A stretch of 64,000 nucleotides of DNA from Candidatus Eiseniibacteriota bacterium (GCA_963717505.1 OY970342.1:3168001-3232000); one strand, 5' to 3'. Shown: positions 1 to 64,000, counted from the stretch's first letter. A program made the numbers and translations. Notes: generated from the sequence alone by a model not told the origin.

Positions 1-258
1 CTTCGAGCTGGACTGGAACCGGCTGGTGATCTTCAAAGGGGTCACGATTCACGGCATCATTGGCCGGCGCATGTACGAGACCTGGTACCAAATGGATCAC
101 CTGCTGGGATCGGGGCGGCTCGACGTGCGGGCGGCGATCACCCATGTCCTGCCGATGGAGCGGTTTCTCGAGGCCATCGATCTCCTCCGCTCCGGCGCCG
201 CCGGGAAGGTGGTGCTGGTACCGTGGGGCGCCGGCGAATCGGCGGTGGAGGCGGGATC

Positions 259-262
<4 letters not shown>
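1..262 (+). CDS. tdh: L-threonine 3-dehydrogenase, C-terminal part (truncated by window start)
   Basis: Frame reads [31 protein letters not shown]...[27 protein letters not shown], the typical Tdh C-terminus; its stop overlaps the kbl start (ATGA). Confidence 0.92.
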
Positions 263-1470
<1,208 letters not shown>

Positions 1471-1482
1471 GACCTTCGGCGG

Positions 1483-2727
1483 CTAGTACTCCCGCCACGA
1501 CAGCGTCGCGAACTCGCCTCCGTACTTCGCGATGTTCTGCTCGATCGCTTCCTTACTGAACAGGAGCGTTGCGCCGCCGTTGGCGTGCTTCAGCTCGGTC
1601 ACGCCGCGCACGATCACCGCGCCCAGGATCCACGCGCCGCCGTTCATCTTGAGGTCGCCCTCGACGTAGATCATGCCGCGGAACGTGAAGTTGCCGTTGC
1701 AGGTCAGATCGCCGTCGACGTACAGGAAACCTTCGCCATTGCCGCCGTGGTAGGCGAAGCTGCCCGACTGGTCCTGGGTGGTCGTGTTGTTGTCGAGGTA
1801 GTAGATGCCCCGGGGCGGGGAAGGCTCGTTGCTGAGCGGGCTGCCCACCCAGGAGAAGAACTCGGCCTGGGTCATCTGCAGCGCCTGCCATGGTCCATCG
1901 TAGAAGCCGACCTGGTTCTCGACCACCGCCTGCGGGGTGCCGAACTGCTGGCTGGCCCCGCCGGCCTGGGTGGTCGACGTGGTCCACGCGCCGGGGAGGT
2001 CGTCCGTGCCGTCCTCCCATTGCGGGGGCACGGCCGCGAGATCCTCGGCGCAGCCGCCGCCGACGAATCGACCGCCCGACCCGGTTCCGGTCGGTGTGTC
2101 GCCACGATGGTCGAAGCCGCAAACCACGGAGTTGCCGAGGAATCGGATCGACACATCGGCGGTCAACGCGCCGAAAATGCTGAGGTTGACCGGCTTGCGG
2201 AACACTTCGGTCTGCACGCGACGTACGTCCTGGTTCACGCGACCCGTCGAAGTGATGCTGAAGATCGGGTATCCGGAGACCGTCTGAACCGAAGGGTCCT
2301 TGCTCGAGTCGTAGCGGAAGATCTCGGTGCGTGCCGCGTTGGTCTTGTACCGGACGGTGAGCACTTCTGAATCGCGGCTCGCCTTGCTGTAGGGAAGCCA
2401 GTCGCCGATCGGCTGGGCCGTCGGTAGTGCGGTCGAGTCCGGGCCGAGCACCGGCACGGAGCCGGTGCTGGTCAGGAAGATCTGCGTGACCATGAGCGGG
2501 TTGCCGTTGTCCGGCACGTCGCCGGCGCGCAGGCGCGAGACCGCTTCACCGACGCCGGCTTCGGCGAGATTGAGCGCGTTGGTCAAGCGGACCTCGTGGC
2601 CCGCGATCTTGGTGTCGGAATTGAGGGTGGCGAGCAGCGCGAGTGCGACCGCAGCCATCACGGTGAGCACCATGAGGGCCATGAGGACGCCGATGCCGCG
2701 CTCCGCGTGCGGGTGGGCGGCGGTCAT
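1483..2727 (-). CDS. PilX-like minor pilin / pilus assembly protein
   Basis: Start MTAAHPHAERG|IGVLMALMVLTVMAAVALA (prepilin without Glu5, typical of PilX), ALNLAEAGV motif, C-terminal GxxYVxGDL beta-helix repeats; ATGA overlap with the upstream gene. Confidence 0.8.
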   Translation of the reverse strand: MTAAHPHAERGIGVLMALMVLTVMAAVALALLATLNSDTKIAGHEVRLTNALNLAEAGVGEAVSRLRAGDVPDNGNPLMVTQIFLTSTGSVPVLGPDSTALPTAQPIGDWLPYSKASRDSEVLTVRYKTNAARTEIFRYDSSKDPSVQTVSGYPIFSITSTGRVNQDVRRVQTEVFRKPVNLSIFGALTADVSIRFLGNSVVCGFDHRGDTPTGTGSGGRFVGGGCAEDLAAVPPQWEDGTDDLPGAWTTSTTQAGGASQQFGTPQAVVENQVGFYDGPWQALQMTQAEFFSWVGSPLSNEPSPPRGIYYLDNNTTTQDQSGSFAYHGGNGEGFLYVDGDLTCNGNFTFRGMIYVEGDLKMNGGAWILGAVIVRGVTELKHANGGATLLFSKEAIEQNIAKYGGEFATLSWREY

Positions 2728-5723
2728 CGGATGAACACCACCAGAGCGCCGGTGGTGCCGTCGATCTTGACCCCGGCGGCGAAGTCCGGCAGCCATGGGT
2801 TCGGCGGCAGCGCCGGCTTGACGCCCCAGTTGAAGTTGCCGGTGGTCAATGTCGGCACGAAGTGGACGACTTGACCGGCCGAAGGGTCGGTCGACGCCGT
2901 CGGAATGGTGCCGATGTCGGTGTAGAAGATGCGCGTGCCGCCGACGAAGCTGCTCTCGCTCTCGCGCCAGCCGATCAGGAGGTCCCGTCGCGCCATCGAG
3001 CCGCCGAGATCGGCGGCGGTCATCGCGCTGACGATGCCGGGCGCCGGCACTTCGGCGTTGAGTGCGAAGTCCCAGAGCGAGCCGACGGTGGTGTTCCGAT
3101 AGTATTGGATCGTCCCCGACGCACTGGTCGTCTGAATGCCGGCGACGATGTCCTGCAGGCTATCGCCATCGACGTCGAGCACGGTGAGCGCGGTGACTGA
3201 GGCGCTGATCAGGTCGATCGATTTGGCCTGGACGAAGCGCGACGGTGGCGCGGTCTTGCCCTGGTTGCGGAACACGAGGATGCGACCGCTGTAAGTTCCG
3301 GTCTTGGTCCCGACTACCAGGTCCTTCTTGCCGTCCCGCGGCCAGTCGAGGTCGACCAGCTGCATCGAGGTCACCTCGCCGAGGGCGCCCGAGAACCCTC
3401 CCGAGGGCGCATAGGTCTCGACCCGGGTGTAGGCCGGGGTGGTGGCGTTGTCGCTCTGCCAGATCTCGAAGGTGCCGGCGCCCGAGAGCGGCGAGCGCGT
3501 GCCGACCAGGAGGTCGGGGGCGATGCCGCCGATCAGATCCGCGGTCGCCACCGCGGTGACATCTCCGGCGTCCTGGGTGCGGTAGTTGCGTCCGGTGCTG
3601 TAGGCGGTCGGCAGAGTTCCTTCGTTGCCGCCCGAATTCTGCATGAACCAGACGAAGAAGTTGCCGGCGGCGGCGTTCTTGGTGCCGGTGACCAGGTCGG
3701 GACGCGCTTTGGGCGCCGCAGCGTCGAGCGTATCCAGCGCGACCGCGAGCACCGACTGCGGCGCGAGGCGCGAGTGCGACGGGGTCGAGGCGAACAGCGG
3801 ACTGCTGTCATAGCGGTTGTGCCAGACCGACACGTTGACCGAGCCGCCGGCGTCGGCGCCGAGCAGGAGGTCGGTGTCTTTGCGGGCGTTCTGAGTCTGG
3901 TTGCCGTTCCAGTCCTTCTCGATCACGTCCTGCGAGGCAAGACTCAAGACGCGATCGGCGTTGAGCGTGATCACCTGGAAGCCCTCGACCCCGAACAGGA
4001 GTCCGCCGACCACCTGACCCGTGGTCACCGTATAGGGCCCGACCGCGGTCGCGGTGGTCGCGAAGAAGCCGTTGGGCACGATCAGGGTCACGAAGTACGG
4101 GCGGCCGCCGGCGCCGTCATTGACCGGCACCTCGATCGAGAACTCCCCGTTCAGGTCGGTGTAGTCGTAGCCGACCACGGTGACGCCGCCGTCGGGTGTG
4201 GCGCCGACCCAGACGTTCTCGACGCCACCCTCGCCGGCGTCGGGGCCGCCGTTCCGGTTCTGGTCGCGATAGACGCGGCCGGTGAAGGTCGCGACGTCGG
4301 TTCCGTAGACCCCGAATGCGATGTTGTCGGCCGCGCCGTTGACCATGATTCCGGATGCGGGATTGGGGGTGCTGCACGCGAACGAGTCGGGCAGGGTCGC
4401 GCTCACCTGATACGAGCCCGGACTGGCGAACAACTGGGCATGGCCGTCTACCGCGGTGTACACCTGTTGCCCGCTGGGGTAGAGGGTCAAGCTGATCCCC
4501 GGCACCGGCACCTCGCCGGTTTCCTGGGTTCCGTTCTGGTTGTCGTCGGTGAACACGAACACGTTCACGAAACCGCCCTGGACCAGCGTGTCGGCCCAGT
4601 CGTGGCTGTGCCCCGGCGGCACCACGACGTTGACGCTGTCGGGCCAGCTGTTGACTCCGTATCCCGGCGGCGCCAGATGCCGCACCGTGTAGTTGCCGGC
4701 CTGGACGCGGAACAGGTAGTAGCCGGTGGCGCTGCTCACGGTCGACATGCCATTGCCCAGGCGGACGGTGGCGTTGGGAACTCCGGTTTCGCCCATGTCC
4801 CGAGTGCCATCGCCGTCGTCGTCCTGGAAGACCGTGCCGTCGAGCGCATACAGGCGAGCGCCGAGGTTGGGGGTGTTGCGCATCGAGCTGACCTCGGTGC
4901 GCAGGCTGGTCTCGGCATATTTGCCGTCGAAATCCGGCCGGGCGGAGGCGGCGCGCACGTGAACCCGAACCCGCTGGATGTCGGCCAGGCGAGCGGCAGG
5001 CACCGGGCCCTGCGACCAATCCCACGGCGTCGAGCTGCCTTCGAGATAGACCTCGAACATGGGCGGCACGCCGGCATCGTCCGGGAAGCGAACCAGCGCC
5101 ATGCGCTCGATCACGCCGCCGTTGTTGCCGAGAATGCCGCCGCTCGAGTCGCCGTAGACCTGGCGGACCAGGACGAAGTCGTCGGGGTTCTGGGTGCGCG
5201 CGGCATCGAGACCGTTCGCATCCGAGAGATCGTTGGCGTCCACGGTTCCGTCGTTGTTGACGTCCAGGGTCCAGCGGATGATCTCGGCCCCGCGCCGATA
5301 CTTGATTGGCGGCTGCCACGGCGTGCCGGCGAGCGGGAACGGATTGGGCGATCCGTCCGGATCGTAGGCCTGTGGCTCCCCGATGGGGGAGCCGTCGTCG
5401 GGGTAGGGCGCCAGGTTGGCGCTGATCAAGATCTGCAGCGAATCGACGTAGGCGATCGCCGGCTGCGGCAACGCGGTGTAGTCGAAGTCGCTGCCGAAGC
5501 CGGCACTGCGCAGGTCGCGTGCGACCACGTCGACCGCGGTGCGCGCCGCCTGGATCGATTCGATGCGATTGATCGTCGAGGACTTGCTGCGCTGGGCCGT
5601 GAGGATCACCGACATCAGCACGACCATCATCAGCCCCAGGATCGACAGCGTGACCAGGAGCTCGATCAGCGTGAAGCCCGCGGCGGGCATGCGCCCACAC
5701 CGCGACCGGGAGGAGGGATGCAT
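2724..5723 (-). CDS. PilW-like prepilin fused to SdrD-B-like repeats and FG-GAP/VCBS-like repeats (999 aa)
   Basis: N-methylation motif G|FTLIELLV; DLRSAG PilW motif; three GxVFxDxDxDG..GE.GV repeats; C-terminal DVDGDSLQDIVAG / DGKKDLVVG repeats. Confidence 0.82.
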   Translation of the reverse strand: MHPSSRSRCGRMPAAGFTLIELLVTLSILGLMMVVLMSVILTAQRSKSSTINRIESIQAARTAVDVVARDLRSAGFGSDFDYTALPQPAIAYVDSLQILISANLAPYPDDGSPIGEPQAYDPDGSPNPFPLAGTPWQPPIKYRRGAEIIRWTLDVNNDGTVDANDLSDANGLDAARTQNPDDFVLVRQVYGDSSGGILGNNGGVIERMALVRFPDDAGVPPMFEVYLEGSSTPWDWSQGPVPAARLADIQRVRVHVRAASARPDFDGKYAETSLRTEVSSMRNTPNLGARLYALDGTVFQDDDGDGTRDMGETGVPNATVRLGNGMSTVSSATGYYLFRVQAGNYTVRHLAPPGYGVNSWPDSVNVVVPPGHSHDWADTLVQGGFVNVFVFTDDNQNGTQETGEVPVPGISLTLYPSGQQVYTAVDGHAQLFASPGSYQVSATLPDSFACSTPNPASGIMVNGAADNIAFGVYGTDVATFTGRVYRDQNRNGGPDAGEGGVENVWVGATPDGGVTVVGYDYTDLNGEFSIEVPVNDGAGGRPYFVTLIVPNGFFATTATAVGPYTVTTGQVVGGLLFGVEGFQVITLNADRVLSLASQDVIEKDWNGNQTQNARKDTDLLLGADAGGSVNVSVWHNRYDSSPLFASTPSHSRLAPQSVLAVALDTLDAAAPKARPDLVTGTKNAAAGNFFVWFMQNSGGNEGTLPTAYSTGRNYRTQDAGDVTAVATADLIGGIAPDLLVGTRSPLSGAGTFEIWQSDNATTPAYTRVETYAPSGGFSGALGEVTSMQLVDLDWPRDGKKDLVVGTKTGTYSGRILVFRNQGKTAPPSRFVQAKSIDLISASVTALTVLDVDGDSLQDIVAGIQTTSASGTIQYYRNTTVGSLWDFALNAEVPAPGIVSAMTAADLGGSMARRDLLIGWRESESSFVGGTRIFYTDIGTIPTASTDPSAGQVVHFVPTLTTGNFNWGVKPALPPNPWLPDFAAGVKIDGTTGALVVFIR

Positions 5724-5762
5724 GCCGGTCAGCCTCCGAGGACGGAGAACATGCCGGTCAGC
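5721..5762. repeat. 13-bp direct repeat CATGCCGGTCAGC at the pilV/pilW junction
   Basis: Identical copies at 5721-5733 and 5750-5762. Confidence 0.9.
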
Positions 5763-6168
5763 GCCGGATGTACGTGGCAGTCGACAGCGAGCGGCTGCCC
5801 TGGGCGTTCCAGGTCACGGTCACCGTGACTTTCTTGAGATTGTCCAACGGGGCCGCCAGCGTCTCGACCTCGTAGTACCGCTCCCAAGAGCCGCCTTCCA
5901 GCAATTCGTTGGTCGCGACCGGATGACGGCCATTCGTGAGTTCGGGATCCGACCAGGGAAGCTGCCGCAGACTCTCGAGCTTCTCCTGCGCGAACAGGTT
6001 GCCCGAAGTCATCATGCGGTCGCGGTTCTGGCCGCGCTGGCCGGCTGGGAACAGCTGGCCCACCATGAGGACGCCGATCGCCAGCATCATCAGCCCGACC
6101 ATCAGGTCGACCAATGATGCGCCGCGCTCGTTTCGGTCGTGACGGCGCGCGTGGGATGGAAGGCTCAC
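5758..6168 (-). CDS. PilV-like minor pilin
   Basis: GTG start at 6168 after AGGAGG; NERG|ASLVDLMVGLMMLAIGVL prepilin helix, AQEKLESLR, LKKVTVTVTW. Confidence 0.8.
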   Translation of the reverse strand: MSLPSHARRHDRNERGASLVDLMVGLMMLAIGVLMVGQLFPAGQRGQNRDRMMTSGNLFAQEKLESLRQLPWSDPELTNGRHPVATNELLEGGSWERYYEVETLAAPLDNLKKVTVTVTWNAQGSRSLSTATYIRR

Positions 6169-6534
6169 GGTGTACCTCCTGCGATCGGAACCGCCGGATC
6201 TCGTCCGGACCTGCTCCATGAGACATGGGTGCCGCCGCGGTTTCCCGGAACGAGACACCATGGCGGACAGGGCGTTGACCCTCATTGCACGGTCCGGGCC
6301 TGGGACGCTCCTGTGCCTTCGATCAGGAGTGTCGGCGAAGTCCCCCAACGGCTTGAGTGTTTATTCCCAACCGGCCCAGGCTCGCCGCGGCCCCGGAACT
6401 CGTGCGCGCCGCAATGTGATGCCGGGCGACACGCATACGCTCGCTTGCCGCCGGAACGGTCCCAAGTCATCTTGTCCGCGTCAGGTCGAGGCGAGAGCCA
6501 CGACGAGTCCCTGCGCCAAATCACCGGAGTTTCC

Positions 6535-9222
6535 ATGAAGGCATTGAAAATTGCCCTGATCGTATTCGTGGTCGTGGCTCTTCGGGCGGGTGGGTCGGCC
6601 GCCGCGGGGGCAAAGCCGCAGGCGGGTTCGGCTCCGGCCCTCCACCTGAAGACTCTTTCGCTGCGGCCCATCGGACCGGCCAACATGGGGGGACGGGTTT
6701 CGGATCTCGCGGTCCGCGCCGACCGGCCCTCTACATTCTATGTGGCCCTGGGCACCGGCGGTCTGATGAAGACCACGAACGCTGGCACCACGTGGAGCGC
6801 GGTGTTCGAGAAGGAGGCCGTGGCCTCGATCGGCGCCGTGGCTCTGTCGCCTCAGAACGCCTCCGTGGTCTGGGTCGGGACGGGCGAAGCCAACAGCCGG
6901 AACTCGTCGTCGTGGGGGAACGGCGTCTATCGCTCCGATGACGGAGGTGGAACCTGGCGGCACCTGGGACTCGAGGCGACCCACAACATCGCGCGCGTGG
7001 TGCCGGATCCCACCGACAGCAACGTCGTCCACGTCGCGGCCCTCGGGCGCCTGTGGGGCGAAGATCCCGAACGCGGCGTGTTTCGCACGACCGACGGCGG
7101 CCGCACGTGGAGCCACACGCTGCGCGCGGACGCGCGCACCGGCGCGTGCGACCTGGTGATGGCGCCCGACGATCCCACGACACTCTACGCGGCCTTGTAC
7201 ACCCGAAAGCGGACCCCTTGGTCCTATGAGTCCGGCAGCGAGACCGGCGGCATCTTCCGGTCGCGCGACCACGGGCGGACGTGGCAGAAGTTGGCCGGCG
7301 GCTTGCCCCGGCGCACCGGCCGCATCGGACTCGCGGTGTGCGCCGCGAGTCCGCGCTCGGTGTTCGCGGTGGTCGAGTCCGACGAGGGCGGCAACATCGA
7401 CGACTTCGAGTCCAAGAGTCGGGCGGGCGGCGTGTTCCGATCCGACGACAACGGCGAGACCTGGACGCGATTGTCGCCGCATACGCCCCGGCCTTTCTAC
7501 TTCAGCCAGATCCGGGTCCAACCGAACGACGATCGACGCGTCTACCTGCTCGGCTTCGACCTCTACGTGTCCGACGACGGCGGGCGCAGCTTCCGCGCCG
7601 GCGGTGCTCGCAACCTGCACCCCGATTTGCACGCCATGTGGATCCACCCCACCGACGGCGATCACATGCTGCTCGGCACCGACGGTGGCGTCTACCAGAC
7701 CTACGACCGCGGTCGCGCCTGGGACTTCCTCAACAACATGGCGGCCGGCGAGTTCTACAACATCGCGGTGGACCTCGGCGATCCTTACCGGATCTGCGGC
7801 GGGCTCCAGGACAATCAGGCCTGGTGCGGACCGAGCCGGACGCGGCTGAGCCGCGAGTCGTGGCTCGACGAGTCGTCGACCGAGCAGAACGCGATCCTGA
7901 ACGATCATTGGTTCTGCCTGGGCGGCGGCGACGGCTTCCACGTCGCGATCGATCCCGAGAATCCCGATCGCGTCTACCACGAATCACAGGGCGGCTACCT
8001 GATCCGCACCGATCTGGGGACCGGGGTGCGCCGCATGTTGCGGCCGTCGCCGAAGGAGGGGGAAGCGCGCTTCCGGTTCAACTGGAACACGCCGTTCTTG
8101 ATTTCGCCCCACGACCCGGCGGTGTTGTGGATGGGAGGGAACCACGTATTTCGCTTGTACGAGCGCGGCGAGCGCTGGCAGCGAGTCAGTCCGGACCTGA
8201 CCACGGCCGATCCCGTGAAGTCCTCGACGGTGGGCTCGAGCGCCGAAACCCATTGCACCATCACCACGCTCGACGAGTCGCCCAAGGTCGCGGGCCTCCT
8301 GTGGGTCGGTACCGACGACGGCAAGGTCTGGGTGTCGCGCGACTCCGGCGCGAAGTGGACCGATCTCACCAAGAATCTCAAGGTGCCCACCGGGCTGTAC
8401 GTCAGCCGGATCGTCGCGTCGCACCACGATGAAGCGACCGCGTACGTGTCGATCGACGGCCATCGCAGCGACCGCTTCGAGCCGTTCGTGCTGGTCACCC
8501 GCGACTACGGGCGCAGCTGGCGGTCGATCGCCGGGGATCTCCCCAAGGATGGGCCGGTCAAGGTGGTCCGGGAAGACTCCGCGAATCCCAAGCTGCTGTT
8601 CGCGGGGACCGAGTTCGGCCTGTTCGCGAGCCTCGATGATGGCGTCCACTGGGTTCGGCTCGACTCGGGGCTTCCGACGGTCGCGGTGGACGACCTGGTC
8701 ATCCACCCGCGGGAGCGCGACCTGGTGGTCGCCACCCACGGCCGCAGCCTGTACGTGCTCGATGACGTGAGCGGACTCGAGCAGTGGACCCCGGCCTGCC
8801 TCGAGCAGCCGGTCAGCTTCTTCGCCCCGCGACCGGCCACCGCCTATCACCTCGGCGTGCTGAGTGGTATCTGGGGTCAGAGGGCGTACGCAGGCAAGAA
8901 TCCGGCGTTCGGCGCTTACTTCAACTACTACGTGAAGGAGTTCAGCGGCGAAGGCGTCTCGATTGCGGTGCGCGACAGTGCCGGGGCAACGGTCCGGCGA
9001 CTCTCGGGCCCGGCGTCACCCGGATTCCAGCGCGTGGTCTGGGATCTACAGCCCGAAGCCCTGGAACGAATCGAGCGGCCGGAGTGGGCCGGTCAGCCGG
9101 CCTTCGTTCCAGCCGGGACCTATCGAGTCACGCTGAGCATGGGTTCGACGTCGGTCGAGCGAACGCTCGAGGTGCGGCACGCGCCCGGAGCCTCGGATCC
9201 CGATCGGCTCGCCAGTCCATGA
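6535..9222 (+). CDS. Secreted VPS10/sortilin-like BNR-repeat beta-propeller protein
   Basis: Signal peptide MKALKIALIVFVVVA; LRPIGPANMGGRV; many SxDGGxTW BNR repeats; GGLQDN, GGGDGF and ATHGRS motifs; Ig-like C-terminus. Confidence 0.85.
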   Translation: MKALKIALIVFVVVALRAGGSAAAGAKPQAGSAPALHLKTLSLRPIGPANMGGRVSDLAVRADRPSTFYVALGTGGLMKTTNAGTTWSAVFEKEAVASIGAVALSPQNASVVWVGTGEANSRNSSSWGNGVYRSDDGGGTWRHLGLEATHNIARVVPDPTDSNVVHVAALGRLWGEDPERGVFRTTDGGRTWSHTLRADARTGACDLVMAPDDPTTLYAALYTRKRTPWSYESGSETGGIFRSRDHGRTWQKLAGGLPRRTGRIGLAVCAASPRSVFAVVESDEGGNIDDFESKSRAGGVFRSDDNGETWTRLSPHTPRPFYFSQIRVQPNDDRRVYLLGFDLYVSDDGGRSFRAGGARNLHPDLHAMWIHPTDGDHMLLGTDGGVYQTYDRGRAWDFLNNMAAGEFYNIAVDLGDPYRICGGLQDNQAWCGPSRTRLSRESWLDESSTEQNAILNDHWFCLGGGDGFHVAIDPENPDRVYHESQGGYLIRTDLGTGVRRMLRPSPKEGEARFRFNWNTPFLISPHDPAVLWMGGNHVFRLYERGERWQRVSPDLTTADPVKSSTVGSSAETHCTITTLDESPKVAGLLWVGTDDGKVWVSRDSGAKWTDLTKNLKVPTGLYVSRIVASHHDEATAYVSIDGHRSDRFEPFVLVTRDYGRSWRSIAGDLPKDGPVKVVREDSANPKLLFAGTEFGLFASLDDGVHWVRLDSGLPTVAVDDLVIHPRERDLVVATHGRSLYVLDDVSGLEQWTPACLEQPVSFFAPRPATAYHLGVLSGIWGQRAYAGKNPAFGAYFNYYVKEFSGEGVSIAVRDSAGATVRRLSGPASPGFQRVVWDLQPEALERIERPEWAGQPAFVPAGTYRVTLSMGSTSVERTLEVRHAPGASDPDRLASP

Positions 9223-9274
9223 TGATCCGTTCGGCGGATCGAGGTCGCAGTACCCCGGCGGAACACGTTCGGGT

Positions 9275-9304
9275 TTGACCGTTCCACCGGCGTTCGGCTA
9301 GGTT
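9275..9304 (+). promoter_or_regulatory. Putative sigma70 promoter of the gcv operon
   Basis: TTGACC-N18-TAGGTT, 28 bp upstream of the gcvT TTG start. Confidence 0.5.
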
Positions 9305-9331
9305 GCGTTGGTTTCCCTCCCAGGAGCCCCT

Positions 9332-10441
9332 TTGGACACGCGAACGGCCCCCAGGCGTACTCCTTTTCACGCTCTGCATGAAGCTGCCGGCGCCAAGCTC
9401 ATCGAGTTTGCGGGTTTCTCGATGCCGGTGCGCTACTCGGGCGACGTGCGCGAGCACCTCGCGGTGCGCGAACGTGCCGGACTTTTCGACGTCTCGCACA
9501 TGGGCGAATTCCTGGTGTCGGGGCCGGGCGCGCTCTCGTTCCTGAATCGGATGATCACCAACGACCTCGAGTCGATCGTTCCGGGACAGGCGATCTACTC
9601 GCCCATGTGTCTGCTGAGCGGGGGAATCGTCGACGACTTGCTGGTCTACCGTGAGGCGGATCGTTTCCTGGTCGTGGTCAATGCGTCGAACCTTCGCAAG
9701 GACTTCGACTGGTTGCGCGAGCATTGTCCGGCCGGGGTCCAGTTGACCGACGTCTCAGAAGAGACCGCACTGCTGGCGATCCAGGGTCCGGCGAGCGAAG
9801 GAATCCTGCGCGGCCATGTGCCGGACGCCGCCCTCGAACTCGGGAGCTATCGCTTCGTCCGCGGCGCGCTGTTCGGGATCGAGGCCCTGATCGCGCGCAC
9901 CGGATACACCGGCGAAGACGGATTCGAGCTCTACTTCCACCCGCGACACGCGGAAACCGTCTGGACCGGCCTGCTCGGCGCCGGGCGATCCGCGGGGCTC
10001 GAGCCCACCGGTCTCGGGGCCCGCGACACGCTGCGTCTCGAGATGGCCTACATGCTCTACGGCAACGACATCGACGAAACCACCCATCCGCTCGAGGCGG
10101 GCATCGGCTGGACCGTGCGCCTCGCGAAGAGCGACTTCGTCGGGCGCGAGGCGCTGGTGCGCCTGAAGGAGCGCGGGTTGGAGCGCCGCCTGGTCGGGTT
10201 CGAGCTCGATGGTCGTCGGGTCGCGCGCCACGGCATGGTGGTCGAAAGCGGCGGGCGAAGCGTCGGCATCGTGACCAGCGGCACGTTCAGTCCGAGTCTC
10301 GAACGACCGATCGGCCTCGCGTACGTCGAGACGGCGCTCGCCAAGGCGGGCACGATGTTCGAAGTCGCGGCCGGGACCAGCCGGTTGCCGGCGCGCGTGG
10401 TGAAGACCCCGTTCTGGACCCGCGGCTCGAGGAGAGCATGA
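9332..10441 (+). CDS. gcvT: Glycine cleavage system aminomethyltransferase T
   Basis: GLFDVSHMGE, ARTGYTGEDGFE, GLGARDTLRLE; TTG start after AGGAG. Confidence 0.96.
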   Translation: MDTRTAPRRTPFHALHEAAGAKLIEFAGFSMPVRYSGDVREHLAVRERAGLFDVSHMGEFLVSGPGALSFLNRMITNDLESIVPGQAIYSPMCLLSGGIVDDLLVYREADRFLVVVNASNLRKDFDWLREHCPAGVQLTDVSEETALLAIQGPASEGILRGHVPDAALELGSYRFVRGALFGIEALIARTGYTGEDGFELYFHPRHAETVWTGLLGAGRSAGLEPTGLGARDTLRLEMAYMLYGNDIDETTHPLEAGIGWTVRLAKSDFVGREALVRLKERGLERRLVGFELDGRRVARHGMVVESGGRSVGIVTSGTFSPSLERPIGLAYVETALAKAGTMFEVAAGTSRLPARVVKTPFWTRGSRRA

Positions 10442-10492
10442 GCGCGAGCCGGATCGTGGCGGCCGCCGATTCACCGATCCAGGAGGGAGTGC

Positions 10493-10882
10493 ATGGCGTT
10501 TCCCGATGATGTGCGCTACACGGCCGAGCACGAATGGGCTCGCGTCGAAGGCGGTGTCGTCACCGTCGGCATCACCAGCTACGCGACCGAGCAGCTAGGC
10601 GACGTGGTGTTCGTGGAGCTACCCGAAGTCGGGCGCAAGCTCGAGGCGGCGAAGCCGTTCGGGCTGGTCGAGGCGGTCAAGACCGTGAGCGATCTCTACG
10701 CTCCGGTCGCCGGCGAAGTCGTCGCGGTCAACGCGTCGCTGGTCGACAATCCGGCGCTGGTGAATCAGGAGCCATTCGGCGAGGGTTGGATGATCCGGAT
10801 TCGTCCCACGCAACCGGACGACGTCAAAGCCCTGATGGGCCGGGCCGAGTACGAGAAGATGCTCGAGGAGCAGCACGCGTGA
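10493..10882 (+). CDS. gcvH: Glycine cleavage system H protein
   Basis: HEW, GITSYATEQLGDVVFVELP, VEAVK (lipoyl Lys), YAPVAGEV, PFGEGW. Confidence 0.97.
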   Translation: MAFPDDVRYTAEHEWARVEGGVVTVGITSYATEQLGDVVFVELPEVGRKLEAAKPFGLVEAVKTVSDLYAPVAGEVVAVNASLVDNPALVNQEPFGEGWMIRIRPTQPDDVKALMGRAEYEKMLEEQHA

Positions 10883-12216
10883 GCTTCATCGGAAGGAGCC
10901 CGGCCGAAGAGCAGCGGATGCTGGGCGAGATCGGCGTCCAGCGCTTCGAGGACTTGCTGGCGGCGATTCCGGCTTCGGTGCGTCGCACCGGCCGCCTGTC
11001 GGTCGGCGGGCCGTGGTCCGAGATCGAGCTGAGGTCGGGGTTCGGCGGGTGGGCGCGGTCGAACGCCGCCGAGAGTGCGATCTCGTTTCTCGGCGCCGGA
11101 GTCTACGAGCATTACATTCCGGCCGCGGTCGCGGCACTCGCTTCGCGCTCCGAATTCGCGACCGCGTACACGCCCTACCAACCCGAAGTCGCGCAGGGTT
11201 CGCTGACCGCGATCTTCGAGTTCCAGAGCATGATCGCCGAATTGACCGGCTGCGACGTCGCGAATGCGTCGATGTACGACGGCGCGACCGCGACCGTCGA
11301 GGCCGCGTTGCTGGCGCGCGCGCAGACCGGGAGGTCGCGGGTGGTGGTGGCGGGTGCCGTGCATCCGCACGTCGTCGAGGTCCTGCGCAGCTATCTCGAA
11401 GGCGACGTGGCGGTGGTCGGCGACCGCGGCGGCATAGCCGCGCCCGAGGATCTGCGAACGTCGCTCGGGCCCGACGTCGCGTGCGTCGTCTATCAGCATC
11501 CGAACTTCTTCGGGCTGCTCGAGAACCCACAGGGTCTGCACGCGATGGCGCATGAGGTCGGGGCCCTGGCGGTGGCGGTGTGCGATCCCATCGCGTTGGC
11601 GCTGGTCGAGCCGCCGGGCCGGTCCGGCGCCGACATCGTGGTCGGCGAGGGCCAGTCGCTCGGAAATCCGCCCTCGTTCGGCGGTCCGATGCTCGGATTC
11701 TTCGCGTGCCGCCAGGGACTGGTTCGTCGGTTGCCGGGCCGACTGGCTGCCGAGACCGCCGACCGCCGCGGACGGCGCGGCTACGTGCTCACGCTCCAGA
11801 CCCGCGAGCAGCACATTCGTCGGGAGAAGGCGACGTCGAACATCTGCACCAATCAGGGTCTGATGGCCCTGCGCGCGACGATCCACCTGGGATTGTTGGG
11901 CCACGAAGGCCTGCGCGAAGTCGCGAACCTGTGCGTGCAGAAGAGCCACCATGCCGCGCGGCTGGCCGAGGCGATTCCGGGCTACCGTCGAGCGCACACG
12001 GCGCCCTTCTTCCGCGAGTTTGCGCTCGAATGCCCCGGAGACGCGGCCGCGGTGGTCGAGCGCGGCCTCGCACGCGGGATTCTCGCCGGCGTCGATCTCG
12101 GACGCTTCCGGCCGGAATGGAAGCGCCTGTTGTTGGTCGCCGTCACGGAAGTGCGCACCGCGGACCAGATCGAACGTTGGGCGGCGGCGCTGCGCGACAG
12201 CGGGGGTGGGCGATGA
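10879..12216 (+). CDS. gcvPA: Glycine dehydrogenase (decarboxylating) subunit 1
   Basis: [49 protein letters not shown]; GTG overlaps the gcvH stop. Confidence 0.96.
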
Positions 12217-13730
12217 ATCACGACGCCCCGCAGGTTCCCCTGCGACTGTTGATTGAGCAGGGCGGCCCCGGGCACCGCGGCCCGGCGTTGCCCGCGTGCG
12301 ACGTGCCGGAGCGTCCGCTGGCCGAGCACCTGCCGGGGGTCGCGCTTCGCGAGGTACTCGCCCTGCCGCAGGTGTCCGAGCCCGAGGTGGTGCGTCACTT
12401 CATCCAGCTCTCGACGCTCAACCATCACATCGATCGCGGGTTCTACCCGCTCGGCTCGTGCACCATGAAGCACAATCCGAAGATCAACGACGAGATCGCG
12501 AGCCTGCCCGGCTTCGCACTCGCGCATCCGCTGGCCCCGGACCATGCGGTGCAGGGCGCTCTGCGCGTGATCCACGAGCTGGAGCGGACGCTGGCGGCGA
12601 TCACCGGCTTCAGTGCGGTGACCACGCAACCGGCGGCGGGAGCGCACGGCGAGATGACCGGCTTGATGATGATCCGGGCCTGGCATCGCTCGCGCGGCGA
12701 GGACGCACGGCGCCGCCGGGTCATTGTCCCCGACTCGGCGCACGGCACCAATCCGGCGAGCGTGAACTTGCTCGGCTGGGAAACGGTGACCATCGCCTCC
12801 GAGGAGCATGCGACGGTGAACCTCGACGAGCTGCGGAAGGCGCTCGACGACCGCACCGCTGCCGTGATGCTCACGGTGCCGAACACCCTCGGCCTGTTCG
12901 AGCCCCACATCCTCGAGGTCACGCGGATGGCCCACGAGGCCGGCGCCCAGGTCTACATGGATGGCGCGAATCTCAACGCACTGGTCGGAATCGTCCGGCC
13001 GGCGGATCTCGGCTTCGACGTCATGCACATCAACGTCCACAAGACCTTTTCGACGCCGCACGGTGGCGGCGGACCCGGAGCCGGTCCGGTGGCGGTCGCC
13101 GCGCACCTCGAACCCTTCCTGCCACGCCCCGTAGTGGTCGAGCGCGGCGGCACCTTCTCGCTCGACCACGACCGCCCGCACAGTATCGGGCGGGTGCACG
13201 GGTTCTTCGGGAACTTCGGAATCCTGGTCCGCGCGCTCACCTACATCCTCGGTCTCGGCCCCGAGGGCCTACAGCAGGTGAGTCGCGGCGCGATCTTGAA
13301 CGCCAACTACCTCATGCGACGCCTGGCGCGCACCTGGAACCTGCCGTACGCGGAACATTGCATGCACGAGTTCGTGCTCTCCGGACGCGGGCTGCGCAAG
13401 CACGGGGTCAAGACGCTCGACGTCGCGAAGCGGCTGCTCGATTTCGGCGTGCACGCGCCGACCGTGTACTTCCCGCTGATCGTCGAGGAAGCTCTGATGA
13501 TCGAGCCGACCGAGACCGAAACCCTGGACCGCCTCGACCACTTCGCCGCCGCGATGGAGCAGATCGCGCGCGAGGCCGTCGAGTCGCCGGCGACCCTGCA
13601 GCAGGCACCCTTCACGACTCCGGTCGACCGACTCGACGAGGGCCGCGCGGCCCGCGAACTGCGCCTGCGCTGGAACGTCCCGGGAGCCACGCCTTCTCCA
13701 TCGGCCGTGGAGACCGCCGTCCGCAAATGA
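12213..13730 (+). CDS. gcvPB: Glycine dehydrogenase (decarboxylating) subunit 2
   Basis: [46 protein letters not shown] (PLP Lys), MIEPTETE. Confidence 0.96.
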
Positions 13731-14149
13731 CTCCCGGGACGCTGGAGTGGACGTATCAGCCGTGGCGCGAATCTCCGGGGCGGGCGGCGATCGCGGCCGC
13801 ATTCACCGTGGGCTCGGCGGCCTGGTTGCTCGCCGCCTCGGGCTCGGCGGTGCTTACCGTGCTGATGTCGCTCGCGGTCGGGGCGCAGCTGGGGACGCTC
13901 CTGATCCCGACCCGTTGTCGGATCGACGGCGACGGCGTGCGTGCGCGTGGACCCTTCGGCTGGGAACGGCGGGCCTGGAGCGCGATCCGACGCGCCCACA
14001 TCGGGCCGGCGGGGCTCTGGGTGTCGCCTTTCGCCGCGCCTCGCCGGATGGATCGATTCCGTTCGCTGCTGTTGCCTCTGCCACGAGCGAAACGCGACGA
14101 CTTGCGGGCGGCACTCGGTCCGATCCTCTCCGAGCACGATCTGGGATGA
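13727..14149 (+). CDS. Small membrane protein of unknown function (two TM helices, PH-like soluble part)
   Basis: [15 protein letters not shown]..., hydrophobic N-terminal helices, W...VSPF...RMDRFR motif; ATGA-coupled to gcvPB and to the next gene. Confidence 0.7.
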
Positions 14150-14493
14150 CCAAGCCCGACGAGGTGCTCGACGAACAGGATCGGGCCCTGCTCGATCGCG
14201 TAGCGGCCCGCATCGTCGAGCTGCGGCTCGAGGTCCCGGCGATCCTGACGCTCGAAGGCAGCCGGCCGCTGACCGTGGTGGCCGGGCAGGCGATGATCTT
14301 CCTCGAACCGATCGTCCTGGCGTTGTTCCACTTCCCCGACTATCGCCGCTTCGCGCAGGCGATCGAGCGACGCGCGGCGCTCGACTACCTGATTCGCGGA
14401 ATCGAGACGCGCGCCGACGACGCGTTGGTGGCGCGCCGGGGTTCGCGAACCGCCGGCGGCAGCGAAGCCGGGCACGACCCGAGCGCGCGGTGA
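14146..14493 (+). CDS. Hypothetical protein
   Basis: [42 protein letters not shown]...; translationally coupled on both sides. Confidence 0.7.
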   Translation: MTKPDEVLDEQDRALLDRVAARIVELRLEVPAILTLEGSRPLTVVAGQAMIFLEPIVLALFHFPDYRRFAQAIERRAALDYLIRGIETRADDALVARRGSRTAGGSEAGHDPSAR

Positions 14494-16298
14494 CCCTCGA
14501 CCCGAGCCAGATTCATTCGATCCTCGCGACCGACTGCGGCTCGACCACGACCAAGGCGATCCTGGTCGAGCGCGGCCCGGAGGGTTTCCGCCTGGTGACG
14601 CGCGGCGAGGCCCCGACCACGGTCGAAGCCCCGTTCGAAGACGTCACGCGCGGCGTGCTCAACGCCGTACGCGAGGTCGAGGAGCTGGCCGGACGCCGAC
14701 TGCTCGACGGCGAGCGCATCATCACGCCGCGCCAGGGCGACGACGGCGTCGACCTCTACCTGTCGACCTCGAGCGCCGGTGGCGGACTCCAGATGATGGT
14801 CTCGGGCCTGGTGCTGCAGATGACCGGGGAGAGCGCCCAGCGCGCCGCCCTGGGAGCGGGAGCGATCGTCATGGACGTGATTGCGCTCAACGACGGCCGG
14901 CGTCCGTACGAGAAGATCCGCCGCCTTCGGCAGCTGCGTCCGGACATGATCCTGCTTTCCGGCGGCACCGATGGCGGCGACATCAAACGCGTCGCCGAAA
15001 TGGCGGAGATCCTGGTGGCAGCCGACCCCAAGGCGCGGCTCGGCGCCGGCTACGAGCTGCCGGTGATCTACGCGGGCAACCAGGAAGCCGCACCCATCGT
15101 GCGCGACTGCCTGGGCGGGCGCACGGCTCTCACCGTGGTGCCCAACCTGCGCCCGAGCCTCGAACACGAGAACCTGAAGCCGGCCCGCGACGCGATCCAC
15201 GAACTGTTCATGGAGCACGTCATGGCGCACGCGCCGGGGTACAAGAAGCTGATGACCTGGACGCCGGTGCCGATCATGCCGACCCCGGGTGCGGTCGGGC
15301 TGATCATCGAGAAGGTCGCCAAGCGCGACGGCATCGCCGTCGTCGGCGTCGACATCGGCGGCGCGACCACCGACGTGTTTTCGGTGTTCCAGGACGTGTT
15401 CAATCGGACGGTCTCGGCCAATCTCGGCATGAGCTATTCGGTGTCCAACGTGCTGGCGGAAACCGGCATCGAGAACGTGCTGCGCTGGGTGCCGTTCGCG
15501 GTCGACGAAGTCGAGCTGCGGAACCGGATCAAGAACAAGATGATCCGGCCGACGACGATTCCGCAGTCGCTCGAAGACCTGGTGATCGAACAGGCCATCG
15601 CGCGCGAGGCCCTGCGCCTGGCGTTCGAGCAGCACAAGGCGCTCGCGGTCGGGCTCAAGGGGGTCCAGACCGAACGAACGATCTCGGACATCATGCACCA
15701 GTCGGCGAGCGGCAGCTCGCTGGTCAACCTCATGGACCTCGGTCTGCTGGTCGGATCGGGCGGCGTGCTGTCGCACGCGCCGCGCCGCGCCCAGGCCGCT
15801 CTGATGATGATCGATGCGTTCCTGCCGGAGGGCCTCACCCATCTCGCGGTCGACAGCATTTTCATGGCGCCTCAGCTCGGCATCATGTCGACGGTGCACG
15901 AGGAGGCGGCGACCCAGGTGTTCGAGCGCGATTGCCTGATCCGACTGGGCGCGGTGCTGGCGCCGGTCGGCGGCGGCAAGGAGGGCCAGGCCTGCCTCCG
16001 GATCGAACTCGAAGCACCCGCTCTCGAGCGCATCGAGCGATCGATCCCGTTCGGCCAGTTGGTGATGCTGCCGCTGCCGACTCAGGGCACGGCGCGGCTG
16101 ACCGCGACCCCGGAGCGCGGTTTCGATCTCGGCGCCGGGCGCGGCAAGTCGTTGCTCGCCGAGGTGCGCGCCGGGGTGTGCGGACTGATCGTCGACACGC
16201 GGGGCCGGCAACCCTTCCACCTGCCGTCGGACGCCAGTCGCATTCCCAAGCTGCGCCTGTGGAACCAGGCGCTCGGCGCGTACCCGCGCGAGGTGTGA
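14490..16298 (+). CDS. GlmL/MutL-family (glutamate mutase L-like) ASKHA ATPase-fold protein
   Basis: Phosphate-1 motif TDCGSTTTK, APTTVE, SSAGGGL, LSGGTDGG, MPTPGAV, phosphate-2 motif VDIGGATTDVFS, RTVSANLGMSYS, GSGGVLSHAP. Confidence 0.88.
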   Translation: MTLDPSQIHSILATDCGSTTTKAILVERGPEGFRLVTRGEAPTTVEAPFEDVTRGVLNAVREVEELAGRRLLDGERIITPRQGDDGVDLYLSTSSAGGGLQMMVSGLVLQMTGESAQRAALGAGAIVMDVIALNDGRRPYEKIRRLRQLRPDMILLSGGTDGGDIKRVAEMAEILVAADPKARLGAGYELPVIYAGNQEAAPIVRDCLGGRTALTVVPNLRPSLEHENLKPARDAIHELFMEHVMAHAPGYKKLMTWTPVPIMPTPGAVGLIIEKVAKRDGIAVVGVDIGGATTDVFSVFQDVFNRTVSANLGMSYSVSNVLAETGIENVLRWVPFAVDEVELRNRIKNKMIRPTTIPQSLEDLVIEQAIAREALRLAFEQHKALAVGLKGVQTERTISDIMHQSASGSSLVNLMDLGLLVGSGGVLSHAPRRAQAALMMIDAFLPEGLTHLAVDSIFMAPQLGIMSTVHEEAATQVFERDCLIRLGAVLAPVGGGKEGQACLRIELEAPALERIERSIPFGQLVMLPLPTQGTARLTATPERGFDLGAGRGKSLLAEVRAGVCGLIVDTRGRQPFHLPSDASRIPKLRLWNQALGAYPREV

Positions 16299-16302
16299 CG
16301 CC

Positions 16303-17427
16303 GTGGCCCACGCCTACACTCCCGGATTGCGCGTCACCGGACGCACGGTGGTGCGCCGCGAGCGCCGGCTCCCGCTCAAGGGGTCGGTGGTGGTGGCGCC
16401 GCGTCAGTCGGTGAACGCCGACACGGTGGTCGCGCGCACCGAGCTGCCGGGAAACATCCACACCGTGAACCTGGCCGCCAAGTTGTCGATCGATCCCGCG
16501 CAGGCGGCGAGTTCACTCACCCGGCCGATCGGTTCGGCGGTGCGCAAGGGCGAGGAGATCGCGGCGGCGCGGAGCCTGTTCGGATTGATGCGCAATGCCG
16601 CCGCCGCCCCGGTCGCGGGTACGCTCGAGAGCGTTTCGTCGGTGACCGGACAGCTCATCGTGCGTGAGCCACCGATTCCGGTCGAGGTCCAGGCCTATGT
16701 CCGCGGCATCGTGGCCGAGGTCCTGCCCGAGGAAGGGGTCGTCGTCGAGTCGAATGCCGCGCTGCTGCAGGGAATTTTCGGCGTCGGCGGCGAGACGTTC
16801 GGGCCGATTGCGATCGCGGCGACCTCGACGTCCCAGCCACTGGAGCGTGACCAGCTGCGTCCCGAGCATCGCGGGTGCGTCGTGGTCGGTGGCGCGCACG
16901 TTTCGCACTCGGTGCTCCTGCATGCCCGAGATCTGGGGGTGGCCGCGGTGGTGGTCGGCGGTTTCGACGACCGCGACCTGCGCGAACTGCTCGGCCGCGA
17001 CCTGGGGGTCGCGATCACCGGGTCCGAAGACCTCGGGATCACTCTGGTGCTCACCGAGGGCTTTGGCCACATTCCAATGGCGGATCGCACCTGGCGCCTG
17101 CTGAACGAGCATACGGGGCGGACCGCGTCGGTCAGCGGCGCGACCCAGATCCGAGCGGGCGTCCTGCGCCCGGAGATCCTGATTCCGCTCGATTCCTCGA
17201 GTGTCGTCGGCGTCGAGGCGGGACAATCGACCGGTCTCGAGATCGGATCCCTGATCCGGGCCATTCGACAGCCGTATTTCGGTCGCATCGCGAGCGTCGT
17301 CGAGCTGCCCGCCGAACTCCAGGCGCTCGACTCCGAAGCGCAGGTCCGCGTCCTGGTCGCCGAGTTCGCGGACGACCAGACTCGGGCGCTGATCCCCCGC
17401 GCCAACGTGGAGTTGATCGCGTCGTGA
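16303..17427 (+). CDS. Conserved hypothetical protein with barrel-sandwich (lipoyl-like) domain and C-terminal KOW/SH3-like domain
   Basis: MAHAYTPGL start; GSAVRKGEEIA...APVAGTLESVS; QGIFGVGGE; LTEGFG; TQIRAGVLRPE; GSLIRAIRQPYFGRIASV...IPRANVE. Confidence 0.8.
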   Translation: MAHAYTPGLRVTGRTVVRRERRLPLKGSVVVAPRQSVNADTVVARTELPGNIHTVNLAAKLSIDPAQAASSLTRPIGSAVRKGEEIAAARSLFGLMRNAAAAPVAGTLESVSSVTGQLIVREPPIPVEVQAYVRGIVAEVLPEEGVVVESNAALLQGIFGVGGETFGPIAIAATSTSQPLERDQLRPEHRGCVVVGGAHVSHSVLLHARDLGVAAVVVGGFDDRDLRELLGRDLGVAITGSEDLGITLVLTEGFGHIPMADRTWRLLNEHTGRTASVSGATQIRAGVLRPEILIPLDSSSVVGVEAGQSTGLEIGSLIRAIRQPYFGRIASVVELPAELQALDSEAQVRVLVAEFADDQTRALIPRANVELIAS

Positions 17428-17474
17428 ACCACGATCGCCTGGTCGTCATGCCGCCGGCGTTCGGTCCATTTCCG

Positions 17475-17504
17475 TTGACAGACTGCAACGGCCGCTGCTA
17501 CGGT
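17475..17504 (+). promoter_or_regulatory. Putative internal sigma70 promoter for the membrane genes
   Basis: TTGACA-N18-TACGGT with an extended -10 TG, in the 142-bp gap before the FN3-DUF6754 gene. Confidence 0.55.
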
Positions 17505-17569
17505 GCCGCGCGATCGTGCCGGGGATACCAGGCACGATTTTGCTTTTCGCCGCAGCCCGACGTCGAGGA

Positions 17570-18783
17570 ATGACGATGCGAGTCGCATCCCAGCGGTCGA
17601 GGAAGCCAGGGGAGCAGGGTCGCGGGGCGTGCGTGTTGCTGGGCATCCTCCTGTTCGCGGCGAGCGCCTGGGCGCAGGAGTCCCCGGGTCCGGCGAGTTC
17701 CACGCCGCCGGCTCCGCCCAGCAACCTGACGGTGGTCGATCCGCCGAACGACGCCGGCCGCTCCCTGGTTCTGAACTGGACACCCTCCGCCGACGACGGC
17801 ACCCCCGGCGTCAAGGGGTATCAATTGCATCGCGCGAAGGATCCGGGCGGACCCTGGGATCTGGTCGATTCCGTCAATGCCGGGGTCGCCACCTACACCG
17901 ATCAAAGCGTGAAACGGGATATCGACTACTTCTACCGGGTGACGGCCACCGGCCCCTTCGGCCTGGTGCCTGCGCGCAGCGTCACCGGCCCGGTCCGCGC
18001 CGAAGCCGCAGTGGTACAACGATGGCCGGACCAGCGTACTGATCGGCCTGATCCTGTTCTTCGCGTTCGTCCTCTACTTCATCGCCAGCGCCCAGGCTGG
18101 GACGAAACCGTTCGTGCGCCGGATCGCGGGCATCGACGCGATCGAGGAGGCGATCGGGCGCGCCACCGAGATGGGCCGCTCGGTGCTCTACATCCCGGGC
18201 ATTCTCGACATCGACGACATCCAGACGGTCGCGGGACTGGTGATCCTCGAGAACGTCGCCAAGATCACGGCCCGCTACGAGACGCCGATCACCGTGCCGG
18301 TCACCTATCCGATCCCGTTCACGATCGCCGAGGAGATGGTCAAAGCCGGGTACCTGCAGGCCGGAAAGCCCGACCAGTACGACCCGAACAGCGTGCGCTT
18401 CATCTCGCCCGAGCAGTTCGCTTACGTCGCCGCGGTGACCGGCATCATGATGCGCGACAAGCCGGCCGCCCACATCTTCATGGGCGCGTTCTACGCCGAG
18501 TCGCTGTTGCTCGCCGAGACCGGCTTCGCGAACGGCGCCATCCAGGTGGCCGGGCACGGCCAACGTCCACCAGCTTCCGTTCTTCGTCGTCGCCTGCGAC
18601 TACACGCTGATCGGCGAGGAGCTGTACGCGGCCAGCGCCTACCTGTCCGGCGACCCCAAGCTGGTCGGCGGGCTCAAGGGCGCCGACCTGATGAAGATCG
18701 TGATCATCCTGGCGGTGTTCGTCGGCTGCGTCCTCGAGACCATGCACATCACGGCGTTCACCAAGTTGATGGAGACCCGGTGA
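17570..18783 (+). CDS. Fibronectin type III + DUF6754 membrane protein (apparent frameshifts near 18010 and 18555)
   Basis: Signal peptide, FN3 (PPAPPSNLTV...LNWTPS...YFYRVTA), TM, then RRIAGIDAIEEAIGRATEMG, GAFYAESLLLAETG, QLPFFVVACDYTLIGEELYAASAYL across three frames; TGA at 18781. Confidence 0.8.
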
Positions 18784-18790
18784 GGGCGGC

Positions 18791-19457
18791 ATGAAGCGCG
18801 AGATTCCGCTCCTGCTGACCGCGGTGCATCGGGCTGTTCATGATCCTGTCGTTCTTCGTGCCCCACCACGTCGGTCAGCGTTCCGGCGGACTTCCTGCAG
18901 GCGACGGCGATCATCGTGGTGGCGTTCGGCTACGTCCTGGGCGGCGCGAATGCGCTGCGCGTCAACCTCGACGCGATCGACAAGCGCCAGCCGGGCTGGC
19001 TCTACAAGGTCGTGCTGGTGGTGGCGCTGCTCGCCACGGTGGTCATCGGCTTCATCGACGGCGTCTCGCGCCAGGGCGGCTTCCTCAACGAGGGCATCGC
19101 AGTCGAAGTGGATCTACGACCGTCTCTACTCGCCGATGGCAGTCGACGATGTTCTCGCTGCTCGCGTTCTTCATCGCCTCGGCGGCGTTCCGCGCGTTCC
19201 GCATCCGCACGGTCGAGGCCGGCCTGCTCGCGGTCGCCGCGCTGATCGTCATGCTCGGCCGCGTGCCGGTCGGCGACGTGATGAGCGGGGCCCTGCCCGA
19301 GTGGCTGCGTCTGGGCGCGATGCAGGACTGGATCATGAACGTGCCGCAGAACGCGGCGAAGCGCGCGATCCTGATCGGCGCCGCGCTGGGCGTGATGGCG
19401 ACCGGCCTGCGCGTGATCCTCGGCATCGAGCGCTCGTACCTGAGCGGGGAGGACTGA
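18791..19457 (+). CDS. Conserved multi-pass membrane protein (frameshifted)
   Basis: MKREIPLLLT...; STMFSLLAFFIASAAFRAFRIRTVEA; MLGRVP; AAKRAILIGAALG...LRVILGIER, assembled across frames. Confidence 0.78.
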
Positions 19458-19458
19458 C

Positions 19459-20289
19459 GTGAACCTGCCGCTCGAGAACCTCGACCGCCGCTGGATCTTC
19501 CTGATCATGGGGGTGCTGGTGCTGCTGGCCCGCTGCTCTTCCCGCTGTCGCTGCCGCTCATCGTCTCGCCGCCGGTCCACGGCTTCCGGCGACGCGATCG
19601 ATCGCAGTCCCGAACGGCTCGACCGTGCTGCATGTCGTGCGACTACGACCCGGGCGCGATTCCCGAGATGGTGCCGATGACCCGGACCGCGCTCCGGCAC
19701 CTGCTGTCGAAGGACTGCAAGGTGGTGATGACCGTGCTGTGGAACGGCGGGCCGGGCCTGGTCGACAGCGTCACCCGCGAGGTGGCGCGCGAGTTCCCGG
19801 GCAAGACCTACGGCGTGGACTGGGTCAACCTCGGCTACAAGGCCGGCAACGAGGCGGTGATGGTGGTGATGGGCCAGGGCATCGCCAACGCGTTCCCGCG
19901 CGACTACCGCGGCAACGAGACCCGCACGCTGCCGATCATGGCGCAACGTGCGCGACTACTCGAGCTTCCCGCTGCTCGTGAACATCTCGTCCGGCTATCC
20001 CGGCACCAAGGAGTGGGTGCAGCAGGTGCAGGCGCGCTTCCACCTGCCGATGGTCGCGGGCTGTCACCGCGGTCAGCGCGCCCGAGTACTACCCCTATCT
20101 GCAGTCGGGCCAGCTGCTCGGCCTGCTGGGCGGCATGGCCGGCGCCGCCGAGTACGAGAAGGCGCGCGGCGAGAAGGGCACGGCGACCGAGGGCATGGAC
20201 GCCCAGTCGCTGGCGCACATCTTCGTGGCCATCTGCATCGTGCTCGGCAACGTGGTTCGCCGCGGCCAGAAGCGAGAGGCGTCGCATGA
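19459..20289 (+). CDS. Conserved membrane-anchored protein (frameshifted; end approximate)
   Basis: LDRRWIFLIM TM; SCDYDPGAIPEM; YGVDWVNLGYKAG; GQLLGLLGGMAGAAEYE; MDAQSLAH...LGN C-terminal TM. Confidence 0.75.
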
Positions 20290-20986
20290 ACGTGCATCCG
20301 GCGACATCGGCGTCTGGATCGCCGCGCTGCTGACGCTGTGCATCTTCAGCTTCCTGTACAAGGACAATCCGTTCTACAAGTTCGCCGAGCATCTGTTCGT
20401 CGGCGTCTCGGCCGGCTACTTCATCATCCTCAACTTCTGGACGGTGATCGTCCCCAACCTGGTGCGAGCCGCTGTGCCGCCATCGTTCGGACGCGGCGCG
20501 GGCGGTGCACCGCCGGCCGACCGCCCGGCATGTTCGCCGCCGGAGCTCGGCGACTATCGCGGCTGCCTGCTGATCCCGGCGTTGCTCGGCGTGCTGCTGT
20601 TCACGCGTCTGTTCGGCAAGCATCGGCTGGCTGTCGCGCTGGTCGCTGGCGGTGATCATCGGCGTCTACGCCGGGATCAAGACCACCGGATTCGCGCAGG
20701 GCGACTTCGTCGCGCAGGTGCAGGCGAGCCTGCAGCCGCTGTGGATCCGGCGACCCGTGGCGATACGTTCAACGCGATCGTGTTCACGGTCGGACTGATC
20801 ACGTCGCTGCTGTTCTTCTTCTTCAGCCGCGAGCACAAGGGCGCACTCGGCGTCGCCTCGCGGGTCGGCATCGTCTTCCTGATGATCGGGTTCGGCGCCG
20901 GCTACGGCTACACGGTGATGTCGCGCATCTCGCTGCTCATCGGGCGGTTCCAGTTCCTGCTCGAGACCTGGCTGGGCCTGGGCTGA
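20286..20986 (+). CDS. Conserved multi-pass membrane protein (frameshifted)
   Basis: GVWIAALLTLCIFSFLYKDNPFYKFAEHLFVGVSAGY...FLMIGFGAGYGYTVMSRISLLIGR. Confidence 0.8.
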
Positions 20987-21029
20987 CGGTCGCCCCGCCC
21001 GCACCCACGCGGGCACGCGTCGCGCCGGC

Positions 21030-21771
21030 CTCACTTCTCTGGTGCGACGCGACGCGCCGGCCGCGTCCACATGCGAGCGCGACGCGCGGCTGCTCGAAGC
21101 CGCCGAGGCCGACTCGGGTTGCGGCGCCGGTCCTGCGGCTCTTTCGCTTCCGCCCGCGCGGGCATCACCCTTGGGCGTGCGCAGGATCCTGATGCGCACG
21201 CTCGACCTTGGCCGCTGCGCCGCCGACGGGATCGCGTGGGCGGTGCGGCCCACCGGCGGACGCGCCATCTTCCACGACGAGGAGTGGACCTACTCGTTCA
21301 CCGCGCGTCGCGACGACCCGGAGTGGGGCGGCATCGCTCGACGAACGGCTACGCAGCGAATCGCGAGCTGGATCGTCGGCTCACTCGTGCGACTCGGCGT
21401 CCCCGCCGAGATCGCCGCGAGCGCGGCGCGAGCGTACGCGGTCGCACGCGGCGCGACCGTGTTTCGCCTCCACCACTCGACACGAGATCGTGCTCGACGG
21501 GCGCAAGCTGGTCGGCAGCGCGCAACGGCGTGCGGCGTCGGCCTGCTTCAGCAGGGAAGCCTGCTGCTCGGGCCGGGCCACGCCCGGCTCGCCGACTACC
21601 TGCCGCTCGACCTCGAGGCGCGTGTCGCGAACGCGTCGTCGGCTCGAGCTGCAGGCCACCGATGCCGCGCGGTATCTCGGCGTCGATCCGCCGCTCGAAC
21701 GGTGGGCGGCCGCGCTCGCCGCGTCGCTTCCCGGCGTTCGTCGATTCAAGACGCTGCCCGCGGCCCGATGA
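21030..21771 (+). CDS. Lipoate-protein ligase / octanoyltransferase (LipM/LplA family; frameshifted, start approximate)
   Basis: RPTGGRAIFHDEEWTYS, PCFAST...EIVLDGRKLVGSAQRR and LLQQGSLLLG, spread over two frames. Confidence 0.82.
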
Positions 21772-21801
21772 TTGACCGGCCCGGAAAGCCGCTCCTATAC
21801 T
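21772..21801 (+). promoter_or_regulatory. Putative sigma70 promoter of the peptide ABC operon
   Basis: TTGACC-N18-TATACT, 48 bp upstream of the GTG start. Confidence 0.6.
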
Positions 21802-21849
21802 GCGCGTTCGCGCCCTTGCGCCGACCCACGCTCGCTGCGGAGGAATCAC

Positions 21850-23688
21850 GTGAGTTCGACCCGGATCCGGTGGCTACGGGCGGGGGCCGCCCTGCTCGCG
21901 TGCTGTGTTTTGACGCTCCCGCTCGCGAGTTGCGGGGGCACCGCTTCCCAGGCGCGCGTCCGCTATCAGGATCCGCATCCACTCCCCGCCGACACACTGC
22001 TTCTACCCATGGCGGACGTCGGGCAATACGGCGGGCGCTTCGTCATCGGACAGACCAATCCGCCCAAGACGTTCAACGGGATCATGGCCAACGAGACGTC
22101 GTCGACCGACATCATCGACCGAATGTTCACCACGCTGGTCGGTTTCGACTACCCGAGCGAGACGTTGTATCCGCTGCTGGCGAAGTCCTGGGAACTCAGG
22201 GCGGACGGCCTGACCTGGACGTTTCACCTGCGCGACGGCGCCGCGCTTCTCCGACGGAGCACCCGATCACCTCGGCCGACGTCCTGTTCTCGTTCGAGGT
22301 GTCGTACGACGAAACGCTGCACCCCTCGATCCAGGACCTGATCAAGTCCGACGGGCAAGCGGTTCCAGGTCGAGGCCCCGGATTCCCGCACCGTGGTGAT
22401 CCGCACGCCGATCCCCAACTCGGTCCTGCCGGAGATCATGACTTCACTGCGGATCATGCCCAAGCACCAGCTCGAGGCCGCCTTCCGCTCCGGCGACTTC
22501 GCGTCGGCCTACAGCGTCAGCACCGCGCCCGAGAGCATCGTCACCAGCCACGCCTGGCGGCTCAAGCAGTACGTGCCCGGGCAGAAGACCGTGCTCGAGC
22601 GCAATCCGTACTGGTTCGGTGTCGACGCGAAGGGGCAGCGCCTGCCCTATCTGGACGAGCTGGTCTACCTGATCGTCCCCGACCAGAACACCGCGGCGCT
22701 CAAATTCCAGTCGGGCGAGCTGGATGCCCTCGACAACGTCAAGCCCGAGGACTACACGACCTTCGACGACGGTGCGGCGGCGGGCGACTACACCGTGCAC
22801 GATCTGGGTCCGGCCCTCACCACGAACTTCCTCTGGTTCAACCTCAATCGGGTGCGCGAGCCGGCCGCCGGCAAGCGGGTCGGCACTCCGCAGGTCGGCG
22901 CGGTCAAGTACGCCTGGTTCAGCGACGCGCGCTTCCGCCGCGCCGTGTCGAAGGCCATCGACCGCGAAGCCATCATCCGCGGGCCGTTCTTCGGCCACGC
23001 CGTCAAGAACTGGAGCCAGGCGACGCCGGGGAACCGCACCTGGTACACGCCCGACATCGTGCATTGGGACCACGATCCCGAGGGCGCCCGGCAGCTGCTC
23101 GCCGAGATCGGTTACCGCGACCGGAACGGCGACGGCGTCGTCGAGGACGGCGACGGCAACGCGGTGAGCTTCACGCTCAAATCGAACGGCGACAACGCCA
23201 TCCGCGTCGGGATCATGAACCTGGTGCGCGACGACCTGGCTGAAGTCGGAATCCGTTGCGTGCCGACGCCGCAGGACTTCAACACCCTGATCACCAATTT
23301 CCGCCAGGACTTCCAATACGAGGCCGGACTGCTGGGGCTCCAGAGCGGCACGCCGCCGGATCCCGGCCAGGCCCAGAACGTCTGGATGTCGAGCGGCCTG
23401 ACGCACTACTGGAACATCCGTCAGCCGCGCCCGGAGACCGAGTCCGAGGCGAAGGTGGATGCGCTCATGGACTCGCTGACCTCGAATCCGAACCTGGCGC
23501 GGCGCAAGGAGCTGTGGCGCGACATCCAGAACCTGGTCAACCAGGAGTCTTTCATCGTCTGGCTCCCGGTGCTCAAGGTGCGGATTCCGATCCGCAACCG
23601 GTTTGGAAACGTCGAGCCGAGCGTGATGGCGCACCGGATTCTGTGGAACATCGAGCGCGTCTACCTCAAGACGCGCATGCCGGCGTGA
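21850..23688 (+). CDS. Peptide ABC transporter substrate-binding lipoprotein, family 5 (frameshifts about 22245-22370)
   Basis: Lipobox LASC; PKTFN; PLLAKSW; WTFHLR; LERNPYWF; LPYLDE; FRRAVSKAIDR. Confidence 0.9.
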
Positions 23689-25511
23689 ACCGGGCCGCCG
23701 CGGCTGCGCCGGTGCTGTCGGCGCTCGCCCTCGTGACGCTGATCGCAGCGACCGGCTGCGGCGCGCGCGGGCGCGCGAGCACCGGCTACGTCGACCCCTA
23801 CCCGCTGCCGGCCGACACCCTGACGTTCGAGACCGCGGAGTTGGGGCGCTACGGCGGCCGGTTCGTCATGGCGGTGACCAGCGACCCCAAGACCTTCAAC
23901 TCGATCATGGCCAGCGAGCAGTCCTCGACCGACATCACGAACCTGCTGTTCGCCGGACTGGCCGAGATCGACAATCAGACCCATCAGATCTACCCGTTGC
24001 TCGCCAAGTCGTGGGAGGTGAGCGACGACGGCTGCACCTGGACCTGGCACCTGCGCCGGGGCGCCTGTTTCTCGGACGGACATCCGATCACCTCGGCCGA
24101 CGTCGTGTTCATGTTCGAAGTCGCCTACGATCCGGTGCTCCATCCCTCGGAGCAGGATCTGCTCAAGGTCAAGGGGCGCGGGTTCGAGGTCAGCGCTCCC
24201 GACTCGTACACGGTGGTCACGCGGGCGGCCGGTGCGCACGCGCTGATGTCGGCCATCATCGGCGCGCTCAAGATCATGCCCCGTCATGTGCTCGAGCCGG
24301 CGTTTCGCCGCGGGGAGTTCGCCTCGGCCTATTCGGTGAGCACGCCACCCGAGAGTCTGGTGACCAGCGGCGCGTTCCGGGTGCGCCAGTACCAGCCGGG
24401 GGAGAAGGTCGTACTCGAGCGCAATCCGTACTGGTTCGGGGTCGACAGCCGCGGCTGGCGCCTGCCGTATCTCGACGAGCTGGTGTTCCTGGTGGTTCCC
24501 GACCAGAACACCGCGGCCATCAAGTTCCAGGGCGGTGAAGTCGACGCGATCGACAACGTCAAACCCGAGGACTACAAGACCTATATCGATGGCGCGGTCG
24601 CGGGAAACTACACACTGCACGATCTCGGGCCTTCCCTGACCACGAGTTTCCTCTGGTTCAACCTCAATGTGCCCAGCACCGCGAAACCCGGCAAGCCGGC
24701 GGGCAAGCCCGTGGTCGGTGCGATCAAGTATGCCTGGTTCTCGAACCGGGCGTTTCGCGAGGCGGTGTCCCTGGCCATCGATCGCGATGCCATCATTCGC
24801 GGCCCGTTCTACGGCGAGGCGGTCCCGAACTGGTCCGCTCCCTCGGTCGCGGCCCGGCCGTGGGGAGGGCACGGGATCACCGGACCGGACTACGATCCTG
24901 AGCGGGCCAACGCGTTGTTGGACAGCCTCGGCTGGCTCGATCGGAATCAGGACGGGGTTCGCGAAGACCGTGGGGGCCATCCGATCCGCTTCCAGTTGCG
25001 CACCAACAGCGACAATGCCGTGCGCGTGGCCGTGGCCAACCTGATTCAGGACGACCTGGCCCGCATCGGGATCGCCTGCTCGCCGGCTCCGGTCGAGTTC
25101 AACACCATGGTCGCGAGCCTGCGCCAGGACTTCCAGTACGACGCGATGCTCTCGGGTCTGGGCAGCGGCGTGCCACCCGATCCCGGGATGTACGCCAACT
25201 TCCTGACCTCGTCCGGGGTCACGCACTACTGGAACGTCCGACAGACGCGCCCGGCGACCGCGGCCGAGGCCTCGATCGACCGGCTCTATGGAACGCTGGT
25301 GACGTCGATGGACACCGAGGAACGCATGCGGATCTGGACCGAAATCGTGCGCACCCTCAATGCCGAGGTCTTCGTGGTCTGGCTGCCGTCCCAGAAGATC
25401 AAGGTCCCGGTGCGGAACGGGTTCGGCAACGTGCATCCCTCGGTGATTCCTCACCGGATCCTGTGGAACATCGACCGCGTGTTCGTGAAGTCGGCCTCCG
25501 CCCGCGCGTGA
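23685..25511 (+). CDS. Second peptide ABC transporter substrate-binding lipoprotein, family 5
   Basis: Lipobox ATGC; DPKTFN; FSDGHPITSADV; LERNPYWF; paralogous to the upstream gene along its length. Confidence 0.92.
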   Translation: MNRAAAAAPVLSALALVTLIAATGCGARGRASTGYVDPYPLPADTLTFETAELGRYGGRFVMAVTSDPKTFNSIMASEQSSTDITNLLFAGLAEIDNQTHQIYPLLAKSWEVSDDGCTWTWHLRRGACFSDGHPITSADVVFMFEVAYDPVLHPSEQDLLKVKGRGFEVSAPDSYTVVTRAAGAHALMSAIIGALKIMPRHVLEPAFRRGEFASAYSVSTPPESLVTSGAFRVRQYQPGEKVVLERNPYWFGVDSRGWRLPYLDELVFLVVPDQNTAAIKFQGGEVDAIDNVKPEDYKTYIDGAVAGNYTLHDLGPSLTTSFLWFNLNVPSTAKPGKPAGKPVVGAIKYAWFSNRAFREAVSLAIDRDAIIRGPFYGEAVPNWSAPSVAARPWGGHGITGPDYDPERANALLDSLGWLDRNQDGVREDRGGHPIRFQLRTNSDNAVRVAVANLIQDDLARIGIACSPAPVEFNTMVASLRQDFQYDAMLSGLGSGVPPDPGMYANFLTSSGVTHYWNVRQTRPATAAEASIDRLYGTLVTSMDTEERMRIWTEIVRTLNAEVFVVWLPSQKIKVPVRNGFGNVHPSVIPHRILWNIDRVFVKSASARA

Positions 25512-25520
25512 TCGGAACCG

Positions 25521-26489
25521 ATGCGCACTCTGCTGGTCAAGCGGCTGTTCCAGATCGTGCCGCTCCTGATCGGAATCTCCGCGCTGACCTTCCTTCTGCT
25601 GCAACTGGCGCCGGGCGACTTCCTCAACACCATGGCCGAGAATCCGCAGATCTCCGCCGAGACTCTGGAAGCCATGCGCCGGCGCTTCGGCCTGGATCGG
25701 CCGTGGTACGTGCAGTACGGCCTGTATCTCCAGAATCTGTTCCTGCGGCTGGACTTCGGCGAGTCGTTCTCGCGACACCAGCCGGTGTTCACGGTGCTGC
25801 GGGAAGGCCTGCTCAACACGTTGCTGCTCGCGGGTGCCGCGGCGATCGTCACCTGGGGACTGGCGATTCCGCTCGGCGTCTGGGCGGCGGTGCGCCAGTA
25901 CACCTGGGTCGATCGGATCCTTTCGTTCCTCGCGTTCATTTGGCTGTCGATCCCCGAGGTGCTCTCCGGTCTGTTGCTGCTCTTGCTGGCCGCCAAGACC
26001 GGCTGGTTTCCGGTGGGGGGTATGCGCTCGGTGGATTACGAGGAACTGGACTTGTTGGGCCGGATGATCGACGTGGTGCATCACCTGGCCCTGCCGGCGC
26101 TGGTGGTCGGCTTGATTCCGCTCGCCGGCCGCATGCGGCAGATGCGCGGCAACCTGCTCGACGTCCTGCGGCTCGACTACGTGACCACGGCGCGGGCCAA
26201 GGGGCTCGACGAGAACACGGTGGTGTTCAAGCACGCGGTGCGGAACGCGATCAATCCGTTGATCACGCTGTTCGGCTACACGCTCGGATCGCTGGTCTCG
26301 GGTTCGTTCGTCGCCGAAATCATCTTCTCGTGGCCGGGGTTGGGACGCATCACGCTCGACGCCATCCTGTCGCAGGACCAGTACCTGGTCATGGGCTCGG
26401 TGCTCATGGCGTCCGTGGTGCTGATCCTCGGAAACCTGGTCGCCGATGTCCTGCTCGTGGTCGCCGACCCGCGGATCTCGTATGAGTGA
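25521..26489 (+). CDS. Peptide ABC transporter permease (OppB/DppB)
   Basis: [27 protein letters not shown] (EAA loop), FSWPGLG, DPRI. Confidence 0.93.
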
Positions 26490-27580
26490 AGGCGCGGCCC
26501 TGTCGCCGTCGCGCCTGTTCTGGCGCCAGTTCCGCCGGAGTCCGGTGGCGATCGCCGGCGGCGTCCTGTTGTCCGGGTTCTACCTGATCGCGACGTTCGC
26601 GCCATTCTTCGCGCCCTACGCGCAGGAGGCGATCGACAAGCAGCGCTTCTTCCATCCGCCGCACCGGGTGCACTGGCTCGACCAGGGACGCTGGCGCGGT
26701 CCCTTCATTCGTCCGATGGAGCTGGTCGACCCGGCGCGAGCCCGTTATGCGGAGGACGAGTCGCGGGTGGTGCCCCTGCGCTGGTTCGTGCGCGGCAGCT
26801 CGTACCGGTTGCTGGGCGTGATCCCCAGCAACCTCCATCTGTTCGGCGTCGAATCCGGCGAACGCGTGTACCTGCTCGGCGCCGACCCACTCGGCCGCGA
26901 CCTGCTCTCGCGCCTGCTCTACGGCAGCCAGATCTCGCTCACCGTCGGGCTGGTCGGCATCTCGATCTCGTTCTCGATCGGACTCCTGCTCGGCGGCGTC
27001 GCCGGCTATTTCGGCGGCTGGATCGACTCCGTGATCATGCGCTTCACGGAGCTGCTGCTGACCATCCCCGGTCTCTACCTGATCGTGGCGCTGCGCAGCG
27101 TGTTCCCGACCGACCTGCCGAGCCAGCAGGTCTACCTCGCCATCGTCGCGATCCTGGCGTTCATCGGTTGGGCGGGACTCGCGCGGATCATCCGCGGCAT
27201 GGTGCTGTCGATCCGGCGCTCGGAGTACGTGACCGCCGCCGAAGCGCTGGGCATGAGCCGCCTGCGCATCATCGCCCGCCACATCCTGCCCAACACCATG
27301 TCGTTCGTGATCGTGGCCGCGACCATCGCGATCCCCGGCTACATCCTGGGCGAGGTGTTCCTGTCGTTCCTCGGGGTCGGGGTCCAGGAGCCGAGCTGCT
27401 TCCTGGGGCAACATGCTGAATCAGGCGCGGAGCCTGCGCGCGCTGAATTCCTTCCCCTGGCTGCTGTTCGTGCCGGGCATCGCCATCTTCCTGACCGTGA
27501 TGGCGTTCAACTTCCTGGGCGACGGCCTGCGCGACGCGCTCGACCCGCGCAAGGTCCACGGCGGTCGGAGTTCCGGATGA
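26482..27580 (+). CDS. Peptide ABC transporter permease (OppC/DppC; frameshift near 27400)
   Basis: [29 protein letters not shown]; after the shift SWGNML...[15 protein letters not shown], ending TGA at 27580. Confidence 0.9.
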
Positions 27581-28590
27581 GGCCGCCGCTGCTCGAAGTC
27601 CGCGATCTACAGACCCACTTCTTCACCGACGAGGGCGTGGTGCGCGCGGTCGACGGCGTGTCGTTCGAACTGAACGCGGGGGAGACGCTGGCCGTGGTCG
27701 GCGAGTCGGGAAGCGGCAAGAGCGTGACGTCGTTGTCGATCCTGCGCCTGGTCGCCCAGCCGCCCGGCCGCATCGTCGGCGGACAGATCCGTTTTCAGGG
27801 GCGAAATCTGCTCGACCTGGCCCCCAGGGAAATGCGCGCGATCCGCGGCAAGGAGATCTCGATGATCTTCCAGGAGCCGATGACCTCGCTCAATCCGGTC
27901 TACACGTGCGGCGAGCAGATCATCGAGGCGATCGTGCTCCACGAGAAGGTCGACCGGCGCGCGGCGCGCCAGCGGACCATCGAGATGCTGCAGCAGGTCG
28001 GCATTCCCTCGCCCGAGCAGCGCGTCGACGAGTACCCGCACCAGATGTCGGGCGGGATGCGCCAGCGCGTGATGATCGCGATGGCGCTGGCTTGCCGGCC
28101 CGCGATCCTGATCGCCGACGAGCCGACCACCGCGCTCGACGTGACGATCCAGGCCCAGATCCTCGAGCTGCTCAAGCGACTCCAGCGCGAGCTGGGGATG
28201 GCGGTGCTGCTGATCACGCACGACCTGGGCGTGGTCGCCGAGACCGCCGATCGAGTCGCCGTCATGTACGCAGGGCAGGTGGTCGAGTACTGCGACGTCG
28301 CCTCGACCTTCCAGCGCCCGCTCCATCCTTACACCGCCGGTCTCCAGGCGTCTCTGCCCCGATTGGGGGCGAAGCGTGACCGCTGCGGGTGATCCCGGGC
28401 AACGTTCCCAACCCGGTGCGCTTCCCCGTGGGGTGCCGTTTCCATCCGCGCTGTCCGGTGCGACAGGAACGCTGTCTGACCGATCCGCCGTTGGTCGCGA
28501 TCGAGGGTCGACCAGTCGCGCTGCTGGCGCGCCGACGAGATCGCCACCGGCCGTCTCGATCCCGCCCGCGCCCTGGGAGAGGTGTCATGA
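27577..28590 (+). CDS. Peptide ABC transporter ATP-binding protein (OppD; frameshifts near the 3' end)
   Basis: Walker [49 protein letters not shown]. Confidence 0.92.
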
Positions 28591-29656
28591 CCCAGGTTTC
28601 GCCGGCGTCCGTGCCGGGGGCGCGTTCGAGCGCGTCGCCGAACGGAGAACCGCTGCTCCAGGTCGACGAATCTGGTCAAGCACTTCCCGATCCGCAAGGG
28701 ACTCCTGTCCCGGGTGGTCGGACAGGTGCGCGCGGTCGACGGCGTTTCGTTCTCGGTGCGCGCGGGCGAGGTGCTCGGCCTGGTCGGCGAGAGCGGCTGC
28801 GGCAAGACCACCACCGGACGCTGCGATCCTGCGCCTGATCGAGCCGACCTCGGGCAGCGTGCGCTTCGAGGGGCGCGAGATCCTCGGGATTTCCCGGCGC
28901 GAGATGCGCGCGCTCCGGCGCGAGCATGCAGATCGTCTTCCAGGATCCCTACTCGAGCCTCAATCCGCGGCTCACGGTCGGCAGCATGCTCGGGGAGGCG
29001 CTGTCGATCCACGGCCTGGCCCGCGGTGCGGCCGCCCGCGAACCGGGTCGCCGAACTGCTGACCCTGGTCGGACTGTCGCCCGACCATGCCCGCCGGTAT
29101 CCGCACGAGTTCTCGGGTGGCCAGCGCCAGCGGATCGGCGTCGCCCGCGCACTCGCGGTCGGGCCCCAGTTGATCGTCGCCGACGAGCCGGTGTCGGCGC
29201 TCGACGTCTCGATCCAGGCGCAGATCATCAACCTGCTGCGCGACCTCCAGCAGCAGATGAACCTGACCTACCTGTTCGTCGCGCACGACCTGTCGGTGGT
29301 CGAGCACATCAGCGATCGGGTCGCCGTGATGTACCTGGGCAAGATCGTCGAGCTGGCGACCAGCGAGGCGCTCTACGCAGGTCCGCGCGCATCCGTATAC
29401 GGTCGCGCTGCTGTCGGCGATTCCGGTTCCGGATCCTGCGCGGCGCCGGCAGCGGATCGTCCTCAAGGGCGACGTTCCGAGCCCGAGTCGGCCACCCAGC
29501 GGCTGCCGATTCCATCCGCGCTGCTTCATGGCGCGCCCGGTGTGCGCCGAACACGAACCTCTGCTGCGCGAGGTTCGCCCCGGGCATTGGGCGGCGTGCC
29601 ACTTCGCCGAAGACGTTCCAACCCACGTGCCGGAAGCCGCGATCCACGGGGGCTGA
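28587..29656 (+). CDS. Peptide ABC transporter ATP-binding protein (OppF; several frameshifts)
   Basis: [52 protein letters not shown]...ACHFAE across frames. Confidence 0.9.
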
Positions 29657-30067
29657 GCCCCGGATTCTCGGGTCTCCGACGCCCGCGGCACCCATCGCGG
29701 GAAAAGACCCACCGCCGGGAGCGGCGGGGGCAAACCTTCCCAGCGTCTTCGCCCGCACCGCTCGTTTTCAGCTCCCCGCCACCGGTGGGTCGCACCCGTA
29801 ACGCCTCCACTGGCCGCGAGCTAGCAAGTCCCACCCGGGCGAGGCCCAGGTCGGCATCCGGCTTGCGAATCGTCAAGGTTGTCCGCCGGCGTGTCAGGGC
29901 GGGCGCCACCGGGGCGGTCGGTCCAGCCTGCGATCGCCTCCGGTGGTCACAATCGAATACGTCGTGTTCCCTGTGCGACTCGTGATTGCCCGGCTGTCGG
30001 CTTATCCCCCTATCGCGAGCGAAGGAGTCGTTGGACCGGCGCACGGTCGTTACGGGGAACCGTTGTG

Positions 30068-30135
30068 GGCCCCGGGCCCCGCGTCAGCCTCCAGCATCGA
30101 CCTCCTCTGTACGCGCCCCGGGGCCTTATCCTTTT
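30068..30135. other. GC-rich stem-loop followed by a T-rich tract, in a long intergenic region
   Basis: GGCCCCGGG (30068-76) pairs with CCCGGGGCC (30117-25); CGCGT (30080-84) pairs with ACGCG (30111-15); followed by TTATCCTTTTT. Confidence 0.5.
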
Positions 30136-30224
30136 TCACGCGCCCCCCGCGCGGCCTTCCTCGCCATGCTTCTGGCTCTCCCCGGATGGCCCTCGCGACC
30201 GGAGAATGGACCGCGCGGCATTCG

Positions 30225-30254
30225 TTGACCCTCTGTCGGCATCCCTGTTAGCGT
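30225..30254 (+). promoter_or_regulatory. Putative sigma70 promoter of the BMC operon
   Basis: TTGACC-N18-TAGCGT with an extended -10 TG, 150 bp upstream of BMC-H. Confidence 0.5.
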
Positions 30255-30404
30255 CCGCGTTCGATCGTGCTCCGCGGGCGCGAGTTCGCGCTCGAGGACC
30301 GTGGCGTGAAACAAGATCGCCGCGCCGTGAGTCCGAGGCGCCGGTGCCGAGCAGCTTCGCCCCGCGGGGGAACTCCGCGGGGTCACCAGGGCAAGGAGAG
30401 CTCC

Positions 30405-30705
30405 ATGCAGGAAGAAGCGCTGGGCCTGATCGAGACGCGCGGCTTCGTCGCCATGGTCGAGGCCTCCGACGCCATGGTGAAGGCCGCCCGCGTGCACGCT
30501 GGTGCACTACGAGAAGATCGGCGGCGGCTACGTCACCACGATCGTGCGCGGCGACGTCGCCGCGGTGCGCGCCGCCACCGAGGCCGGCGCGGCGGCCGCG
30601 GCCAAGGTCGGCGAGGTGGTGTCGGTCCACGTCATTCCGCGCCCGCACGGCATGCTCGAGGACGTGCTGCCGATCCGCCGTCCCGAGGCCGCCGGCAAGA
30701 AGTAG
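30405..30705 (+). CDS. Microcompartment hexamer shell protein BMC-H (EutM/PduA-like; frameshift near 30495)
   Basis: [25 protein letters not shown] + [27 protein letters not shown]...VHVIPRPH. Confidence 0.93.
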
Positions 30706-30710
30706 GCGCC

Positions 30711-31043
30711 ATGATCCTGGCCCAGGTGCTGGGCACGGTCGTCTCGACGCGCAAGGACTCGCGGGCTCGCTCGGACTCAAGCTCCTGCTCGCGCGCGAGG
30801 TCGACGGCGCAGTTCGAGCCGGCCGGCGAACTTCGTGGTCGCCGCGGACGCGGTCGGCGCCGGCGAGGGCGAGCTGGTGCTGGTCGGCGCAGGGGTCGTC
30901 GGCGCGCCTGACCGAGGTCTCGCGCGAGAAGCCGGTCGATGCGGTGATCTGCGGCATCGTCGACACGGTCGAGATGCGACGGCCGGGACGTCTACCTCAA
31001 GCGCGCCGGCCGCGCGCCGGCCGCGGCGGCCTCACCGGCATGA
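30711..31043 (+). CDS. Microcompartment vertex protein BMC-P (EutN/CcmL; frameshifted)
   Basis: MILAQVLGTVVSTRKD, VAADAVGAGEGELVL, GSSAR, PVDAVICGIVD. Confidence 0.88.
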
Positions 31044-32480
31044 CGCCTCGACGCGCGCCGCATCGAGTCGATCGTCGCCGAGGTGCTCGAGCGGCTCGAG
31101 GCCGGCGCGCTCGGCGGCCGGCAGGGGCGCCGCCGGCGCCGCTCGGCGTCCACGCCGACCTCGACACCGCGGTGGCCGCGGCGCGCGCGGCGTTCGAGGC
31201 CTACGAGCGGTGCCGCTCGTCGACCCGGCAGGCGATCATCGCCGTCGATCCGCGAGACGCTGCGCCGCCAACTACCGGACGCTGTCCGAGCTCGCGGTCG
31301 ACGGAGACCGGCCTCGGACGCGTCGAGGACAAGATCCTCAAGAACCGCCTCGTGACCGAGCAGACGCCGGGCACCGAGGATCTCGAGCCGATGACCTGGA
31401 CCGGCGACCACGGCCTCACGCTGCTCGAGCGCGCGCCCTACGGCGCCGATCGCCGTGATCACGCCGGTCACCAACCCGAGCGAGACCATCATCAACAACG
31501 GCATCTCGATGATCGCCGGCGGCAACACCGTGCGTGCTGTGCCCGCACCCGAACGCGCGCAAGGTCTCGAACCTGACGATCGACCTGATGAACCGCGCCG
31601 CGCGCGCGCGCCGGGGCGCCGCGCGCCGCTGCTCCACTCGGTCGGCGCAGCCGACGCTCGAGGTCGCCCAGGCGCTGCTCCGCTACCAAGGGCATCCGCC
31701 TCAACGTCGTGACCGGCGGCCCGGCCGTGGTGCAGGAGGCGCTGGCCGCGGGCAAGAAGGCGATCACCGCCGGCCCCGGCAACCCGCCCGTCGGTGGTCG
31801 ACGAGACCGCCGACCTCGAGCGCGCCGCCCGCGACCTGATCGCCGGCGCCTCGCTCGACAACAACATCATCTGCACCGACGAGAAGGAAGTGATCGCCGT
31901 CGGCGCTGATCGCCGACCGGCTCAAGGAGGCGTTCGCGCGCGCCGGCGCGGTGGTGCTGCCGCCGCACCAGACCGAGCAGCTGCGCGCGCGTGCTGCTCG
32001 AGAAGGAGCACGGGCCGCGCAAGCACGCGGTGATCCAGCGGCAAGTTCGTCGGCAAGAACGTCGACGTGCATCCTGCGCGAGGCCGGCATCCCGTGCGAC
32101 CCCTCGCAGCGGCTCGCGGTGTGCGAGGTCGACAACGATCATCCGTTCCTGTGGACCGAGATGATGATGCCGATCCTGCCGATGACGCGGGTGCGCACCG
32201 TCGACGAGGCGATCGACTTCGCGCTCGCAGGTCGAGCACGGCTTCCGCCACACCGCCTCGATGCACTCGCGCAACATCGACAAGCTCTCGCGCGATGGCG
32301 CGTCGCTGCGACTGCTCGATCTTCGTCAAGAACGGCCCGAACTTCGCGGGCCTGGGCATGGGCGGGGAAGGGCCGACCAGCTTCACGATCGCGAGCCCGA
32401 CCGGCGAGGGCATGACCACGGCGCGCAGCTTCACCCGCATCCGCCGCTGCACGCTGGTCGATCACTTCCGGATCGTATGA
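31040..32480 (+). CDS. CoA-acylating aldehyde dehydrogenase (EutE/PduP family; heavily frameshifted)
   Basis: [66 protein letters not shown] (catalytic Cys), [29 protein letters not shown]. Confidence 0.92.
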
Positions 32481-33038
32481 TGCCCCGTCGCGATCGCCGC
32501 GATCGAGACCAGCAGCATCGCCCAGGGCACGGTGGTCGGCGACGCCATGGTCAAGACCGCCGAGGTCGACCTGGTGCAGGCGAGCCCGCTCTCGCCCGGC
32601 AAGTACTGGGTCCTGATCGGCGGCGAGGTCGCCTCCGTGCGTTCCGCTTATCAGCGCGGGCCTCGAGGTGGCGGCCGACACGCTGCTCGATTCGCTGTTC
32701 ATCCCGCAGCTCCACGCGATGGTGCTGCCGGCGCTGCGCGGCACCGCCGCCGCCGCGTCGACGACGACGCGCTCGGGCGTGCATCGAGACGCTGACCGCG
32801 GCCTCGGCGATCGTGGCCGCGGACCGCGCCGCCAAGACCGCCGACGTCACGCTCCGCGACCTACGACTCGCGAACGGCCTCGGCGGCAAGGGCGTGCGTC
32901 CTGCTGACCGGGACGGTAGCCGACGTCCAGGCCGCGGTCGACGCGGGGCGGGCCGAGGCCGTGCGCCGCGGACTGCTGATGCGCTCGGTGGTGATCCCGC
33001 GGCTCCACGCGCAGATGAAGGAACGCGTACTCGGATGA
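32477..33038 (+). CDS. Tandem-domain shell protein BMC-T (PduT-like; frameshifted)
   Basis: IETSSIAQG...DAMVKTAEV...[16 protein letters not shown], then [20 protein letters not shown]...RLANGLGGK...VVIPRLH. Confidence 0.88.
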
Positions 33039-33065
33039 GCCGCCGGCGCGGCGCTCGAAGAGGCG

Positions 33066-33355
33066 ATGCACTTCGCGCGCGTGATCGGCACGGTGGTCTG
33101 CACGGTGCAGGTGCCGGCGTTTCGCGGGCATCGCCTGCTGTTGCTCGAGCCCACCGATGTCGCCGGAGCGCGCGCCGGCCGCGCCCTGGTCGCCGTCGAT
33201 CTGGTGTCCGCCGCACCCGGGCAGCGCGTGTTCTACGTGCGCGGCCGCGAGGCCGCCAACGCCCTGCCCGACCCGGACAATCCGGCCGACGCGGCGATCG
33301 TCGGCATCGTCGATCGACGCTGCGCGGAGCCGCTGCCGGGAGGTCGCGCCGATGA
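33066..33355 (+). CDS. Second BMC-P vertex protein (EutN/CcmL)
   Basis: MHFARVIGTVVCT...LVAVDLVSAAPGQRV...GREAA...DAAIVGIVD; end inferred from the ATGA overlap. Confidence 0.85.
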
Positions 33356-33635
33356 TCCTGGCGCGCGTGGTCGGCGACGTGGTGGCGACCATCAAGCACG
33401 CGGATCTCGCGGCGCGCAAGCTGCTCTTGGTCCAGCCGGTCGACCCGGGCGGCGCCGCCATCGGTCGAGCCGCGATCGCGGTGGACGCGGTGCGACGCCG
33501 GCACCGGCGATCTGGTGCTGGTTGCGGACGAGGGCAACTGCGGCGGCTCAGGTGCTGCGGCAGCCACGCGGCGCGGTGCGCACGGTGATCGTCGGAGTCG
33601 TCGACGCGTGGGGCCCGGAGCCAACGCGATCGTGA
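33352..33635 (+). CDS. Third BMC-P vertex protein (EutN/CcmL; frameshifted)
   Basis: MILARVVGDVVATIKH...KLLLVQP...AVDAV.AG.GDLVLVADEG.AA...VIVGVVD. Confidence 0.85.
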
Positions 33636-33704
33636 CCGCCACCGTATCGGGTGCACATCGAATGCGCGATCGTGCTAAAGTGCCGCATCCGGGAGGGTTG
33701 TCGA

Positions 33705-33926
33705 TTGCCGATCTTCGAGTACCGCTGTGCGTCGTGCGGGGAGCGTTTCGAGTCACTGGTCCCGCGTCACGACGTTTCCGCGCCGCCGTGCCCCGCGTGC
33801 GGGGCCGAACGCGCGCAGCGACTTCTCTCGTCGTTCGCGGTCGTCGGGTCCGCCTCGAGTGCCCAGGCGGGTCCGTGTGGCTCGCACGACTGCGCATGCC
33901 GGCGAGGAACAGCTCCGGCCGATTGA
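33705..33926 (+). CDS. FmdB-family zinc-ribbon protein
   Basis: MPIFEYRCASCG...CPACG...RLLSSF; TTG start after GGAGG. Confidence 0.88.
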   Translation: MPIFEYRCASCGERFESLVPRHDVSAPPCPACGAERAQRLLSSFAVVGSASSAQAGPCGSHDCACRRGTAPAD

Positions 33927-33989
33927 GGCCATCGGGTCGCGGCGCACGAATGGGTTGCTGCCGCGAGCGTCCACGTCAGGGAGGGGATC

Positions 33990-34307
33990 ATGACGAAGGC
34001 GGACCTGGTCGAGTCGATCTCCGTTCACACGGGGGTCTCGAAGCACCACACCGCGGTCATCGTGGATCACCTGCTCGATGCTGTGTGTCGCGCGCTGACC
34101 GACGGTCAGCACCTCGAGATCCGCGGTTTCGGCACGTTCAAGGTGCGGGAGCGGCGGGCGCGCCGCGCCCGCAATCCGCGCAGCGGGCTGGAAGTGCTGG
34201 TGCCGGCCAAGCTGGTGCCGGTGTTCAAGCCCAGCAAGGAACTCAAGGCCCTGGTCCTCGACGGCGAGCCAGTGCCCGAGACCGAGGCCGTCGCCAGTCA
34301 GGTATGA
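33990..34307 (+). CDS. HU/IHF-family DNA-binding protein (IHF beta-like)
   Basis: MTKADLV, EIRGFGTF, ARNPRSG, PVFKPSKELK. Confidence 0.93.
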   Translation: MTKADLVESISVHTGVSKHHTAVIVDHLLDAVCRALTDGQHLEIRGFGTFKVRERRARRARNPRSGLEVLVPAKLVPVFKPSKELKALVLDGEPVPETEAVASQV

Positions 34308-34343
34308 CCCGCCGGCGGGCTCGGCCCCGCCCCAGGAGCCCGC

Positions 34344-34439
34344 ATGGGATCAGGAAAGAAGCGTAAGCGTAAGAAGATCGCCACCCACAAGCGCAAGAAG
34401 CGACTGCGGAAGAACCGCCATAAGAAGCGCGTCCGCTAG
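34344..34439 (+). CDS. Small basic ribosomal protein bS22-like (AURKAIP1/COX24 domain), 31 aa
   Basis: Translated by hand (absent from the ORF track): MGSGKKRKRKKIATHKRKKRLRKNRHKKRVR, with AGGAG RBS upstream. Confidence 0.85.
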   Translation: MGSGKKRKRKKIATHKRKKRLRKNRHKKRVR

Positions 34440-34469
34440 GCGCCCCCGCGACCCCGAGACGCCACGCCT

Positions 34470-36177
34470 GATCGGCCGCGCCCTGTGGCAGCGCGGGCGA
34501 TGGTGGTTCGATCCCGCGCGCCGCTGGCGCGGAGGTCGCCGGGAGCTCGCGGTTCGTCATCGTCCGGCGCTGGAGCACGGGGACTTCTGCATCGCGGAGG
34601 TCCCCGACGATGCGCCCGCGTTCCTGATCGAAGTGCTGGGCGCCGAGGACCGGCCCGAGTGGGACGATGCTTCGGTGATCTCCGCCGCACCGGCTGCGGG
34701 CGCGCTTCCGGGGACGACGTGGAGCGCGAGGCGGCCGCGCATCACGAGCCCGGGGCCGCAGAACGCCGGGGGCGCGAGGACCTGCGCGACCAGCTGGTCT
34801 TCACCATCGACCCCGAGGACGCGCGCGACCACGACGACGCCCTGTCGGTGGTGGCCCTCGGCCACCAACACTTCGAGGTCGGAATCCACATCGCCGACGT
34901 TTCACACTACGTGCGGCGACGGCTCGACGATCGACCGCGAGGCCCGTGCGCGCGGCACCAGCGTGTACCTGCCCGGCGGGGTGGTGCCGATGCTCCCCGA
35001 ACGGCTGTCCTCGGACCTTTGCTCGTTGCGTCCGGACCGCGATCGGCTGGCGCTTTCGCTGATCGCGGAACTCGACGCCGATGGCCGCCTGCGCAAGTAC
35101 CGCTTCGTCGAAAGCGTGATCCGGAGCCGGCACAAGCTGCACTACGCCGAGGTTCAGGAAGTGCTCGACGGATCGCGTCACGTCGACCGCTCCTTGCATC
35201 AGGCGCTCGAGGCGGTCCAGAAACTGGCGCGCGGCCTGCGCCGTCGGCGGCGCGCTGCGGGAGCGCTCGAGCTGGAGGTGCCCGAGGTCAAGGCCTGGGT
35301 GGACGCCAATGGCGTTCCGATCCGGATCGAGCGCCGCCGCCATCTCGAGAGCCACGAGCTGATCGAGGAGTTCATGCTGCTCGCCAACCGCTGCGTCGGG
35401 CACGAAGGCGCGAACGGCGCACCGGTGTCCTCTACCGGATCCACGAGCCACCGACCCCCGCCAAGCTCGAGGACCTGGATCGCGATGCTCCAGGTGCTCG
35501 GCCTGCCGCGGCTCGGACGCCTCGACGACCCGGCGCGTGCGCTGCAGTCCCTGCTGGCCGCACCGCTCGACCCACAACATCGACGCCTGCTCCACCGCAT
35601 GGTCTTGCGCACCTTACCTCGCGCCCGCTACGACGCCCGCGATCACGGACACTTCGGCCTGGCGAGCCGCGAGTACTGTCACTTCACCTCGCCGATCCGC
35701 CGTTACCCGGATCTGCACAATCACCGCCGGGTTCGGGAGTGGGTGCGCGGCAAGCGCGACGCGGCCTGGGACCCGGGCGATCTCGCCGAGGACGCCCAGC
35801 TGTGCAGCGCCGCCGAGGAGACGGCGGTCGATGCCGAGCGCGAGGCGGTCAAGGTCAAATCGCTGCGCCTGCTGGAAGGGAGACTCGGAGACCGGGCTTC
35901 GGGTATGATCACCGGCCTTGTCCCGCGCGGATGCTTCGTCGAGCTGGACGAGGAGCCGGTCGAGGGATTCGTCCGCGTCGGACACGAACTCGACGATCGT
36001 TTCGATCTCGATCCTGCCGGGGTTCGACTGATCGGACGGCACAGCCGGCGACGCTTTACGTTGGGAGACACGGTTCACGTCATCGTGGCGCGCGTGGACG
36101 TTCCGGCGCGCGAATGTGATTTCGCTTTGGACCAGGAAGAGCGCCGGCCCCGACGCCGGCACACCAGGAGGGGATGA
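34470..36177 (+). CDS. rnr: Ribonuclease R / RNB-family exoribonuclease (frameshifted; start approximate)
   Basis: [16 protein letters not shown] (catalytic Asp motif), [32 protein letters not shown]...[13 protein letters not shown]-terminal S1 domain. Confidence 0.88.
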
Positions 36178-36747
36178 TGCCGTCGAAACCCGCCCGCCGC
36201 CGCAGCGAGCGCCGCCGACTGCCACGCGCCGAGGCGCGACTCAGCATGCGCGTCGAAGGCGTCCACGAAGGTAGCAGCGCCCAAGTCGTCACCGAGAGCC
36301 AGAACATCTCTGCCAGCGGCGTCTATTGCACCTCGTCGCACTTCCTGGCGCCGCTTGTCGAAGGTGCAGCTGACCATCGTGCTCCCCCGTCTGCCCGGGC
36401 GGGCGGGGCAGGAACTGGTGAAGTGCGAGGGCATCGTCGTGCGCTGCGACGTGGTCGAGCGCCGTGGCCAATCCAGTTTCGAGCTGGCGTGCATGTTCTC
36501 CGATCTCGACGCGCCCCGTCGCGCCCTGATCGAGGAGTTCGTGACCTGGCGCAACCTCCAGTCGCTCCGTGCAGCGGCGCGCGCCGGCGATGGGCGGCGT
36601 CGCACCTCGCCGACCTCGCGCGTGGCGCGGGCGGCCTCGGCCGCTGGGCGTCGGGCGGCCAAGCCGGCCGCGAGCAGCCGCAGCACGGCGGCACGGCGCG
36701 CGACGGTCACGCCGAGTCGGCGCCGCGCCGGTTCCGGCCGGGGCTGA
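36174..36747 (+). CDS. PilZ-domain (c-di-GMP receptor) protein with basic C-terminal tail (frameshift near 36360)
   Basis: ERRRLPR (RxxxR) and NISASG ([D/N]xSxxG), continuing in another frame as KVQLTIVLP...EGIVVRC...LACMF. Confidence 0.8.
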
Positions 36748-36761
36748 TCCCGCCGATCCAG

Positions 36762-38084
36762 GTGTTGCGACTGACCAGCCGGGCGGCGCCGGGGTTCGGG
36801 GGCCGCTTCCAGCCTCCGGGTGACAAATCGATCACGCATCGGGCGTATCTGATCGGACTGCTGCACCAGGCGCCGATCACGATCGAGCACGCGAATCCCG
36901 GCGCCGACTGTCTGGCGTCGCTGGCGTGCGTCCGAGCGCTGGGAGCGCGAGCCGAACCCGGCGCGGTGCACGGCGTCGGTCCTCGACTCGAAGATCCGCG
37001 GCGCACGCTCGACTGCGGCAATTCCGGAACCACGTTGCGCTTGTTGGCCGGGATCGCCGCCGGGCAGCCGTTCGCCTCGACGCTCGCCGGCGACGCCTCA
37101 CTCAATCGTCGTCCGGTCGGCCGGATCGTCGAACCCCTGCGAGCCATGGGCGCCGACATTCATGCCGCGGCCGGCGACCGGCAGCCACCACTCACGGTGC
37201 GCGGTGGCGCGCTACGCGGTATCGAGCACCGCGCCCCGGTGGCCAGCGCCCAGGTGCTCTCGTGCGTGGTGCTCGCCGGGCTGTTCGCCCGAGGTACGAC
37301 AGCGGTCGAACTCCCCGGTCCGGCGCGCGATCACACCGAGCGGATGCTGGGATCACTCGGCGTCCCGCTCGATATCGAGCCCCGCGCGGGTGGCGGCCGC
37401 CGCGTCGCGGTGACCGGACCGCACGAGCTTGCCGCCCGTCCCAGGCACTGGCGCATTCCGGGGGACTTCTCCGCCGCGGCATTCTTCCTGGCGGCGGCCG
37501 CCGGTTGTCCGGGAGCCCGGGTGACGGCGGTCGAGGTCGGGCTCAACCCCACGCGCACGGGACTGCTCGACGTGCTCGAACGCATGGGCGCTCGAATCAC
37601 GAGGAGCCCGGTGCGAGAGGAGCACGGTGAACCGATCGGGGACGTCACGGTCGAGGGCACGGACGACCTGCGCGCGGTCGAAGTCGCCGCGGAAGACCTG
37701 CCGCGCTGGATCGACGAGGTGCCGGCGTGGATCGTGGCCGCGGCCGTGGCCCGCGGCACGTCACGGATCTCGGGTGCCAGCGAGTTGCGGGTCAAGGAGA
37801 GCGACCGGATCTCGGCGCTCGCCTCGGGACTCGCGTCGGTCGGCATTTCCGTGCGTGAGAGCCCCGACGGTCTCGAAATCGTTGGCGGGCGGCCGCAGGG
37901 CGGGAGGGTCGACGCACGCGGCGACCATCGGGTCGCGATGGCGTTCGCCGTGCTCGGGCTCCATGCGCGCTCTCCGATTCGGGTCGACGACGTGGCCGCG
38001 ATCGAGACCTCGTTCCCGGGATTCGCCGGCACGTTCGCCGAGCTGGGGGGAAACCTGACCCTGGCGGAGGATGACGCGGCGTGA
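36762..38084 (+). CDS. aroA: 3-phosphoshikimate 1-carboxyvinyltransferase (EPSP synthase)
   Basis: PGDKSITHRA, LDCGNSGTTLRL, ASAQV, RDHTERML, ELRVKESDRI, DHRVAMAF. Confidence 0.95.
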   Translation: MLRLTSRAAPGFGGRFQPPGDKSITHRAYLIGLLHQAPITIEHANPGADCLASLACVRALGARAEPGAVHGVGPRLEDPRRTLDCGNSGTTLRLLAGIAAGQPFASTLAGDASLNRRPVGRIVEPLRAMGADIHAAAGDRQPPLTVRGGALRGIEHRAPVASAQVLSCVVLAGLFARGTTAVELPGPARDHTERMLGSLGVPLDIEPRAGGGRRVAVTGPHELAARPRHWRIPGDFSAAAFFLAAAAGCPGARVTAVEVGLNPTRTGLLDVLERMGARITRSPVREEHGEPIGDVTVEGTDDLRAVEVAAEDLPRWIDEVPAWIVAAAVARGTSRISGASELRVKESDRISALASGLASVGISVRESPDGLEIVGGRPQGGRVDARGDHRVAMAFAVLGLHARSPIRVDDVAAIETSFPGFAGTFAELGGNLTLAEDDAA

Positions 38085-38761
38085 GCTTCGTCCTGACCAT
38101 CGACGGCCCGGCGGCCGCCGGCAAGAGCACGACCGCGCGAGCGGTCGCCGCACGGTTGGGATTCCTCTACGTGGACACCGGCGCCCTCTACCGAGCGCTG
38201 GCGCTCAAGGTCCTGGAGCAGGGCGTTTCTCCAGCCGAGGGGCCGGAACTCGCGCGCATGCTCGCCGAGACCCGACTCGAGCTCCAGGGCTCGCCCGACC
38301 ATCCTTCGGTCTGGCTCGACGGCGTCGACGTCAGTACGCGGATTCGAACTCCCGAAGTCAGCGAGATGTCGTCGCGGGTCGCAGCGCTGCCGCTCGTGCG
38401 CCAATGGCTGATCTCGATTCAACGGCAACTGCGCGACCGCGGCCCGCTGGTCGCCGAAGGCCGCGACCTGGGCACCGTGGTGTTCCCGGATGCCGATGTC
38501 AAGATCTACCTCGATGCGGATTCGGGGTCTCGAGCCGAACGCCGATACCACGAACTCAGGGCGCGCGGTCTGGCCGTGACTCAGGAACAGGTGGGAGAGG
38601 ATCTCGATCGGCGGGACGCGCGGGACCGGACCCGCGCCCTGAGCCCGCTGGCCAAGGCCCCGGAGGCCGTGGTGCTCGACACGACCGGGCTGACGCTCGA
38701 GGCCCAGATCGAGGCGGTGGTTCGCGCCGCACTGGAACACCCCCGCTTTGTCGGCCGATAG
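38081..38761 (+). CDS. cmk: Cytidylate kinase
   Basis: IDGPAAAGKST, DTGALYRA, EGRDLGTVVFP. Confidence 0.96.
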   Translation: MSFVLTIDGPAAAGKSTTARAVAARLGFLYVDTGALYRALALKVLEQGVSPAEGPELARMLAETRLELQGSPDHPSVWLDGVDVSTRIRTPEVSEMSSRVAALPLVRQWLISIQRQLRDRGPLVAEGRDLGTVVFPDADVKIYLDADSGSRAERRYHELRARGLAVTQEQVGEDLDRRDARDRTRALSPLAKAPEAVVLDTTGLTLEAQIEAVVRAALEHPRFVGR

Positions 38762-38868
38762 TATGAGGCGTGCACGGGATCGGGTGGGGCCGATCCGCCG
38801 GGACTGGGCGAAGCCCCGAGGGGCCTCGGCCGGGCCCGCGGGACGGGCCGGCGCGGCTAGGAGAATCG

Positions 38869-39522
38869 GTGCGGACGTACTATAGTGCCGTCCGGAATTT
38901 TGCCAACGTCGCACTCGGAGCTCTCACGGGCTGGCGGGTGACGGGTGTCGAACACGTACCGCGCGATGGCGGCGTGATCGTCGCCTCGAACCACATCTCG
39001 TTCTGGGATCCGCCGCTGCTCGGCGCGCTGTTGCCGCGGGAAATGCACTTCCTCGCCAAGGAAGAGTTGTTCCGCGGTCCGCTCGGGTCGCTGGTGCGCA
39101 GCCTGAACTCGATCCCGATCCGTCGAGGCACCGCCGACCTGACTGGTCTTTCGCGGGCGATCGACGCGCTCAAGGCCGGCGGTGGCTTGATTCTGTTCCC
39201 GGAAGGGAGCCGAATGCGCGACGGTCGCTTGCACCCGGCGCGGCCGGGAGTCGGGCTGATCGCGGTCAGCGCCGACGCGGTGATCGTGCCCTGCTACATC
39301 TCGGGCAGCAATCGGCCGTCGAAATGGTGGACCCGCAAGGAACGGGTGAGGGTCACGCTCGGCCGAGCCCAGCACTGGCGGGAGTTCGTGGACGTCGTAG
39401 AAGAAACGCCGGGGCGGGCGCTCTACCAGAGCGTCGGCGACGGTGTGATGCGCGCGATCGCAGCGCTCAAACGCGATCAAGAGGAGGAAGCAGCACCCGG
39501 GGCGGCCGCCGGCCGATCCTGA
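38869..39522 (+). CDS. plsC: 1-acyl-sn-glycerol-3-phosphate acyltransferase
   Basis: NHISFWDP (HX4D), FLAKEELF, FPEGSR; conserved cmk-plsC-rpsA order. Confidence 0.88.
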   Translation: MRTYYSAVRNFANVALGALTGWRVTGVEHVPRDGGVIVASNHISFWDPPLLGALLPREMHFLAKEELFRGPLGSLVRSLNSIPIRRGTADLTGLSRAIDALKAGGGLILFPEGSRMRDGRLHPARPGVGLIAVSADAVIVPCYISGSNRPSKWWTRKERVRVTLGRAQHWREFVDVVEETPGRALYQSVGDGVMRAIAALKRDQEEEAAPGAAAGRS

Positions 39523-39551
39523 GTCCCGTATCTCTGGAGGCAACACCGATC

Positions 39552-41358
39552 ATGCTGGACACGACCGAACGCACCCTCAACCCCGTCGTGGAGACTCCGC
39601 GCCGGGCACCCGCCCCCCCTGCCATCCTCAATCTCGAAGAGGACGATGACGAGGCCGCTCAAGCGGCCCGCGCCGAGATGTTCGGCCAGTACGAGGAATC
39701 CCTCCGATCCATCGGCGAAGGCGAGATCGTGCGCGGCACGGTGCTCGCGGTCGACGACAAGGAGGTCCTCGTCGACGTCGGCTTCAAGAGCGAAGGCGTC
39801 ATCTCGCTCTCGGAGTTCCCGGACCCGGCCAGCATCAAGGTCGGCGACTCCAGATCGACGTCTTCCTCGAGAAGATGGAGAACCAGGACGGCCTGGTCGT
39901 CCTCTCCAAGCAGCGCGCCGACTTCGTGCGCGTCTGGGATCGCGTCAAGGACGCGCACGACAGCGGGCAGGTGGTCGAGGGCAAGTTGGTCCGCAAGATC
40001 AAGGGCGGCGTGGTCGTGGATCTCTACGGAGTCGAGGCGTTCCTGCCCGGCTCCCAGATCGCGCTGCGCCAGGTCCAGAACGTGGACGCCCTGCTCGGCC
40101 AGAACGTTTCGGTCAAGATCATCAAGCTGAACAAGCGCCGCCGCAACATCGTGGTCTCGCGCCGCGCCGTCCTCGAAGAGGAGCGCGACCGGATGAAGTC
40201 CACGATCCTCAAGGATCTGGCGAAGGACCAGATCCGCGAAGGCCAGGTCAAGAACATCACCGACTTCGGCGCGTTCGTGGACCTCGGCGGCATCGACGGC
40301 CTGCTGCACATCACCGACATGTCGTGGGGCCGCGATCGCGCATCCCTCGGAGATGGTCAAGATCGGCGACCGCGTCCGGGTCAAGGTGCTCAACTTCGAT
40401 CCCGAGAAGGAGCGCATCTCGCTCGGCTTGAAGCAGCTCGAGCCCTACCCGTGGGACGGCGTCGAGGACAAGTACAAGGTCGGCGATCGCGTCACGCGGA
40501 CGCGTGGTGTCGATCACCGACTACGGCGCATTCGTCGAGCTGGAGAAGGGCGTCGAGGGCCTGGTGCACGTGTCCGAGATGTCGTGGACGCGTCACGTTC
40601 GCCATCCGTCCAAGGTGGTCAACATCGGCGACGTCATCGAGGCGGTGGTGCTCAAGGTCGACGCGGCCAACGAGAAGATCTCGCTCGGGTTGAAGCAGAT
40701 CGAGCCCGATCCGTGGCTGACGCTCGACGAGAAGTACCCGACCGGCATGCGCGTCCAGGGCAAGGTGCGCAATCTGACCAACTTCGGCGCGTTCGTCGAG
40801 CTCGAAGAGGGGATCGACGGGCTGGTGCACGTCTCCGACATGTCGTGGACCAAGCGGGTCGCGCATCCGAGCGAAGTGCTCAAGAAGAACGACTCGGTCG
40901 AGGTCGTGATCCTGTCGATCGACAAGGAGCACCGGCGCATCAGCCTGGGGCTCAAGCAGGTCAGCGAGGATCCGTGGCCGCGCCTGGCCGACCGCTTCCC
41001 GTCGGGCATGGTGCTTTCCGGCGCGGTGAATCGCCTGTTCGATCGCGGCGCGATCGTGGACGTCGGCGACGGCATCGAGGGTTTCATTCCGCTCTCGCAG
41101 CTCGGGATCGACGACCTCAAGCGCCCGACCGACGCCTTCGAGGTCGGCGAGGAGCAGACCATGAAGGTGACGCGCGTGGACATTCCGAACCACCGGCTGG
41201 TGTTGAGCGTCAAGGCCTGGCTTTCCGACCAGGACGACATCGCGCTCGCCGAGTGGACCTCCAAGCGCAATCAGGTTCGGGCCAAGATCGCGGCCAATCC
41301 GCCGGCGGACGATGCGGCGAAAGCCAAGACCAAGGAGAACGTGCCCGAAGACGAGTAA
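39552..41358 (+). CDS. rpsA: 30S ribosomal protein S1 (frameshifts near 39850, 40335 and 40497)
   Basis: Six S1 repeats: DVGFKSEG, AFLPGSQI, FGAFVDLGGIDGLLH, GVEGLVHVSEMSW, GIDGLVHVSDMSW, GIEGFIPLSQL. Confidence 0.95.
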
Positions 41359-41386
41359 TCGGCACGGCTTCGAAATGCAGATCGTC

Positions 41387-41424
41387 GCGCGCCGGAGCTT
41401 TGTGGTCCGGCGCGCCGGCGTTTT
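41387..41424 (+). terminator. Probable intrinsic terminator after rpsA
   Basis: GCGCGCCGGA (41387-96) / TCCGGCGCGC (41406-15) 10-bp stem, with TTTT at 41421-24. Confidence 0.6.
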
Positions 41425-41469
41425 GGGCGGGCTTGCGCCACCGCCCGTACTGGGCACTATCCTGACGCC

Positions 41470-42357
41470 ATGAATCCTCACGCCGTGAATCCTCAGGGAT
41501 CGATTCGCTTGCTGGTCGCGGTGGCGGCCGCGCTGGCGTTGTGGCCGGCGCACGGAGCCGCCGGGCCGTCCCTGGATTCGCTGCTCGCCCGGCACGTGGC
41601 CGACAGCCTGCTCGTGCCCCTCCGCCACTACGAGAACCAGGCACGCGTGCCCCGGGAGGGAGCCGAGGCCGCCTTGCTGCTCGGACATCTGCACTACGCG
41701 CGCGCCGAGTACCGGCCGGCGGCCGATGCCTTCGCGCGCGCCGGCGCACGACTCGATCCGGCGCGCAAGAACGAGGCGCGCTATTGGGCCGGCCTGTGCT
41801 GGCTGGCGCTCGGCGACGAACGCAGGGCGCGCGCTGCGCTCGAAGAGGTCGCGGAGTCGGCGTCGCCACGCCGGCTCGATGCTCGACTGGCGCTGGCGAT
41901 CACCTGGGAGGAAGGACGCCGGCCGGATCGCGCCCTGGATCTGCTCGAGCCGCTGGTCCACGAGGGCCGTGGCGAGGCGATGCCGGCAGTGCTCGAGCAC
42001 GTGAATGGCCTCGCGGTCCGGCTGCACCAGACCGGCCTCGCCGACCGCGCCCGCACCCGCCTGCTCGAGGAGTATCCGCGCAGCATCGAGGCCGCGCGCG
42101 TCGGCCTGGTCACGCCCGGAGCCTCGGGCGCCGCGGTCGAGCTGGGTCCGTTTCCAAGCGAGCCGCGGGCGCACGCCGTCGCCGACCTGGCTCGCGCGCT
42201 GGGCTTCACCGCCGCCCGACCCGAGACCCGCGGCTCGGGGCGCGGCCGCGCCTACGTGGTTCGGCTCGGCGAGTTCGACTCCGACCCCGCGGCTCGAGCG
42301 GCCGCCGACCGCGCACGCCGCGAGCTGGACGTGCCGGCCCGGGTGATCGAGCGATGA
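41470..42357 (+). CDS. Exported TPR + SPOR domain protein
   Basis: Signal peptide; TPR-like helices (ALLLGHLHYARAEY, ARYWAGLC, LLEEYPRSIEA); C-terminal VELGPF...YVVRLGEF SPOR-like domain. Confidence 0.75.
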   Translation: MNPHAVNPQGSIRLLVAVAAALALWPAHGAAGPSLDSLLARHVADSLLVPLRHYENQARVPREGAEAALLLGHLHYARAEYRPAADAFARAGARLDPARKNEARYWAGLCWLALGDERRARAALEEVAESASPRRLDARLALAITWEEGRRPDRALDLLEPLVHEGRGEAMPAVLEHVNGLAVRLHQTGLADRARTRLLEEYPRSIEAARVGLVTPGASGAAVELGPFPSEPRAHAVADLARALGFTAARPETRGSGRGRAYVVRLGEFDSDPAARAAADRARRELDVPARVIER

Positions 42358-45027
42358 CTGACGCGCTGGCCGCAGCCACCTCCGGAGTGCAGGCGGCACG
42401 CGGTGGCGGTGCGGCGGCCACGCCGCTCATGCGCCAATACCTGCGGCTGAAGAAGGAACACGCCGACGCGTTTTTGTTTTTTCGCCTCGGGGACTTCTAC
42501 GAGATGTTCTTCGAGGACGCGATCCAGGGCGCACAGATTCTCGGACTGACGCTGACCTCGCGCAACAAGAACGATCCCGATCCGATTCCGATGTGCGGTA
42601 TCCCGTGGCATCAGCGCGATGCCTACGTCGCGCGCCTACTGCGTCTGGGGCACAAGGTCGCGATCTGCGAGCAGCTCGAGCTGCCGACGGCCGCCAAACC
42701 GCTGGTCGATCGCGGGGTCACCGAGATCCTGACCCCGGGATCGGTGACCGCGGACGCGTTCCTGGACCCGGCGAGCAACAACTATCTGGTTGCGGTGTGG
42801 CCCGGGCGCGAACGCGTCGGCGTGTGCGTGGCGGACGCCTCGACCGGCGAGGTGCGGGTCGCGGAGCCGTCGTGGGACGACGCGGCGGCCATGCTTTCGC
42901 GCCTGCGCGTGGCCGAGTGGCTACTCCCGGCCGAGTCGGAAGACTCGGCCGCAGACGGCGAAAGGCTGAACGCGTCGATTTCGGGGCTGCCGGGTGCCCG
43001 CACCACGCTGCCGGCCCGCCGATTTCTCGAAGCCCCCGATCCGCGGTCGCGCTGGAGTGCCGCCGACGTGGCTCGGATCGCCGATCTCGACCTCGGGCTC
43101 CGCGCGGCGGGGGCGGCTTTGGACTACCTCGATCGCATGCACGGCGGGTTCGCACGCCAGCTCGATCGGGTCGAGCGTTGGAGCGAGGACGACACGCTGC
43201 GCTACGACGCCGCGACCGCCCGACACCTGGAATTGTTCCAGCCCCAGCCCGGCGGTGAACCGGCGCACACCCTGTGGCATCACCTCGACCGCTGCGTCAC
43301 CTCGCTCGGTTCGCGGCGCCTGCGCGGCTGGCTCGAGCGGCCGCTGGCGCACGCCGCGTCGGTGCGCGCGCGACACGACGCGGTCGAAGCCTGGATCACC
43401 GAGTTCGAAGCGCGGGCGTCCATGCGCCTGGCGCTGCGCAGCATCCCGGACCTCGAGCGCCTGGCAGCGCGCCTGGCCTGCGCCCGAGCCACGCCACGCG
43501 ACCTGGGCGCCATCCGCGATGCCCTGGCCCTGTTGCCTGCGGTCCATGCCCTGCTCGCCCCGCTCGGCGACCCGATCGCCGCCCAGGCGCGCTCGGCGCT
43601 GTCCGGCATCCCCGCGCTCGAAGCCGATCTGCGTCGTGCCCTGGTCGACGAGCCGCCACCCCTGGCGCGCGATGGCGGCATCTTCCGAGCAGGCTACGAC
43701 GCGACGCGCGACGGGCTCGACGACGTCGCGCACTCGGGCAAACGCTGGATCGCCGAGCTGGAGGCCACCGAGCGCGGGCGCACCGGAATCAGCAGCTTGA
43801 AGGTCGGGTTCAACCGCGTGTTCGGTTACTACCTGGAAGTCACCCGCCCGCACCTCGACAAGGTTCCCGGCAACTGGGAGCGCCGCCAGACGCTGACCGC
43901 GGCCGAGCGTTTCGTCACGCCCGACCTCAAGGTCAAGGAAGGCGAGGTGCTGGGCGCCGAGGAGAAGCTCAAGGCGCGTGAGCACGAGCTGTTCGTTGCG
44001 CTACGAGAGGCGGCAGCGGTGCACGTGCCGGCGCTGCAGGCGGCCGCGACCGCCCTCGGCACGCTCGACGCCGCTGTCGACGCTGGCCGAGACCGCAATC
44101 CAGTACGCGTGGGTGCGGCCCGAGATCGACGACGGCGACCGACTGCACCTCGAAAGCTTGCGTCACCCGGTGGTCGAGCGCCTGCTGCCGCGCGGCGAGT
44201 TCGTGCCCAATGACTGCGATCTCGATGCATCCCGCCGCCAGATCCTGCTGCTGACTGGACCCAACATGGGCGGCAAGAGCACGTACCTGCGCCAGGTGGC
44301 GCTGGCGGTGGTGTTGGCGCAGGCGGGCGCGTTCGTGCCTGCGACCCGCGCCGAGATCGGCTTGGTCGATCGCGTTTTCACGCGCGTGGGCGCCGGCGAT
44401 CGGCTCGGCTCGGGCCAGAGCACGTTCATGGTCGAGATGAGCGAGACCGCCGACATCATGCGCTCGGCGACGCCTCGCTCCCTGGTGGTGCTCGACGAGG
44501 TCGGGCGCGGAACCGCGACCTACGACGGACTCGCGATCGCCTGGGCGGTGACCGAGTTCCTGCACGATGCCGGAGGGCCCCGGCCGCGCACGTTGTTCGC
44601 CACGCACTATCACGAGTTGACGCAACTCGCCGAAAAGCTGCCGCGACTGGTCAACGTCCATATGCTGGTCGAGGAGTGGGAGGAGCGGGTGGTGTTCCTG
44701 CATCGGATCGCCGATGGCGCCGCCGACCGCTCCTACGGCATCCACGTCGCGCAGCTGGCCGGGCTGCCGCGCCCGGTGATCGAGCGGGCGCGCGAGGTGC
44801 TGGCCGAACTGGAGAGTGAACGCACTGTGGAGCATTTGGAGGCTAAGGCGTCGCGGGGTTCGCGGCGGGAGGCGGCTGGGCAACTGGGTTTGTTCGGTAC
44901 GCCTGCTCATCCATTGGCCGATGAGCTGGCAGCGCTCAACCCGGATACGATGACGCCGCTCGCTGCGCTCGAACGGCTCGCGGAGTGGAAGAAGAAGTGG
45001 GGGAGGGACATCGCGAAGAGTCCGTAG
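42354..45027 (+). CDS. mutS: DNA mismatch repair protein MutS (frameshift near 44078)
   Basis: [65 protein letters not shown] clamp motif. Confidence 0.96.
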
Positions 45028-45137
45028 TTTTCCCGATGAGTAATTCGCAGAGCGGCCTTTCATTCGCCGGACAATGTCCCTATCGTCTGCGCCCCGATTG
45101 CACTCCACCTGGGCCGCCCAAAGGAACCCCCGATCTG

Positions 45138-47519
45138 ATGAGCCCACGGTGCGCCGTTCCAGCCCTGCTGCTGTCCGCCCTCGCGACAACCCAAGCGGCG
45201 TGGTCCGACCCGTTGTTCGAGCTGGTGACGACACCAGCTTACGAGACGGGAACCAGCCCGATTGCGGTGGTGGCCGAGGATCTGGACGGAGATGGCCACG
45301 CCGACCTGGTGGTCGCCAACCAGAGCTCCAACACGATCTCGATCTTCCGCGGCAACGGGGATGGTACGTTCCAGACGAGGGTCGACCTGCCGACCGGCAT
45401 CCAACCTTCTGCGATCGCGACCGGCGATCTCGACGGCGACGGGTATCCGGACATCGTCGTGTGCAACGGAAACTCGTCGGTATCGGTGTTCCTCCACGGC
45501 CCGTCAGGATACGTCTCATCCAGCCTTTCGGTCGGGTCTGGGTCAGTCGCCGTGACCCTCGTGGACCTCGATCAGGATTACCACCTCGACATCGTCACGG
45601 CCACGGGAGGATGGGTGGCAATCTGGTGGGGCGTCGGGGACGGGACGTTCTTCGAGCGGACCGACATTCCTTGTGGGCCGACTTTGAAAGCGATCGCTGT
45701 TGGCGACCTCGACCTGGATGGGAACCTCGACCTGGTGGTGAGCCGACAACCCACGTCCCCCGGGAGGATCGTGGTGCTCCGAGGCCTAGGCGATCATGCG
45801 TTCGTTCAGGTTCAGGATTTTGCCAGTTCGGCCCAGGCCGTACGATTGATGCGGCTCAATGGGGACGCGTACCTCGACTTGCTGACTCCGGGGAGCGCGT
45901 ATCGGGGCTACGGGAACGGCATGTTCTTGACGAGTAGCTACCCGACGAAGGGCTCTCAACCGCTATTCCTCGCGGATCTCGATGGAGACTTGGTCGACGA
46001 AGTCCTGGGGCTCTACCCGGGCTCCAATTTGGTAAGCGTGTGTCGAAGGGCTGACACCAGCTATGTGGAGATCGGCGATCAAGGGACCGGGACGTTCGTG
46101 GACGGTTTCGCGGCGGCGGAACTGACGGGTGATGGCTTCGCTGATCTGGCGTTCGTCGAACGTACGACGAATCGACTGCGCGTGTTGCCGGGAAACGGGG
46201 ACGGGACCTTCCTTGGGAATCATACGGGCAACGGCCCCACGGCCCTGGCCATCGAAGATCTCAATGGCGACGGTCTCCGAGATGTGGTCGTGACCGAGCG
46301 GACGTACGATTTCGCGAACGTGTTCCTCGGAACCGGTGGCGGAGGATTCGCCGAAGGTCAGCGTTGGTCAACCGCGGCACCCGGCCCCACCAAGGTGCTA
46401 GCCGGTGACCTGGATGGTGACGGAGATGTTGACATGCTGACTCTGAACTCGGCGTCTTCTCACCTGGACCCTCCGTCCAGCATGACGATCCTGACCAATG
46501 GCGGCAGTGCGAATTTCAGTAGGGCAGACATCGCGTTGGCTGCAAAGGACGCTGCCCTCGGAGACGTCACCGGAGACGGCATCCTCGATTTGGTTTGCAT
46601 CGTCAACGCCACCTACCAAGTCGCCGTCGGCAATGGCACCGGTGGTTTCACGCCTCTGCCGAACGTGTGGCTCGGCCCAACAACCATCCAGCGTGCGGTA
46701 CGCCTCGGAGACTTCGACCAGGATGGCGTGCTCGACGCGGCAATGCTCGCAGAGTATCTGCGCGTATTGCGCGGACAAGGCGATGGGACTTTTGAGATCA
46801 TCCAGGTCCAGTCGATCGGCCCTTCTTCGAATGCCGATCTCGAGATCGGAGACCTCGACGGCGACGGTCTCCTCGACGCCGTGGTTCCGACCGACGCTGG
46901 CGCCCGCTGGTTCAAGGGCCGCGCCGATGGTCAGCTCGATCCGGGCGTCGACATCCCCGGTGACGGACAGGTTTATTCGGTCGAGATCGCGGACGTGAAT
47001 CAGGCGGCTGGACTCGACTTGGTACTCGAGACGGGCAACAACGAGTTCGGGATCCGCCTCGGTCACAACGACGGCACGTTCGATCCTGCGTGGGTCCTGG
47101 CCACCGGGGCGTGGTCCACAGCGAGAGCCACACTGGGAGACCTGACCGGAGACGGGCGCAACGATGTTGTCGTGATTTTGAGTTCCAATGAATTCGTGGT
47201 CTACCGGAACCTCACGGTGCCGGTGGCCGACGTCGAGGGGCCGAGTGTTGCCTTGACGCCGAGCCTGCGGATGGCCATTCAGCCCAACCCGATTCACGGG
47301 CCTTTCCAGGTCACCTTCGACCTCCCCGAGCGCGCCAGCGAGGTTCATGTCCACGTGTTCGATCTTGCCGGCCGTCGGGTCGCATCGGAGACAATGGGGG
47401 ATCTCCCGGCCGGGAAGCATTGGGCGACGGTGAATACGCAATTGCGCCCGGGGATTCACATGGTCGAAGTGCGCACGCCGACAGCACGGGCCGTGGCGAG
47501 GGCGTGCGTGATTCGCTGA
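45138..47519 (+). CDS. Secreted FG-GAP/VCBS-repeat protein with C-terminal T9SS-A/FlgD-Ig-like sorting domain
   Basis: More than ten DLDGDG..DLVV repeats; C-terminal QPNP...VFDLAGRRV...LPAG...PGIHMV; more A/T-ending codons than its neighbours. Confidence 0.85.
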   Translation: MSPRCAVPALLLSALATTQAAWSDPLFELVTTPAYETGTSPIAVVAEDLDGDGHADLVVANQSSNTISIFRGNGDGTFQTRVDLPTGIQPSAIATGDLDGDGYPDIVVCNGNSSVSVFLHGPSGYVSSSLSVGSGSVAVTLVDLDQDYHLDIVTATGGWVAIWWGVGDGTFFERTDIPCGPTLKAIAVGDLDLDGNLDLVVSRQPTSPGRIVVLRGLGDHAFVQVQDFASSAQAVRLMRLNGDAYLDLLTPGSAYRGYGNGMFLTSSYPTKGSQPLFLADLDGDLVDEVLGLYPGSNLVSVCRRADTSYVEIGDQGTGTFVDGFAAAELTGDGFADLAFVERTTNRLRVLPGNGDGTFLGNHTGNGPTALAIEDLNGDGLRDVVVTERTYDFANVFLGTGGGGFAEGQRWSTAAPGPTKVLAGDLDGDGDVDMLTLNSASSHLDPPSSMTILTNGGSANFSRADIALAAKDAALGDVTGDGILDLVCIVNATYQVAVGNGTGGFTPLPNVWLGPTTIQRAVRLGDFDQDGVLDAAMLAEYLRVLRGQGDGTFEIIQVQSIGPSSNADLEIGDLDGDGLLDAVVPTDAGARWFKGRADGQLDPGVDIPGDGQVYSVEIADVNQAAGLDLVLETGNNEFGIRLGHNDGTFDPAWVLATGAWSTARATLGDLTGDGRNDVVVILSSNEFVVYRNLTVPVADVEGPSVALTPSLRMAIQPNPIHGPFQVTFDLPERASEVHVHVFDLAGRRVASETMGDLPAGKHWATVNTQLRPGIHMVEVRTPTARAVARACVIR

Positions 47520-47595
47520 TCGGGCTGAGCCGCCGCGACTGTCCGTGCGGACAGTTGCCGGTAGCAGCCGCCGTCGATTCGTGTCGAACGGCGAG

Positions 47596-48897
47596 TCACG
47601 GTGCCGAGCCCACGCTCGCCGGCGCCGGAGTGATGGAGTAGGCGCGGGGCCGCAGGCAGGACAACGCCAGGCGCACGCGTTGCTCGAGCGGGGCGTCGGC
47701 GAGAGATGCGCTGTGCTCGGCGGCGCGGCGTGCCTGGTCGGTGCGGACTCCTAAGGCCTGCAACCAGGGAATTACTTCTTCGGTCGCGGTTTTCGCTTGA
47801 GCTTCTTGTGCCTTCTTCGCCTCGTGCATCTTCTTGGCCTGTCTCTCCTCGCGTGCAATCCGAGCTTCCTCGCGCTTCTGGTGCATGAACCCATCGCCAA
47901 ACACGCGCTTGGCTTCGTACTGGTTATGGGCGTGGCAAAGCAGGCGCACGTTGTCGACCGTTGCCTCTCCTCCCCGGGCCACGGGTTCGATGTGATCGAA
48001 TGCGAGCTCCTTTCGTTCCGTGCAACGATGGCCGTTCTCGCCGACGAACGCGCACTGATCCTGGTCGCGCTTCCGGACGGCGCGTCTCACGTGTGCCGGG
48101 ATCGTGCGCTTCGCCGTCGGGGTGCCGCGTGAGCCGGTGCGCGGCCGGTCGGTCGCGGCGTACTTCCGCTTCTCGAGCTCCTTTCGGAGCGACTTGAGTG
48201 CACGGCCGAAGACATCCGCGAGGTCCCCAGACCGAACCCGGTGGCCGAGCAAGGCCTGGACCTGGCGCAAGTCGTCATGCGTCTCCTGGTCGATCGTGAA
48301 CTGGAGCCCATAGCGTTGCGGCGAGAGCGGCTTCACCCTGGCGTGCTGCGTCGCAGGTGTCCGTGCGGACACTTGTTCGGCAACTGTCTGCGCGGACAGT
48401 TGGCCCACCGGACCAGTGGACTCGAAAGTCAGTAGTTCTGCCTCGGGGGCCGGCTCCGATGGAATAGCCTCGATCCGAGCTGGCATATCAGCACTCGGGA
48501 ATCGCTCCGCCAGTAGCTTCTCGATTTCGCCCTGGGTCTTGTGGGTGGCGGCGGCCAGCAATTCGTCGGCGTTGCGCGGGGTGAGGTGAGGCTTCAGCTG
48601 GATCACCCCGGTCAGATGCACCCGGCCCTCGGCAATGGCGTCGAAGATCGCGGGGAATTCTCGCGCCACGCGGCCCGCCCGGATCCGCTTCAGGGCCGAC
48701 TGCTCGGTCAAACGCAGTTCCTGGCGGCAATACTCGTAGGTCGACGGAAACCCGGCGGGGAGATAAAGCTCGCGCGCGTCAATTTCGGCAATGTGAGCAA
48801 TCAGCATCGCCGCATTAGTGCGCTCATGACGATTGTAGGCCGCCGCACTGCGGAGCACTTCCGGACCGTTCAGATGAATCAACGAGTAGGCGTGCAC
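47596..48897 (-). CDS. DUF222-like + HNH endonuclease with RuvA-C-like helical tail
   Basis: GTG start after AGGAAG; IPAHVRRAVRKRDQDQC...C...FDHIEPVARGG...NVRLLCHAHN HNH motif; N-terminal LIAHIAEIDARELY...YC. Confidence 0.85.
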   Translation of the reverse strand: MHAYSLIHLNGPEVLRSAAAYNRHERTNAAMLIAHIAEIDARELYLPAGFPSTYEYCRQELRLTEQSALKRIRAGRVAREFPAIFDAIAEGRVHLTGVIQLKPHLTPRNADELLAAATHKTQGEIEKLLAERFPSADMPARIEAIPSEPAPEAELLTFESTGPVGQLSAQTVAEQVSARTPATQHARVKPLSPQRYGLQFTIDQETHDDLRQVQALLGHRVRSGDLADVFGRALKSLRKELEKRKYAATDRPRTGSRGTPTAKRTIPAHVRRAVRKRDQDQCAFVGENGHRCTERKELAFDHIEPVARGGEATVDNVRLLCHAHNQYEAKRVFGDGFMHQKREEARIAREERQAKKMHEAKKAQEAQAKTATEEVIPWLQALGVRTDQARRAAEHSASLADAPLEQRVRLALSCLRPRAYSITPAPASVGSAP

Positions 48898-49323
48898 GAA
48901 AGCACTTCCTGACTCGGGGGCGAGCCTGATGCTTCGGCCGGGATCTACCACCCGACCGGTTGGGGCGCACTCATTGGAACACACGTGTTCTCGGCGCTCA
49001 GGGATCAACGGAGAACCCACAAAACGCGGCTTCCTGAAATCGAAAGCGCGGGGGGTGCGATTCGACTGATTGAGCGCACGCTTCGCGCTTTGACGCGACG
49101 CCAGAACACCGTCAGCGAGATTGCAGCCACGACGCTCCGAAACGTGTCAAGAGGTATTTGCTTCGCAGAAAAGATTTCGCAGCGGAGATTCTGGGGTGAT
49201 GCCGCGACGATCTCGATCTCGGCGACATCGAAGTGAGGAACGACCACTCGGCGCGGCGCCTATCGCCACGAAGATCGGTCCGTGCCCCGCGTACGGGTCA
49301 GCGATCGGCCCCAAACGCAGCGA

Positions 49324-49875
49324 CTACCGCCGGATCTGCACCAACGCCCCAGCCAGCGTCGCACCGGCACCGCGGCCCCGCGCAACGGGCGGGGCGTCCG
49401 GCATCTGCCGGCGATGCTTCTCCAGCCGCTTCCAATGCACCGGCCGGTTTTCGCGCAGCCAGGTCTCGAGATCCTCTGCCTTCTTGAACCACGCGCGCGG
49501 CTGCTCCAGCGGATACCGACGCTCGCACTCGCGCGGGTCGTAGTCGCGGCACAGCACCGGATGCCGGCCGTGAATCGAGCAACGTCCCTCGGAGTTCAGC
49601 TGGTCGCAGCGCGTCGGCACGTAGACGAACCAAGCCTCGGGCTGCTCGACGTAGATCTCGATCCCGTGGTGGTGGAGCATCCAGATCGCCTGGTCGTACT
49701 CCCACGGCTGCCGAGGCGGATCGATCTCGATCGTGATGTAGCTGCAGCACGCGACGCAGCCGGCGCACAGGTCGGCGCTCTCGGTGCGCGGCATGAGGCG
49801 CGCCGCCACGGCGTTCTTGGCCTGGCGGCGCCCGGCCGCGTTCTCACTGCGATGCCGATGGGTGGAGTCGTTCAT
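49324..49875 (-). CDS. YkgJ-family cysteine cluster (CxxCxxCC) protein
   Basis: CAGCVACC, CDQL...RCSIH..HPVLCRDY...CE. Confidence 0.85.
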   Translation of the reverse strand: MNDSTHRHRSENAAGRRQAKNAVAARLMPRTESADLCAGCVACCSYITIEIDPPRQPWEYDQAIWMLHHHGIEIYVEQPEAWFVYVPTRCDQLNSEGRCSIHGRHPVLCRDYDPRECERRYPLEQPRAWFKKAEDLETWLRENRPVHWKRLEKHRRQMPDAPPVARGRGAGATLAGALVQIRR

Positions 49876-50210
49876 CGCGTGGTGATCATCCTCCACGCCA
49901 CGCTGACGCAGGCGAGCAGGAACGCCGCGAGTATCGTGGTGCCGAATCCCTTGACGCTGAAGCCCGGTACCAGTTTGGCGGCGATCCACAGCGTGATCCC
50001 GTTGAGCACGAACAGGAATAGTCCGAGCGTCAAGACGGTCAGCGGCAGGGTGAGCACGAACAGGATGGGTTTGAGGATCGCGTTGACCAGGGCCAGCACC
50101 ACCGCACCGAACAAGGCCGGAATCCATCCCTTGACCTGGAACCCCGGCAGTATGCGCGACAGACCCAACATCGCCGCCGCCATGACGAGGAAATAGAGCA
50201 GCGTATTCAC
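49872..50210 (-). CDS. YvlD-like 4-TM membrane protein (phage holin family 4)
   Basis: LVNAILKPILFVLTLPLTVLTLGLFLFVLN motif; GTG after GAGGAGG. Confidence 0.88.
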   Translation of the reverse strand: MNTLLYFLVMAAAMLGLSRILPGFQVKGWIPALFGAVVLALVNAILKPILFVLTLPLTVLTLGLFLFVLNGITLWIAAKLVPGFSVKGFGTTILAAFLLACVSVAWRMITTR

Positions 50211-50220
50211 GGCCACCTCC

Positions 50221-52122
50221 TCAATGGCCCGGGCGCGCAGCGCCCGGCGCCTGGACCACATCGCGGGACTCGATCCCCGCGCCTTCGATCACTTCCAGGC
50301 AATTCTCGTAACGGCCGAACGACGGCATCAGGTAGACGCCGCTGGCCATCGTCCGGCATTGCGCCAGCAGCTCGCGGGCCAGATCGACGCCGACGCGTTG
50401 TCCCTCGTTGCCCGCGGCGTGGAGTCGGGCACGGATCCACTCCGGAACCGTGATCCCCGGCACTTCGTTGTGCAGGAACTCGGCGTGGCGGAAGGACTGG
50501 AGCGGGAGGATGCCGATCAGGATCGGCAGCGACGTCAGGCCGCCGAGGCGATCCACGAACCGCTTCCAGCAATCCAGCTCGTACACCGGCTGGGTCATGA
50601 TGAATTGGGGACCGGCCTCGAGCTTGCGGCGCACGCGGTCGAACTCGCCGTCGAGGTCGTCGGCGGTCGGGTTGACCCCGCAGCCGATCGCGAACCGGGT
50701 CATGGCGCCGATCGAGGTGCCGGCCAGGTCGGTGCCGCGGTTCATGCCGTGAACGATCTTGATCAGTCCGACCGCGTCGGTGTCGTAAACCGCCGTGGCG
50801 TTCGGGTAATCGCCCAGGCTCGGCGGATCGCCGGTCAGGCACAGAATCGAGCGCAGGCCGAGCGCGTGGGCGCCGAGCAGGTCGCTCTGCAGGCCCATCA
50901 GGTTCCGGTCGCGGGTGGTGAAGTGCAGGATGATCTCGAGACGCGGGAAATGGGTCCGGATCAGGTAGGCGAGCGCCATGTTGCTCATCCGGATGCGCGC
51001 CAGCGGCGAGTCCGCGATGTTGATCGCATCGACCCCGCGTTGGGCCATCATGCGCGCCGCTTCCATGACCTTGGTGGTGTTGACCCCGCGCGGGGGGTCG
51101 ATCTCGACGCTGACCACGAAGCGCTCGCGCAGCGCCCGGAGCAGCGGCGGCTCTTCCTCGGTCACCGGTGCCGCGGGCGCCGGCCCGGGCTCGAGCACGC
51201 GCACTTCGGCGCCTGGCGCCAGCTTCTCGACCGGCAGTCGTGAGGCGATTCGCGCGCGCATGGCGGCGATGTGCGCCGGCGTCGTGCCGCAGCAGCCGCC
51301 GACGATGCGTGCGCCCTTTTCGATCGCGCGCGCCGCGAACTCGCCGAAATACTCGGGGCTCGCCAGGTAGACGAATCGGCCGTCGACGAACTGGGGCAGT
51401 CCGGCGTTCGGCATCACCGAGACCGGCAGGTCGCCGGCCGCCTGGACCACCTGCTCGAGCACTTCGAGCGTCGGCTGCGGGCCGACGCCGCAGTTGATGC
51501 CGACGACGTCGGCGCCCGCCTGGCGCAGGGCGCGAACGATCAGCGCGGGGGTGTGGCCGTAGAGCGTCTTGCCGTCGAGGCCGAAGGTCATCTGCGCGAT
51601 CACCGGCAGGTCCGCCGAGATCCGGCGCACCGCGCGCATGGCCGCCAGTACCTCGTTCAAATCCTGGAAGGTCTCGAGCAGGAACAGATCGCAGCCGCCC
51701 TCGAGCAACCCCTCGGCGGCGGCGGTGAAGTGGCGCTCGGCCTCGGCCGCCGAGATGTGCCCGAACGGCTCCAGCGACTTGCCGAGCGGCCCGATCGAGC
51801 CGGCGACGAACGCCTGGACCCCCACGATCTCGCGCGCGGCGCGGGCCACCTTGACCCCCTGACGCGCGATCAGCCGGCAGCGATCTTCGAGCCCGTGGGT
51901 GGCGAGCCGGACCGGATTGGTGCCGAACGTGTTGGTCTCGATCAATTCGGCGCCAGCGGTCAGGTATTCGCGGTGAATGGCCTCGATACGGGCGGGATCC
52001 GACAGGTTGAGCTCGTCGAAACAGCGGTCGAAGGGGACGCCGCGCTGGAACAGCAGCGTGCCCATCGCGCCGTCGGCCAGCAACGGCGCACGCGCGAGGC
52101 GTTCGAGAAAGGGAGAGGCCAT
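50221..52122 (-). CDS. yitJ: Bifunctional homocysteine S-methyltransferase / 5,10-methylenetetrahydrofolate reductase (YitJ-like)
   Basis: DGAMGT, ETNTFG, GINC, PNAGLP, GGCCGTTP; second domain VEIDPP, NIADSP, RDRNLMGLQS, LTGDP, TQPVY, FLHNEVPGI. Confidence 0.92.
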   Translation of the reverse strand: MASPFLERLARAPLLADGAMGTLLFQRGVPFDRCFDELNLSDPARIEAIHREYLTAGAELIETNTFGTNPVRLATHGLEDRCRLIARQGVKVARAAREIVGVQAFVAGSIGPLGKSLEPFGHISAAEAERHFTAAAEGLLEGGCDLFLLETFQDLNEVLAAMRAVRRISADLPVIAQMTFGLDGKTLYGHTPALIVRALRQAGADVVGINCGVGPQPTLEVLEQVVQAAGDLPVSVMPNAGLPQFVDGRFVYLASPEYFGEFAARAIEKGARIVGGCCGTTPAHIAAMRARIASRLPVEKLAPGAEVRVLEPGPAPAAPVTEEEPPLLRALRERFVVSVEIDPPRGVNTTKVMEAARMMAQRGVDAINIADSPLARIRMSNMALAYLIRTHFPRLEIILHFTTRDRNLMGLQSDLLGAHALGLRSILCLTGDPPSLGDYPNATAVYDTDAVGLIKIVHGMNRGTDLAGTSIGAMTRFAIGCGVNPTADDLDGEFDRVRRKLEAGPQFIMTQPVYELDCWKRFVDRLGGLTSLPILIGILPLQSFRHAEFLHNEVPGITVPEWIRARLHAAGNEGQRVGVDLARELLAQCRTMASGVYLMPSFGRYENCLEVIEGAGIESRDVVQAPGAARPGH

Positions 52123-52255
52123 ACCGCAGCGACTCTAGGGACTTGCCCGGCTGGCGGCAAGGTCCTGCGGCCGTGAGCGCGCGCACAACGGCACTCGCGA
52201 GGCCGACGGGTGTGCATTGCGCGCGACGCGCACCCGCTCCTATAGTCGGCGCATC

Positions 52256-54100
52256 GTGTTGCGAACCTCCTTCCCAACGGTGGCTCTGGTCGCGTGCCTG
52301 GGCGCGATGGCGATCGGTGCGCCGCATGGATCGGTGGCCGACACACCCGGGGCTGACGCCTTCGCGGCGATCGAGACCCTCAAGCCCGGCCAGAAGGCGA
52401 TCGTGCGCACGGTGTTCCAGGGCTCGAACATCGAAGAGTTCGAAGCCGAGATCCTGGGCGTGCTCAAGAGCGGACGCGTGGCCGGTGACATGGTGCTGGC
52501 CCGCGCCACGTCGGAGCGCGTGATTCGCACCGGCATCGCCCAGGGCATGAGCGGCTCCCCGGTCTACGTCGATGGCCGACTGGTCGGCGCGTTGTCGAGC
52601 GGCTGGAGTTTCACCCGCGAACCGGTGTTCGGCATCACGCCGATCGGCGAGATGCTGCCGTTGCTCGAGCGCAAGCCTTTGCCGGCGGCGTCGACCGGAG
52701 GGCCCTCGGGAGTGGAAGCCACGTCGCGATCGAGTGGCGCGACCTACTCCGGATTCCGCTGGCCGGGCGACGAAGACGCCGAGTCGGCGCAGGCCCCCGA
52801 CCTGGCGGGGACGCCGCCGCCCAACGGGCTCGCGCCGTTGATCGTGCCGCTCGCCGGCATCGGCCTCGGTCCGGCGGCGCTCGAGTACGCCAATCAGTTG
52901 CTCGCGCGCTATCAGCTGGCGGCAGCACCCGGTGGTCGCGCACAGGCGACGAATCGGGCCCCGGCGCTCGAGCCGGGCTCGGCGCTGGCCGTGGACCTCC
53001 TGCGCGGCGATCTCGAGCTTTCGGCATTCGGCACGGTGACCTGGGTTTCGGGGGACCGCATCCTCGCGTTCGGCCATCCGTTCTTCCAGGCCGGGGACGT
53101 CCGCCTGCCGATGGCGACCGCCGAGATCGCGACCGTGATCGCCAGCGACGCCACGTCCTTCAAGATCGGCCTGCGCGGCGATCCGGTGGGAACCATCGAG
53201 CAGGATCGGCGCGCCGGGATCGCTGGCGTGCTCGGGCCGGGGCCGGCCATGCTCCCGATCGCCGTCCACGTCCGCGGCATCACCGAGCAGGCCCAGCACT
53301 ACCGCTTCGAGAGCATCGAAGATCGCAGTATGGCGCCCTTGCTGGTCGCCATCGCCACGCTCAACAGCGTGCTCGAATCCGGCGGGGCCTCCGGCACGCA
53401 CACCCTGGCGCGCACGCTGACGCTCCATCGCCGCGGGGCCACCCCCCTGGTGCTCGAGGACCGGGTTTCGGCGGAGGCGGCCCCGGCCGCGATGGCCAAC
53501 GGCATCCTCGAGCCCTTGCGCTTTCTCTACGCGAATCCGTTCGAACGTCTCGAGTTGGACAGTATCCGCGTCGACATCGACGCGTCGCCGGGCCGCCGCG
53601 AGTGGACCGTGCGCAACGCGCGCCTGCTGCAGTCCACCGCGCAGCCGGGCGGCGTCGCTCGGGTGCGCTGCGATTTGGATTCGTGGCGCGGTGGCCGCAC
53701 GACCCACGATCTCGAGCTGGCGGTTCCGAAGGAGTTGCCCAATGGCCGCTACATCCTGTGGGTCGGCGGGGCCGACGAGCTGGCGCGCTACGAGGCAACG
53801 CGACTGCCCGGGCGCTATCGACCGATTTCGCTCGATGACGCCTGGCGCCGGCTCGGGGCGATGCGCCCGCGCGACGTGCTGTATGCCGTCCTGTTCGCCT
53901 CGGCCTCCGAGGTGACCAGCGGCGGTCGCGACTATCCCGAGCTGCCGGCTTCGGCGCTGCCGCTGATCGCCGGTGCCACCTCGCGCGGAGATGCCGGCGT
54001 GCGCGGCGAGCTGGCCAGCGTCGACGAGCGGCGCCTGCAGCTCGACGGGCCGGTGCGCGGCCAGATCCTCCTGCCGTTCGACGTGGCGTCCGAGCCGTGA
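52256..54100 (+). CDS. SpoIVB-like peptidase S55 domain protein (exported)
   Basis: GIAQGMSGSPVYVDGRLVGAL (catalytic Ser), GITPIGEM, AFGHPF, GTIEQDRRAGI; preceded by TTGCGC-N18-TATAGT. Confidence 0.88.
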   Translation: MLRTSFPTVALVACLGAMAIGAPHGSVADTPGADAFAAIETLKPGQKAIVRTVFQGSNIEEFEAEILGVLKSGRVAGDMVLARATSERVIRTGIAQGMSGSPVYVDGRLVGALSSGWSFTREPVFGITPIGEMLPLLERKPLPAASTGGPSGVEATSRSSGATYSGFRWPGDEDAESAQAPDLAGTPPPNGLAPLIVPLAGIGLGPAALEYANQLLARYQLAAAPGGRAQATNRAPALEPGSALAVDLLRGDLELSAFGTVTWVSGDRILAFGHPFFQAGDVRLPMATAEIATVIASDATSFKIGLRGDPVGTIEQDRRAGIAGVLGPGPAMLPIAVHVRGITEQAQHYRFESIEDRSMAPLLVAIATLNSVLESGGASGTHTLARTLTLHRRGATPLVLEDRVSAEAAPAAMANGILEPLRFLYANPFERLELDSIRVDIDASPGRREWTVRNARLLQSTAQPGGVARVRCDLDSWRGGRTTHDLELAVPKELPNGRYILWVGGADELARYEATRLPGRYRPISLDDAWRRLGAMRPRDVLYAVLFASASEVTSGGRDYPELPASALPLIAGATSRGDAGVRGELASVDERRLQLDGPVRGQILLPFDVASEP

Positions 54101-56340
54101 ACCCAACCGTCCGTGACTCGAGGAATCCTTCTGTGACCGAATCGCCTGACTTCCCGAACCCGCCGGCCGATCGAACCCGCTCGCTCGCGATGTGGGCCTT
54201 TGCCGCCCTTCTCTGCCTGGCGTCGCCCGCCGTCGCAGCCGAGACCCAGTGGTGGATCCTCGACGATGCCGCGGATCACACCGAGTCGCACACCGAGGGG
54301 ATCGTGGTGACCCCCGAGGGCACGTTGCGCCTGGGGCCGCGCACCTCGAGTCATACCGACGACAGCTTGAGCGTGCTCTGGAGTGCCGCGCGCATGGCGG
54401 ACGGCCGGATCGCGCTGGGCTCCGATCGCGGGCGGATTCGACGGTGGAGCACGCAGCGTGGGATCGAGCCGTGGCTGGAAGTCTCCGCGGGTCAAGTGCT
54501 GGCGCTGGCCGCCGACGGCAAGAGCCTCCTGGCCGGCACCGCACCCGACGGCCTCATCTACCGGATCGGCGAACGCGGCGACACCAGCGTGTTCGCGCGC
54601 ACCGGCGAGCGCTATGTCTGGGCGCTCGCCCCCGGTCGCAACGGCGTCTGGTACGCGGCGACCGGCACCCTCGGACGCGTCCTGCGAATCGAAGGCGGCA
54701 AGACCCGCGTCGTCCTCGACACCGAGGCGAGCAACATCATCGCGCTCATCCCCGACGGATCCGGCGGCGTGTATGCCGGCGGCGACTCGCATGGCCGCGT
54801 CTATCACGTGCGGGCGGATGGCACGACGCGCACGCTGTTCGAGGCCGAAGAGGACGAGATCCGGGCCCTGGCGATCGGCGCGGATGGGGCGCTCTACGCG
54901 GCCGCCCTCAGCTCTTCCGCGGTGACCGGCGCGCTGGCGCCGGCGCCGCCGCCGCCCGGTGGCTCGAGCGCCGAACGCGAGGAACGAGACGACGACGACG
55001 CCGATGCCTCGGACGAGATCAAGCCGACGCGCGCGACGCGCGGCCGGGCCATCGTCTACCGGATCGTTCCCGACAGCACCGCGAGTGCCTACTGGTCCGC
55101 GCCCGCGCCGGTGGTCTACGCCCTGGCGCGCGGCGCCTCCGGGATGATCGCCGCCACCGGCAATCGTGCCGGCGTGTTCACGCTCACCCGGGCGAACGCG
55201 GCGCTCCATTGGTTGTCGGCGCCCCAGGGCCAGATCACCGCGTTGCTGGTCGACGGCAGCAGTGCCGGCGAGCGCGTGTTCGCTGCGGCGTCCAATCCGG
55301 CCGCGGTGTGGACCATCGGACCGGGTCGCGCCGAGCGAGGCGAGCTGATCTCGCCGGTGCTCGATGCTCGGCGCATCGCGCGTCTCGGCAAGGTCGTGGC
55401 GCGCGGGGAGCCGCACGGTGGTCGCATCGAGCTGTCGACCCGCACCGGCAACACTAATCCGCCCGACACCACCTGGTCGACGTGGCGCGCGGTCGGCAAC
55501 GACGGCGCCGCCGGCTCACCGGCCGGCCGCTACGCGCAATGGCGGTTGATCCTGGCCGGCGGTGATCCGGTGGTCGAAGCCGTGGAAGCCTCGTGGCGTG
55601 AGCAGAACCTGGCGCCGCGAGTGAGTGGCATCGTGGTCGCACCCCAGGGCGCCGCGTTCCGCGAGGGCGATCTGACGCCGCGCAGCGAACCGGTCACCCA
55701 GACCCTGCCCGGAGGACAGAAGGTGTCGTACTCGGTTCCGCCCGCCTCGAGTCAACGCGAGTTGCGCGACCTGCCGGCGTGGGCCCGCGGACTCAGGACG
55801 GTGCAGTGGCGCGGTTCCGATCCCAACGGCGACCCCTTGCTCTATCGCGTCGATGTCGCGCCGTCGGCCGAGGGTCCGTGGACCCTGGTGGCCGAAGACC
55901 TCGATCAGTCGGCATTCACCTGGGACACGCAATCGCTGGTCGACGGCCGCTATCGCTTGCGGGTGACGGCGAGCGACCTGCCGGGCAACGCGGTCGGCGA
56001 GGAGCGGGAGGATTTCTCGGTCAGCGCGCCGTTCCACATCGATAACACGGCGCCGTCGGTCACCGAGCTGACCGCCACCGGGGTCGAGCGCGGCATTCGC
56101 GTCACCGGTACCGCACGCGACGGGTCGAGTCCGTTGACCCGCATCGAGGTTGCGGTCGATGACGAGGACTGGCGGGTGATCACGCCGGAGGGCGGCTTCG
56201 CCGACGACCTCGATCTGGTATTTCGCGCCACGGTTCAACCGGTCGAGCCCGGGGATCATTCGGTCGGCGTGCGGGCGGTCGACCGCGCCGGCAACGCCAC
56301 GACTCGCGCCGTGCGGGTCCGCGTCCCCGCGCCGCGCTGA
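54097..56340 (+). CDS. Exported beta-propeller + Ig/FN3-like domain protein (start may be 54133 or 54190)
   Basis: Repeated YVWAL..G..YAATG..GRV blades; TRTGNT.PD.TWS.W; DPNGD.L.Y; WDT...DGRYRLRVTASD; IDNTAP. Confidence 0.78.
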   Translation: MNPTVRDSRNPSVTESPDFPNPPADRTRSLAMWAFAALLCLASPAVAAETQWWILDDAADHTESHTEGIVVTPEGTLRLGPRTSSHTDDSLSVLWSAARMADGRIALGSDRGRIRRWSTQRGIEPWLEVSAGQVLALAADGKSLLAGTAPDGLIYRIGERGDTSVFARTGERYVWALAPGRNGVWYAATGTLGRVLRIEGGKTRVVLDTEASNIIALIPDGSGGVYAGGDSHGRVYHVRADGTTRTLFEAEEDEIRALAIGADGALYAAALSSSAVTGALAPAPPPPGGSSAEREERDDDDADASDEIKPTRATRGRAIVYRIVPDSTASAYWSAPAPVVYALARGASGMIAATGNRAGVFTLTRANAALHWLSAPQGQITALLVDGSSAGERVFAAASNPAAVWTIGPGRAERGELISPVLDARRIARLGKVVARGEPHGGRIELSTRTGNTNPPDTTWSTWRAVGNDGAAGSPAGRYAQWRLILAGGDPVVEAVEASWREQNLAPRVSGIVVAPQGAAFREGDLTPRSEPVTQTLPGGQKVSYSVPPASSQRELRDLPAWARGLRTVQWRGSDPNGDPLLYRVDVAPSAEGPWTLVAEDLDQSAFTWDTQSLVDGRYRLRVTASDLPGNAVGEEREDFSVSAPFHIDNTAPSVTELTATGVERGIRVTGTARDGSSPLTRIEVAVDDEDWRVITPEGGFADDLDLVFRATVQPVEPGDHSVGVRAVDRAGNATTRAVRVRVPAPR

Positions 56341-56348
56341 CCCCACGC

Positions 56349-57668
56349 GTGGGCGAGACTGCCCCCGCGGGCCACACGGCAGAGCCTCCGGCCGCGTTTC
56401 GCCGCGGCGTGGAGTTCGCGCTGCTCGGTGCCGGCATCACTCTGGTCGCCACTTGGCTCGCGGCGATTCCCGACTGGCGCGCGGAGTTGGGTGTGTTCCA
56501 GGCCGCCTACGCGCTCGCCTTCCTCCTCTTCGGAGTGGCGGTCCTGCGCCTGTCACGCTACGAGACCCTGCCGCACGTCGTCCCGGTACTGATCGCGGTC
56601 GCGATCGCGTGTCGCCTGATCCTCTTGACGGCGCCGCCGACCCTGTCCGACGACGTCTATCGCTACCTGTGGGAGGGACGCGTCCTGCTCCATGGCGGCA
56701 ACCCGTGGCGATGGCCACCCGCCGACCCGTCCTTCGCCCCTTTGCGCGACAGCGTGATCCATCCGCGCATCAACCACCCCGAGCTGTCCGCGATCTATCC
56801 GCCCCTCGGGGTGGCGGGCTATGCGCTGGTCGCCGCGATCCAGCCGACGGTGCTGGCCGCCAAGCTGTGGGTGTTGTTGCACGAAGTGGTCTTGATCGCC
56901 GCGTCGATGGCGGCCCTGCGTGCGGCCGGCCTGCCCGCAGCGCGCGTGTTGATCTACGCGTGGTGTCCGCTCGGATTGGTCGAATACGCGGGCACCGGCC
57001 ACAACGACCCGGTGGCCATGGCCTGGCTGGCGTTGGCGCTCGCGACCGCGGGGCGCCGTCCGTCGCTGTCGGCCACGTGCCTGGTCGCCGGCACCATGGT
57101 CAAGCTCGTACCGTTGATCGCGCTGCCGTTCCTCTGGCGCACCTGGCCGGTGCGCGCGCGGGCGCTGGCCACCGTGGGTCTGGCCGCCGGACTCGGCGCC
57201 TACGCGATCGTGACCCGGAGCGCGACCTCGGGGCTCGCGGCCTACTGGCAGCGATGGCGCAACAATGAGTCGGTGTTCGGGCTGCTGGAATCCGCGACCG
57301 GCCGTTTCGACGTGGCGCGCACACTGGCGTTGGTGGCCGTCGCGGCCGTCATGTTCTGGACCTGGCGACGCCACGATACGGCGTCACGATCGGTGCAGTG
57401 GGGTCTGCGTGCGTTGCTGATCACGAGCCCGGTGCTGCATCCGTGGTACTTGGGGTGGAACCTGATGTTCGAACCGTGGTCGCGCTCGGCGCCCTGGCTC
57501 TTGCTTTCATTGCTCGCCGTCCTAAACTACGGCGTGCTCCAGACCCCGTTCGAAGGAAACCGTTTCCACCTGTCGTGGGCGTGGCGCGCGCTCGAGTATG
57601 GCCTGCCGCTGGCGTTGGCCGTGGGTCTGGGCGCGATGCGCCGAACGCGGCCGGCCGGGCGACCATGA
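56349..57668 (+). CDS. GT-C membrane glycosyltransferase (GT87/DUF2029-like)
   Basis: LSDDVYRYLWEG, IYPP, YAW.PL..VE..G.GH.D, HPWY; multiple TM helices. Confidence 0.8.
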   Translation: MGETAPAGHTAEPPAAFRRGVEFALLGAGITLVATWLAAIPDWRAELGVFQAAYALAFLLFGVAVLRLSRYETLPHVVPVLIAVAIACRLILLTAPPTLSDDVYRYLWEGRVLLHGGNPWRWPPADPSFAPLRDSVIHPRINHPELSAIYPPLGVAGYALVAAIQPTVLAAKLWVLLHEVVLIAASMAALRAAGLPAARVLIYAWCPLGLVEYAGTGHNDPVAMAWLALALATAGRRPSLSATCLVAGTMVKLVPLIALPFLWRTWPVRARALATVGLAAGLGAYAIVTRSATSGLAAYWQRWRNNESVFGLLESATGRFDVARTLALVAVAAVMFWTWRRHDTASRSVQWGLRALLITSPVLHPWYLGWNLMFEPWSRSAPWLLLSLLAVLNYGVLQTPFEGNRFHLSWAWRALEYGLPLALAVGLGAMRRTRPAGRP

Positions 57669-59599
57669 ACTGGCGCACCCTGCTCGCCGCCGTCCGCGCC
57701 GAAGCCTCGGGCGAGCGAGCCCTGGCTTCGGTGCACGAGATCGCCGGATTCCATCGGGTTCAGGCGAGCCCCGGCTACGACCAGGCCGCGCGTTGGCTCG
57801 AGGGCCAGCTGGCCGCCGCTGGACTCGAACCCGAGATCGAGTCGGTGGCCTCCGATGGTCGCCGCCGTCACCTCGGCCAGCTGATGCCCGAAGGCTGGGA
57901 GTGCACGCACGCCGAGGCCACTTTGATCGGACGTGACGGACGGCGGCGCCTGTGCGACTACGCGGACGTCAAACTGTCGTTGGTGCTGCGCAGCGAACCG
58001 GCGCGCGGAACCTTCCCGATCGTCGGGGTCGGCGACGGTGTCGAGCCCGAGCACTACGCAGGTGTCGACGTGCGCGGCGCGGTGGTGTTCGCGCGCGGCG
58101 CCGTCCACCGGGTCCACCAGTTGGCGGTGATCGAACGCGGTGCCGCCGGAATCCTGACCGACGGACGGCGCTTGTTTCCACCGGTCCGTGCCGCGGACAC
58201 CGATCCCGACCAGGTCGCCTACACGTCGTTCTGGTGGGGTGGGGATCAGCCCCGCGGCTGGGGTTTCGTGATCAGTCCGCGCGAGGGCGCGGCATTGCGC
58301 GCGCGCCTGGCGAGCGGCGAACTCCTGCAACTCGAGGTGGCGATCGACAGCCGCCGCTTTCCGACCTCGATTCCGATCGTGTCGGCCGTACTCCCGGGTT
58401 CGGAGGCGGGCGAGGTCTTGGTGGTTTCGCATCTGTGCCACCCGCAACCGAGCGCCAACGACAACGCTTCGGGGGCAGCGGCGACGCTGGAGACCGCCCG
58501 CGTCCTCACTCGGTTGATCGAGTCGGGCGCGTGGCGGCCACGGCGCTCGGTGCGCTTCTTGTGGATTCCGGAGTTCACCGGCACCTACGCGTGGCTCGAC
58601 GGGGACCCCGCCCGGGCCGGCCGGATCGTGGCGGCGCTCAATCTCGACATGGTGGGGGAGGACCAGGAGCAATGCGGCAGCTCACTGCTCATCGAATCCC
58701 CGCCGGCATTCGTCGCGAGTTTCGCCGAGCACGTGCTCGCCGACATTCGGCAAGCGGCCGACGACACCGTCGGCTCCTACACCGGACCCGGGCGCTACGG
58801 CCTGACGCGAATGTCGACCGTCCCGTACGCCGGCGGCAGCGACCACGCCGTGTTCAGCGACCCCGGGATCGGCGTGCCGTGCCCGATGCTCATTCAGTGG
58901 CCCGATCGCTACTATCACTCCTCGCACGACACTCCGGATCGGACGGATCCACGTTCGCTGGCGCTCGCCGTGCGTTGCGCCGCGACCTTCGCAGGAACGC
59001 TGGCCGCCGCCGATGCGGACGATGTCGAGGCGATCGCGGCCGCGGTCGCGCGCCGCGTGCGCGCCGCGGTGCTGTCGGCCCTCGGCGCCGCGGAGCCCGA
59101 TCGCGAAGTCGCGCGGGCGGTACTGGCCGGCGACTCGGCGATCGCGAGTCTGGCGCGCCTCGGCCGAGCACCCCAGTCGGTGGCCGGCGACCGGGATCGC
59201 TTCCTGGAGTTCGTGGCCCGCGAGACGTCGTGGCGACCCGAGCCCGAGCCGGACTCCGCGGGACGCGTGCCGGTGCGCCGCTGGCGAGCGCCGCTCCACT
59301 TCCATCGTCACTTGATCGAAGGCTACGACGCGCTGCCGGCGAACGATCGTGAACGCCTGCGGCTCCTCGATCGCGACACGCCGGACGCTCACGTCGTGTT
59401 CGAGCTCACGTGGTTCCTGTCCGACGGACGGCGCGACCTCGATGCCGTCGCGCGGGCGGTAGCGATCGAAACCGGAAGCGATGCACGAGCCGCGATCGAG
59501 TCCTTCTTGGGGATTCTCGAGCGCCTGGGCGTGGTCGCCTGGCCAGAATCCCCGCAGGACCGCTGGAATCCCACCCCGCCGGCGGCAGCGGCGCGCTGA
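57665..59599 (+). CDS. DUF4910 / M28-family metallopeptidase with PA domain
   Basis: HRVQASPG, SHLCHP..SANDNASG, WIPEFTGT, NLDMVG, GGSDH, WPDRYYHSSHD; C-terminal winged-helix-like region. Confidence 0.85.
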   Translation: MNWRTLLAAVRAEASGERALASVHEIAGFHRVQASPGYDQAARWLEGQLAAAGLEPEIESVASDGRRRHLGQLMPEGWECTHAEATLIGRDGRRRLCDYADVKLSLVLRSEPARGTFPIVGVGDGVEPEHYAGVDVRGAVVFARGAVHRVHQLAVIERGAAGILTDGRRLFPPVRAADTDPDQVAYTSFWWGGDQPRGWGFVISPREGAALRARLASGELLQLEVAIDSRRFPTSIPIVSAVLPGSEAGEVLVVSHLCHPQPSANDNASGAAATLETARVLTRLIESGAWRPRRSVRFLWIPEFTGTYAWLDGDPARAGRIVAALNLDMVGEDQEQCGSSLLIESPPAFVASFAEHVLADIRQAADDTVGSYTGPGRYGLTRMSTVPYAGGSDHAVFSDPGIGVPCPMLIQWPDRYYHSSHDTPDRTDPRSLALAVRCAATFAGTLAAADADDVEAIAAAVARRVRAAVLSALGAAEPDREVARAVLAGDSAIASLARLGRAPQSVAGDRDRFLEFVARETSWRPEPEPDSAGRVPVRRWRAPLHFHRHLIEGYDALPANDRERLRLLDRDTPDAHVVFELTWFLSDGRRDLDAVARAVAIETGSDARAAIESFLGILERLGVVAWPESPQDRWNPTPPAAAAR

Positions 59600-59703
59600 A
59601 CTCTGGGCCGCCGGTTCACCATTTGAAAAATCCTGGGCTCGATCCACGGGCCGCATCCACCGGAGCCACAAACGGCTGCTATACTGCCCGGCCGCTCAGC
59701 GGA

Positions 59704-60453
59704 TCACGAACCGAGCATGGCCACCGCCCACTGGCGGCCCGTGCGCGGGCCGTCCCCGCGGTGCGAGAAATAGCGGCCGGACACGCAGCGGGTGCATTCG
59801 CCGACATCGGCGATGTCGCCGGGCTGGATGCCGGCCGCGATCAGTTGATCGCGGGCGACCGCAGCCAGGTCGAGGTGCGTGCGTCCCGAGGCGGTCCTGA
59901 GTGCGGCGCCGGGAAACCGGCTCGCGACCTCGGGGCCGACCTCGTAGCAGCACACGCGAATGCAGGGACCGATCCAGGCCTCGATCCGAGGGGAAGGCGG
60001 CGAAACAGCGGCATGCAGTGCGCGCACCGTTTCGTTCAGGACTCCGGTGGCCAGCCCGCGCCAGCCGGCGTGGGCGGCGCCGACCGCGCCATCGGTAGCC
60101 AACAGGACGGGCACGCAGTCGGCGATGGTGATCGCAATCGGGAGATCGGGCACGGTCGTGACCAGCGCGTCGCATTCGGGGTGCAATCCGTCCGCGGTTG
60201 CGCGGGACACCGAGGCGCCATGGACCTGCCCGGCGGTGGCCACCCGCCCCGCGCTTCCCAGTCGAGCCAGAATGCGACGCCGATTCTCGGTCACGGATTC
60301 GGGCGCATCCGCGGTCGAGCGTCCGACGTTGAGTGTGTCGAAGGGCGGCGCACTGACGCCGCCGAGGCGCGTACTGAACAGCAGGAACGAACGGTTCGAC
60401 CGGGCGGCCCAGCAAGGCGGGCCCGGATCGGACTCATAGGCGAGAAGGGTCAC
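59704..60453 (-). CDS. pgeF: Peptidoglycan editing factor / purine nucleoside phosphorylase YfiH (laccase domain)
   Basis: STRLGGVS..PF.TLN, QVHG, ADCVPVL, AHAGWRG, IGPCI..CCYEVG, FSHR; start uncertain. Confidence 0.92.
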   Translation of the reverse strand: MTLLAYESDPGPPCWAARSNRSFLLFSTRLGGVSAPPFDTLNVGRSTADAPESVTENRRRILARLGSAGRVATAGQVHGASVSRATADGLHPECDALVTTVPDLPIAITIADCVPVLLATDGAVGAAHAGWRGLATGVLNETVRALHAAVSPPSPRIEAWIGPCIRVCCYEVGPEVASRFPGAALRTASGRTHLDLAAVARDQLIAAGIQPGDIADVGECTRCVSGRYFSHRGDGPRTGRQWAVAMLGS

Positions 60454-60455
60454 CG

Positions 60456-63416
60456 ATGAACCGTAGGCAAACCCGCGAACACCGGTCAAACCCAGGCCGG
60501 AATCGGGCGCTGATCGCGTGCTCAGCCATCGCGATGCTCGCCCTGTTCTCCTGGGCTCGGGCGCAAACGCAGATCCCGAACCCGCGCGACAAGGAAATCG
60601 TGGCCACGGTGGCAGGCCGGCCGATCGACCGCGGGACGTACGAACGCGCCGCCCAGGGGATCCTCCGGCAGGCGCGTGGTACAGGAACCGACCCCCAGAG
60701 TCCGGCGGTGGAAAAACTCCTGCGCCGCCAGTCACTCGAGCAGCTCATTCGCCATCAGCTCCTGATACTCGAAGCCAAGCGCCAGAAGATCGCGGTGAGC
60801 GCGGCCGAGGTCGACGCCGAGTTCCGCACGCATCCGTACTTCAATGCCAACGGTCGATTCGACTCGGTGCGATACGCCAACGTCAAAGCCGCCAACTCGC
60901 CGGAGTATCGCACGAGCGTCGAGCGCATCCGCGAGGATCTCGCGGCCCGCAAGCTGGATGCGAAGATGCGCCGGCAGTTCACTCCGGAACTGGAACCGAT
61001 TCGGAAGCGCGTCGAACGCCGCCGGACCCGCGCGGACCTCGAATACTTCGCGCTGCGGATCGCCGAATTCGACGGGGACTACCCCGAGCCGCGCGAGACG
61101 GAGGTCCTGGCCTACTACCAGGCACACCGGCGCGATTTCGCGCGCCGCGACCGCGCTGAGGTCCAGGTGTTCGCCGTCCCGGCCGAGGACGAGAAGGCGC
61201 GCGCCGCCGCGCGCGCCGTGGCCGACAGCGTGCTGCGTGAGCTCGAACGGGGAACCACCTACGACGCCGCGGCGTCCGCGTTCGGTGGCTCGCGGCGGGG
61301 CCTGGTCGTGTCGCGCGGCGGCTTCCCGGCCGACTGGGTGATGAGCCCGGCGCTCGAGAACGCCGTGTTCCAGGCGTCGCCGGGCACGGTGCTCTCCGAG
61401 GCGGTCGCGTCTCAGGACGGCTGGCTGATCGTCCGCGTCCAGACCGTGAGCCCCGCCGGGCCCGCGCCGTTGGCCGACGTTGCACGTGAGATCCGCCGCA
61501 TCCTGCGAGATCGAGCTAGAGCGGCCGCCGACGAGGTCCCGATGCGCGAGCTCTACGCGCAGCGCGCATCGATGCTCCGGCAGCCCGCCTTTCGCGTCCG
61601 TTACGCTCGATTCGACGCCGAACGAATGCCCGACGCCAAACCCTCGTCGTCGGACCTCGAACAGTATTACCGCGCGCATCTGGCGGACTTCAGCGTCTAC
61701 GACGAACGCAGCGGCACCATCCGCACCCGCGAACTCGACGAGGTGCGCCCGCAGGTGACGACGGGTTGGCGTGACGCGCGACGGGTTCGCGATGCCCGTG
61801 CGGCCGCGGAGAAGCTGGTATCGGTCTGGCAACGCGGGCGTCGGGACTCGAAACTCGAACGCACCGCAACCCTGATCCGCGATCCGGAGCCGGCGCCGCT
61901 CGGATCCCCGGTCGACACCGGCGGGGTCGGCCGGATCCTCGGAGATTCGCTGTCCGCTCGGAACGGAGCGCTGGGGACCGGCATGATGCCGACCCAGGGT
62001 GGCGCCGTCGTCTTCCACGTGCTCGAACGCATTGCCGACTGGGTTCCATCCTTCGAGGCCTATCGTCCGACGCTCGAAACCGAGCTGGCTCGCGAGCGGG
62101 CCGAACGAGACGAGGCGGCGGCGCGCGCGATGTTCGATCGCGACCCGTTGCGGTTCGCCGAGGGGGACGTCATCCACTTCACGGAAATGGTGGTCCTGAT
62201 TCCCGACATGCTCCAGGTGCCACTCACACGGCAGGAAGTCGAACGCCATCACCTGGAACACATCGAAGACTACGCCGCTCCCGAAGAAGTGCGCGTCCGA
62301 CACATCCTGATCAGCCCCAAGGATTCGAGCCCCGAGGCGGATGCGGCAGCCCGCCGGCAGGCCGAGGAACTGCTGACCCGCATACGCGGTGGCGAGGACA
62401 TCCAGACGCTCGCCCGCCAGTATTCGGAGGATCCGGCGACGCGGGAGAAAGGCGGCGACGTCGGTTTCTTCTCGCGCGGCCGCATGCTGCCCGAGTTCGA
62501 GCGTGTCTCCTTCTCGCTCAAGCCCGGCGAGATCAGCGAGGTCGTCCGCACCCAGGTGGGCTACCACATCATCCAGCTCGCGGATCGAATCCCGCTTTCT
62601 GCGGAACCGCTCGAGCATGTCTACCCCAACGTCGGGGCAGACGCGGCAACTCTCAAGGGCGAACGGATCGCGCAGGAGCGGGCGGACAGTCTGCGCCGGG
62701 TGTTGCGCACCGCGAGCCAGGCCCAGGCCGCGGCCAAACGCCAGGGCCACGAAATCTGGAACCGCCGCCTGCACACCGGTGAGATCGCGAGCATGCCGAC
62801 GCGACTTCAGCCGTACTTCCGCGCCATCCAGGCGCTCAAACCGGGGCAGATCCTGGGCGAGACTCGCTACCTCAAAGGCCACGGTATCGCGTTCGCGTGG
62901 CTCGACAGCATCGCCCCCGAGGATCGTCCGGAATGGTCGCAGGCGCGCGAGCGGGTGATGCAGGTGTGGGAAGCGGAACGAATCGGACACCGTCTCGCCG
63001 CGAAGCGAGCCGAGCTCGACTCGATGGAGGCCGCGGGCTGGCCGGTCGACAGCCTGGGCGCCCTCTGGGGCGGTTTCGAGCACGTCACCGACATCGCGCC
63101 CGGCCGAGGGTTGCCGACACTCGGCGCCCCGGTCGTCGTGGACTCGCTGGTGTTCGGACGATCGACGCCGCCGATGCCGCTGGGGGTGCTCAGTGGCTGG
63201 ATGGATCTGGGACGCGCGATCGGTCGCATGCGGGTCACCGACCGGCGCGCACCTTCGAAGGAGTTCGTGGACGAACAGGTGGAGCGCGAGCGCCGGCTCG
63301 AGATCGAACGCGGACTCTTCGGATGGTACGACCGCCTGAAGGGCGTTTTTGCGGTCGAGATCCTGGATCGCGAGCTGTCCGAGGTCACCCTGCCGCACCC
63401 GCCACCGCCGGACTGA
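60456..63416 (+). CDS. Large SurA/PpiD-like peptidyl-prolyl isomerase chaperone
   Basis: N-terminal TM, SurA_N-like region (VATVAG..I, LEQLI..QLL..EA), intact parvulin domain (VRHILI, SEDPATREKGGDVGF, MLPEFE, RTQVGYHII), plus degenerate repeats. Confidence 0.88.
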   Translation: MNRRQTREHRSNPGRNRALIACSAIAMLALFSWARAQTQIPNPRDKEIVATVAGRPIDRGTYERAAQGILRQARGTGTDPQSPAVEKLLRRQSLEQLIRHQLLILEAKRQKIAVSAAEVDAEFRTHPYFNANGRFDSVRYANVKAANSPEYRTSVERIREDLAARKLDAKMRRQFTPELEPIRKRVERRRTRADLEYFALRIAEFDGDYPEPRETEVLAYYQAHRRDFARRDRAEVQVFAVPAEDEKARAAARAVADSVLRELERGTTYDAAASAFGGSRRGLVVSRGGFPADWVMSPALENAVFQASPGTVLSEAVASQDGWLIVRVQTVSPAGPAPLADVAREIRRILRDRARAAADEVPMRELYAQRASMLRQPAFRVRYARFDAERMPDAKPSSSDLEQYYRAHLADFSVYDERSGTIRTRELDEVRPQVTTGWRDARRVRDARAAAEKLVSVWQRGRRDSKLERTATLIRDPEPAPLGSPVDTGGVGRILGDSLSARNGALGTGMMPTQGGAVVFHVLERIADWVPSFEAYRPTLETELARERAERDEAAARAMFDRDPLRFAEGDVIHFTEMVVLIPDMLQVPLTRQEVERHHLEHIEDYAAPEEVRVRHILISPKDSSPEADAAARRQAEELLTRIRGGEDIQTLARQYSEDPATREKGGDVGFFSRGRMLPEFERVSFSLKPGEISEVVRTQVGYHIIQLADRIPLSAEPLEHVYPNVGADAATLKGERIAQERADSLRRVLRTASQAQAAAKRQGHEIWNRRLHTGEIASMPTRLQPYFRAIQALKPGQILGETRYLKGHGIAFAWLDSIAPEDRPEWSQARERVMQVWEAERIGHRLAAKRAELDSMEAAGWPVDSLGALWGGFEHVTDIAPGRGLPTLGAPVVVDSLVFGRSTPPMPLGVLSGWMDLGRAIGRMRVTDRRAPSKEFVDEQVERERRLEIERGLFGWYDRLKGVFAVEILDRELSEVTLPHPPPPD

Positions 63417-63459
63417 ACCCTGCACCCGACCGGTCCCGAGTGATAGGGTCGGGTTCCCG

Positions 63460-64000
63460 ATGACGATTCCGACTTCCGTTTCACCGAGCCGCGTCGTGCT
63501 CGTCGATCTCGATTGGGCCGATGCCGATCTCCTGCCGGAGTTGTTGCGGCAGGCTCGGGTCCAGGTCCGTAAGGTCGCTGGCCGGTCCACGCGCGATCCG
63601 GGGATGCGCCTCGCTGAACTGTGCGGCGTGCCGCGCACACTCGAGCTCGAAGATCTGGCCCGCGACTCGTTCGACGTCGCCGTCGTCGGCTCGGCGAGTT
63701 CGCGGCGACAACGCATCGACGAGCTGGTTGGCCGGGCGGGCGCCACGCTCCTCGAGCCTCGCCAGTGGGTCGGCGATCCCCATGGGCAATCGCGAGACGA
63801 TATCGTGCCGCCTCGATCCGGGCCGGACCTCACCGAGCTCACGCCCGAAGCGCTGGCCGAGCGGGTCGATTCCGCGATCCCGGATCTGACCCCTTCGCCG
63901 GGAGCGGATCGCGACCCCGGAACCCATCCGACCTCGACCGGCCGAATGTGGCTCTCGGCTCGCGCGTTGGAGGCGCGCCTCGAGGATGCGCTCGAGCGTC
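63460..64000 (+). CDS. Hypothetical protein, N-terminal part (runs off the window)
   Basis: Open frame MTIPTSVSPSRVVLVDLDWADADLLPELL...SFDVAVVG, with no stop before the window end. Confidence 0.55.
   Translation, partial: MTIPTSVSPSRVVLVDLDWADADLLPELLRQARVQVRKVAGRSTRDPGMRLAELCGVPRTLELEDLARDSFDVAVVGSASSRRQRIDELVGRAGATLLEPRQWVGDPHGQSRDDIVPPRSGPDLTELTPEALAERVDSAIPDLTPSPGADRDPGTHPTSTGRMWLSARALEARLEDALER

Follow-up and report, generated by a model that had tools for sequence, protein, structure and literature searches.

A run of eight co-directional, tightly packed genes in this Candidatus Eisenbacteria genome, from a soil bacterium, is the genome's sole copy of a system that, on its observed gene content, conservation, cassette structure, co-inheritance, g3-g4 fusion and domain folds, is widespread, highly conserved and undescribed. 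We put at about even the chances that it uses ATP to power transport or translocation, by means of an engine shared between membrane modules. The run lies on the + strand, between positions 13727 and 20986 of the window (the whole stretch of 64,000 nucleotides that was analyzed), and leads from gcvPB at its 5′ end to an LplA-type ligase gene. All eight genes that an earlier, sequence-only reading had placed there were present, as follows:

12270 to 13730, + strand: gcvPB, glycine dehydrogenase subunit 2 (PF21478 and PF02347; one unbroken tblastn match to the orthologue of the related genome G013); context gene.
13727 to 14149, + strand: g1, two transmembrane (TM) segments and a bacterial PH domain (PF10756, bPH_6); accessory, lineage-restricted gene.
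14146 to 14493, + strand: g2, small, soluble, helical protein of about 115 aa, without a family.
14490 to 16298, + strand: g3, ASKHA-fold ATPase of the GlmL/MutL family (PF13941, MutL), 602 aa.
16303 to 17427, + strand: g4, putatively cytoplasmic protein of 374 aa, with only weak Biotin_lipoyl-like similarity.
About 17570 to 18783, + strand: g5, DUF6754 (PF20539) in two pieces, with a signal peptide and a weak fn3 match.
18791 to 19457, + strand: g6, polytopic membrane protein of about 216 aa (tblastn match, GC3 frame changes).
19459 to about 20290, + strand: g7, a TM helix, an α/β domain of about 210 aa and a second TM helix; its end and the g8 junction are approximate.
About 20291 to 20986, + strand: g8, polytopic membrane protein of about 227 aa.
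About 21042 to 21771, + strand: lplA, LplA-type lipoate-protein ligase (PF21948), which closes the run; start approximate; context gene.

Overlaps of 4 nt joined gcvPB to g1 (the gcvPB stop lying over the g1 start), g1 to g2, and g2 to g3. Spacers measured 4 nt between g3 and g4, 7 nt between g5 and g6, and 1 nt between g6 and g7, with wider ones between g4 and g5 (about 140 nt) and between g8 and lplA (about 55 nt). The gene set is conserved far above chance level. The same order was intact in the loci of relatives (six fetched whole, L011-L016, and further Eisenbacteria loci that were long enough) and the set was also present in dozens of loci from other phyla. Synteny and co-occurrence bore out the earlier suggestion that several conserved subunits, membrane proteins among them, form a set centered on an ASKHA-fold ATPase.

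The notion of six core families in one operon as the unit had to be replaced: the system instead consists of a repeatable four-gene cassette (g5 to g8) and a usually single-copy g2-g3-g4 set. The order within the cassette was DUF6754 protein (g5), polytopic protein (g6), TM-domain-TM protein (g7), and polytopic protein (g8). Among 103 DUF6754 genes in 79 loci from many phyla, 89 had sufficient downstream DNA to be testable, and g6, g7 and g8 followed in 88 of these. Tandem cassettes were also observed (at least two in 13 loci and three in 7 loci, out of the 79), as were two solitary DUF6754 genes, one in L083 and another in L025. The g3 and g4 genes, usually single-copy, can be encoded far from the cassettes. 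Indeed, one full-length copy of g4 was found in each of the 10 genomes checked, including those in which it was remote from the cassettes, and these same genomes carried 1 to 6 DUF6754 genes each. The small g2 gene was usually located immediately 5′ of g3; it had no family in Pfam or NCBIfam, and its profile matched the gene before g3 in several phyla (L081, L082, L090, L098, L102 and L112).

Co-occurrence of the families across phyla, as had been proposed, was evident from the cassette survey and, in agreement with it, from genome counts. In 121 Planctomycetota genomes, DUF6754 was found in 33, g4 in 32 and g3 in 31; the 31 genomes with g3 were exactly the 31 with both g4 and DUF6754, and 87 genomes had none of the three. 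Among 31 genomes of the bacterium's own order, g3 was found in 27 and DUF6754 in 26, both being absent from the same four; in the single genome with g3 only, a contig ended inside g4. PF13941 was not found in G032, one of the five complete genomes with cassettes and g4, and none of the 14 model genomes that served as controls yielded the gene set.

The set occurs in Eisenbacteria, Zixibacteria, Ignavibacteria, Planctomycetota, and other little-studied phyla. It is common in such environmental phyla: DUF6754 comprised 2225 clusters at 50% identity (E ≤ 0.001), and 625 of the 632 candidate stretches from a collection of species-representative genomes were confirmed, i.e., at least 625 loci. Proteins that are 50-70% identical between phyla usually belong to core machinery. 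The present set reaches this level, yet it is unnamed, has no solved structure, and yielded no publication in a literature search on DUF6754, PF20539 and PF13941, a search on GlmL and ASKHA returning only unrelated work. Its absence from the 14 model genomes may account for this neglect. The view that no known complex corresponds to it also held in Pfam, NCBIfam, PADLOC, PDB sequences and fold searches.

The g3 protein matched PF13941 over its whole length (E = 2.8e-123; 412.5 bits, cut-off 27), as did the G013 orthologue (414.1 bits), which is 82% identical to it; identity across phyla was 59-73%. Two motifs, DCGSTTTK (residues 15-22) and DIGGATTD (residues 288-295), which we take to be the ASKHA phosphate-1 and phosphate-2 motifs, were invariant in 15 sequences from several phyla. 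A search of PDB sequences with g3 found nothing. The protein shares PF13941 and the two motifs with GlmL/MutL, an accessory of the glutamate mutase operon, and with Or-4 of ornithine degradation. It differs from them in several respects. The G013 orthologue remained below the NCBIfam cut-offs of the equivalogs NF040745 and NF040744 (GlmL proper/Or-4) and the subfamily model TIGR01319 (210.7 versus 475, 203.8 versus 600, and 155.2 versus 204.05, respectively). Moreover, g3 carries about 120 additional, conserved residues at its C-terminus, its neighbors are g2 and g4, with no glmS/glmE or other B12 mutase gene in the locus, and in Planctomycetota genomes it travels with g4 and DUF6754 cassettes. 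A search of the single-contig genome (86.7% complete by markers) for the mutase E subunit (PF06368) was negative. The label "glutamate mutase L" is misleading for these genes.

The sequence-only reading had described g4 as a lipoyl-like-domain protein, which did not hold. The Biotin_lipoyl match (PF00364) reached 17.7 bits, below the cut-off of 22.1, and none of the columns that are invariant, or nearly so, across the hairpin region (residues 77-119) in 20 sequences holds a lysine; g4 is not a lipoyl carrier. Its structural model (pLDDT 86) showed three domains instead: a barrel-sandwich hybrid, a swivelling β/β/α domain, and a KOW/SH3-like domain. In fold searches, for which the tool reports a background of Z 7-8, the N-terminal domain (residues 49-123) aligned with RnfC (8ahx_C; Z 7.4, rmsd 2.8, 65 aligned residues) and NqrA (4u9o_A; Z 7.2), values near background. 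The middle domain (residues 134/152-297) aligned with PTS enzyme I (2wqd_A; Z 9.0, rmsd 2.8, 107 aligned residues), RraA (3c8o_A; Z 9.0) and rifampin phosphotransferase (5hv1_A; Z 8.9), the best value lying just above background. While the barrel-sandwich fold is shared with RnfC and NqrA, g4 lacks the Fe-S and nucleotide-binding part of RnfC, and neither g4 nor g5-g8 matched RnfC_N, NQRA, the SLBB and cofactor-binding parts or the partners RnfD/A/E/G in Pfam and NCBIfam at E ≤ 0.05. Likewise, the swivelling domain resembles that of the PEP-utilizing enzymes (PTS enzyme I, PPDK, rifampin phosphotransferase), with Z near background, but g4 had no match to PF00391 (PEP-utilizers) at E ≤ 0.05 and no conserved phosphohistidine: H202 of the G013 protein aligns by eye with the phosphohistidine motif at a position that is variable across the family. 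The g4 profile gave only a weak, KOW-like match among PDB sequences.

Longer proteins containing g4 also carried PF13941 in 71 out of 72 cases, and are thus natural g3-g4 fusions of about 990-1005 aa. In one apparent g4-DUF6754 fusion (P0295), the g5 signal peptide sits mid-chain; this protein is probably a read-through call and was discarded. Lone g4 genes in four complete genomes had no recurrent neighbors.

Among the membrane proteins, g5 is a full member of the Pfam family DUF6754, whose function is undescribed. The window gene matched PF20539 above the gathering score in two pieces (E = 5.8e-72, 242.4 bits, and E = 2.1e-30, 106.1 bits), and an intact orthologue matched it with E = 7.1e-114 (379.7 bits). 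The layout of g5 would be a signal peptide, a periplasmic FN3-like head, a TM helix, a cytoplasmic Rossmann-like DUF6754 domain and a second TM helix, a topology suggested by the signal peptide and FN3 ahead of the TM helix and by K/R residues behind it. The fn3 match itself was weak (18.6 bits, below the cut-off of 25), and the NCBI name often given to DUF6754 proteins, "fibronectin type III domain-containing protein", is misleading here. The DUF6754 domain was always C-terminal and followed variable N-termini, the periplasmic heads including fn3, BamB-like propellers and FG-GAP propellers; in 24 aligned relatives, it was 47-59% identical, with 33 invariant positions. The model of an orthologous domain (pLDDT 89.8) matched only generic Rossmann-like folds in Foldseek and VIA-align (Z 8.7-10.1), a flat list from which the ligand of DUF6754 cannot be named. 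To this family, the present analysis adds a likely cytoplasmic, Rossmann-like nature, fixed partners (g6-g8), and co-inheritance with g3 and g4.

In g7, a DRR motif was conserved ahead of the first TM helix and an R behind the second; by the positive-inside rule, the α/β domain is probably on the periplasmic side. Matches to g7 in the Atlas were unnamed clusters only. The g6, g7 and g8 proteins had no family match in Pfam, NCBIfam or PADLOC, the latter showing no defence family. Their profiles had no relative among PDB sequences, nor did the g5 profile, and profile-profile comparison detected no paralogy between g5 and g7 or between g6 and g8.

We infer the membrane topology, the hydrolysis of ATP, the coupling of g3-g4 to the membrane module, and transport. 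In the proposed mechanism, g5-g8 would form a four-protein inner-membrane module, and the cytoplasmic part would comprise the GlmL-family ASKHA ATPase g3, the three-domain g4, and the small g2. In this model, g3 and g4 act as a single unit, which would bind and hydrolyze ATP and power, or gate, a g5-g8 module or several of them; the differing periplasmic heads of these modules would pick the substrate or contact. A complex prediction for g4 and the cytoplasmic DUF6754 domain scored 0.00, which weighs neither for nor against binding. Shared energizers are known from transport systems such as the PTS, in which the general proteins EI/HPr supply several EII, or from ABC permeases, several of which can share one MsiK-type ATPase. 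The single g3/g4 set per genome, with 1-6 cassettes that are sometimes far apart, is reminiscent of these; however, neither sequence nor fold linked the set to ABC or PTS components, and the energizer here would have the ASKHA fold. Against transport, no homology to a transporter, pump or secretion system came to light, and g6-g8 matched nothing in the family and PDB sequence searches; moreover, relatives of GlmL are regarded as chaperone-like helpers rather than motors.

A more specific version, which we regard as a tentative possibility with the odds against it, is a new class of transporter or translocase driven by an ASKHA (actin/Hsp70-fold) ATPase. Here, a g3-g4 engine, sometimes one fused chain, would dock on the DUF6754 domain and power interchangeable four-subunit modules whose heads (FN3, β-propellers) choose the cargo. 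Were an ATP-driven device with exchangeable heads confirmed, envelope transport would gain a new principle and primary active membrane machines a further type, and a major function of bacteria from soil, sediment and the sea would so far have gone unannotated. The natural g3-g4 fusions and a locus labelled uncultured Gimesia sp. (L102), which carries the set, could allow testing, as Gimesia has cultured members.

It is also conceivable, albeit unlikely, that g3-g4 is not an engine but a chaperone-like assembly, repair or regulatory factor for g5-g8, the membrane module running on another energy source, such as ion gradients. Such helper roles have been proposed for the ASKHA proteins of the GlmL, EutA and DdrA type toward their enzymes. 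The membership of g3 in PF13941 is consistent with this, as is the provision of one g3/g4 set, sometimes remote, for 1-6 cassettes, which fits a trans-acting factor; the DUF6754 domain also resembles RCK/KTN regulatory nucleotide-binding domains, among many Rossmann folds. However, the strict co-inheritance, the high identity of g3 across phyla, and the g3-g4 fusion fit a stoichiometric subunit equally well or better. Moreover, g3 falls under the GlmL and Or-4 cut-offs, and the genome yielded no B12 mutase.

A structural or positioning platform, in which actin-fold g3 would polymerize or act as a scaffold at the membrane with g5-g8 as the anchor, seems improbable. The sequence-only reading had drawn an analogy with PilM/FtsA; in such a platform, comparable to PilM-PilNO, FtsA or MreB-RodZ, the periplasmic heads would touch wall or outer-membrane partners. 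An actin-fold cytoplasmic protein is encoded beside bitopic membrane proteins in both cases, and the ASKHA fold of g3, the presence of TM-domain-TM and of bitopic subunits that carry protein-binding modules in the periplasm (fn3, BamB-like and FG-GAP propellers), and a weak match of g3 to MreB-like_C (E = 0.041) point in this direction. By sequence, though, the closest kin of g3 among kinase-like ASKHA proteins is the hydantoinase/GlmL branch, and not PilM, FtsA or MreB, the matches of g3 to these being weak and sub-threshold; the PilM, PilN, PilO and FtsA families had no match in the set at E ≤ 0.05. In addition, g4 and g5-g8 have no counterpart in those platforms, several cassettes per single g3 would be unusual for a cytoskeletal anchor, and the present results gave no sign of polymerization.

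Similarly improbable is a job tied to the operon in Eisenbacteria, i.e., the import of glycine, peptides, or lipoate for LplA, which would account for the site between gcvTHP and lplA, beside peptide-type binding-protein genes. The gcvPB-g1...g8-lplA order was kept in the readable relatives of the family and in 10 further gcv-linked loci. From gcvPB to g3, each stop codon overlaps the next start codon, and a promoter and terminator scan, with counts equal to those of shuffled sequences, showed no excess of terminator-like sites within the run. The g1 gene (PF10756; E = 5.8e-06, 26.7 bits, cut-off 22; hydrophobic stretch at residues 31-79 of an orthologue) was seen mainly in gcv-linked loci. 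Two SBP_bac_5 genes lie 3′ of lplA, but a promoter-like site behind lplA suggests that they may be a separate unit, and g4 has no lipoylatable lysine. Outside the Eisenbacteria-like loci, the set had other, widely differing neighbors or was scattered over the genome, with neither gcv genes nor lplA beside it. The suggested link to amino-acid catabolism therefore does not extend to the system in general. On the main reading, the set, with the lineage-specific g1, was inserted between gcvPB and lplA in Eisenbacteria and is probably co-transcribed with these genes; the gcv placement is local and does not define its function.

Among other contexts, HPr, enzyme I and a SIS gene were observed ahead of a head-less cassette in Zixibacteria and Ignavibacteria loci. 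This was treated as local synteny, with a link to the PTS as a tentative lead at most: the block also contains obg, dprA, metK and ahcY, and the enzyme I of this genome is located elsewhere. An "EI-like" gene after triple cassettes proved to be PPDK.

The frameshifts mentioned in the sequence-only reading are present in the sequence, with at least 12 across g5-g8 and lplA (two in g5, two in g6, at least three in g7, two in g8, and at least three in lplA), together with an indistinct g7/g8 junction. They were clustered, with none between 9.3 and 17.9 kb and all of them between 17.9 and 21.8 kb; g1-g4 and the gcv genes had unbroken reading frames. The shifts in g5 were located at about 17985-18025 and at about 18553, the latter being one surplus G within a G run relative to the G013 orthologue, i.e., a change in homopolymer length. 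In the same window, rpsA (39552 to 41289), an essential gene encoding ribosomal protein S1, was also split into four collinear frame pieces by three frameshifts. Assembly errors are therefore the most likely source of the shifts in g5-g8 and lplA, a view in line with the marker completeness of only 86.7% for the single-contig genome. Patchy frameshifts were likewise seen in other genes around the window. That g5-g8 and lplA are decaying pseudogenes and the module non-functional here, as the clustering might suggest, is highly improbable given the broken rpsA, the patchy shifts elsewhere, the homopolymer change, the 54-84% identity of the frame pieces to the orthologue, with stop-rich decay absent, and the single open copy of DUF6754 retained in 25 out of 25 relatives with the domain above the cut-off. 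Seven sequencing runs compared with positions 17400-22400 gave word shares of at most 0.07. The lplA piece in the window scored 27.5 bits against PF21948 (cut-off 27), and the intact orthologue matched both PF21948 (E = 3.1e-25, 89.8 bits) and PF03099 (E = 2.8e-13, 50.4 bits).

The region has a G+C content of 68%, and the true reading frames were identified from G+C at third codon positions together with the sequences of relatives. Pfam searches identified gcvT, gcvH, gcvPA and gcvPB upstream of eight genes (g1-g8), with a gene for an LplA-type ligase (lplA) and two SBP_bac_5 binding-protein genes downstream:

13727-14149, + strand: g1, two TM segments and a bacterial PH domain (PF10756, 26.7 bits versus a cut-off of 22)
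14146-14493, + strand: g2, small, helical, no family
14490-16298, + strand: g3, GlmL/MutL-family ASKHA ATPase (PF13941 'MutL', E 2.8e-123)
16303-17427, + strand: g4, 374 aa
about 17570-18783, + strand: g5, signal peptide, weak fn3, DUF6754
18791-19457, + strand: g6, membrane protein
19459 to about 20290, + strand: g7, membrane protein
about 20291-20986, + strand: g8, membrane protein
about 21042-21771: LplA-type ligase gene, after g8

At the first four junctions of the run, from gcvPB to g4, neighbouring genes overlap by 4 nt or lie 4 nt apart; the sequence-only reading had described the genes and their tight packing correctly. The overlap of start and stop codons suggests that the gcv genes and g1-g8 are co-transcribed. 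The sole sigma-70-like promoter match in 9-26 kb (10/12 positions; the match count equals that of shuffled sequence) was located at 21772-21801, just 3' of lplA and before the first SBP_bac_5 gene. On the other side of the run, a gene for a 1027-aa BNR/Sortilin-Vps10-repeat protein (6139-9222) lies between a kbl-like gene (about 259-1464) and gcvT. In G013, a relative's genome used for orthologue comparison, the kbl-like gene is immediately 5' of gcvT, which points to an insertion of about 8 kb in the window genome.

At least 12 frame changes were found across g5, g6, g7, g8 and lplA, and the gcv genes and g1-g4 were free of breaks. One of these shifts is an extra G within a G run, as compared with the G013 orthologue. 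When 175 open frames of G013 (220 kb) were compared with 464 kb of the window genome around the window, frame-broken orthologues were also observed elsewhere, in patches; rpsA (ribosomal protein S1, 39552-41289) is divided into four collinear pieces that occupy three frames, with identity to its G013 orthologue reaching 92%. Because broken genes, including rpsA, occur in patches elsewhere, and because marker genes put the completeness of this single-contig genome at only 86.7%, the frame changes in g5-g8 and lplA are most likely errors of an assembly with patchy indels, and not gene decay. In a screen of sequencing runs with words sampled from 17400-22400, no run contained more than 0.07 of them. 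Further frame-broken genes were seen near 26.4-27.6 kb and 31-33 kb in the window, as well as outside it, some 8 kb and 79 kb ahead of its start, and the first SBP_bac_5 (peptide-type) gene after lplA (21772-23688) is also interrupted by a frameshift near 22.2-22.4 kb. The eight genes were unbroken and in the same order in six whole-fetched loci of the same family (L011-L016), as well as in other Eisenbacteria loci of sufficient length.

Overall, the data show that the conserved system consists of a repeatable four-protein membrane module, the g5-g8 cassette, and a usually single-copy cytoplasmic g2-g3-g4 set. A search with the DUF6754 domain against 1.84 billion cluster representatives returned 2225 clusters (840 at E <= 1e-30), in which the domain was always C-terminal and preceded by N-terminal parts of widely differing length. 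Twenty-four diverse members shared 47-59% identity with the query and 33 invariant positions. The domain was not found in any of 14 control model genomes. In a collection of species-representative genomes, 625 of 632 candidate stretches encoded a DUF6754 relative, and the best 80 of these yielded the 79 loci from which iterated profiles for g1-g8 were built. These loci were labelled Eisenbacteria, Zixibacteria, Ignavibacteria, WOR-3, Cloacimonadota, Poribacteria, Stahlbacteria, Coatesbacteria, Edwardsbacteria, Dormibacterota and Gimesia, plus one Bacillota and one Deltaproteobacteria; the locus labelled uncultured Gimesia sp. (L102) carried the full g2-g8 set. Of the 103 DUF6754 genes in the 79 loci, 89 had 2.3 kb or more of sequence behind them, and in 88 of those g6, g7 and g8 came next on the same strand. 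Tandem cassettes were frequent (at least two in 13 of the 79 loci, three in 7); lone DUF6754 genes were observed at L083 and L025.

In 21 of the 79 loci, the g3-g4 pair was located immediately 5' of the first cassette; otherwise it was elsewhere in the genome. Five complete genomes lacked g3-g4 at their cassette locus. Each had exactly one g4 (E 1e-163 to 1e-173), and their DUF6754 matches numbered, in turn, 6, 5, 6 (plus a partial match), 1 and 1; a single PF13941 match was detected in four of them and none in the fifth (G032). Five further genomes of other phyla each carried one full-length g4, in one case as several frame pieces, and the lone g4 genes compared had no neighbours in common. 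Among 121 evenly sampled Planctomycetota genomes, in which related genomes do not count as independent, DUF6754 was detected in 33, g4 in 32 and g3 in 31; the 31 genomes with g3 were exactly those with both g4 and DUF6754, and 87 lacked all three. The matches in the two DUF6754-only genomes were on short contigs, and the sole g4-only match was a fragment at a contig end. Clearly, g3, g4 and DUF6754 are gained and lost together. The co-occurrence of the families across phyla, for which the sequence-only reading had proposed a gene-neighbourhood survey, was borne out.

In addition, PF13941 was present in 71 of the 72 proteins of 663-2000 aa that matched the g4 profile at E <= 1e-10, and 49 of these 71 g3-g4 fusions have chain lengths of about 990-1005 aa and span 98% or more of g4. 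The data show that g3-g4 is one acting unit. The remaining protein, an apparent g4-g5 fusion, was rejected as a miscall, with the g5 signal peptide mid-chain. A more distant paralogous pair (g3'-g4') and, in some Planctomycetota genomes, a second, divergent full set were observed at L112:11847-14825 and L113:5390-8322 and in genomes G052, G063, G087 and G123. The paralogous pair neighbours a GT4 glycosyltransferase gene or genes for acyl-CoA dehydrogenases, with no adjoining DUF6754 cassette; in a Cloacimonadota genome it is fused into one 993-aa protein.

Across phyla, g3 showed 59-73% identity, invariant DCGSTTTK and DIGGATTD motifs and a conserved extension of about 120 aa past the Pfam model. 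It scored below all NCBIfam GlmL-type cut-offs, and the window genome yielded no gene for glutamate mutase E. The model of g4 (pLDDT 86, pTM 0.67) comprised three domains, whose matches describe fold and not kinship, with Z values near the tool's stated background:

Residues 49-123: barrel-sandwich hybrid, matching RnfC (Z 7.4) and NqrA (Z 7.2)
Residues 134-297: swivelling beta/beta/alpha, matching PTS enzyme I (Z 9.0), RraA (9.0), rifampin phosphotransferase (8.9) and the pyruvate kinase C-domain (8.2)
Residues 310-374: KOW/SH3-like barrel (Z about 8)

The lipoyl-like domain that had been noticed in g4 from the sequence alone held as a likeness of fold, but its Pfam score was under the cut-off and none of its lysines was conserved, and a role as lipoyl carrier was rejected.

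The DUF6754 domain was modelled (pLDDT 89.8, pTM 0.81) as a seven-stranded Rossmann-like domain between two TM helices, with a flat list of fold matches (sirtuins, MurG, RCK/KTN and transhydrogenase dIII, all Z 8.7-10.1). The signal peptide and FN3 head, together with the basic residues that follow the first helix, indicate that this domain probably faces the cytoplasm; by the same basic-residue rule, the g7 domain would face the periplasm. Among 30 long family members, the heads contained fn3 (4), BamB/PQQ-like propellers (7) or no recognised domain. At one locus with three cassettes, a 591-aa protein with FG-GAP repeats (L080:14719-16491) stands at the g6 position of the third, so g6, like g5, can carry a periplasmic head. 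No match to g6, g7 or g8 was found in Pfam, NCBIfam, PADLOC or PDB, and no paralogy was detectable between g5 and g7 or between g6 and g8. The literature searched yielded no mention of DUF6754, PF20539 or PF13941.

We propose that g3-g4 would use ATP to drive or gate the membrane modules, with coupling via the invariant cytoplasmic DUF6754 domain and specificity from the variable periplasmic heads. True ATP-driven transport or translocation is a tentative version of this reading, and we consider it less likely than not. Alternatively, the role of g3-g4 could be chaperone-like or regulatory, or the system could be a scaffold.

As a further alternative, the set could serve in the use of glycine, lipoate or peptides, in this lineage only. 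In most relatives, gcvPB was just 5' of the set (it was not detected in L014) and lplA was 3'. Of 31 genomes of the order, 27 carried g3 and 26 carried DUF6754, both tallies counting one unpublished genome (G020); the same four genomes (90-95% complete) lacked both, and in the sole g3-only genome the contig stops inside g4. The window genome has a single DUF6754 locus. The tie to amino-acid catabolism drawn in the sequence-only reading did not prove general: the Eisenbacteria-like loci kept the gcvPB/lplA placement (10 of the 79 loci, and relatives), and this placement was absent from all other surveyed loci. Since the set has other neighbours or scattered parts in other genomes, and since the presence of lplA is explained by GcvH, the glycine-cleavage link is a lineage-specific insertion and is uninformative on what the system does in general.

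In Zixibacteria and Ignavibacteria, a head-less cassette was found inside a block of obg-dprA-ptsH-ptsI-SIS ... NTP-transferase-metK-ahcY, and a phosphotransfer link with HPr/enzyme I is conceivable from this arrangement. Co-directional obg, dprA, HPr, PTS enzyme I, SIS/PGI-like, g5-g8, NTP-transferase, metK and ahcY genes were observed in L041, L044, L049, L050, L054, L063, L092, L097, L105 and L025, with enzyme I-SIS-g5 gaps mostly below 100 nt and up to about 310. In the Ignavibacteria locus L044, genes for a DNA methylase, an MjaI-type restriction endonuclease and a STAS-domain protein were inserted between g6 and g7 (L044:11423-13712).
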